From positions 45,012,001 through 45,076,000 of the forward strand of contig JAGIQG010000011.1 in the NCBI GenBank assembly GCA_024679065.1: DNA of 64,000 nucleotides, in the 5' to 3' direction. The DNA is from Sphyrna mokarran (lineage: Eukaryota). Both the position numbers and the translations under genes were made by a program. Numbering within the stretch: the stretch's first letter is position 1; every line of letters begins with the position of its first letter. A model generated the notes under the pieces. It had not been told where the DNA came from, did not search any database, and saw only the letters and a program-made list of their open reading frames with translations. Of this stretch, positions 1-64,000 are shown one piece after another.

Positions 1-1274
1 TTTGTATTTGATCCTATAGGGGATTCCTTACGCTATGTAGCTCGGTCCTCATTGTTCTGAGAGTGAGCACGTGCACATTTTACCACATGCTCATGGCTTT
101 CTCTATCCAATTATCTTGATAGTCCCCCGTTCTTTGTACTTTCCTTTCATTATCAATACGAAGGGAGGCACTGGTTACGATTATAATTAATAATCAATAT
201 TCCAAACCAACTGTAATGATATTTGCCAGTTGTGGAAAAATGATTTGTAGTATACCAATCCTTGAAGGTTTGTTGCATCGTTTATAACAATGGGGAAAAA
301 AATGTTGAATAAAAATATTTTAAAAAAGAGGCCAATGAATCTTCAGAAATTCTATGAAATAATTAAGTTCCTATATGAAGATTGAAAAATGAACTACAAT
401 TTATTAGAATTTTCAGGAGGCAATTAGTAGAGTATTGTATGTGAAGTGTCCATAAAAGCAACAACAATCCACAGAAACAATGGTTAATAAGTTAATTGAT
501 ATTGAAAAATTGCTTCACAATAGAAAGCAAAAGATGATGAATGAAAAAAGCTCTGTTGAATTCCCCAGAAGTTTAAATCTTTTGTAGCTGACATGGAATA
601 GAATACTTCCAGCACAATAATACAAAATTTCTCGAGAAACTCTAGCTATACAAACATGTGGTTAGTATTAACAGCATTTCAAGTGATTTGGTTTGATTAA
701 TTGGATAGGGCAGAGAAAAGTAGCTAGATTTTGCAAAGTACATATTTTGGAGCAAGAAATATTTTGACAAAATAAATAAGTGCTACTTTGGATAAATCTC
801 ACAGCACCTGCTACTTCTTGGAAATCTCCCACCAAAGTATTAATCCAGCTCATTTAGCTATTAAAATCAACTATTAGAAAGCTCATTTGTGGTAAGTGGT
901 CTCAGGCAAGAGAAGACTTTCAGTCTCTCTCGCCCATCCATTCAGAGTATTCCCTTGGTGCGCTCATTATAATCCTGAATGCCATTTGATGACAAGACCT
1001 GTCTAGTTCCTTCTTGAAACCAATTAAAGTTTCTTGTTTCCAGCACCCATACCAGTAGTCTGTATTCCACATACTTAGAACCCTTTAGGAAAATATTTCT
1101 CCTGACTTCCTCTTGTTATCCTTAATTTATAAATATAATCCTTTATGCTCTGGCTCTGTACGTAGCAAAACAGTTTACTTGGATTCAATTTGTCCAAACC
1201 ATTCATAAATCTTAAATATTTATATCCCCTCTCAGTGTTTTCTAAGAGAAAAAAATCCATCTTTTAATCTTTCA

Positions 1275-1355
1275 AAAGCAAAATACTGCAGATACTGAAA
1301 ATCTGAAATAAAATCAACAGGTCAGGCAGCATCACTGGAGAAAAACATAATTAAC
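1275..1355. repeat. Left arm of palindromic Penelope-like-derived element (split by insertion)
   Basis: AAAAGCAAAATACTGCAGAT...CAGGTCAGGCAGCATC...TTAAC is reverse-complementary to 4000-4070 (GCTGCCTGACCTG...TTTTATTTC). Confidence 0.7.
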
Positions 1356-3955
1356 GGGCATAATTTTCCAATTTTCAGATCGGGCCTGGTGGTGTCTTTC
1401 CCACTTGCCAGGTTCTGTGCTTGGAAATTCATTAATTATGCACAGTGAGTTCCTCTCTGGTGAGCCAGCAGCTGGTTCATCTGCCTAGCATCAACTGGCA
1501 GGTTTGAAGATCCTGCCTCAATATTTAAATATGAGTCCATTACATTTTTATCACTCTCTATAGCACTCTTGTCTTCATGAGGTCCTTCAACATGTCTGGA
1601 ATCCAGAAGCAAAAGGCACCACCCTTTACGTGCCCTCAAGGCCCTTATACAGCATGCCTGGGCCCACTGATATATTCTGTACCCCACGGACAGCTCAAAG
1701 CAGCACATGAACCTTATGTCTCTGGCTTGGGAGGCCCAGGAGGTCAGTGTTGTTACCATCTACCTGTGAAGCACCATCCAGTGCAGGAAGCAGATGAATG
1801 ATCTTATCCACTCTGCCAAGATAAGGCTTCTCTCTGCTCCGTCCACTATCGAACTCTCACATGGCATCAGGTTCTCAAATGGCTATCCTCTTTACAGATC
1901 TCATACATCTCTTGCACAACTGAATGTATCAAAATTTACACTCTCAACAAGACTTTCACAACACTACCATCTCATCTGTCTTACTGATCAAACTCCAATC
2001 TCTGTCCCTTATACCCGCACCAACTCCAGCTGTGCAAGCCTGAGTAGGAGACCTTTTTGAGGCAGGCCCCACCAGGACTTGGGACCCCCACAAGAGAATG
2101 TCTCTAGGGTCATCACAGGTATCAGGACGTAGCAGTCAGCAAACTACCTCTGCCCTTGCTGGTAATGTCAGGGCTAGAACAAGGCATAGTGATAGGTTAG
2201 GAAAACTAAAAAGTCTTGAGGTCACTTCAGAGTCATGGGTGCTCTACACAGTGAACAAGTTACACTTCTAAAAACCATTCCATGGATAAATGAATGTAGT
2301 GGTCTGATGAAAGTATTTTAGGTTTCGGTTTTTGCAATCTTCTTATTTTGAGTTTCAATTTTTCTCACATTCATCATGTCCCCTTTTAAGATTAAAATTC
2401 ACATGATGTCAACCTCTGTGGAACTTGTTACTTGTGTGTTGTCATGGAAATATATGTAATTCTTCATTAGGAGTGTATGATGGGTGAGCTCTCAATGTTT
2501 GGTCCTTAAGGGATAGCAATGGCTGAGAAGGACTCATCAGACATGTGACTCTCTGTACACCTGGGTTTCCTTACTAATACTGTCCCAAACCAAGATACGC
2601 AGTTTACAATGTAAGCCCTACACTGGTCCGTACGTCCTTTGCAGCAGTATTTTTCTTTCTTGGATAACGTAGGAAGCATCTAGATTTGACTCACGTTGCT
2701 GTTCTTCCTTGCTGGAGTTCAAGTTGAGAGAGTGAGTGCAATAGCAGGACACCAATGTTCATCCTACTATTTATTTTAATGAGTCATGAAGGTCTGCACT
2801 CTGACTTCTGTCTGCTAATTCATGAACTTAAATGGGAACTTTGACATGGCTCCCACTTTCAAAGAAAACGACAGACAACAGTAACCTTGATGGACAACAG
2901 TAATCTTCACAAAGCAATGCTTAGTGTTTGTGCAAACCATCCCTAATGTGCTACACTAACAGGCGTCCATCCCATAATCTGCAGCTTGTATGCATCCCCT
3001 TCTAGTCATACATTGCCCGTCTGTGTCTTGTAGCTTTGTCAGGGGTCAGTTTTCCTCCCCTTTGTCTTCCATTATCTGTCCTCTTCATTCACCTCCATGC
3101 CCCTCTGCCTGCCATCATGAACCCTTGCCCTCCTCCCTGGCTTTGCATAGCTCACTTTCTGCACTGCTTCCCTCGAGTTTGCCCTTCTTCCAACTTCCTG
3201 CTTGAACAGCCCTCCTTTCACATTACCTCTGTTTGCCATCCCTCCATCCCTGCTCTTTGCACAGTCCTCTTTCCATATTGCCCCCCATGTCTTCATCAGC
3301 CCATTTGTCTCACACCTGACCTCCCAGTCAAAACTTGGACTTTTTTTTAAATGAGGGCTGCATGAATCCCACAGCATGGTGCAGTCCAAACAGATACCAA
3401 GTATGTAGCACCAGAAGGAGAGGGGGCCAGAAGAGACTTCTGGACTCCTCAACTCCAGGCATATACTGATCTGACCCAGTAACACAGCAGGGTCCATGGG
3501 TCCAGCAGCAAAGTGCTGTCTATGAAGACCGACCACCATGGAGATAGAGAGCAGGAATCAGTCTGCCCCGGCAGAATAATTAACAATGCCTATGGAGCAG
3601 CAGAACACTGTGACTGGTAGGCTTTGTTACACTCACTTCAAAGGCTCTCACAAATTGAGACCCTGTTTGTGCATGCTACTCATTATCAATTGCTTTCAGA
3701 CAGTATAAACTCATGCTGACATGGCACAAAATTGGAAAACCTGATGAAATTCCAACTGGCAGCTATTTTAATGAGCATTTATGAGATGCAAATTAATGTA
3801 AATGGTATTCACACCACCTGTCAGCAGGAAGACCAACCTACTATTAACCATTGGGAAAATGCAATGCGATTTTATTTCAGTGGGTTTCTGACTTTTTGAT
3901 TCTCCAAGCCTGCTTGTCATCAAACCCAGCAGCAGTGTGAAGGGAAAATCTATCC
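1356..3955. mobile_element. Decayed PIF/Harbinger-type DNA transposon
   Basis: Imperfect TIRs GGGCATAATTTTCC ... GGAAAATCTATCC, AAC on both flanks (1353-1355, 3956-3958), decayed GC-richer interior. Confidence 0.55.
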
Positions 3956-4070
3956 AACTTTTCAATTTGACGATCCAACATCAGAAAGGTCAGTGACCTG
4001 AAATACTGACTTTGTTTCTCTCTGCTGCCTGACCTGCTGAGTATTTCCACAATTTTTTGTTTTATTTCAA
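3956..4070 (+). repeat. Right arm of palindromic Penelope-like-derived element with hammerhead stem II remnant
   Basis: AGGTCAGTGACCT hairpin followed by GAAA, then the arm complementary to 1275-1355. Confidence 0.65.
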
Positions 4071-4455
4071 TCTTTCCTCATTTATCAATTCCTAAAATTT
4101 TAAGATCAAATGTGTTGCTTTTCTCTGTACTCCTTCAACATCTGAATATCTTTCACGAAATAAAGGAACCAAAATGTACAGAGTACGCCAGATGTGGTCT
4201 CAAGGGGGTCAAACAATAATTTCAAAATAATTCTCTAGATTTATACACTACGTCCCTTGTTGTTAATCCCAAAAATATTAGATTTTTTTTTAATTGCCAG
4301 ATCGTTTAGTGATCTGTCTATTAAAACCCAGAGATCTTGCTCCTGCTCTAATAACTCAATTACATTTCCATTTAGCAAATAATCCATATCAGTTTATCTT
4401 TGTCAAATCTCGTTAGATTTAGGAGGTTGGTAGAATATTGGGAATGTTGGGTTTC

Positions 4456-4745
4456 TACAGTGGCACAATGGTTAACACTGCTGCCTGATAGTGCCAGGAA
4501 CCTGGGCTCAATTCCCGGCTTGGGTCGCTGTCTGTACGGAGTCAGCACGTTCTCCCTGTGTCTGTGTGAATTTCCTCTCGATGTTCCAGTTCCCTCCCAC
4601 AGTCCCAAAGACTTTCTGGTTAGGTGCCTTGGTCATGCTAATTTCTCCCTCAGTGTACCTGAATTGGCAGAGTGTGGCGACTAGGGGATTTTCACACTAA
4701 CTTCATGTCAGCCTATTTGTGACACTAATAAATAAATTCTAAAGT
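4456..4745 (+). mobile_element. HE1-type tRNA-derived SINE
   Basis: A-box-like TGGCACAATGG, B-box-like GGCTCAATTCC, shared central body and AATAAATAAA tail. Related copies at 34465, 43900, 51705, 56378. Confidence 0.85.
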
Positions 4746-4974
4746 TTTATGCTTTACTAGATGCCCAGGCTAATGCTCTGGAGACAAGGGGCAGGACCTT
4801 CCAGCTCTTCATCTGTCAGGATCTTCTGGTCCCACTGACCTGCTGAGAGTTTCCCATCGGTGTGGGGAAGAATCAATGAGAAATCCCAGAAGATCCTTTC
4901 ACCAGTCAATGGTCATCTACCTCCCACTACTAAGAAAAATGCTGCAAGGTGGCCAGAGAATCCGGTTCATGATT

Positions 4975-6129
4975 TCAAATCCCACCTCAACAATTGGGGG
5001 AGTTTAAATTCAATACATCTGGAATAAAAAGCTTGTCTCAGTAACGATGATCATGGAGCCACTGAATTGTCACAAAAATCCATCACTCTATCACTGTCAT
5101 TACCAAATCTGACTTAGATTTGACTCCAAACCCATCGCATCTCTCTGAAACAGTCTAGCAAGTCTCTCAATTGTATCAAACCACCATAGAACATTTAAAT
5201 GAGAATGGAAAAATCCGGACAGACCATACAATCCTTGCAAAATCTGACCTTAAAACTGAGCACGTTCTTTCTTGTGTTGTGTGGCACTACCAGTACTAAA
5301 GGGACTAGATTCAGAACAGAGCTAGCAGTTTAAAATTGGGCATCCAGTAGGTGTTGTGGGCTATCAGCAGCAGGACAGTTGTATTCAATCAAATCTATAA
5401 CATCATGACGCCCTATAGTCCCACCCTACTCTCATCATCAAGCCAGGAACCAGCCCTGGTTCAAAGAAGAGTGTAGGTGAGCATGCCACAATCATCAGAC
5501 ACATCTAAAAATGAGGTACCAACATAGTGAAGGTACAGGATTACGTGCTTGCTAAATAGGAAAATTAGCATGTTATAAACAGAGCCAAGCAATGTCACAA
5601 CCTTTTGATTAGATCAAACCTCTACAATCCTACATATCCAGTCATGAATGGTGTTAGACAATTGTTCAATTAAATGGGGGGGGATAATGCTCCAGCATGT
5701 TAATGAAGAGATTAAAACTGAAGCATTTGCAATCACCTTCAGTCAAAACTGCCAAGTGGATGATCCACCTTTGCCTCCTGTTAATGTTCAGACAACTTGA
5801 TTCACTTCATGTGACATCTAGAAATGGTCAAAGGTTTGATTGAGCAACAACATCATTCCAGCTATAATACTGAAGACTTGTGAGTCAGAACTAGCTACAC
5901 CCATACCAAATTGTTCTAGTACAGAAACAATGCCAGTATCTACCCACCACTGTAAAAAATGGCCAGGTATGTCCTGTCCACAAAAGGCAACTTAAATTCA
6001 ATCCAACAAATTTGTGCCCCATTTGTTTAGCATCATTCATTAGCAAAATGATGTTGTCAACTGTGCTGTCAAGCAGCACATACAGTAATCTGCTTCCCAA
6101 TATTCATTTTGAGCTCTGGCAGGATATTA
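4975..6129 (+). mobile_element. Decayed non-LTR retrotransposon (LINE) ORF2 fragment
   Basis: 5870-6050 reads as degenerate LKTC..ELA.P..KLF.YS...IYP...K..QVCPVHK.....NP.N..PI.L.S.ISKMM, the pre-RT region of APE-type LINEs. Truncated by the LTR at 6130. Confidence 0.75.
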
Positions 6130-9100
6130 TGTTGTTGTTTTTATGGCATCATCAAGAGATTTCAGTCTTTGTTAGGAACAAAAGACATTTAGTGATGAGA
6201 AACTTGTTACAAGAGGGTTACAGCTCTGGCTGCCATGAAGCAGAGCTCCAGTCCTTACATGCTGACAATTGGCCCCAGAGGTAAAATAGTTGAGAGAGGA
6301 CTCTCTCCCTCCAGTGTGATTACTTACTCTGGGTCCCATTGGTTTCTCAAGTTCTGCTGTACTGTCTTAAAAAGACAAATACCAGTCACACAACATCCCT
6401 TAACTTTGTGTTTTCAAAATCTACCTAAATTCTAAATAAACATTATACATAAGTTAGACACTTGTAAATTGATGTGGCAATTGTTCAAAGGAAGAATCTT
6501 CAGGCTTGCATTTATTATAACTCTTTCTCTATGCACATTTCCAAATTTAGTCTTGCATGGGATTCTTCCATACAGAGTTGCTGCTTTCTGAGTTACGTCC
6601 TAGACTGTGCATGACAAAGGACTACATTCTTCACTCTCCAATCCACTGATCCTTTTCTATATCAAGCACCTACCTCTACAATGCATTGCAGGTACCATCG
6701 TTATAATACAACATAGTTTTACATCTTGACAGTTCTTGCACTATATCAGTTTATCACTTGTGAAGGGAATGGTCACTGTACACTATTTCTAGTAAATAGT
6801 TCATGTGATAAAGTTTCTTCTCTTTCTAGCATTTCAATTTGGCATCTTTTCATCGACCCTGATACCATGTTAGTTACTGTGCATTTCTATTAGCATGACT
6901 ATTTCGGCAATTCTATTCTGGCACGTCATTTCAATTTCCATCTCTGCCTGAATTGTTGCTTTGTCTAGTTCTCTCCGACATAACCTCTTCAACTCGGTGG
7001 CTTCATTTTCTAATCTTCTCCTTCTGTCTTCTGTGTCAGTTAATTTATGCCTTGGACACGAGTGGTTCTTTACTCCATCATTCACTTCTAACAACATTTG
7101 ATAACAATCTCTCCCTTCTCATGCTTTGCATATTTTCAGATAACTGACATTTTCTTTTAGTAGTTGCAACTAACTATACTTTTATGTTCAATATTTCTTC
7201 CTTTTTTTTAAAAATTAGGCATTTATTTTGCCAACTTGTTCAACAGTTGTATTCTCTGTTTGGATTTGTCCATTGCTATGTCCTCCACAGCACCATCAAA
7301 TACCTGACAGTTTCTACCTGTCTGCAGAATTCCAATTTCTCTTGCTCATTTGTGTATTCCACACGACTGGTAGTTGGTCATTTAATTGGACCTCTGGAGA
7401 ATTCCCAATATTGTTCTGGTGAATGACAGCTGTGCTCTATTTCTACTTCAACAGTACAGTGATTCTTGCTGTAGATGATACAGGATGTCCTACATGAGCA
7501 CCATGGACCAAATCTTTGATGCATTTCACTCTGAGGCCAGCAGTTCTCTTACCGATCACGAAACCAATAATATCCATGAAATGGGATTTCCTTAGCTCTT
7601 CTCAAGTTCCATGAAATGACGTCTGTTGCCAAATTCCACTTATTGTCTCAACCCGTTTTACCTTATATTCATGGCTTCATGCTCTTACTCCAGTTCCTTC
7701 ATTACTTGCTAGTGAATCTTTCTTACTGAGCCTAATAGAATTCCTACTTTCACCTTTTTCATAGTGCCAGATTTTTTCTTAGCTTTGATATAGCTGAGCT
7801 GCTTCTCATTTATATTAGGGGTCATAAACTTTTAACTCATCTTCTATTTGCTGTAATTTTCAGTGAAGTTCATCCAACCTTTTTTTCTCCTTCACTTTTA
7901 ATACTTCTGGTTTCTCTTACTTTCTGACTGATTACAGCTTCATTGTTTGCATGTAGTAGTTTATTGCTAAAATGTTCATGCTTATTCCAGTACAAAAGGA
8001 TGGCATGCAACTCTTTTTAAGCTCTCCATTTAGTAATTTAGGGTCTTTTGTTGCTCTGCTTTTGGCTGTCTCCCTCTCCATGGTTTCTTAGCACCCCCCT
8101 CTAAGGGAACTTCTACTACCTACTGTGAATATGGCATTGCCTCTTGTTTGAGGCTTATTACCTCTTCTGAGCTCCAGTATTGCCTCTTTCTTGAGGTCTT
8201 AATTTTCTTCAAGGTCTTGCATTGCTTACAGACCCCCTTTTTCTTAAAAAAAAGAGGGGCCCTTTTTAGAGTTGCTCTCTGCTTAGCTCTTCACAGATTT
8301 TCCTGTCTCTTGTCCTTTGTTCCTTATTATGGTTGTTGCATTAAATCTTGTAAACTTTGAATGCATTACCTCTTTACATGCATTATTGCTTTAACTGTCA
8401 AAGTTTCTTTTAACTGCCACAGCTGCCATTCCTGTCTATGCTTTTCCTACACTTAAGGTTTTGATGAGAACCTATGTTTGGATCTTTTTGTTAGAAGTTT
8501 TAAAACCTTTTCAGCTAGTGCAAGTTTTTTTTATATCAATTTCTGCAGTTTTCCTCTCTTTTCCTGCCAGCTGCAGAATTTCTTTCCTGCTTGTAACATC
8601 ACATTTTTTGTTAATTTTACCACTGGCTCTAGTTGGAGTTTTTAAAAAAATTTTCAAGTGGTTAGCACTGCTGTCTCATAGCGCAGAACCTTGGGTGACT
8701 GTCTGGGTTTCCTCCAGGTGCTTCGATTTCCTCCCGTGATCCAAAGATGTGCAGATTAGATGGTTTAGCCATGTTAAAATTGCCTCGATATGTCCAAGGA
8801 TGTATAGATTGGGAATAAGCCATGATAAATGTGTGGGGTTATGGGGATAGGACAGAGGGGAAGGACTAGGTGGGTTGCTCTTTCAGAGAGTCAGTGCAGA
8901 CTCAATGGGCCAAATGGCCTCCTTTTTTCACTGTAGTGATTCTATGATTTATTTTCAAACAGTTAGAGATCTTCTCCTCTGTCAGAAACTTCCAACCCGC
9001 AGTCCTTCAATGCAGGGACTGGTACAGGGACACCCCACAGGCTCTACTCAGATCAGTGGCCCTCGTTTTAGCTTTTTCATTTCCTTGTGCTTTTGGGAGA

Positions 9101-9430
9101 TGTCCTGCAGTTCCTTGGGGCATTTTTTCCATGTTTACTCCTGGACTTGTTTAACTGGAGCACATCTCTTTCTTCTCTTTCCAGATTATTTTTAAATTTG
9201 AAACAGTTTCAAGCTGGGTATATTGCCTTTTATACTGCTGTCCTGTCTGTTTTATTAACGTTTCTTTTTTTCTAAGGCTCCTGGACATTAATCTCTCTTC
9301 GTTAAAATTCTTCTTTTATATTTCCAAACCTCTTTATTCATTGGCCATACCAGTTGCGTTACTTCAAATGCCTCTCAGGGTCTGACACAAGGTCAACAAC
9401 TCTTCACCGAGTCGATATTCCTCTTTTCCA
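6130..9430 (-). mobile_element. LTR element: 3' LTR (6130-6395) plus purine-rich internal region with decayed charged/coiled-coil-like coding sequence
   Basis: On the minus strand AAAGTTAAGGGA (PPT-like) precedes TGTTGTG and the LTR ends ...CAACA. LTR and internal segments are homologous to 35270-36430. ORF 6870..7097 is E/K/R-rich. Confidence 0.7.
8655..8950 (+). mobile_element. HE1-type SINE (CR1-like tail) nested in the LTR element
   Basis: GTGGTTAGCACTGCTG head, GGGTTTCCTCCAGGTGCT body, GGGCCAAATGGCCTCCT...TCTATGATT tail. Confidence 0.8.
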
Positions 9431-9896
9431 ACTTCAATTAAACCAGATATCACAGATAGGTTATCAGTAGTTTTGAGAGCACTATGTCAATCTGCTGTCT
9501 GTGTTGTTAGTAAAATTTAATGAGTGCTGAGTTAATAAGTTGTCAGTGGTATGGCATGGCTGTGGATGCGAAGTTCATGAGGTGGGAAAAAGGATGTGGT
9601 AATACTTAAGGAAGTGGGCCTGACAGACTGTGTGGATGAGACCCCAAAAGAGAAAGACAACAAGGTGCAGTGTGGATGTGTGTGTGTGTGGGGATGTGTG
9701 CGTGTTAATATAGCATGAGAAGAATGGTGCCTATTAGTCTTGCCTATCCCTAATGCAGAAAATAATTATTCCCTCAAACATTGCTGAGATTCATGCTCAT
9801 TAAACTAATCGGCCCTCATGAATTAACTCTTCATGTCAGCTTCTGTAGTGACTTGAAGCCCAATTGAAAAAAAAATTTTTTACGGAATGCAAGCTA

Positions 9897-11960
9897 TGAT
9901 GTACAAGAACAAGTCCCTGCTTAGGGCTTCCATTCCACAGGCCCAGTTCTGGGCCTGCCTTACAAAAGGTTCAGGTCATGAGTTCCAGTTGTGTAGGCCA
10001 CTGCCTGTTACCAGGGAAACTCGTACTCAATGAGATCAATCCTACAGGAGATCAATCAGTGATTTCCCCATGGACCTCCTGGGAGTTGTCACATCCATCT
10101 CTCCCCTCCCCCAGAGTCTAAAGATTCACCCTCGCTCCCATGGCAATGGAACCTTTTCCATGGCCTTAATTCGATCGCATATAGAATCTGGTTGAAGGTG
10201 AATGTAATGGATAGATGGATGCCTTTCATCAAAAAGCCACTACAGGAGCCTTGTCCTTGATGGTGACCTCTGGCTAGGTGTCTACTGCCTCCACTTCCAT
10301 ATCTAAACCAGAATCCTTATCCTCCATATGACTGGCTCTTGAGTCTTTAGAGAGCGGAGTTTCCCATGTATAGGCCAGCGTGAAGGATGGGGGAGATGAT
10401 GTGCTGCTGGGGCAGGCGGCTCAAGACATTCGCGTTGCAACATGTCTTCCTGGATGATGTTCTGAGGTATATTCGTAGGTAACGAATAATAGTGCCCAGC
10501 ATTGGATACAGGCTGATGCGAAGGGAAGAATCACCTTGTCTTCCTTCACAAGGCCCAACAGAAGTTTGTGATCAGTTACTATAATGAAATGCTGACCACG
10601 GACGTACTGGTGGAACTTTTTTCACCAGAAACACCATGGCCAATCCTTCTTTTTTTTGATCTGGACATATTTTCTCTCTGCATCCGAGATGTGTATGAGA
10701 TTGGACATTCTGTGCCATCATATTGCTCCTATACCACAGGGAAAGGTGTCTCAGGTTACAATGAGTGGTCTCAGGGAGTTATAACAGGCTAGTATATTTG
10801 TTGACAGCAATTGCTGTTTGACACATGCAAAGGCTTCCTCTTGTTACCTTTGCCACAAGCATTTCTGATTTTTTTTTTAACTATATGGACAGGAGTCAGT
10901 AGGATTGCCATTCGGTATGAATTTTCCATAGTAATTTATGAAACCTAAGAAAGGCTTCAACTCTGAATGTTCCTTAGAGTCAGAGTCTTCCTATGCCTTT
11001 ACCTTCTCTTTGACAGGGTATAATCCACTTTCGTCAACTCTGTACCCAGTGTTGACAATTCTCTTCTTTACCATGAAAACATTTTTCCTTTTAATCGGAC
11101 GTCAGCATCAAATAAATTCCATAAGACCTCCTCCAAACTGTCCAAATGTTTCTTTGCAGTAGCTCTTGAGATTAAATCATCATCCAGGTAGACTGCCACT
11201 CTGGGCACCCCTTGAAGGATGTTCTCCATCACCCTTTGAAAAGTGGCACTTGCCAAAGACAACCTAAAGGACAAATGAGTATTCTTGTACACTTCTTTGA
11301 GAGTATTTATGGTGACATATTTCCTGGATAACACCTGAAGCAAGTTGGAAGTAAGTGTGGCTCATGTCTAATTTGTAAAATATATGATATCCAGCTACCT
11401 TCGCGTACAAGTTTTCTATGCGTGGCCAAGGGTATCTGTGTAAGCAGGAGGCTCTGTTGCTGCAAACTTATAACGGATGGACCAAATTGTCAGTTTTTAA
11501 AACTGAGATTGCTGGCACGGCCCATTTTGAAAATTGTACAGGGTGTATAATTTCAAGTTCCTTTAGACATTCCAATTCGGCCTCTATTTTGGCATGTAGG
11601 GCAGAGGGGACCAATCGTGCTTTGAAGTATTTAGGTTGGGCTTCGCATAAATCTTAACCCTAGCACCTCTAATCTTCCTGAGGCCTTGGAACACTTCAGA
11701 ATACTTCCCAATGACTTTGTATAAATTGCCACTACCCATTTTAAAGAATGTTGCCAATCCAGATTGATTGCCAATCCCTTCCAAAAAGTCTGGACTCTGG
11801 TCCTTGCACCACTACTAGGGGGAGTTCAACAGTCTGGTTGCCTGTGAGTAACTGGCGTTACAATGGCCCCAACAATATGTAAAGCCTTCCTAGTACGTGT
11901 AGCCTCAGTATCCCAGTTTTAAAAACAAAATGCTCAATTGAAACCTCTTGTCAAAGACCC
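9897..11960 (-). mobile_element. Gypsy/Ty3 LTR retrotransposon relic (RT fragment, PPT, 3' LTR 9897-10093)
   Basis: ORF 11068..11343: ...SATFQRVMENILQGVPRVAVYLDD (YxDD). Upstream P..FKAR.VP-like and YPLPRIE-like segments. Purine tract 10094-10112 followed by TGTGACAAC. LTR homologous to 38992-39170. Confidence 0.9.
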
Positions 11961-12790
11961 TAGTGATGGAGGGGACAACCAGATAGGATACCAGGGGCGA
12001 CTCTGACAGGGCAAAGCCATTGACCAGGACTGGGGAAGTAATGAAGATGGAAGGGTACCTGAGATGTGAATAAGTGGTATCCCCCAGCTAAGGTGAAGGG
12101 CTGGCTAGTCAGTGGATAGGAGATCAGTGGGTGAGGGAGATTCTAAAGTAGTCACTGAACGACCAACCTGACTGTTTTTTTCTCTCTCTGATCCCTCGCA
12201 GTTACTGATGGAGATTGGAATGGATCCAGTGGAGCTGGCAATTCTGCCAATTACAGTGCTGGAGCAGCACAGACTCTAGCAGCAATGACCGATGACACTC
12301 AGGAGACACTCAGGACCTGGAGGCAACAGGACAGGCTCAAGGCAACTGTCGCCAAACAAGGGGTTTGAATGTGAAGGAGACTGAGGGTTTACAGGACCCA
12401 TTTGGTCTTCATGGAGCTGTCAGACAACATGTGTCACAAGAGACTCTGCCTCTCCAGGGAGACCGCGTGGTACCTGTGCCACATACTGTCCAATTTGGTG
12501 CTATATGAAGGCAGAGGGTATCCCCCTCCTGTGACTGTGAAGGTCTTGGCAACTCTCAGCTTCTATGCGGTATGTTCGTCCCAGGGCTGCATGGGTGACA
12601 TATGTGGCATTTCAGTCCATAAATGCATCTGAGAGGCCAAGATGGACTCTGTACAAGGGCATTAGACTTAATTTCAACCTGGACTAAGTCCAGCAGGACA
12701 AGAAGTCTGTGGAATTCTTCAGCACAGTAGGTCTTCCACAGGTGCAGGGGTGGTCGACTGCATTCATGTCACTCTGTGCTCCGTGTGTCA
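11960..12790 (+). mobile_element. PIF/Harbinger transposase (HARBI1-like) pseudogene fragment
   Basis: RLCLSRETAWYLCHIL...PPVTVKVLATLSFYAVCSSQGCMGDICGIS, then GLPQVQGVVDCIHV, which corresponds to the GFP.V.G.IDCTH first catalytic Asp motif. Contains stops. Confidence 0.85.
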
Positions 12791-13729
12791 GAGAGAACAG
12801 AGATGCAGGTGGAAAATCCAGGGAGAATCGGGAAATCCAGGTTTCCATTTTTACTGTCCTTTTGTGGATGCCAAAAATCTGATTGCCACCATAATAATGC
12901 TGGACACTGATAGATTCAATTCCAGCTGTCACAAAACCTGGGCCATTGATTTAGAAAAAATGTAAACAGTAGGCAATATAAATGTAAACTGCATAAAGGA
13001 AATCCCGGTTCCCTTAAAAACACAGCTCACAAATAATTTATCCAGTTCATACAGGATATAATATTTTGAAATGGTCATTGAACGTTGACTGTTTTGCTCT
13101 GTAGACACTGCCTAATTATCTGGGTTCTTACAGTGTTTTTTCTTCTTTATCAGCATCTACAGTATTTTGCTTTGGTATTAATATTTTGAGTACTATTACC
13201 TCAAATAGAAAAATGAAGTATGAGAAAAAGTGGTAACGATTAAAAAAGAAAGGAGAAAGCTGAAATGCAGGATGGAAGTCTCAGCATAATGCTAATCTCA
13301 TATCTAGACATTAACTAAACAATTCTATATATACCCAAGTTATTGATGTAGTATCAATGTAGTGCTTTTCTGAATAGCATGTCCATTTTTTACCTCTTAC
13401 TGTCTCTCTTGCTTCTTCCAGGATTTTTCACCCTTTTCATGGGATCCATGTGCCGTTAGTCATGCACCTAGGCCTGACCTACATAAAAAAATCTAAACCC
13501 CGAGCGTTCAGCTCTTTCTCCGCCATTGAATTCGTGGGAGGCCTGAGATTCATTGCTCTTGGAGACGCTGACCACAGAGCTGAAGACAAAGGTTAGATTT
13601 AGTTTAATTAAATTAATTTTTAATCATGTTGAATATTTTTTGGGACGCACTTAGTGAATCTTCATGCACACTAGTGTGCCACGAGACTACTGTAAAGAAT
13701 ACAGGCCCAGGATCCTCAATATTTCCTCC

Positions 13730-14190
13730 GTCCTCTCCTGCCACCTCAGGAATCAGTCCATTGAATCTTCTAAGCAAATATATTCTTTTTTAGGGAAGGA
13801 GACTAAACCTGCACACAATATTCCAGCCAAGATTTCTTTACTCCTGTACTCAAATTCTCTGACAATAATGGCCAACATACTATTTGCCTTTCTAATTTCT
13901 TGTTGCACCTACATGGTAACTTTCAGTGATTTGCAACAAAGACATCCAGGTTCCTTTGGTCTTCCCCATCTTGCACCATTTAAGAAATACTCTGCATTTC
14001 TGTTTTTCCTTCCAAATTGGATAATTACATATGTTTCCACATTATATTCCATCTGTCATGTTCCTTATTCACTTAATATGTCTAAATTCTCTTGAAACCT
14101 CGTAGCACTCTTCTCTTAACTCACACTCCAACCAAGTTTCATGTCAGCAGATAATCTGAAAATATTGTATTTTGTTCCCACATCCAAATT
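13730..14190 (-). mobile_element. CR1-type LINE RT 3' fragment, decayed
   Basis: Reverse-complement CR1 signatures (TGTCAGCAGAT = FADD-like region, AACCTGCACACAATATTCCAG = LEYCVQV). Confidence 0.7.
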
Positions 14191-14214
14191 CTCCCCCGTG
14201 TTAAAAACCCTGCC

Positions 14215-14900
14215 CATGTTAAATGTGAAGGTATCCCAAAATTTAGATGGGGTAACTTGGAACATCAGCTCTTAGAGGTGTATATTTTCAATTTAGTATT
14301 ATATAAGAAAGATATGCAAACCAGACAGGAATCTTGTTGTGATCAATTAAGAAAGAATATTTATTAAAAGAAAATACGCTATTATACACTACAACAGTAC
14401 ATTTAACTAAACTAATGAAACCCCCATTGAAATTCCCCAGACAAGGTAAATCGGAAATACTCCAGCCAGTCTAATAAACTTTACTATTAGTAAATCTCTT
14501 AATACTAGTAAAACCCTACAATTATTAAAAAGCCGAAGATGCGATAGATAAATGAGAAAACATTCACCAACTAAACAACTGTCTGTTTTCCTGTCATGTC
14601 ACACTTGATTTTTCTCAGAACATGGTCAGTTTGTTTTGGAGTGGACTGGATTGAACTGTCCATCTCTTGCACATTTCTCTCAGTGCTGCTGGTTGTCATC
14701 TCACTCACTCCTCGAGGTGCCTGCCTCAATGGCCTCCACAAATTGCAACATATGGCAAAACTCACTGGTCGCTTCCTTTGCAAAGTGGAACTTCTGCAAG
14801 TACTGTTTCTAGGACAATCTGAGGTATGAGCATGTTACCATATGTTTGGTATAAGAATACTGGCAACTAGGTGTCATTATTGTCTGTATGGCCTGGCATC
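14215..14900 (-). mobile_element. Probable LTR fragment
   Basis: Starts TGTTAA, has a minus-strand AATAAA (TTTATT ~14360) and LTR-like composition. Family not identified. Confidence 0.35.
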
Positions 14901-15964
14901 AGATCATTACTCTTCCTTCGTCTTTAAAAAGATACAGAAAATTTATGTGGGGCAAAACATTTCACCATGGGGAGAGTTCGAAGCAATGAAGAAGTTTAGC
15001 TGAGATGGATAAAAAAACAGCCCTGGCATGTAAGGTACAGAGCTGCAACAGCAGTACAAATACAATCAGGATTTTCCCATCCTTTCTATCTGCAGGATCT
15101 TCCAGACCAGCTGAAGTCCATCCCTGGCACTGATTCCCCGGCAGCAGGGCAGACAAGCCATGAAAAATTCTATAGGCTTCCGCAGGGTTGTAAGTTTCTA
15201 CTGGTGGCCAATAGAGAGCTGCCTCCACTGCAGGAAAACCCACCATGAGGAGAGCTCAAAAATCCAGGCCAATATGACAAAAACTGCCAAATCATAATAG
15301 AGAATGGATTTTCTGTAAATTCTTTTACGTGCTAGTCTATCAAATTGATGGCCATTTGCCAATGTTGGAAACATGTTTTACATGAACAAGAACATGTCTT
15401 GGCACAATAGAGATGTTAATGATAAGAAATAACATGTATAGAGTCACCATCTTTCATTTAAATATGTCCATCCTAAAATGGGCAAGTACAATGCTCTCCA
15501 TTGTAATACCAGGCAGACAATGGGATCAGTCCCAAATGGAAAATCTTGGATAAAATGTTTGCAGCCTCTTACTTGATATGCATATGAACTAATTTAGATT
15601 TTGAAGCATTAAGAATGGGTCCAACTGCATTGCAAAATGATGTGACAATTTTGAAAAAAATGCAAGTTGTAATAAACTGCATTTGTGGCAGTAAGTTATA
15701 CCCACTGATGGTTGGCTGACTTGTATACCCCAGTACATTTTCATTATTCTCATTTTAATATGTCCCTCATGTGCTAAGAAATTGGAATGCAGTCATTAAC
15801 AAAGGAAATTCTGGTTGAAGATTGCTGATGGAACAGTAGGTAAGTAGCAAAGTGCTTGACTCACTTTAATCGGTTTTGGATTGGTTGCCTCATAAATATT
15901 ATTGTAATTTTTCAAGAATGAGCAGCTGGTAGAAGGGCATGTGAAAGGTGCAGAGGAATAAGAA

Positions 15965-16110
15965 AGAATGCACAACTTTAACAAGTTGGACCTGCAAACT
16001 CTCCTCGATGACATAAAACAAAGGAAACCCATGTCAAGTAGCATACAAAAAACGTTGTGTGTGTCATTTTGGAGAAAGGACACTGTCAGAGTGTCAATTT
16101 TCACTTTTCC
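15965..16110 (+). mobile_element. Myb/SANT-like gene remnant of a Harbinger element
   Basis: Manual translation MHNFNKLDLQTLLDDIKQRKPMSSSIQKTLCVSFWRK resembles the NF...L..LL..I..RK...W start of Harbinger Myb/SANT-like proteins. Confidence 0.5.
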
Positions 16111-17599
16111 ATGAGTGTCAATTTCCACTCCAGAGCTCTAAGAGATATTTAGAATTGGATGAGGAAACAGGGGTGGGGAGTTAGACTGGGATGCAACAAG
16201 CGGTGGCTAATAAAGGAAGAGGATAGTGGTGCTCATTGGGGTGGTTGTTGAGGTTGCATTTGGACATTGACACATTGTGAGCAGAGATCAGGGGATGCAA
16301 TTGGATGGGGGACAGATGATGGAGAGCTGAGATCAGAGTCAGAGAGATGAGCAGCAGCTGGCAGACACAGTGGTCCATGTAGCTTAAATGTGGAGCATAG
16401 CCCTGTCCCCCTTAGTTCCATTTTCAGGTATGTATATTTTAAAATGTTTCCTTTTAGTCAGCAGCCCACAGCCAACTCTTTAAGGACCGCCTGTTACACC
16501 ACATATGGACCTGGTTTTCCTGAACAAAGCGGCACCAGTGCTCATTGCCTCAAGGCAATCTACATCATGCAGAAGGAGCCTCAAACAGTCATAATGTTCC
16601 TTATTTGCATATGTAAAGAAAATATGTTAGGCGTGAGCTTTTTTTTTTATATACACCAATAAGTTGGGTGGCACACTTCCGGCTTGTAATAGGCATGCAC
16701 TTCCTGGCTGTCATATCTGAGGCTTAATCACTAGAAAAACAGGGACAGTGCCATCAAATGTTTGTGTCCTGCCCTGAACAGATAAGTCCTTATTTCTCTT
16801 AAGGCTCCATAGGGTAAAGTCTGTTCCATTTCCCATCTGACTCCTTCCATCCCTGACTTAGCTACCATTGTGTGCTAATCCTTTGCAAACCTACTGCATT
16901 CCACTCTCAATAATAAACTACGTTCCATTTCTCCCTGTTTTCTCCGCCAGTTCTCAACTGAATAGAGACCATCGGATATCTATATAAAAAAGCCATATTT
17001 TACAAAATTTCAATTACTTTTTAAAAATCTCAATGATGATTGATCATAAACTAGTCTTGGGGTGGGGAGGTCAGGGTTTGCTACAAGATAAGGCCCCACA
17101 TTCACACTGTTTTGGAAGCCATAATGCTTTCACAGAAAATATCACAGAGCAACATAAGGAATTGCAGTGAACAAGTATATTTTTGTTAAATACGCAATAA
17201 AAAGTACTTGTATCTAAATACACAATGCCTTCATAAACTTTTGAAATTAATGTATTCCCAATTATGCAATGACTTTATAAAATAGATCGGGATTCTGAAA
17301 TAACAATTTTAAAAAAGTGTTTACATTTTCCTTGCCCTTTGTTATTATGATTTTGGTCAAGTTTAGTTAAAAGTTTGTGTAATAATTGAAAATTTTTGCA
17401 GCAGCATATACTGCAACAAAAATAACTGACTGTGAAGATGTAGATAATAACAAGCTATTCCAATTGTTAGAAAATCAGTAGGTAGTATTCTTCACTTTGC
17501 TGCCTTTTTTTCTTATCAGATAAATCAATACCATACTTTATTGCAAAAAGCCAAAGACAAAAACAAAAACAGCCACCCAGAATAAGTAAAAGCTATCTC

Positions 17600-18950
17600 A
17601 TTATTTGTGACTTAAAAAAAAACAACTAGGGCATGTTTCACAATCAATTGTGAGACCAAATGCATTTTTCTGAATAGAAAATTAACACACTTTCAAAGCA
17701 GGCAACTTGAAACAGAGAAGGTGCCAACTGCAGTTTGAGGGTATCTGAATGTGGTATATGCTGGTTTATGGTAAAGAGTTAACTTGTAGACAAAAAGGGA
17801 AGGGAGGTCGGCACCCAGCAGCCACTTGAATGTGAGTTTTTTTTTGTTTCCCTTGATGCATACCGAGCTCTCCGTTATTAGTCTTAATGATGGAAAATTG
17901 TAGTGTTGATACAAATCTTTTTTTTAAAGCAATGGGCGGGAGCTCCATTTGTTAGTAAGTTCTTTGTGACTGAAAGCCATGGATTGTACATCTACTGCAG
18001 AAAAGGCTGGATGCTCTTTCCATAGCACAGCTAATTACTCCCACTGTGACCTTGCTGATCTGCAATGTCCCCCCCTACATCTCATCTACACGCCTGCTTC
18101 TGTGTGTGCATGGTGTCAGAGAATATGAAAAACCATATAATGAAAGCAGTTTCATGATGGATAAAAGGCTACTGGAGTTGCACTTGGTACAAAGGAGGTT
18201 CAATTATATGAGTAATTGTGATAATTTAGCCCATTCATAGACCCTTACTTGATCAAGAATGAGACTCACAAAGGAAAATTACTTTAACAGGAAAGTAGGG
18301 AGAGGGGGGATGAAGAGGGAAGGAGGGGGAGAGGGGCTGCAGAGAGAAAAACAAGATGGAACAAGAAAATAGATATACAGAGGGAAGGAGAACCAGACAC
18401 AGTACAACAGAGATGTGATAAAAGCTGACATGCAGCTGTGTTACACAATTAAATTCAATTTTTTTTAAGCAATTGATGAATGCAACTACTGCAAATGTGC
18501 CTCAGTTAGCTATCATTTGTTGTTCCGTGACAGGAAAAGGATAATTACCTCTCAAAGTGAATCAAAAGACTGACATGCCCTTTAGACACAGTCATGAATG
18601 CAGAGCTCGATAGAATGCTTGAATAAGAATTCTGGAGCTTTCTTTTCCTTTATCACTGAACAAATTTTGTTAGATATAATGTAAGAACACCACCAGCAGA
18701 TGCATTAAACCCTGGGAGTTCTAAGACACTAAGTAGCTTTATCTTTTAACTCTTCCAATCTGTAAAATAAAGCTGCATTTGCATTTAATTTCAATTCTAT
18801 CTGAGGATAGTTTTATATAGGCTAAATTTCTTTCTCTCAGGAGTGGCTTGATCTAGCAGATGCTGTGGCAGATTAAATTTTAATAACTGTAATAACATAC
18901 ACCCACTGTATGCTACCAGAACCCATACAAGACATTCATTTGTAACAACA
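17600..18950. promoter_or_regulatory. Candidate URE2 (Dlx1/2 forebrain enhancer) conserved non-coding block in METAP1D intron 6
   Basis: Unique, repeat-free sequence 0.6-1.9 kb past exon 6 with clustered TAAT/TAATT homeodomain cores and an E-box CAGCTG. Position matches the known location of URE2 in Metap1d intron 6. Identity inferred from position, not alignment. Confidence 0.55.
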
Positions 18951-19504
18951 TGAAATTCCCAATCATATTGTTATTGGTACAAATGAAAATTAAATTAACA
19001 TAACTGATGCTGCTGTAAATTTTCTCCTGTTTTGTTATGAAAGATCAGATTAATAATACAATTCTAAATTATTTTGTTTTAAATAATTTCCCATTTGACG
19101 CTTTTTAAAAAAAGTTTGTAGCTGCTCTCCACTAAATGGTAAGAATGTAATATTCAGAAATTATATGTGTTACAGGCTTTATTTGACTTTACACAGTACC
19201 TAGATGTCTTTTCAGAGAATTTTTTCGTTTAGAGAAGCACAAAATATATACACACAAGCATTGAAAACTAAACAGTAGGTAAGTGCAAGGTACCTTATAC
19301 ACCTCCTACTCTTACTATACTGACTGAGTCACTTTAGGTAATCTTCCTTGCTCAGGGAATAACATTATTGTCTGGCAGTTCAAATACTCCTATCAGACTG
19401 AAATGATGACCTCGTGTCATAAAACATGTTATCAACTTTATTCCACACCACCAATAACCTCTGTCCCATTAGATTTCCCCCATGCCTGTCAGTACAAGAC
19501 TTAC

Positions 19505-19668
19505 CTGATTGTATTTCCAATTACATTCAGTGGTGCTCCTGGCCTACAAACAGCAATTGCTTCATTTCTGCATCTTCTGGCAACCTCCACCAGCTTTTGC
19601 CCTGATTTATCCACATTTCCGACTAAGAATGTTTCAGAGGTGTCACCATGGTATCCATTGAAATACAC
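19505..19668 (-). CDS. METAP1D: METAP1D coding exon (exon 6)
   Basis: VYFNGYHGDTSETFLVGNVDKSGQKLVEVARRCRNEAIAVCRPGAPLNVIGNTI(S) with the second metal-ligand Asp (HGDT). AG acceptor, AG|GTAAGT donor, 164 bp. Confidence 0.97.
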
Positions 19669-21031
19669 CTTTCAACCAAAAATCAATATTTAGCAAAAAT
19701 AAGCTTCTGTTAATAATTTATTTTTAAATGAACATTTAAGGATTTATAAACACAATGATGGATTTAAACATGGCTCAAAGTAATAACTTTCAAGAAGGAT
19801 GGAAACATCATTCAAAGATTGACATAGTCAGATTTACAAGAGACAGAAAGTCAGCTATATTATTCCCATCTCTACACACTGCCCACAACTCTTTCTTCCT
19901 GAATTCCCAGGGGATTCAGTTATTACTTCTATGGTCAGCTTTCAATGATTTATAGAAATATACAGAGCTTGATATTGTTTCACTGAATGAATGAGAAATG
20001 TAACATATGTGTCGTATTATTCTCTGTACATACATACCTTTTTCTCTGCACATATATATCCTATAGAATTATTTATCACATTTTGTATTACTTCTTTTTA
20101 AACATAAATTTTAACTTCAAGTAATTTAACCCAGATGTTTTAGCTGAACCGTTTGTGTCCATGACAATAAATAATTGTGAATCAAAAGGCAATCAATTCA
20201 TTTTCTGTCATGTAAATGCGCTGGCTATATGGTGCAAAACAATTGCATTTATATCATCTCAGAATTTTAAAACTAATTTTAACAACACATTAAAATGAAA
20301 AGGGAAAGATGAAATTATGTAACAGAATAGATTTAATATTGCCATCCAAGTGTTTATTCTAAAGAAAAATGCAAAAGATCAAGTTAAGAAAATTGGGTTT
20401 TTTTTGTTTATCTTTCGAGTCCAACCTACACATAATTATAATTGCATTACACTTGGAGCAGGGTGGCTCAATCAGATTTTAATAAACAAGGAAGATATTG
20501 GTAGCAACAGTATTACTGTCCTAGGAGACTGACACATACAAGCTATGGCTGTCACTGAAGCCTATAATGACAGAGTATGATAATCACAGACCCCACTCAG
20601 AATCAGCAGGAACAGGAAGATCAAACTCTGCAGAGTGAAGGGAAAAATGCCAGGCTTCTGCACATTAGCTCATCTCTCACATTCATCCAAAGAAGCCTCC
20701 CAATACTGCAGTGCTCTGCATTAACTACACAGTGGATCAATAACAATTACACCTTCTCAAGGGGACGACATGTAGCAGGATTGAGATGACATATCACTCT
20801 GCCTTACATTGATCTCAGTGCATCTAACCTCATCCCCAAAATTCTACACAAACCTGGCTTGAACAGGAATAAATAGAAAGGAAGAGGAAGGGGAAGCAGC
20901 TGCTCTTTCTTGCCCAGAAGTGAATTATACGCCCATCTGTACATTTCACATTCTCATCCAGAGTTTTTCCTGTTGCTGCTGGGGATCAAAATGCTGATCA
21001 AAGCCTCATTAGTTTCAGACAAAATACTTAC

Positions 21032-21074
21032 TGTGACATCAATGTTGATAATGTCTCCATTTTGAAGGGGCTGA
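21032..21074 (-). CDS. METAP1D: METAP1D coding exon (exon 5)
   Basis: (S)QPLQNGDIINIDVT with a metal-ligand Asp. TTTCTAG acceptor, GTAAGT donor, 43 bp, phase compatible with neighbours. Confidence 0.96.
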
Positions 21075-22203
21075 CTAGAAAGATAAACATTAAGAAACCA
21101 TAAGAGAAAATTTTGTACAAATCAGCATAATAAACAGGTTAATGGTAGTAGATTAGAATAGCCCAGCAATTATTTATATTGAATGATTACATTAAATTGT
21201 AAGAATATCAAATGATACGAAAAAACAATACAAACTCTGACGTTTTCTTTGGTATTTCATTAAAGCAACAATTTTCTGTAGTATGGCTATACATATATTA
21301 TTTGTATTCAGACTTGCAGCTCTAAAAAGAAATCTGAATACGCCATTCATGCCAGCACTGCAAAAATATACAGGTTTGTTCAAAAGTCTGTATTAAGCTT
21401 TGAGAAAATAATACCACTGAAAAAAAATACAGAGTAGAAATGTTAAATATAAGCATTTTATCTGCGCTTTAGAATCTTACGTTATAGTTAAAGAATGAAT
21501 TAAATGAAAGGAATTAAAAGAAAGTTAAGCAGTACTTCACAAACATTGATCTTTCTGATTATTCAGAGCTCTTTTCAAATTATTACAATACATTTCTGAC
21601 ACACTAGAAACTATCAAAAAGTTTATATTGTATTCTGCTTCGTGACAAAACACTGGAAATTGAGTAAAATTATAATTATGTGTTTCCTCCTCTCAAGCTG
21701 CACATAGCTCTGATGAATCCACTGAACATCCAATTTACATATATTAAAATCATATAATGCTTCCAAAACTGAAAAATTAGAAGCAAAAAAAAATCAAGCA
21801 ACCACTATCAGTCTGCTGCCCTTACAGTTGAGGTTCACAGTTCATACCAGCAAAGAAGAAGCAAAGGACAATATTCACAATTTATATTAAGACCACAGTG
21901 TTGCCACATACATGAGGAAGATTAAGTTCTGCTGAGGGAGCAAGCTTTATTTGAGTAATAACAAAATATTCTCATATTATGCTCTTGAAATGCTCTCAAT
22001 CATTAATCCTTCCAGATTACTGGCATATTTTTCCTAATCATCGATAAATGTGAATAGATTTCAGGCAGACCACCAGAGGAATAATTTTATTTCAGGAAAT
22101 AGACCTGCAGTATAATTGAAAATTGGGAATTTTTGCCACAGATAGGAGTTTGTAATGGAATATATGAACATGGATAAACAGAAAAAAGTTCTTTGGTCTA
22201 TTC

Positions 22204-22930
22204 AGAGCAGAATTTTCACAAAAGTTGACAATGTTCAGGCTGAAAACTGGTGCATTTCTCCCCAGAGAAATAAGCAGGGTTTTTCTATCCAGATCCCCCT
22301 ACGCTTTGCCATTTTAAAATAGAGCAGCATGTTTTATGACATCACTGACACGGGCATGTCCTAAAGGCGATAGCACACCCTGCTCTACAGAGATCAGGAC
22401 CCTTTTTAACAGGTACTCCAATTTCAAAGCTACTTTAAAGACTCCTCTCCCCCATCATCACTGGCATCATGATCCCCCCACCATTCAAACTGCCTGCATG
22501 GGTCTTTGAATCATTGACCCTTCTATCCTTCTGCCTGATGCCTGGACTTCAGGGCGTCAATATCTACCCCCTCCCCCACCCGCCCCAAATTCCACTGTAG
22601 GCCCCATCTCCTGGCACTGCTAGGGGGCGGTGCCTTTTGTCTCTGATCATCCATTTGCTACACTGGTCCCTGAGCCAAAGGTATGGTCAATATGTATGGA
22701 GGCCAGTAGTGATCCAGCTGCATAATATCACGCCAGCAGGTGGAAAAATATGACATTCCCAGAAGATACAGCATTAAGCCGGTTTTGAATAATTAATGAA
22801 TGGCAATCAGGTTCACGCCCTCTCTGAGTGTGAAGCTGATGATGTCACCAGTAGAGGCTAGGAAGATCTCATTTTGTGATCTCTCCACAGAAATCCCATT
22901 ATGACCCTCTCTTGAGGGTTTCCAGCCATA
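22204..22930. mobile_element. Harbinger-type non-autonomous element
   Basis: Starts AGAGCAGAATTTTC, GC-rich decayed interior with GGCACTGC..GGGGGC motifs shared with similar elements at ~42600 and ~51000. Confidence 0.5.
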
Positions 22931-24082
22931 AGGATATTTGCAACTGTGTTAAATGGGACCAGAAAGTTGCTTCCTCATTGTCTCACACAACTGCAATATC
23001 TTGCATTCATAATATATAGACTGATTGCTAGATTGAAAGCATGTGATTTCCAGGGACTAAGAGTGTTATCAACTCAGGTTGAATACATTCCTGGAGGTTT
23101 CATCACATTCCCTCCTGTTAATAATTGCCCTATCCCACAAACACCTGACACTGGTCACCCTACACATCCATCCTTATGGTACATTACTTTCCCACTAAAG
23201 ACTGTGGTTCTATTTACGTAAAATTTGCTTGTTCTGTATCTGCATACTTTTCTCCTCTCCCCGCCCCCACTATTCCCCTAAATGAATATTGGAAGGAATA
23301 CCAGGCCAATTATCAACTGTTAGACTGTACAATATATGCTTAGTCCACAGCTAACATGTTCTGGAGTAGGTTTGAAACCGGAACTTCAGCCTCAGAGACG
23401 GAGCATTATCCATCTAGTCCCATAACCTCTTACACGTACAATGCTTATGAAGTGAGAGAAGGAAGAAAAATGTAAAGATGAAAAATCCCAGAAACAACTG
23501 GATGCATACAACTAGTGCAGTAGAAACAAAAGCTTAAATGGAAAATTTTCACTCAAACCTTTGGGTGATAACAACATATCTTTATGTTAAAGCAACTATA
23601 TCACGGAAATAAAAGGTTCCCATACAAACTGATGACTTATTTTTTCTCTTTACAGAAAATGGCACAGCTGTGAAGTGTTCCCTGCAAATATTGTCTTCAT
23701 TTACATATTTCTTTTTCTAATACTGAAATTAAATACTGTAATTTATGGTTTATCGGGCAATCTGGCATATACCACAATCTCATTTTTCAGGCCCCAAAAA
23801 TTATGTATCGGTGTGCACTTGGCATAAGTTCTTTTCAACCATGATATGCTATACTCGCATTAGTGGTCAAACTCAATCTTTCATTCCACAAATACATCTT
23901 TTACTTACTGGTATCTTATAATCTGGCGCAAGGGCCCAAACAGGTGATACGGGCTGCATTTCAAAAATGTGTGGGATTTTAAGGCACACCTTACTCTTTG
24001 CACCAGATGTCAATGACCTTTCAAAATCCCCCACACCTCTGGTTCACTTTTATATTTGCCATGTAAGCTAATTCCCATTTTT

Positions 24083-24372
24083 CATAGAATCCCGACAGTG
24101 CAGAAAGAGGCCATTCAGTCAATCGAGTCTGCACCAACCACAATCCCACTCAGCCTAATTTCTGTAACTCCACATATTTACCCCGCTAACCCCTGACACT
24201 AGGGTCAATTCAGCTTGGCCAATCAATCTAACCCACACGTCATTGGTCGGAAACTGAAGCATCCGGAGGAAACCCACACAGACACATGGAGAACGTCCAA
24301 ATTTTACACAGACAGTCATTTGAGGCCAGAATCGAACCTGGGTCCATGGCGCTGTGAGGCAGCAGTGCTAGC
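24083..24372 (-). mobile_element. HE1-type SINE
   Basis: ATCGAACCTGGG (reverse B box), GCTGTGAGGCAGCAGTGCTA head, CATAGAATCCC..CAGTGCAGAAAGAGGCC tail. Confidence 0.85.
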
Positions 24373-24509
24373 CACCCCAAAGGAATTTAAAGCTTTAAGG
24401 GTCAACTTGTGTGCCAGTGATTTACATGTTAATATTGATGGGGAATACAATGTTTAGACCTTCAGTGCTTTCAAAAATCCAAGAATAAGATTAATTGAAT
24501 AAACCATAC

Positions 24510-24658
24510 CTGTCAGGTATGCCATGACATACCACATTGTTCACAGAAGTGCAAACAGACTTTGGAAATCCTCCATAGCCCAATGGTGATGGGTATGCAT
24601 TATTTCTGATTGTTTCATGATGAACAATGTAATCCAATTGCTCAGTTGTCATGCCAAC
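24510..24658 (-). CDS. METAP1D: METAP1D coding exon (exon 4)
   Basis: [49 protein letters not shown](S), containing the MetAP type I motif SVN..CHGIP. TAG acceptor, AG|GTATGG donor, 149 bp. Confidence 0.97.
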
Positions 24659-25789
24659 CTAGGAAAGTAAAAAATAATACAATGGAGGAAATGCCACTAT
24701 CAATGTTCTATATTTTAACATGTGCCTTCTATTAACTAAAGCCAGAAAAAATACGAAAACTGATTCTTATTGCCATACTAAATTGGGTTTTATCATTGTA
24801 GACTGTTTTAAAGGAGGATACAAAATGCAGCTGGTCTTATTAACTATAGTAATAAACTCATATCGTGTGCTTCTCAGTTATAGGTGCCTAAGTAGAAATG
24901 TGAATCTGCAAACCAATATTGGCTTTAGTTTGAAATGATGCAGAAGCATTCAAAATTAAAGAATCTGAGTTTCTTTATTATATGTGACATGCTGACAGTT
25001 ATTATGACATTATAAAGTGTTAAAATACATTAATTATGTTATAATGGAATTGATACTAAAACTCAAACTGAACCATAGTATTGCAAAAACTAGATATCCT
25101 TAATCCAGAATGCTGAATTTAGAATTTAAGCTATGTTTCTTGTATGGTTTGATGTAAATATTTTTCCCTCAAGTTGTGACTTTACCTGAAAATCTTTAGT
25201 TAAGAGGTCAGATGAAGATAGTTTAGAAAACTGAAGTATCAAATTAATTTCTACTTAAATATTAGTGATTAGAACACAGTATCCAGCCAAAATAATGAAA
25301 CTGAATGTATGTGTTATATGATGTGCCACCAATTGATTTTCCACTTAGATTTGAATTATGCCCAAGTAATTATTAGGGTAATAAAAGCTTAAAAACTGTA
25401 CACTAATTCTTATTTGGCAATATTTATCATTTCAAAGAAAAAAATGAAATGACCACCAATGTCCTTTATGAAACTTTTAAAAACGTGTTCTTGCTTTATA
25501 ATCAAATATCTGTAAGAAAAATGAAAGTAGTTAACTTTTGCTGTTCATCTAGAAACTGTTGAAATACTATTCCATTATTAGTGAAGTCTGTACTTGTTTT
25601 GTAACTTGAAACCTTTCAAAATAATTTAACTGCAAATTAAATGAATGGTTAAAACATTAGAACAAGTTTGTTAAGTCAAAATATCTAACTGCCACAATTA
25701 TAATAATGACAGAGAAATGGAGCATGAAGACACAGCCAAAATTGTTAAAATAGTTCTTTTCAGTTAACCTTTTCAACAACAAACATTAC

Positions 25790-25939
25790 CTTTAAACTCT
25801 TTCCAGCCAAGAGGAGGATATGGCGAGCCAACTGACAGGCTTGTTGAAGACCCTGAATCTGATCTTCATCTTTAATTTCGATGTAGTCTCCCCAGTCTGG
25901 TATAATGCCTGTCGTCACATAGTCTGGCTTCTTTATGTG
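25790..25939 (-). CDS. METAP1D: METAP1D coding exon (exon 3)
   Basis: HIKKPDYVTTGIIPDWGDYIEIKDEDQIQGLQQACQLARHILLLAGKSLK (inside ORF 25760..26023). Polypyrimidine tract plus AG acceptor, AAG|GTAATG donor, 150 bp. Confidence 0.97.
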
Positions 25940-27002
25940 CTTGAAAAAAAGATTGAAAATGAAGATGAGAAAACTGGAGCGTGACAATGGGATCATTTTC
26001 TCAAAAAGAGACTCCTGCTTCATGGCAGTTTGCCCTGAGTGTTACAGTGTCGACCCTTCCTGAGTCATCAGACAAACCCCAAGGCTGCTGCAATATTTCT
26101 TCAAATGCCCTTTTGAACTTAACATTGCCAACTTCTAAGTTCTTAGGAACACTGTTAACTCAAAGGACTAACCCGAGTAACAGCTTGCTGTTTTGTAGCC
26201 CCTGACTGAACATCTCTAATGTCACAAATTCATGACTGAAATTACTGAGTTTTGTTTAAAAGGAACAGCTTGTTTACCAGCTGAAACAAAACTGGTGCAA
26301 CCTTTACTAATTTTAATAAAGCACATAGCCTTCTTTTAATCTACATTTCCTTTTGGCAAAATGAATTATTCATTGTCAATTTAATCTACTGAGTGCAAAT
26401 ACCTAAACATGAAAGCATGCCTTGGCTTTCTGGCTCAAAGGCCTAAGTTCTACTGAAAGCAGACCTGTCTTAAATGTGAATATTACTTACAGTAAACATA
26501 ATGACAATTAGGAAACATGCAAAATTCATAGGACATAAATATTCTGAAACGTAAAATTACAACATAGGTAATATGGTGTAGATCTTAGTTATAAGAGCTT
26601 ATTGAACTACAAATGTGCCGTACATAATTACAACTAATATGGCAAAGATGTACTTATTTTTTACCCAATAACTGCTTAAATAGTGTGCATTTAATTTATC
26701 ACATTAATATAATTAAGTGCATGAATGAAATTTAGTAGTGAGTAAAATTTGATTCACTTTTGTACTATACCATGAATTTGTCTTTAAAACTGTTAAATTA
26801 TATAAAATCCACTATTCCTGCCTAATGTGAGAGTTCTGAACCCTTTCTTGACCTTACTCACAATTACCTATTGAGTCTTCTTCATTATTTCTGCTTAACT
26901 TGTCACAGCTCTCATTTCACCTTAACCTCTCTTACAGGTAATCACAAAAATCAGCAGGGAGTCATGCTGAAAGAATGATACTGTAAGTCAATAGCAGTGT
27001 AC

Positions 27003-27163
27003 CTTGGGTACGGGGTAAGATGGTCCAACAATAGCCGGATGCACAACACGGTAGGAGGTGCGTTGCCAAAAGATACATCTTATAAGCTGAACCCCAAATG
27101 GTTTGAGCTTGTGTGCAGTGGTGAATTGCGATGAGGAAATTCTGCAGCAAGCAGTCACATATT
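27003..27163 (-). CDS. METAP1D: METAP1D coding exon (ortholog of exon 2)
   Basis: Manual translation: (x)YVTACCRISSSQFTTAHKLKPFGVQLIRCIFWQRTSYRVVHPAIVGPSYPVPK. Acceptor TTTCCATAG, donor AAG|GTACAC. 161 bp, begins with 2 nt of a split codon, ends phase 0 and joins the HIKKPDY exon. The ending resembles vertebrate ...SIVLPAAVSSAHPVPK. Confidence 0.88.
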
Positions 27164-27524
27164 CTATGGAAACAAAGTCAAATTGCTTTCAGTTAAATAA
27201 AAATTGTTTTTTTAACAATGAAAACTTTATAGGTATTAAAACTCTTTGTTTCTCAAGAAAAGCAACTCATAGTAATGAAAGCACAGAAACAGATCAATCA
27301 GTCCAGTAGATCCATGCTATTATTTGTATCTCCCACAAACCTAACAAAGCTGATTTGTCCTATTAAATCAGTTGGTTAAATAATTTAGAATTGGAAAATA
27401 AGATAAAGGTCCTGCAACCTTTAAACTAGTTATATAAATGTTTTGAAATGAACTGCAGTTAACTAAGTTTTCAATAAATCAGATTTAAGATCCCTGTCTA
27501 TTTTATGATATTTTCTTACCTTAC

Positions 27525-27872
27525 ATAGGTTTATAAAATGTTGAGAGGAATAGATAGGGTGGACTCTCAGAGACTATTTCCCCGAGCTGAAATGGTCACT
27601 ACGAGAGGACACAGATTTAAGGTGCAGGGAAGCAAATACAAAGGAGATGTCAGGGGTAGGTTTTTCACTCAGAGGGTGGTGAGTGAATGGAACCGACTGC
27701 CGTCGGAGGTTGTTGAGGCAAACTCACTGGGGTCTTTTAAGAGACTTCTGGATGAGTATATGGAAAAGAATAGGATAGGGGGTTATAGATAGGTCTGTGG
27801 ATTGGTAGATGTGATCGGCGCAACTCGTGGGCCGAAGGGCCTGTTTGTGCTGTATTGTTCTATGTTCTATGT
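27525..27872 (+). mobile_element. Young 5'-truncated CR1 LINE 3' end
   Basis: ORF MLRGIDRVDSQRLFP...TRGHRFK...FFTQRVVSEWNRLP is the CR1 ORF2 C-terminus. GGGCCGAAGGGCCTG stem and (TTCTATG)n tail. Confidence 0.93.
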
Positions 27873-28741
27873 ACTAACTGATCTGTATATATGAACACTC
27901 TTGGAATCAGTTTCTTTTATTTTTACCATCCTTCATGTTTCATTGTTTCATTAAACAAAAACAATCATTTAGATTTTGTTTTATTCTTTGAAGAAGGCTA
28001 ATATCACATATATGGTGTTTGTCAGCAAGCTTATTGCTCAAGAAAAAATAAATGTAAGAATTATAAGTTTTCTTTCCAGTTTGTTTTTATGACAAATTTT
28101 CAAGTTTCCTATTAAGTACATAGTTATAAGATATAGGACCTACAGTTTTCATTCAGGTGTGCCAACCACCCGCGCACCCCCCCCCCCCACCACCACCACC
28201 ACACAATGTGCGAATCAGGTTTTCATTATCTTTTGTACTAATTTTAAAAAATTATAGCAGAAGCTGACCCACCCAGAAAACTGGCCACATCACTGATCAA
28301 ATGAATCACCAGTGCAAGTTTCTGTTAATTGTGCCAGCTTGAAGTCCTTAGAAGAGGTTCTTAAAATGAAGCCAGTTCTTTGCAATTAAGCTAATCGGCA
28401 TATTTTAAAAACCTTTTTAACATTTATTATTTTTACTTCATTAAAAAGCTCACCACTGTATATCAAGTTAACCAACAAATAGCGCTTATACTTCGATAAA
28501 GCCATTTTCCCCCAGTGGTGGACAAGGCACACAAATTAAGTTTATTGCAAAAAAAAAATCATTTTTGGTTGCGTTAAACTGCACTAAGTCACAAATCATA
28601 AAAATATCAAGGAACATCCTTCAGAGCAATTATTTTTAAAATTGCATTCTAAAATGCTGATAGTTCTGCTGGTTCATTGCAAATTTTATGATAGACAAAA
28701 CGCAAATGCATTTGAATGGAAACTTGAGGAAAAGAAACATT

Positions 28742-28877
28742 GGCCCAGATCCTCTGACCTTGCTACAGCTGGGATTCTCCAGACCTGCTGCAGTTAATGG
28801 TGATTTGGCTGAGTGCCAAACTTTCCGTTCTCACCGGCAGCAGCAGTGGGGTATGCGCAGCTGAAGAATTCTAGCCA
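28742..28877. mobile_element. Short Harbinger-type MITE
   Basis: Body homologous to 47593-47888 (GGATTCTCC...AATGG...TTGGCT.AG.GCCAAA...GAGAAT). Confidence 0.55.
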
Positions 28878-30579
28878 CAGTGCTCAAAAAGAGATGATTT
28901 TTGGGTGTAATTTTGACCTGGATCACCATATGAAAATTAACATTTGGTGCCCACATTTACACACTGCCAGAAGATACTATATTTATAACACTCAAGTACC
29001 TGTCACGATTCCGCGACAGCCTTTGTATTTCATTCAGCACACAGCTCACTTCAGTGGAGAACAGTAAGAAAATAAATACCCAAAGTAACAGCTGAATATG
29101 CATCATGTAGAACAAAATATACGTGGTATTCTAACAATTCAACTGATAATTAACAAACTACTTGTATCTAAACTCTCTCCATTGGATCAATTTTCTTACT
29201 GCCTCTCACATAACAATTAATCTATATAAGAAAAACTCTACCATTGACGACCATCCATGTAAAACAACCATACCGTATCCGAATGCTGCTGGTGCACAAG
29301 AAGTGAAGCTGCTCAAGTTCTTTTTAAAAAAATACTTTATAAATCTACTTGTTCTCTCATTATTTTCACATTTTTTTTCTCTCTGTTTTAGATCTTCTAG
29401 CATTACTTGTCCACATCAGACCAAAAGAGCAAGAACTGATCTGTGCCCAGATCTAATCTTTGCCCTATAACTGAAGTAAAAATTCTTCAAATTGAATTCT
29501 AAAATTTGGTATTTTATTTTTGTTGGAGCATACTATGCTACAAACTATACAATCAAATATCAAATCCTTACTTTGTGCTACTGCAAGTTTTGAAAAATAT
29601 TATTTCAGCTCCAAAGCATTTTTATTTAGGTGCAGCAGGACACACAGCTCCATAACTTCTTTCTACGCCATTCATACAATAGATTGATCAATATAAATGA
29701 ATTAAAGAGTTAATGTTAAAGTGATGCTTTGGGAAGTCTCTACAATTCATGGAAATAAAACTATAATTCTTGAATGTTGGTTTTACTCAAAAGAAAGTTC
29801 AAACAAAATTTCTCCTGCTGGCAGAATGTCTCATTTAGACTATATGATGGCTGGGCATGAGTTATGCCTGTAACCATATACACTGCAGAATTTCTGATCC
29901 TAATTGTCTTTCTGTACAGAGTAGTTGAGTACAGAATAGGTATTTTCTTTACTAAAGAAATGTCAGAGAGGGAAAAAGTCATGCTTACATGAGCTCCAAC
30001 TGGTCATTCACCCTTCCATTTGGCGCAGAGGAAACACAGCACATCAAGAGTTCATTATTTATTTTGTGCTGTAATATTCCAACAATACCAGTATTAAATA
30101 AGTTAGTAATCTAGGGTGGAATCTTCTGTTCTCTTTGGTGCGAGTTTGGAGATGGGAACGGCTAATTCGGCAAGTTAGTGGTGTATGGAATCCTGTTGCC
30201 TTCCCACCTCCACCAGAATGAAGCCATAGGTGGGTAAGTCCATGGTTGACACACCTGCCTCAATGTCTACTGAGGCCTTTAAGAGGCCAACCAATGACCA
30301 CTAAAGGTCTCACTTTTTTACCTCTGATATTAATCGTGTAAACATTCAGTGCACATGACAAGTAAAACTCTACAGCCAACTTGTCACCTCTGGGCTAGGG
30401 AGGAGGATGTCCCTGAATCAAAAGCACTCAATGCTTTTGGAAAGGGGGTGTCTGCTGTGAGCTGCCTCTCTGCCCTTGCTGCCAACCCCTGTTAACATGC
30501 TGTGAACCACCGCCAGTGCCACGCATATGAATTAGCCTTGGCCTGGGTCACCCAACAATCCTAAGACTGGTGGCTGTTT

Positions 30580-30800
30580 TACCCGGTTTAGCTCAGTTGG
30601 CTGGACAGCTGGTTTGTGATGCAAACCAATGCCAATTTTGCAGGTTCAGTTCCTGTACTGACTGAGGTTATTCATGAAGGCCTGCCTTTTTAAACTTGCC
30701 CCTCATCTGAGTTGTAGTAACCATCAGATTAAAAAAACACCAGTCAGCTCTCCCCCTGAAAGCAGGGATCAACCTATGATCTGTGGTGACTTTACCTTAA
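30580..30800 (+). mobile_element. tRNA-derived SINE (second family)
   Basis: A box TAGCTCAGTTGG and B box GGTTCAGTTCC at tRNA-like spacing, followed by a non-tRNA body ending GACTTTACCTT. Confidence 0.75.
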
Positions 30801-31464
30801 CATAACCACAAAGGGAAAGGCTGAGGAGAGGAGGAAATAGGATGAAGCAAAAATGAGAGAAATATTCTGGGGAGGTGAAGGACAACAGTGAGTGGACAGG
30901 GGAAGAAAAGGAAAAGGCTGATGGGAAGACAAAGAGAAACGCTGATGGAAACAAGGATTAAAGAACATAGACAAAAATAGAAGAGTTCAGAATGAAAAGT
31001 GAAGAGCAAATGGAGAACAGAGCCAGAGCTCCATCTCTGTCTTTTTGATGTAGTTGAGCAGATATAATAGATAAGCATAAACATAAGCAAATTTAATTAT
31101 AGCAGACAGGCATAATAGAAACTCAACATTGTTACAGTAAGTGTGGCACTTGCAGGAAGTCTGTGTCGTATGCAATATGTTTGACCTTGACTTTTCTCCC
31201 CTTCTTCACATGGCAGAAGTCAGGATGAACACACCCAAGGAAATAATACAATTCCGGACTTTTTTGTTATAAGTAATGCTTCGAAAGATATAAATCAATG
31301 AAGAAAAATAAATTAACATTTTGTTTATTTTTAACATTTTAAAAATTCTGAAAGATGTAAAACAGATAAAAATAATTGTAATTATTACAGCTCATATCCT
31401 AGCATTTCATCTTTATCAAATTGGCGGCGTACTTCTTCCAAGTTTGAAACTTGTAAGATTTACT

Positions 31465-31660
31465 TCATACTACAGGAGTTGAGTATATAATCTAAACTAG
31501 TACTTCAGTGCAGCATTGAGGTGAATGCTGTTATGTTAGATGTGCTTTGCTGTCTTTTCATTAAGACATTAAATTGAAGTTCCATCAATTCGGGTAAGGT
31601 GAACATGAACGATCCAGTTGTATATTTCCTCCTTCGACCAATATTATTACCAATGTTACC
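31465..31660 (+). mobile_element. Decayed Deu-domain SINE
   Basis: CAGTGCAGCATTGAGGTGAATGCTG...GTCTTTTCATTAAGACATTAAA resembles the Deu domain. Homologous to 60240-60490. Confidence 0.55.
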
Positions 31661-31699
31661 TTGTCAAGAAACTCAAAACACTTTAGTTAAAGACAATTT

Positions 31700-33900
31700 G
31701 TTTTTTAACAAATCTATACTGGTTTTCCTTAACTAATCTGCACTTGTTCAAGTGACAGTTGTTTGGATTATCATTTCTAAAAGCTTTTCCACCTACAAGG
31801 GTAAACGGACTGGTCAGCAGTCACTCAATTTACCCTTACACCCTTTTTTGAATAAGTGTGTAACATTTGCAGTTCTCCAGTCCTCATGTTTGGGAAAGAT
31901 TTTGGCAAGTATTGCAACTTCAGCCACTGCCAATCTTTCTAATACTTCCTTTATCAATTTAACTCATTCAGCATCACAACTACCTCCTCCTTCACTGACT
32001 TTGGTAGCATCTTATTCTTTGGTAAAGGCAGATGTAAAGTAGTTATTTAGTTCCTCAACCATATTTGAGTATAATTTCCTTTTTAGTTCCATAATTTCCT
32101 GAATCCTCTTCTTACTGTTTTACTATTTATATCCCTGCAGTAGATTTTGAATTCCTTTTTGGCTGCCAGTGTCTTCTCATTTTTCTTTCTTGTTTCCTTT
32201 TTCACTTTCCATTTTGGCTCTTATTTTATAATATTATCAACTTGACATCTGTCATACATATTCTTTTCAACTTCTTCTTATTTCCCATCTCTTTTGTCAT
32301 CCAGGAGCTCTAGTTTTGTTTACACCACCTTTTCCATCTGTGGGAATATGTCTTGATTGCATTCAAACCATATCCTCTTTAAAAGGCGGACCATTGTTCT
32401 ATTATAATTTTGCCTACAAAACTTTGACTCTAATTTACCTGGTATAGATCCAAATTCCCTCCACCGAAATTCACTCTCCTGTAATTAGCATTTTACTCCC
32501 GATTGCTCCTTGTACATTTCCACAGTATCCTAAAATATATAATCCAATGATCACTGTTCCCTAATATTTCACTAATTTCAGTTGATCCATATCTTTCATC
32601 CACAACCAGATTTATTAATGCCTCTTTCTCAATGGGCTAGAAATGTACCAATCAAGAAGATTCTCCCGTGCACTTTTTACAGCTCCATTCAACATCCACC
32701 ATGCTCACTTACCTTCATCCTTATAGAATGACAAATCTTTCCCTCACTCACCCTTACCAAATACATCCATACTTACTTGTATGTCTCTTCTTTCCCTCCT
32801 TATAGAAGAGGGAGAGAACCAGAGGGGACACTCAAACATCATGCAGTTGACAAGCACTACGGAAGCAAATGAGGAGATCAGTGGAGTTTTGGTGTCCCTA
32901 ATCATCCCAGATGGGAGTTCTGTGTAACCTGATCACACAATTAAATAAAATCTAACCACATCATACAGTAATCAATCATGTTGACTTGCTTTCAACAGCA
33001 AGTGAAATATGATCAGCTTCATAATGATAACTTGTAAGGTAACTTTCCAGGATCGATCTGTTATCATCCATAGGGCTTTGGTTTTGTGAAGCAGCAGTCA
33101 ATGGAGGCCGCTGACCATGAGTCCTCAGAACAGTTGAGTCCTTCTGAGAGTGCACTGTCACAAAATTCATGCAAAAATGCACCAGTTTGGCTACTCATAC
33201 TTTGGTGGGAGCAATAAGGCAGGTAATTGGGCTTTTATCTCATGATCTATACTTCACAAGTAAGCAAGAACTCAGAGAAAAATTGTTCAATTATGCATCT
33301 GGTCATGATATAATAATAATTGAGCACTGTTAGGCTTCAGTGGTTAAGTTTCTGACAGGTGTTATAAGCCAAGTTTGCTTAACAGCTATCCCAGACATTT
33401 GCTTCTTGCTGTGAAGAAGTCAGGAATCTTGGTGATCCTGAGGATGAAAGCATCATGTCCATCAATCTTATACACACCTACATATGTTGTGATTGCAGCC
33501 TAGCTACATATTGATGGAGTGGAAAGCCTTGCAATTGATGAATACTCCTGGCTATTCTGGGCGGCCTACATTGTCCCATGTACCAGTCTTCATTTCAGTA
33601 GTAAATTATGGAAGGCCAGGAAATCCTTGCACCCATATGACTGCTCTAATACTTTTTATGTGTACAGTCAATGGCTTTTGAATCACTGGGAATCCTGCAA
33701 TCCTGGCCAAGCCACTTGTCTGCTTCTCCAGCTTTTCTGATTATGGAGACTGTGAAGTCATCTCCTACATCAGTAATATATGGAAAACTTTGAGATGTTG
33801 GCAATATTGCCTGCTCAGAAGGATCTGTTGCATAGAAACTGAGGGTGATCTTTACACCCATTCTTGTCAGACCATTGACTCCCCATTGTTCCAAGCATGT
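31700..33900 (-). mobile_element. Cluster of decayed LINE fragments (CR1/L2-like, endonuclease and RT-proximal pieces)
   Basis: Pyrimidine-skewed decayed coding sequence. Around 33365-33475 the minus strand has an IAV..TWL-like endonuclease motif. Confidence 0.5.
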
Positions 33901-35220
33901 TTTTTGTGACTTTGACTGTGGAATAGTTATTTAACATTTCTTTCATTTCCAGAATCCAATTATAATATCAGCTGTTCTTTCTCTAATGGACCTAAGTTTA
34001 CTTTCACATCTCTTTCCATTAACACTTATAGAAAGATTTATACCTACAAAAAAATTACAATTTGTTTATGTGTCTTCTGCTATTCTGCTATTTTCTCTTT
34101 CTTATCAATTTCTTAGTCCTCATTTGCTGAATTCTAAAATCCTCAGGTTTACTATTCTTTCTGGCAACATTACAAGCTTTTTCCTTAGATCTAATACTAT
34201 CATTAACTTATTTTGTAGCCATAGTTGGGCCACTTTTCTCATCAGGTTTTTATAATTTAAGGGAATATATGTTTGTTGTAAATTAAGTTTTAACTCTTTA
34301 AGACAGCTATTATTTGGCAACAGTCATGTTCTATAATGTAATTACCCAATACATCTCGGCCAACTTATCTCCTACTACCATTTTGCTTTGTTCAAGTTTG
34401 TTCAGTTTCTAGACTCTTAGTTTCACATTTAATTGAATGATTTTCCAATTAAATAGAAAATTCTAAAGTTATAAAGTTTATTTATTAGTCACAAGTAAGG
34501 CTTACATTAACACTGCAATGAAGTTACAGTGAAATTCCCCTAGTCACCACACTCCGGCGCCTATATGAGTCAATGCACCTAACCAGCACATCTTTCAGAA
34601 TGTGGGAGCACCCTCAGAAAACCTACACAGATACAGAGAGAATGTGCAAACTCCACACAGACAGTGATCCAAGCCAGGAATCGAACCCGGGTCCCTGATG
34701 CTGTGAGCTAGTACTGCTAATCACTGTGCCACCAGTCCACGCACTTCTACCAATTATGGTCACTTCTCTAGAAACCTTTACCAACAGTTTATTAAATAAG
34801 CCTGTCTTAGTGCACAATAGCCTGTTCCTTAGTTGGTTCCTCAACACACTGAGCTCGAAAATATCTTGAATACATTCCACGAACTCATCCTCCACATTAT
34901 TACTGGAAATTTTGTTTTCCCAGACAATTTGAAAATTAAAGTCTTCCATGATTCCTGCATTCCCTTATAACCTCTGCATCTAATTTCCTGATTTATTCTC
35001 TGGCCTATACTACAACTGTTACAACTCCCACCAATGCTTTCTGCCCCATGCTGTTTTGTTTTTAGCTCCTCATTTTCTGAGATAAGATCCTTTCTTTCTA
35101 CAGTTGTTACCTCATCCTTTATCATCAGAGTTATGCCTCTCTTATCCTTTTACCAACCTCTTCTAAAAATTAAGTATCACAGAATATTTAGTTCCCAACT
35201 TTGGTCACATTGCAAACATT
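33900..35220 (-). mobile_element. CR1 LINE endonuclease-region fragment interrupted by a SINE
   Basis: ORF 34623..34949 MEDFNFQIVWENKISSNNVEDEFVECIQD matches the CR1 MGDFN...EF.EC..D motif. Confidence 0.75.
34465..34735 (-). mobile_element. HE1-type SINE
   Basis: Reverse complement of the 4456-4745 family. GGAATCGAACCCGGG B box. Confidence 0.85.
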
Positions 35221-35269
35221 AACACTATTAATTTCTATGTTGGAACAAGGGGATGAAAATGGACACTCC

Positions 35270-36430
35270 ATGCAGCCAGAAAAAAAAGGGAAAACTGCAG
35301 AAATCAAAGTAAAAGTCTTCTACCAGCTAAAAAGAAAGGTTATCAGTCTAAAAAAAGTGTCCAAAAAGGAAGAGCTGTAATTTCCTGCAAAACTCCAAAA
35401 GTATGAGTAATAACTCCATGGAGGCAAAAGTTACTTTATTTACACCATCTATCTGTACACAGTCATCTCTCCAGTTGCTCCCTGCTGAAATGCAGACTGG
35501 GAGTCTGACAGACCTGCTTTAAATAGGGAACACAACGCTCCCCGATTTAACCATCAAAAAAGACTCATACTCTAGCAAGCCAGCCTCATTAGGCTGGCTG
35601 AAGTCATCACAGTGTGGGAAAAGCAAAGACAGACAGAAACAACTGCTGTGGCAGTTTTTAAAAAGCTGACAGTTTTAAAGCAGTAATGCATTTAAAGTTG
35701 TACAACATTTAATGCAACAACATAAGAAGGAACAGAGGACAAGGGACAGGAAAATCAGAAAAGACCCAGATAGAGGACAACTCTGAAAAAAGGGGTCTGT
35801 AAGCAACACAAGACCTCAAGGAGGAGGCAACGCAGAAGCTCAGAGAAAGTGATAAGCCCTCAAACAAGAGACAAAGCCAGACTCAGAGTAGGCAGTAAAA
35901 GGTCCCTGAGAAGGAGGTACTGAAAAACAAAACTCAGAAAGTAGTAAGCCTGTATGGGAGAATCCCATGCAAGACAATATTTAGAACTGTGCATAGTTGA
36001 AGCTTTTTAGAAGAAATTATGTTAAGTGCAAGCCTCAAGATTTCTCCACTAAACAATTGCTACATTGATTATAAATGTTTAACTTGTGTATAATGTTTAT
36101 TTAAAATGTGGGTTGATTAAATTGATTTTGAGGATTGTACAAGAAAGTTAAAGGGGGTGAGATGTTGTGTATATGGTGTCTGTCACATTAAGGCAGTACA
36201 ACAGGTATAAGTCACTGATTTGAGACCAATAGAACCAACAGCGAGTGATCACACCAGAAGATGGAGTCCTGTCTCAGGCAGAATAACTCTTGAAGTCATG
36301 CTGTAAGCATGTAAGGACTGGAGCTGATGCTCCAGGACAACCCAGAGCTGCAAAGTCCTGTATCAAGTTTCTCTTATCAATAAATACATTTTGTTCCCAA
36401 TAAAGCCCCAAAAGCTTTCTGCCAACTTGA
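35270..36430 (+). mobile_element. Internally deleted copy of the 6130-9430 LTR element (PPT 36141-36162, LTR from 36163)
   Basis: 35612-35880 matches the reverse complement of 8140-8452, 35952-36000 matches 6520-6573, and 36220-36405 matches 6168-6350 (shared AGCATGTAAGGACTGGAGCT). Confidence 0.8.
35400..35611 (-). mobile_element. Solo LTR-like insert within the above element
   Basis: About 210 bp absent from the 6130-9430 copy. Minus strand starts TGTGATGAC and contains AATAAA. Confidence 0.55.
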
Positions 36431-37897
36431 GGCTAGATTACTCCAAGCTTTTTGACAGTGATAACAGGTTCTGTGCCAGGCCTGTCAATGTATCTAGTAC
36501 CTCTGAGAGCATGCCTTTCAGCAGTCTTTTGTATGTTATGCATCAAGTCTTTCAACTTGATTTTCTGCAGCAGAGCTTGTATATGACCTCACCCTCTGGG
36601 CAGCTGTCACATGTGCTACCTTTTCTCTTTGCCCCAGCTGCAGCCCACAATGCTGAGCCCACTTCCATGTCATTCTATAAATTTTTTCCCAGTTCCAGTA
36701 CTAGAGCTATTGGCCACAAGTGTTAGTTTCAATGACATCGCTTTTATTTTAAATCATTCATCTGCTCTTGCCCGGGCCCTTAATGGTGAGGCTGTGGTCT
36801 AGTCAGGCACCAGGTCTTCGATATCTGGAAGCAAAAACAAAGGAGTCAAAATAAGGGAAACGTGGGAATAGGTGGAAAGAAAGAAGCCATGTTTATTAGG
36901 GCCAGGGAGAGAAGTTATAAGCATGCTGCTTTTCCCCTTTCTGAACCCTTTATTCCCCTCACCATCCCACATTAAACCTCCTCTTCAATCATGCATGATG
37001 CTTTCCCATTTTGAATATTCAAGTTACAATAATATTCAAATTACAATAATATTCAGATTACAATTATTTAGGCGCTAGCATCAGATGCTGCTCGAAAGGT
37101 ACTGGTAAAATGATGGTACCCACTGTTGATATCTTGTTACAAATACTATCCAATACAAGCGGCATGAGTTACGGATATTAAGAACAGCAATGATGTAATG
37201 CAACGTTAGTTTGTGTGCGTCCTTTAAGCGATCCCACCCAGGCCATTTAAAAAAACAAAGAGTATAAATTATACTTTGTCGGCATCATACAGTATTGTTA
37301 ATTTGGCAGGATAATATCTTATTGGTTGTTTATAACATTGTACAGATGATAACAGTGATTTTGATAACTACTTAGTCCTCATTAATATGTTCTGTACATT
37401 GCACTGTACGAATATAATAACAATAAAATATACTTGAGGAAGATTCAATACACGCAACCCAGATAAACTGTTTAAGATCTTTTCCATTCCATATAAGTGT
37501 TAAAAGACTTCTCCTGCCAGGGCGCATGATATTATTCAATATAATTAGTTCAGTGAATGGGTGTAATGGGATTGATTCTATTTTATCAGCAACCTCACAG
37601 GTGGAAAGATCAAAAGACTCCCGACCAACACAGTGGAATGGCTGAACAACATAGGTCTTCGTATTTGTCACAATATTTTAATGTCAAAAATCTTACAAGA
37701 ACACCAAGATACGAGTGGAATAATAGGTTAGACAAAAGAACAAGATTGAAGTCAATGAAAAAGACACCTGAGAATCATATATAGGATAAACCAGCTTACT
37801 GATTCACTAAAACCCCATTATGCACTCCTGTCCTGGCAATTTCACCCCAAAGTCCACTCACAGAAAACTCCCATTAGCGAAAAAAAAAAGCTCCAAC

Positions 37898-38000
37898 ACA
37901 AACAGAAAATGCTGAAAAACTCAGCAGACCTGACAACATCTGTGGAGAGAGAATAGAGCCAATGTTTCGAGTCTGGAGGATCTTTCAACACAGCTCTTCT
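37898..38000 (-). repeat. Half of palindromic Penelope-like-derived element
   Basis: AAACAGAAAATGCTGAAAAACTCAGCAGACCTGACAACATCTGTGGAGAGAG...TGTTTCGAG, same family as 48465-48790. Confidence 0.7.
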
Positions 38001-39230
38001 CATCAATGCCCTTTCAACATGGATCAACGTAACTGGATGGCTTCTATTACCTCTTCCTAGAGAAACGCTGTCAATCTTGTAGAATGCATAGTATATCCAA
38101 GGTTCTTATGACAGACAACAGAACCTCATTCACTAAAGGGAGTTTCAGTTTTCATGGGTACAAATGGAGTAAGGCACATTTGCATGGCAACCTACCACCC
38201 ATCCTCAAACAGTCAGGCTGAGAGGGCACTGCAGATATTCAAACAGCATAAAGAAACAAACCACATGTTCTCTAGAAACAAAGCTCACGTTTCCTTTTTA
38301 GTAAAAGGACTATGCTGCATATGGTGACAGGAATAGCCTTGTTGAGTTACTGATGGATTGATGTCTTCGAACTAGGCTTAGCCTGATGTTCCCAAATTTG
38401 ACCACCAACATTGAGTGAAAACAAGAAGCCCAGGAAAGGGGCTGTGATGGTTAGAGAGCAGATAGAGACTTCAAACTAGAAACCATAGTCCGACACTGGA
38501 TCCTCATGGATCCCAGGAGTTCTCAAGAATAACAGGACCAGTGTCTTAAAAGGCAAAAACCAAGCAAATGATCTCAAAGAAGCACGTAGGTCACCTCTTC
38601 ACAAGCAACTTCCATAGAGACAATTGTTTCTATGGACACACCATTACTGGTGCCATTCACACCAGCCTGTGGACAAGAAACTCTCCCCTTAAGAACTCAT
38701 GAGCCAGTTATCTGGATGAAGAGGATTTTAGTTCAGAAATGGAGACAGAGGTGCTGGACGCCCAGTCAGGGGTTGCCAGTGCAGACGAGCCCCCTGTCAT
38801 GGCTCTTCAATGTATTTGCAGAAGATGTGTTCACTTGTTCGTTACATGCCTGCCCCCCCCCCCCCCAACCAAGCAGATCCTACAAGTGAGAGGGACGAAG
38901 CCATGAGCAAAGAGAAGGGAATCCCTATCATAATGGAAGCAAGGGGGAACCCTCAGACTCAGTGGGGGGAGAGTTGGGGGGGGGGGTGGATTGTGATAAT
39001 CCCGGTGAGATCCATGGGGAATCACTGATTGATCTCTCTGTGGCTCTTGTTGAATATGAATTCCCCTGGTAACAGGCATTGGCTTGTCCAGCAGGGATTC
39101 ATAACATGAATCTTTTATATTGCAAACCCAGAACTGGGCCTATTGAACAGTAGTCCAAAGCAGGGACCAACTAGTGTGTGTACACAATGGTAGTGGTTTA
39201 ACTTTGCATTTTATAATCAACTATGGTCCT
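38000..39230 (+). mobile_element. Gypsy LTR retrotransposon relic (integrase core, PPT, 3' LTR from 38992)
   Basis: TDNR..FT...F..F...NGVRHI....YHPSSNSQAERALQIFK integrase motif at 38110-38245. G-rich PPT then TGTGATAAT. LTR homologous to 9897-10093. Confidence 0.88.
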
Positions 39231-42200
39231 TTGCAATCAAGCTTCCCAAATCCTTATAACTTCTTTGGTCAATGAATGGTGATAGATCTTTGTTAAGTAA
39301 ATATACATGTGAAGTATGTTACTTGTATTGTCTGTGATACACAAAAGCTTTTCATTAGAATTAGTGCATGTGGCTAAAATAGCATTGGCATGCCACACCA
39401 ATCCCTTGGCAGCAATTTCTGTTAGACAACAATAATTTAGGAAAAGCGAAGGGAATAAAAAACAAACAAAATAAATTTAAATATCTTGATTAACACAGCT
39501 AGCCTGGTATTGGCTCTACTATGCTACATTACCAACACTAGATTTTTCTGAAAGACTGAATTCTAAAGAAGGACATGGCGGCATGTCTGCAACCCACAAC
39601 CCACCCTTCCCACTCCCACCATTTCCAACAAATGTTGTTTCCTGATGTCTTCCAGCATTTTGAAGGAAAGGACAAATGTGCTATCACATTAGCTACATTT
39701 AGGTATTCAATTCTAAATCTTATCAAGGTTAAAAACAATGCACTTACACGTAAAATGACTTCACTCCATTTAAATTAGTTTGATTAAAATATGTTTCTGG
39801 ACAAAACAGATTTTAATCACAATAAAACACACTGTTTTTGCCCGGTGGCACATTAATTCAGTCCATCAATCCCTGAGCCATTTCTTCTGCATCACCCATT
39901 CTACTGATTGAATCTGCTATGTGGAATCTCTGGCGCAGACACAATATAAATGCTGGTGCCTCAAAACTGAATGTAACTTGCTAGTGATATTGTATTTTCA
40001 ATTAAAAAGGTTAAAAGAGAGACAGTATAAGCTTATAAGCCAGTTCAAATCCCAAAAATGACATTTGGCTAGATCAACAAAAACAGCTGTATTGTGATTA
40101 AAAACCCAACAGGTTCATTAATGCCATCCTTATGATGCCATTATTATCCAGCTGGACCTACATATGATTCTAGTTCAAACATTTTCCTGGACTTACAATA
40201 TCTCCAAATTTAAGAGCCAAATGCAGAAGTTTAGACCTCTGGAACAAGTGAAAAAAGCCTTGATTTAAAAAACATCTTCAATACAAAATTTGAAAATTAG
40301 AAAATCTGTTGCAAATCAGATTAAATTAATAGAAATGAGCACCCATTTAATGAATAGCAATAAATGTAAAACTTTCCAAACATATACTCTCTAAAGTTTT
40401 TAACTTGCAACAGTGCTGTTTGAATAGCAAATAACTCTCAATGAAGACGTGCATCACACTTGAGGTTTTATTTTGTACTTTACCTTGCTGAATAGCTTAT
40501 ACAAATCAGCAATATTAAAATAGTTTTAAGCACATACAATGCTTTGCTCAATTGCTGTCATCCATTCTGTACCACAATGCAGTTAGTTGAACAACTTTTC
40601 CACATTTATAATGAAAAGGTTGCCTCACTGCTCAAGAATTTAAAAAAATCAATATCCGAAATGTGTTATGGGATGATATCACTAACAAAATTATAAATTA
40701 AACAAAACCTATAAATTGAATTTCATACAGATATATATCGCACTTTTCAAGCAAACAGAAATTATGTTCTTTCAGGTGCACCATCACAAAATTTACATTG
40801 GAAAAAATAGCATGTTAAACAGTGAATAAGTTCTTTGTCACTCTCCTCCCTGATATAAAAAGAAATAAAAGAACTCAGTTTTGGGGAAACAAGTGATGAA
40901 ATCATATGTCTCATGGGAGTTTGGAAACAATGTGGGAAAATTCTGGAAACTGCCTACACACTTCCTTTCTGGGGAAGAAAAATTGTAATATTTCTGTGAC
41001 TGTTCTGAAACCACATCTACACAGCCCATTTGATACATCAACATCATCAATCATCAGCGACAGCTGGTCATATACCATAATGACTCGCAGTGAGCCTCAA
41101 ATTGGAAAATCTAACATCTGGATGTGACGATTTACTGTTTGCAATATTTTTTTCTCCAATGCATTTTTTTCTCCAATGCATTTTTTTCCTTAAACTTTGA
41201 AAACATATAGTTGGAGAGTGCAGATTCTCAACTGATCTTATTTGTCCAAGATTCATTTGTTCAAAGTGTATAACAAGATTTAATTTCCCCAACCAGTGAA
41301 TAATAATGTTCCTGAATAATTATAACATAGGTAGCCTTAGGATAGAAGCAGAAACAGGTTTATCCAAGTAGAAAGCCAAGAGTTCCTAAAAAATTAACGA
41401 AAGCATGTTGTTGATAAACTATATTGAATGTAAATATCTAGGCTACAGATTTCAGAGATAAATATAAAAAAGTTTTTAAAAGTATTTTTCATTTCATTAC
41501 AGCAGATGAATTAACAATTTATCCATACAGTTAACAACAAAGGTTTACGTATTTTATGTTTCAACTGGATATTTAGACATGTGTATTCAGGGTTAGGACT
41601 GGAGGCTACCTCAAACAACAGTGCATTGACACTGCAGTGTCTGCATACCCGTGCTGGTCACGCCATCATCAGACTTCTTTTCCAGGGGTTAACTGCTCCA
41701 GCAGCCAAATAAAATACAGAGACAAGCATGTAATTATGTAGACAGTCAAAGGGCATGCTCCATTTTGAAACCTATTTGCATGGTAAAATTTGCCCAATTT
41801 AGTACACCGGAAACAAGCAAGGAAAGGGTCTCATGTCCAATAACCTACAATCCAGATGCTTTGCACACTTTCTTTTGTGAAAGAAATATATTCACATTCA
41901 ACAACTTGATGCAGTCTTAGACAATGATATAAATAAGTTATCCTTTTAGCGGAGTTATATAGTAAACACTGATTCCCAAAAATCAAACATAAAGGAGTAT
42001 TCCATTCAGAAAACTTAATGATTGAATGGTTAATGTACTCCTGTCAGATTCCACTGCATGTTATTTTCAAGTAAGCATTTGTGGGTTAATGTCAGCATAA
42101 AAACAGCAAACAGCAACACAATACAAACCTGTTAACCATGCAGAACTGAAGCCTCACGAATAAAATTCCTAACCAGTATGTCAAAAACATTTTCTACATT

Positions 42201-43899
42201 TGTTATTCAATTATTTAAAACTTTACTGAATTTTCTTTATTGCTATTAAAAAAAATATCTATTTTATCGTAGGATTACATATATACTCAAGGACAATTGC
42301 ATGATGCTATTTCAATCCCAAGTTAGGAACTCTGCATGAACTTGCAACCAAATCACAACTTGGTTATGGAAGCTAATGTCGTAGCTGTACTAGAATAACT
42401 TGGACAAGGGCACAGCTAGTTGTGGAGCACAAGTCAGACCTACTAAGATTTTCCAGCACTTTCTGTTTTTGTTTCCAATTCCAGCATCTGCAGTACTTTG
42501 CTTTTATCTTCAGTACTAGTGCTGGAATGTTGTCACCACAGAGGGATAACCTTGCCCCACACTATATGTTCAAGTGAATTCCTTTACCGATGCTAATCTT
42601 AAACTTCCCCCTGCCACCCGGGCAGTGACACCCTCTCACTGCCAGGATATCACTGGCAGGGTGGCATTGGCATGGTGGAGCCAGGGTACTGTCCAGCCAT
42701 ATACCTGACCACTCAGGAGTTTCAAAGGCCTCCAAACACCCTGGCATGGTCATAAAGTCTATCCAAAGGAAAAAAAAAACGGTGGCCACTAGAAGGTCCT
42801 CTTTGAGGACTGCTTGGAGGGTAATTCTTCAGTTGTATCAGCTTTTTCCATGACTAAAAACAACCTCCAGTACAGGCATATTGTTTGGGCATAAGAAGGT
42901 GAAAAAGATCCATTATATTTAAAAAAACAGTCAGATTGCAGACCTAGTCTTTCTAGGAACGATATCAGATCAAAGAGAAAGCCTGTTTAAAAACCCGCTG
43001 CTAGAAACTGCAACAGTTCAACAAAGGAATCACTTCAGGCTTAATGGTGCATGAACCGATTGCATCAACAATGAACTGTTTGATCTGTCCTGGAGCTGTC
43101 AGTCAGAAAAGCTTTTAGCAACTTAGGGAACATGAGTTTCTTGTATAAACAAACCTCTTTTTGATCTGCTCTGGAGCTGTCAATCAATCCAAGATTTCTC
43201 AGAATAGCTGGAGCTCATTCAAGAAAGGGGGATCTACCTAGTGAAATTCAAATCTCCTATCAATCCAAGTGCATCAAAGAGCTATCAGAGCACCTCGGGT
43301 TTATGAGAGAAAGCAAGGGATATCTGCCTAGGGAAACTGACATTTCCTGTCAATTAAAATACTTCAAAGAAAGTACTTCTGAGAACACCTGGTGTTTTGG
43401 AAATCATCCAAGGGCAATCCCTACAATAGAATGGAGTGCTGCTGTGATTTTGAGGGATTCCAGATGTTCAGCAGTATGGACTTTAAAGTGACTAGGGCAC
43501 TTCAAAGTTTTACAGCATAGACAACAATAAAGTTTAACCAGAAAGTTGCCTAAAATCACAATCTTGAGAGTGATTTCCATGTTTCCCAGTGCAGGAAGAA
43601 AAAGCCCAGCTATGAATTCTCTGTCCCAGAGGAGAGCCCCAAGATCAATCTCTTTCCCCCAGCCTGTGCCCTCTCCCTCACCCCAAATGCCAAGTCCCTT
43701 GGGGACCCCTCTTTCTGCAGCGGCAGAGTAGCCAATGAGCATAGTTGGAGGCATCATTTACCTCCTTATCCTCCCATGGCACCTGGTATTTGCTTTCAGG
43801 ACCAGGAGAGAGTAGCGCCCACTGGACTCTAGCTTGTGGGGGTGTGTGGCAAAGCATATCGAGAAGCCAGAGCATCCTGCCTCACATTGGGCATTTAAA

Positions 43900-44092
43900 G
43901 CAGTAGTGATCTGGGTGTTCTGGTTTCCACCCACAGTGTGAAAGATGTGCTGGTTAGGTGCATTGGCCATACTAAATTCTCCCTCAGTGTAATCAGTCAG
44001 ATGCTAGAGTGTGGCAACTGGGGAATTTTCACAGTAACTTCAGTGCAATGTTACTATAAGCCAACTTGTGACAGTAATAATTAAACTTTAAA
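43900..44092 (+). mobile_element. HE1-type SINE 3' part
   Basis: GTGCTGGTTAGGTGCATTGGCCATACTAAATTCTCCCTCAGTG...ACTTTAAA. Confidence 0.8.
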
Positions 44093-44129
44093 CATTAATC
44101 AGAATCTAGAAAGCTCTGAGCGGGAACCT

Positions 44130-44905
44130 GATCAGGGCAAGTACATCGGGTTGGAGGTTCAGCGAGAATACAAATTTGATTCTTGTGCCTAATTCAACTG
44201 GACATCGAGATTTCCGGCTGGGGCTAGTAGCCTCAGAGAATCACCCCCAGGTCAGCTATGTTCTTTAGGACTTGGCCTTGTCAGTTCGTAGTGATGCTGC
44301 CAAGCCACTCTTGGGAATAGACATTGAAATTCCCCACCCAGAAAACATCTTGTGCCCTTGCAACTCTCAGTGCTTCTTCCAATAGATGTTCAACATGGAA
44401 GAGCACTGATTCATTCAGCTTTATTTTTGATGGGGAGTGGTGGGGGAGGAAGTGGTAATACCTAGGGATGGTGATATTTCTTCAATATTATCTATAAGGA
44501 ATGATTCAATGAGAATGACTATGTTATGCTGTTGCTTGACTGGTCGGTAAGATAGCAGTCTCAGTTTTGGTATGTGCTCAGATGTTAGTATGGAGGATTT
44601 TGCAGGATCAGCAGGGCTTTACCATTGTCATTTCCAGTGCCTAGGTCAACGTTGGGTGGTCTGAGTTTTATTCCTTACTGAGGTTTCTGTCGTGGTTTAA
44701 TACAACTGCATGGCTTGCTAGGCCATTTCTGAAGACAATTAAAAGTAAACCACATTGCTGTTGGTCTGCAGCCACACATGGGTTGGCCAAATCAGGTAAG
44801 GATGGCAGTTTTCCTTCCCTAAAGTACGTTAGTGAGCCAGATTGCTTCATATGGCAATGGCTTCATGGTCACCATTACTGAAACTAACTTTTAATTCCAT
44901 ATTTA
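44130..44905 (-). mobile_element. LINE 5'/endonuclease fragment, related to the 4975-6129 family
   Basis: Minus strand V.HVEH.LEEALRVARAQDV...GDFNV endonuclease-like segment at 44320-44410. Confidence 0.65.
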
Positions 44906-45252
44906 TTGTCCACTGGAGGTCTCCTAGGAGATCAGGGTGCCTGCGCAATGGCACCTCAGGCAGTCTGCAGCAACTAAACTTAGGCTACCCCACAATCACC
45001 CTGCACTTATTTCTCCTCACTATCCTCCCCCCACTTCTGTCAAAAAAGTGAGTGTCACAAGATTGTATTTTCAAACTTAGTCCAAAAAACAAACCTGAAA
45101 CTCTTTTGTTTCCTTGTTCATTCATCACTTCATAAAATCACGCCCTAATTTTTCTGTCTTTCAATGTCTCCCGTCTCCGGCAGATCTTCTTTCTAACCTT
45201 GTTCCATTCATCCCTTGCTCAAAATCTATTGTACTTCTAACTTTTCCCAGTT

Positions 45253-45315
45253 CTGATGAAAGGTCATCAATCTGAAACATCAACTCTGTTTCTTCTCCAC
45301 AGTTGCTGCCTGGCC
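45253..45315 (+). ncRNA. Degenerate minimal hammerhead-ribozyme-like motif of a Penelope-like element end
   Basis: CTGATGA (45253-45259), a decayed stem II and GAAAC (45274-45278), followed by the family arm. Confidence 0.45.
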
Positions 45316-45415
45316 ATCATCTTCATTGTTTACATCCGTTCTTTTTAGAAAGGTTTGGCTTTTATTTTGGAAAGCACACATTGATTAAAGAGCATGAACT
45401 GGATTTTATGTAGGC

Positions 45416-45567
45416 ATGCATTGGACTGGGGTAAACACACTAAGAAGTCTGACAATACCATGTTTAAGTCCAACTGATTTATTTGATAGTAAACTTTGAT
45501 AGTAAGTGAGTTTACTATCAAATAAATTGGTTGGACTTAAACCTGGTGTTGTCAGGCTTCTTACTCT
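45416..45567. mobile_element. Fold-back short element with 55-bp inverted arms and 12-bp TSD
   Basis: Arms 45441-45495 and 45509-45563. TTTTATGTAGGC duplicated at 45404-45415 and 45568-45579. Confidence 0.85.
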
Positions 45568-46139
45568 TTTTATGTAGGCGACAAGGGTTTTGCCACCAGG
45601 GATGAAAGCTGGTGGTGACTCCAAATTTGTGCACAGTAGGTAAGGGGCCATATTTTTCCAGCAGTAGCCACTGGCCATTAGGGATGGTAAAGGTGGTTGT
45701 TGGGGCTGTGTCTGGAGCACAGTACAGTAAGTACATTCACTAGATATGAAACATGTCCTTTACACACTGGAAAAAGCATAGCAGTTGCCTCTGAAAAAAA
45801 ACTGGATCACAAACTCAACATACTGTAATTTTCAATGCTTAAAGAAGCACTCAAGAAAGTCTTTTAAATCAAAATTTCTAAAAAAAATGCAATGTTTCCA
45901 GGAGTAAAAAAAGAAAATTGATTGTTCCAGACTCATATCCCACTTGGAAGGTTTTCATTATGGACCTTCAGGTGAAGAAGGAATAGTATATGCCATTAGA
46001 AATGAAGGTGAAGGACATTATGGGACCTAGGTTTACTTCTTAATCCTGAGTCGAGCTCTTTTTTCACATTTACTCAATTACTTAGATGATTACTTTCACT
46101 TCAGAATACTAATCTCCTCCAAGCATAATTTTTGATCTT

Positions 46140-46560
46140 AATGAATTGAATGAGGGACTTCAGTTATCTGGAGAACAGAGAAGCCAGGATTGTTGTCCAT
46201 AATGCTGAGAATGTTAAAAGGCATTTTAACACAGGTGTTTAAAATTGAGGGGTTTTGATAAAGTAAATGAAAAGAAATTGTTGCCATTGGCAGGAAGGCC
46301 TACAACCACAGGACCAAATTTAAAATCATTTGCACAAGACCCAGAGATTGGGAGGAGTTTTGTTTAAACACAGGGAGGTATTCTGATCTGGAATGTATTG
46401 AAAGAGCAGTGGAAGCAGATTCAATAGTAACTTTGAAAAGGAAAACCGATATATACATGAAAAAGGAACAATTTGAGGAAACAGTCAGACTAATTGGATT
46501 GCTCTTTCCTAGCACAGGCAAGATAGGCTAAATGGCCTCCTGTGTGCTGTGATTGTATAA
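46140..46560 (+). mobile_element. Old CR1 LINE 3' end
   Basis: Decayed LEKLGLFS/RGHKFK-like segments and GGCTAAATGGCCTCCT tail. Confidence 0.7.
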
Positions 46561-47685
46561 ATAAGAGTGAAGCTAATTGGTGAGTCTTCAATAAACATCT
46601 CCGTCAAATGCAGTGAATGCTTGCTCACATGGACATATGTAGAAATTACAGCACACTTAACAGGCGATTCAGCCCAACCTGGCCATGCAGTTATTTATCC
46701 AGTAGTTCTTTCAGTTAATTCCACTTCACAGGGCACAGGAATACATTTAAGATTATAAACAACCAAGGAAGTCCCAAACTACAGGAAGGATGACTGCCTA
46801 GGGGCACGCCACAGCAATAATAACAACATTCAAACACACGCAGTTGGATCATGGCAATCGTTTCCCTCCTTTTAGCCTTAACAGGAAGGTGGTTCAACAC
46901 CATTTTATTTTAATGTAAAGGATATTTAATAAATGTACAAGAGAGTGATTTTATTCCATAAAAGACAAAAGAGAGAGTAAAAAGGGAAAGTATTCTTGTC
47001 ACTGAGAATGAATAGTTTGACATATTTACAGAGTATGACCATATTCTGTAAATCAAGTTATTCTTCATTAAACCTCAGCAAAAATAATCCAACTTTACTG
47101 CAAAATGTTTTCACAATGTTACGTAACATTTTTTGCTAGAATCAATTCCACTCACAAGCTGCAGACTTCACTTGTTAATATGCATTTTTTCAAATCCTTC
47201 TTCATTTCCTCAGTTATTCAATTATGCATCAAGTTAAATAGACTAAAGCAAATTTAATATTCAGACAAATTTAGTTTACAATTAAAACAGAGGTATAACA
47301 GTTTACAATGTGTAACATTCTTTTATGTTACATATTTTTGTTTTTTTAAAACATTGTGATTTCTTTTCAACACAGCTAAAATTAGATCAGGTGTTGTAGG
47401 TTAAAAAAAGAGATTAGGAAATAAAGAAGAAAAATTGAACAAATATTCTTCTATGTCTTTTAAAAAAAAGAGCCTGTTGCAGATATTCATTTATAAATGA
47501 TATTTTTGCTCCTTATCTATTATTTTGGGCCTTAACACTCCTGCTAAACAATTCTACAGAGATAAACATCAGAAGCCTTCAACCTTGCCTGCGGCTTGGA
47601 TTCTCCAATCCTGCTCCAGTGAATGGAGTTTTGGCTAAGCGCCAAATTCTTTGTTCACAATAGCAGCAATGGCAGGGTGAATGAG

Positions 47686-47861
47686 GTAGAGATGCCGGCG
47701 TTGGACTGGGATAAACACAGTAAGAAGTCTGACAACACCAGGTTTAAGTCCAACTGATTTATTTGGTAGTAAACCTGACGAAGAGCACAGCCTCAAAAGC
47801 TTGTGAGTTTACTATCAAATAACTCAGTTGGACTTAAACCTGGTGTTGTCAGATTTCTTAC
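47686..47861. mobile_element. Fold-back short element with hammerhead-like loop, nested in a MITE (47593-47888)
   Basis: Same arms as 45416-45567. Loop CTGACGA-AGAGCACAGCCTC-AAAAGCTT. TSD AGGGTGAATGAG / AGGATGAATGAG. Confidence 0.85.
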
Positions 47862-48464
47862 AGGATGAATGAGATCAGAGAATCCCGCAAAAGATTCCAT
47901 GTGTAACTTAAAGTGTTAATAATAATCACGTGTTTAAAAATCACACAAGCTGTTATGAAAAATAAAGGTCTTCTAAGACCCTTCACAGATAGGCACTAAG
48001 GCCATTAGTCTGGGCAAAATTCATTAAATCAGATATCTGTAACTAGAAAAAGGGAATAATCTACAGATGCAGGAACATGTTGGACTATGATGAAAACAAT
48101 CATACTGATTTGATACTATAATAAAGCAAGCATAAAGTGATAATGATTGGTATATGCTAATTACTTGTAATTGAGTTTGAAAACTAATTGTTTATGTATC
48201 TCGGAAATAGATACTCTGGCTAGCTACAGAATGTGAGCTGTAGCTTTCCAGCATCCTTGCTATAGTTTGCAATTAAAACAGCTGTTTAAAAGAACTCCGT
48301 GACTTGCTCTGGTTACTTGATGGGTCAAGTTGTGAATTAAAAGGCTGACATCAAAGCCTGCAACATCATTTGTTCCTAACTTGGTTCCACTCCTTTGGAC
48401 CAACATAGCAGACAATGCAGAGCTGCATAAACCAAGAAAAATCACTAAGATAAAAGCTAATTAT

Positions 48465-48790
48465 TGTGGATGCTGAAATCTGGAACAAAAACAGAAAATG
48501 CTGAAAAATCTTAACAGGTCTGACAATATCTGTGGAGAGGAAACAGAGCTAATGGGTGGGATTTTACGGTCTTGCTCGAGTGAGACCAGAAATTTCTACC
48601 TGAGATCAACCAACATTTTTGTTTCCTGTCCCTCCCCACTCCCATTTCATGGCAGGTGAGGCAACAGACTTCTGGTGAACATTTCAAATCTGATGGTTAA
48701 GAGTCACCCCGACTTGAAACATTAGTACTGTTCTCTCTTCACAGATGCTGTCAGAACTGATGAGATTTTAGAGCATTTTCTGATTTTGTA
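48465..48790. repeat. Palindromic Penelope-like-derived element with internal MITE (48554-48677)
   Basis: Arms 48486-48553 and 48716-48789 are imperfectly reverse-complementary. The insert starts GGGTGGGATTTTAC. Confidence 0.75.
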
Positions 48791-50002
48791 CAACAAAAAT
48801 CACTACCAGCTGAACAGTTCACTAGCCAGTAACAGCTCTGTACTGCTCTAAATGACACAATATTATGTACATGTTAACATCCAGGTTTTAGATGACAATG
48901 TAAACAACATAAGTCAAAACATAGCCCTCATTAAAATACATTGCAATTATTAAAATCTGTTCTATTGAAGATGATAGTGTTGATTCATTCAAATGCAAAT
49001 TAAATACATTTCTTTTAGAAAATAATATTTTGGCAGAGAGTATTTGAGTAATTTGAAACACGACATGTGGTTAAATGTCGGATCCTTTGGAGTAACAGGT
49101 GGTTCCTACAGTTCCCCATCTGTAGGAGCATTCCTCACCTCAAGTCTTGGTTTCTTATAGATTAATGAATAGAAATTGACTTCATAAATTGATTATTATC
49201 CATATCACGCAATTCCCAAAATGGAGGGCAGCAAACTGGAAGGAGAGGAGCTGGGTTTTATTTCATTTAAGAATTTCTATGTTTCAATGAAATCTACTTC
49301 TCACTCCCAGAATCCTTTAAATATTGCTGTTTAATAGTTTGAATCATTATTATTACATTTATTATGCTGACCGACTATATGGCTTTCGACTGGGAACTGA
49401 ATTACATCCGAATACCTACAATTAATTCCACTTTGTAACCCTACTTTATCTGAAAACTGCAGTCGATTCTGATGCTCCATGTGAAACGCCAAAGGAGATC
49501 AACTAATGATATTAATTTAATATATTTAACTATGATGCTGATCTAATCTTTAGCTGTGGATCACAAAATCGTTCATCCATAACAAGAAGCAATTTTTGAC
49601 TGTCAGAGCTTTTTGACTGATCAGTTTAAGGGATAAATTTGTTCGTTTAAGAACTTCCCCTTTATTCCAGATGATTTAAATCAAATGTTTAATTCTGTAA
49701 CTGGGTACCTTAACAATTATGTTACAATGAGGAGCAAATCCCTTGGTGTGTTTATTTGGCGGTCTGTGCCTGGGATTAGTTAATGGTATGCTTTCAGACT
49801 TTGATAATGGGTAGCAGTCAAAATGAAATCTTTTTCCAGTGGGATTAATTGTATGACAAATGTGTAAAAATGATATTTCAGGAGCATGTTTGTAGACTGA
49901 GAGAAAAAAAAGTGGAAGGTAAGCACCCTGGGATGCACCAGGAAAGGTACCAACATGTTCCCTCCCCTCACCTGACTATACCCGAAAGAGAGAACAAATA
50001 TT

Positions 50003-50195
50003 CGTACCTTCCCCTATCCTATCTTGGGGAGAGAGGAACAGCATCTTGTCTGACCCTACTCCAGGGAGAAAGGGTCAGTACCTTGACTGACCCGACCCCA
50101 GGGAGAGAGAGTCAGCACTTTTCCTGACCATACCCTGGGGAGAGAGGATCAAGACTTTGTCCCACCCCATCCCAGGGAGAGGGGTCAACATCTCA
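50003..50195 (+). repeat. ~37-bp minisatellite, about 5 diverged units
   Basis: Units such as CAGCATCTTGTCTGACCCTACTCCAGGGAGAAAGGGT / CAGTACCTTGACTGACCCGACCCCAGGGAGAGAGAGT / CAGCACTTTTCCTGACCATACCCTGGGGAGAGAGGAT. Confidence 0.85.
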
Positions 50196-51704
50196 GCTCC
50201 CATACTCCTAGCAACATGTCCCTTTACTGTTCTCCAGGATGAGAGATCCAGCATCTCACCTGACAACATCCCATGAAGACAAGTGGGAATGGACAGAGAT
50301 ATAATCTGGGGAATGGGATGGCATGGGGAAAAGATTTGGGAAGGGGATGACATGAATGGGGTGAAATTGTATGAGGGAGTTGACATGGGAAGAATAGAAT
50401 GACATGGGATCAGAATTTTAAAAACCATTGCAATAAAGATACTAACTCCTCTGCAAACATATTGTACGTCTTTGCTAGTTCAAATAACAAAGTAAAATAG
50501 ACTTATGAGATTTGAAAGTGTTCTGCAAGTATAGTGGTTATTTAATTATACCACCCAAAACAAGACAGATTAATTTTAAACCAGATGTTTGTAATCATTC
50601 TGATAAATTCAAACTTCAGGATACTTCAAAGGGAGGAATTTATGCAAGGGAATAAACAGCGAAGACTGTACTAAAAATCAGAGAATGTTGATTGCCTTGG
50701 GTTACTTCAAGGCAGTAACAAAATATTTCAAGCACATTTGACTGATTTTCATGATTGTTTCTTTGCATGTGTTTTTATAGAGTCATGGGGTTGGATTTTA
50801 CACTGGGGTGCAGTGGTCACATACAAATGTGTAAGATCTGGGTACTGGCTGCTTCCAGTTGGTGGGCTCACCCCACTGCCATTTAATGGCTGACTGGACA
50901 TTAAGTGGCTTGAGGCAGCATAAATGGCTTCGTAGCTCAAAGTGGGACTTCCTCCTTCGGCAACAGGAAGCTCACTTTAATTCAAGCCAGCAGTTTTAGC
51001 ACTATACTGGCAGTGCCTTCAGGAGCAATGGCCATTGCACGTACTGCACTGAGGCCTGCATGAAGACCCCAGTAAAGGGACCCTAGATAGACATCAAGGG
51101 GGTGGGGGGGGGGGGGGTAACAGGAAATTGTCCCATTAGGCACATGAGGGCATCCCCTTTCCCACCTTCAGCCAGCAGACAGAATGGCATGGACAGTTTC
51201 CATGAATGGTTACATCCCAGCAACAGTGGGATGAGGCCCTTACATGACCAGTAATTGGTCAGATAAATGCTGGAATTGGCCCTTTCCCACTGCTCTCCAC
51301 CACTGGTAAATTGCTGCAGGGTCTGGCAGTAGGCAGCAGTCAAAGTGCCCATGGCATTTTACACCCCCCCGCCACCCGCAACTAATCCCAGCTGCCAACC
51401 ATCATTAGGAGTCCATGAATCCAATCCATAGAGGAGTTATCACAGCACAGGAGACCATTCAACCTATCGAGTCTATGCTTGTTCACCATAGAACATTTCA
51501 TACAGTCTCGTTCCCCACTTTCTCTCCATATGCCTGCAACTTTCCTTCGAATGCTAATTTTCCTTTCAAACTACTGATCATATCTGTTCCAGAATCTTGA
51601 AAGCAGTAAGTTAGGTATCATTATTATACATGTTGTGTTTCTAAAAAAGTTCTTCCTTTCATGCCTCCTGCATCTTTTGCCCAAAACTTTGTACTATCAA
51701 TTAA

Positions 51705-51942
51705 TTAATTTATTTATTAGTGTCACAGAAGGTTTACATTAACATTGCAATGAAGTTACTGTGAAAATCATCTAGTCCCCACACTCCGGTGCTTGTGGGA
51801 GGAAATTGGAGCAGCTAGAGGAAATCCAGATAGACATGGGGAAAATGTGCAAATGCTGAACAGAGAGTGACCCAAGCTGGGAATCGAACCCAGGACACTG
51901 ACATTGTGAGGCAGCAGTGCTAACCACTGTACCACCATGCGG
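51705..51942 (-). mobile_element. HE1-type SINE inside an old minus-strand CR1 fragment (~51425-52340)
   Basis: GGGAATCGAACCCAGG B box and GGCAGCAGTGCTAACCACTG head. Confidence 0.85.
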
Positions 51943-52470
51943 CACTTATGGGAGCAGTTTTTTTTGTCTACCTCATTTATTTCTGTTATTAACTGCACGC
52001 CTCAATCAAATAAATTTTCCTTCAATTTTCTTTACTGCATGTAAAGCTTCTTGAGCCTATCCATGTGTTAAAATCCCTCATCCTGAGAACTTTGCTGGTA
52101 AATCTTTTCTGCAATTGTCTCAGGGATCTTCACATTCTCCATAAAGTGTAGTGGCCAGAGTGATACGCAAATATGGCCTAATAGAGGCTTTCTAAAGATT
52201 CGAAGTCCAAGATCACACTTGTTTTGCTAGCCAATTTCAAAGATCTATGCACTTCCAGTTCCAGAACCCACCGTCTCCATGCACAGAACATCTCTCCTCA
52301 CCTCACACTTCTCCGCATTAAATTCCGTTTTGCACTTGTTGAAAAATGTGTTATAATTAAACCAGAAGCATATGAATAGCTGAACATTTTACCATCCCAA
52401 GCAATCTCTTTCACTTTAAGCATTTCTTATTAAGTAACACTTAATCACTGTGTCTTCTTATTATATTTTT

Positions 52471-52780
52471 ACAGCTCAGTGACTATCGCTGTGCTGTGCA
52501 GATACATGGGTTTGGGCCTGTGTCTGTGGGAGTTTGCGCATTCTCCCTATGCTTTCGTGAGTTTTCTCCGGGTGCTCCAGTTTCCTCCCACATCCCAAAG
52601 GTGTGCTCTTAGGCTAACTGGCAAAACAAATTCTCCCTAAATTGTCTCAAATTTGGTTTTTAATCCATAGATCTATAAACATAGACAGGGATCGCAGGTA
52701 GAGGTGGGAACATCAGGGTGGCGGCACGGGCTCGTTGGGCCGAAGGGCCTGTTTCCCATGCTGTTTTGTCCTTTGTTCTA
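52471..52780 (+). mobile_element. 5'-truncated copy of the chimeric CR1 3' UTR
   Basis: Closely similar to 57973-58275. Confidence 0.85.

Positions 52781-64000: not shown

Follow-up and report, generated by a model that had tools for sequence, protein, structure and literature searches.

Hairpin insertions in a hammerhead shark genome as probable stubs of a Penelope-like retrotransposon

The hairpins of the window and their parent element

The window, a stretch of 64,000 nucleotides from Sphyrna mokarran, contains two small fold-back sequences that are similar to each other (E about 1e-38), and the question they raise is whether such hairpins are a mobile family in their own right or remains of a larger element. 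A preliminary description of the same DNA had favoured a family, and we confirmed both copies, with their arms, target-site duplications (TSDs) and a hammerhead-like loop, where that description had placed them. Positions within the repeat are given relative to the predicted hammerhead cut, +1 being the first base 3' of GAAAGCTT; in this numbering the repeat (pLTR) ends at +59 and the tail covers +60 to +93.

Copy 1 lies between two identical 12-bp TSDs (12/12), TTTTATGTAGGC at 45404..45415 and again at 45568..45579, and six of the last eight nucleotides of the left one agree with the end of the parent's tail. Between them, we identified an inverted tail (45416..45439, minus strand), which has a 4-nt internal deletion when compared with the family majority sequence, an inverted arm corresponding to pLTR +59 to +4 (45440..45495, minus strand), a 10-nt junction filler equal to 45483-45492 (45496..45505, plus strand; defined by the sequence and the mapped arm ends), and a forward arm from pLTR +1 to +59 plus 3 nt (45506..45567, plus strand; 57/60 to the majority sequence). 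The inverted arms (I3), as extended, measure 64 nt at 88%. The forward arm begins exactly at the predicted cut site (+1) and is without the hammerhead core. Copy 1 had been described as having lost its loop while keeping a clean TSD; the TSD is clean, but the core was more likely never present, because the arms end at +4 and +1 with a 10-nt filler taken from the copy's own left arm. Its removal by a deletion after insertion is a possible alternative.

Copy 2 is bounded by 12-bp TSDs that match at 11 of 12 positions, AGGGTGAATGAG (47674..47685) and AGGATGAATGAG (47862..47873). It is composed of a 34-nt inverted tail (47686..47719, minus strand), whose counterpart in a full-length element is located directly before the likely start codon, an inverted arm from pLTR +59 to +5 (47720..47774, minus strand) and a forward arm from pLTR -30 to +59 (47773..47861, plus strand; 83/89 to the majority sequence), the two arms being joined via a 2-nt microhomology (47773-47774). 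The inverted arms (I4) measure 55 nt at 95%. The short leader that had been noticed in both copies is present, but it exceeds the stated length, reaching 34 nt in copy 2, and corresponds to the tail of a Penelope-like element (PLE). Generic hairpin (microRNA) models matched in an Rfam scan, all below their gathering scores; these matches reflect the hairpin shape, and caution is needed, as such stubs resemble MITEs or microRNA hairpins.

A long and abundant PLE is very probably the source of both hairpins, which are stubs of it: the arms correspond to its 3' end (pLTR) and the leader to the known one-sided tail of 30-40 nt. When the 2.77-Gb genome was searched with the DNA of copy 2, 1,634 first-look candidates were returned, 40 of which were scored, while exact searches with a 32-mer from the arm and with a 37-mer that runs across the tail gave 2,817 and 1,765 genome matches, respectively (0 for each reversed control). 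Upstream of the forward arm we observed sequence coding for an RT thumb, a cysteine linker and a putative GIY-YIG-type domain, and, conversely, the arm sequence was found downstream of the RT stretch in 28 of 30 loci, at 78-94% to copy 2. The link with Penelope elements put forward in the preliminary description is upheld, the same 3' end being attached to a frame with RT and a putative GIY-YIG-type domain. One locus, L092, is a full-length pLTR-ORF-pLTR copy with direct repeats (4682-4820 and 7673-7811) that are 93% alike, and its tail continues into the start of the frame. Another, L091, has an open frame of 773 aa that matches RVT_1 (E 2.2e-9); a PDB sequence search with this frame gave a single chance match (E 0.6). 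An RT-bearing partner with the same 3' end, of the kind that the preliminary description had proposed to look for, was found, but no unbroken end-to-end frame was present among the copies examined.

The C-terminal part of the PLE scores 0.97 to atlas clusters, of whose members 31-34% carry GIY-YIG, and the motif VYLI..C/WYVGET is visible in the frame P0002; a Pfam hmmscan of the C-terminal 349 aa matched no family, GIY-YIG included, at E<=1. A C-x4-C-x2-C linker is present in the frames of P0002, L091 and L092. In the accessible text of PMC8557442, a CX2-5CxxC linker between RT and endonuclease is assigned to the Neptune clade and is common to Nematis too, so that the cysteine linker points to a Neptune-clade parent family, as far as the predicted protein can tell.

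Related sequences were observed beside this family. The full-length copy (L092 4682-7811) and the loci L061-L090 belong to sister subfamilies; their hammerhead stems differ, stem II being capped for instance by a GAAA tetraloop, their 3' end is 78-94% alike to copy 2, and dozens of stem II variants coexist in the one genome. Two loci located 24 kb apart on one contig (L043 and L044) are 99.5% identical over 3 kb and represent a local duplication with one insertion. Assembled RNA contigs from four other samples that match L092:4600-5400 cease to match at 4823-4830, the tail end, which suggests that the tail boundary is the same in these relatives; the RNA runs, with shares of 0.04-0.22, consist of contigs only and are uninformative on starts, strand and expression.

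The window contains further repeats. A third head-to-head insertion, of another and older family, occupies 48433-48805, with arms at 48485-48554 and 48720-48789 (81%), some 38 additional nt confined to the left side and a 15-bp TSD with one mismatch (48433-48447 and 48791-48805); pieces related to it lie at 37887-37976, 42433-42510 and 45269-45315, and its family is probably a second Penelope-like one. Another hammerhead-like core (CTGATGA ... GAAACATC; 45253-45281, plus strand) lies 120 bp to the left of copy 1, where it opens a piece of this second family. We also noticed a 300-bp repeat pair unrelated to the hairpins (52471-52779 and 57973-58275, 91% identity) and other dispersed repeats at 4460-4743, 24249-24375, 34464-34734, 43910-44097, 51707-51940 and 56380-56525.

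Layout, target-site duplications and junctions across the family

Elements were sampled from the pattern matches on contig C1 in genome order, so that the junction was not a selection criterion. The first 100 places of the 32-mer supplied 30 loci and 60 stretches, and the first 100 places of the 37-mer as many again, places already included and the last few being skipped. The sample amounts to 168 elements of one contig, chosen for an exact 32- or 37-mer. An inverted partner was mapped in 88 of these, and the pair counts below omit the other 80, which have a single arm or a partner that is too short, too long or too diverged. The pairs combine one tailed and one tail-less arm in 83 of 88 cases; five have no long tail, and none has two. 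In the first sample set, 59 of 88 copies were two-armed and spanned 89-1,126 bp in a size series without gaps.

TSDs were detected in 61 of 83 copies, in comparison with 1 of 415 mismatched flank pairs, which is far above chance for the family. Their length, which the preliminary description had proposed to tabulate, ranges from 9 to 19 nt and is 11-14 nt in 51 of the 61. Since most TSDs fall within these 11-14 nt and the mean reading for simulated TSDs of 12 nt is 12.7, the staggered cut is put at about 12 nt. At the two TSD ends, target and element share 1.75 and 2.69 bases, where 0.85 and 1.06 are obtained when insertion is simulated with no pairing. The small size and the long inverted repeats are those of a MITE of a DNA transposon, an origin that is barely conceivable here, given that the TSDs have no fixed short length, the ends are asymmetric with a tail on one side, and the arms derive from the 3' terminus of an RT element; target-primed insertion, as formerly suggested, is retained.

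The 88 pairs fall into 85 junction classes, and comprise 29 microhomology junctions, 9 blunt ones and 50 with filler bases. Each of the two window junctions is unique in the 2.77 Gb when sought with exact 29-30-nt patterns, which a few dozen diverged copies could escape. These observations bear on the idea that the hairpins are a discrete, non-autonomous, ribozyme-bearing family of 150-175 nt that is itself transcribed and re-inserted. Copies do number in the thousands, the outer ends are constant in the best 30 matches to copy 2, and among the 88 junctions one class recurs three times and another twice. However, the centre is different in every one of those 30 copies, the three recurring junctions differ in their stem II variant and have a 3-nt microhomology, sizes are continuous, and kilobase-long RT-bearing copies show the same layout, with an inverted arm and tail on one side only in 11 of 30 loci. 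A self-copying hairpin family is accordingly very improbable, and the corresponding claim is abandoned. The 'loop' is the piece of pLTR reached by one arm but not by the other, and not a part of an element, and the stubs represent the inverted copy with a one-sided tail that is described for PLEs (PMC8557442, PMC3846280 and PMC8969392, in their accessible parts).

The hammerhead motif and the ends of the arms

In copy 2 the loop has the sequence CTGACGA-A-GAG-cacagc-CTC-AAAA-GCTT (47775-47802, within a damaged minimal type I hammerhead at 47775..47808, plus strand). On the plus strand it includes CUGACGA (47775-47781), an extra A (47782), stem II (47783-47785/47792-47794), G12 changed to A (47795), the palindrome AAGCTT (47797-47802) and the predicted cut between 47802 and 47803. 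The arm stops at -30, leaving stem I with just 2 nt of its 5' strand, and this part of the copy is folded into the long hairpin. The ribozyme belongs to the parent RNA and is predicted to be dead in copy 2 and absent in copy 1.

For the family as a whole, 180 cores were extracted by flanking anchors from all loci, and 175 of them could be parsed. Fully intact cores are 55 of the 175, and the departures are mostly CpG decay: G12 is A in 30 of the 145 cores where C precedes and in none of the 29 where T precedes, as had been suspected for the GAAA of copy 2. The extra base after A9 is A in 172 cores, and H17, which directly precedes the cut, is G in one of the 175 and U, A or C in the other 174. 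Stem II occurs as GAG/CTC, GGC/GCC, GAC/GTC and GGG/CCC, and stem I as CAC/GTG, CGC/GCG and TGC/GCA. In 68 chosen ungapped sequences, 89.5% of the cells of stems I and II are paired, against 8-42% in slid controls, and cells changed on both sides number 75, against 34.9 when shuffled (0 of 500 shuffles; the sequences are related, so that this gives no probability). Monomer folding of three cores gave uninformative z-scores of -1.3 to 0.2, and a search with Rfam hammerhead models, which had been proposed as a check, yielded no match at E<=10. The minimal type I hammerhead with a palindromic stem III that was first reported from copy 2 is nevertheless genuine at the family level, judging from the base pattern (CUGANGA and GAAA-x-UH); given the compensatory changes and the kept core, the motif is under selection in the source elements.

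The two arms of a copy resemble each other in this region. In 26 of 30 copies the stem II sequences of the two arms are no more than 2 nt apart, in comparison with 8% of random pairs, and in only one do they differ by at least 4, owing to a length difference; likewise, the arm ends lie within 15 nt of each other in 43 of 88 pairs, against 18 when shuffled. We infer that both cDNAs were copied from one RNA, while post-insertion loss of palindrome centres or gene conversion between the arms could also produce correlated ends and common variants. A shared variant and correlated ends are equally what is expected if a single priming was followed by the cDNA folding back and priming itself, which was proposed for rotifer PLE palindromes and is favoured in the accessible part of PMC3846280. 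For the shark stubs we consider this improbable. Among the 81 unequal pairs, the tail-less arm extends farther in 49, in which case the tailed arm would be the copy and yet the tail is absent from that cDNA, and in the other 32 copying would have to halt at +59 without a signal. That either arm can be the longer one argues against simple fold-back copying, and filler bases are present in 50 of 88 junctions. Priming from both sides of the cut is, on balance, the probable course.

When stem II variants are allowed, 61 of 255 arm 5' ends fall in -38..-27, that is, 27-38 nt upstream of the cut. Ends occur there at 0.033 per nt, in comparison with 0.005-0.009 on the downstream side and about 0.01 on the upstream side, and 1,769 simulated uniform truncations of real arms gave a flat distribution without a pile. 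This barrier is present in tailed, tail-less and single-armed copies, it holds the farther end of the pair in 26 of 88 cases (-38..-32), and the forward arm of copy 2 (-30) is one of its ends. A literature search, mostly outside subscription journals, returned no report of such a pile-up of arm ends, although the supplements of the papers may hold similar maps. A pile at -9..+9 in the first junction map, which used one reference, shrank once stem II variants were allowed and was regarded as largely an alignment artefact, and an intron ending at the barrier was discarded, as the arms stopping there share no upstream sequence by eye.

We lean slightly towards reading the barrier as the transcription start of the element RNA. 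The site reads TCATTC (A at -34), which we take to fit the initiator consensus, and a TATA-like 8-mer located 30 nt upstream of it is poorly kept, beginning with TATA in only 21 of 52 long arms and reading TATGTGTG in 15; the initiator-like motif overlaps stem I of the hammerhead, and its conservation is therefore confounded as evidence for a start. With microhomology junctions removed, a G precedes the ends at -36..-30 in 15 of 35 cases, against 18 of 92 elsewhere (p 0.008), and an extra G ahead of the ends is the trace that a cap might leave, as for L1. Alternatively, the barrier may be structural, with the enzyme stopping or the cDNA folding back after stem I has been copied, a reading that we regard as unlikely but deserving weight. 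Its position matches that of the 5' strand of stem I (-34..-29), TCA/TGA microhomology serves for some of the junctions there (-36/-27), and the TATA-like box is variable. Nonetheless, the excess of G is expected of a cap and not of a stem, stem I amounts to 6 bp with G-U pairs that would be mismatched in the cDNA, and the usual place for a polymerase to stall is the entry to a stem, not its exit.

The remaining candidate for a preferred end is the cut site itself. Stubs derived from hammerhead-cut RNA would have arm ends that mark the cut and hence cleavage in vivo, and this seems quite improbable. The forward arm of copy 1 does begin at +1, the core is under selection in the parent, and there is a weak excess at +1..+7, with 15 ends against 32 in the 28 flanking nt (p 0.037, for a range picked post hoc). 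Yet ends exactly at +1 are just 3 of 255, those in -3..+5 are 13 where 11.2 are expected, and 153 of 255 arms include the core in full.

A possible route of insertion and known systems

The stubs are in all likelihood independent and extremely 5'-truncated PLE insertions, in which two end repeats stand head to head, probably after priming on both sides of the cut and copying of one RNA. According to this model, the GIY-YIG domain would cut the two strands about 12 nt apart; of the target 3' ends, one would prime at the end of the pLTR (+59 to +62) and the other at the end of the tail (about +94 to +100, centred at about +97), both aided by 1-3 nt of target pairing, and both cDNAs would extend toward the 5' end of the RNA. 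If the 5' pLTR is where priming takes place, and the transcript begins at the initiator-like TCATTC (A at -34), the cDNAs would run off after about 95 and 130 nt, some of them stopping earlier, and the two cDNA ends would be trimmed and then joined by microhomology or filler synthesis. The shared ribozyme variant and the pile-up of ends fit two primings on one RNA that runs off its start, the template being mostly uncut by its own hammerhead. The resulting stubs are predicted to be inert, with no promoter upstream of the start and a long hairpin that either traps or lacks the ribozyme.

Whether the stubs constitute a genome-wide fossil read-out of this process (one RNA, two primings 35-40 nt apart, run-off at a capped 5' end and a selected ribozyme mostly left uncut) is a proposal that we make tentatively, at a little under even confidence. 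If true, it would account in one step for the tail, the inverted pLTR and the abundance of tiny hairpins. As an element, the stub is the ordinary and known PLE layout at its smallest size, and its value lies in the data: thousands of stubs provide testable numbers, namely a start at about -34, two priming sites and a stagger of about 12 nt, and they also suggest one RNA variant for both arms and few cut templates. These numbers bear on the origin of PLE inverted repeats and tails, on the RNA start and on cleavage in vivo, subjects treated in the accessible parts of PMC8557442, PMC11167929 and PMC4209133.

The closest counterparts are the units of endonuclease-bearing PLEs, as described in the available text of PMC8557442, for Pen2a_Av of Adineta vaga (PMC3846280) and for Penelope of D. 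virilis (PMC2377424). As in the shark, these have a pLTR with an adjacent inverted, 5'-truncated copy, a 30-40-bp tail at one end only, and a pLTR that overlaps the start of the ORF and holds a hammerhead and a putative TATA box and initiator. The differences are that the arms here are too short for any coding sequence, that the TSDs are mostly 11-14 bp, in comparison with 8-10 bp in rotifer PLEs (PMC3846280), and that the arm ends pile at one site, of which we found no report in those parts of the sources.

The model also resembles what is described in the accessible text of PMC11167929 for PAc (Poseidon of Anolis carolinensis), which in vitro cuts and extends both target strands, uses two internal start sites that bound the tail, does not require hammerhead cleavage and has uncut RNA as its main template. 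Two start sites bounding the tail, cutting and extension of both strands and a mostly uncut template are common to the two systems, all being deduced here from the insertions. PAc belongs to the Penelope/Poseidon clade, whereas the shark family has a Neptune-type cysteine linker; its starts lie 111-118 nt into the ORF, whereas the shark tail finishes near the likely start codon; and its priming is reported to occur without homology, in contrast to the slight target pairing observed here.

The hammerhead itself agrees with the minimal ones of metazoan PLEs, as far as these are presented in PMC4209133, in having no stem III in the monomer, a palindromic 15.2-16.2, an extra base between 9 and 10.1, a G10.1-C11.1 pair and high variation within one genome; it differs in that stem II is 3-5 bp long and that copy 2 is without G12. 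According to the same text, the minimal PLE hammerhead cleaves poorly in vitro. Finally, the stubs share with non-LTR retrozymes (bioRxiv 10.64898/2026.07.22.740005, as far as its text was available) a small size, the absence of coding sequence, a derivation from the pLTR and a type I hammerhead; retrozymes, however, are head-to-tail tandem units that amplify as such, whereas the stubs are head-to-head, one-off products.
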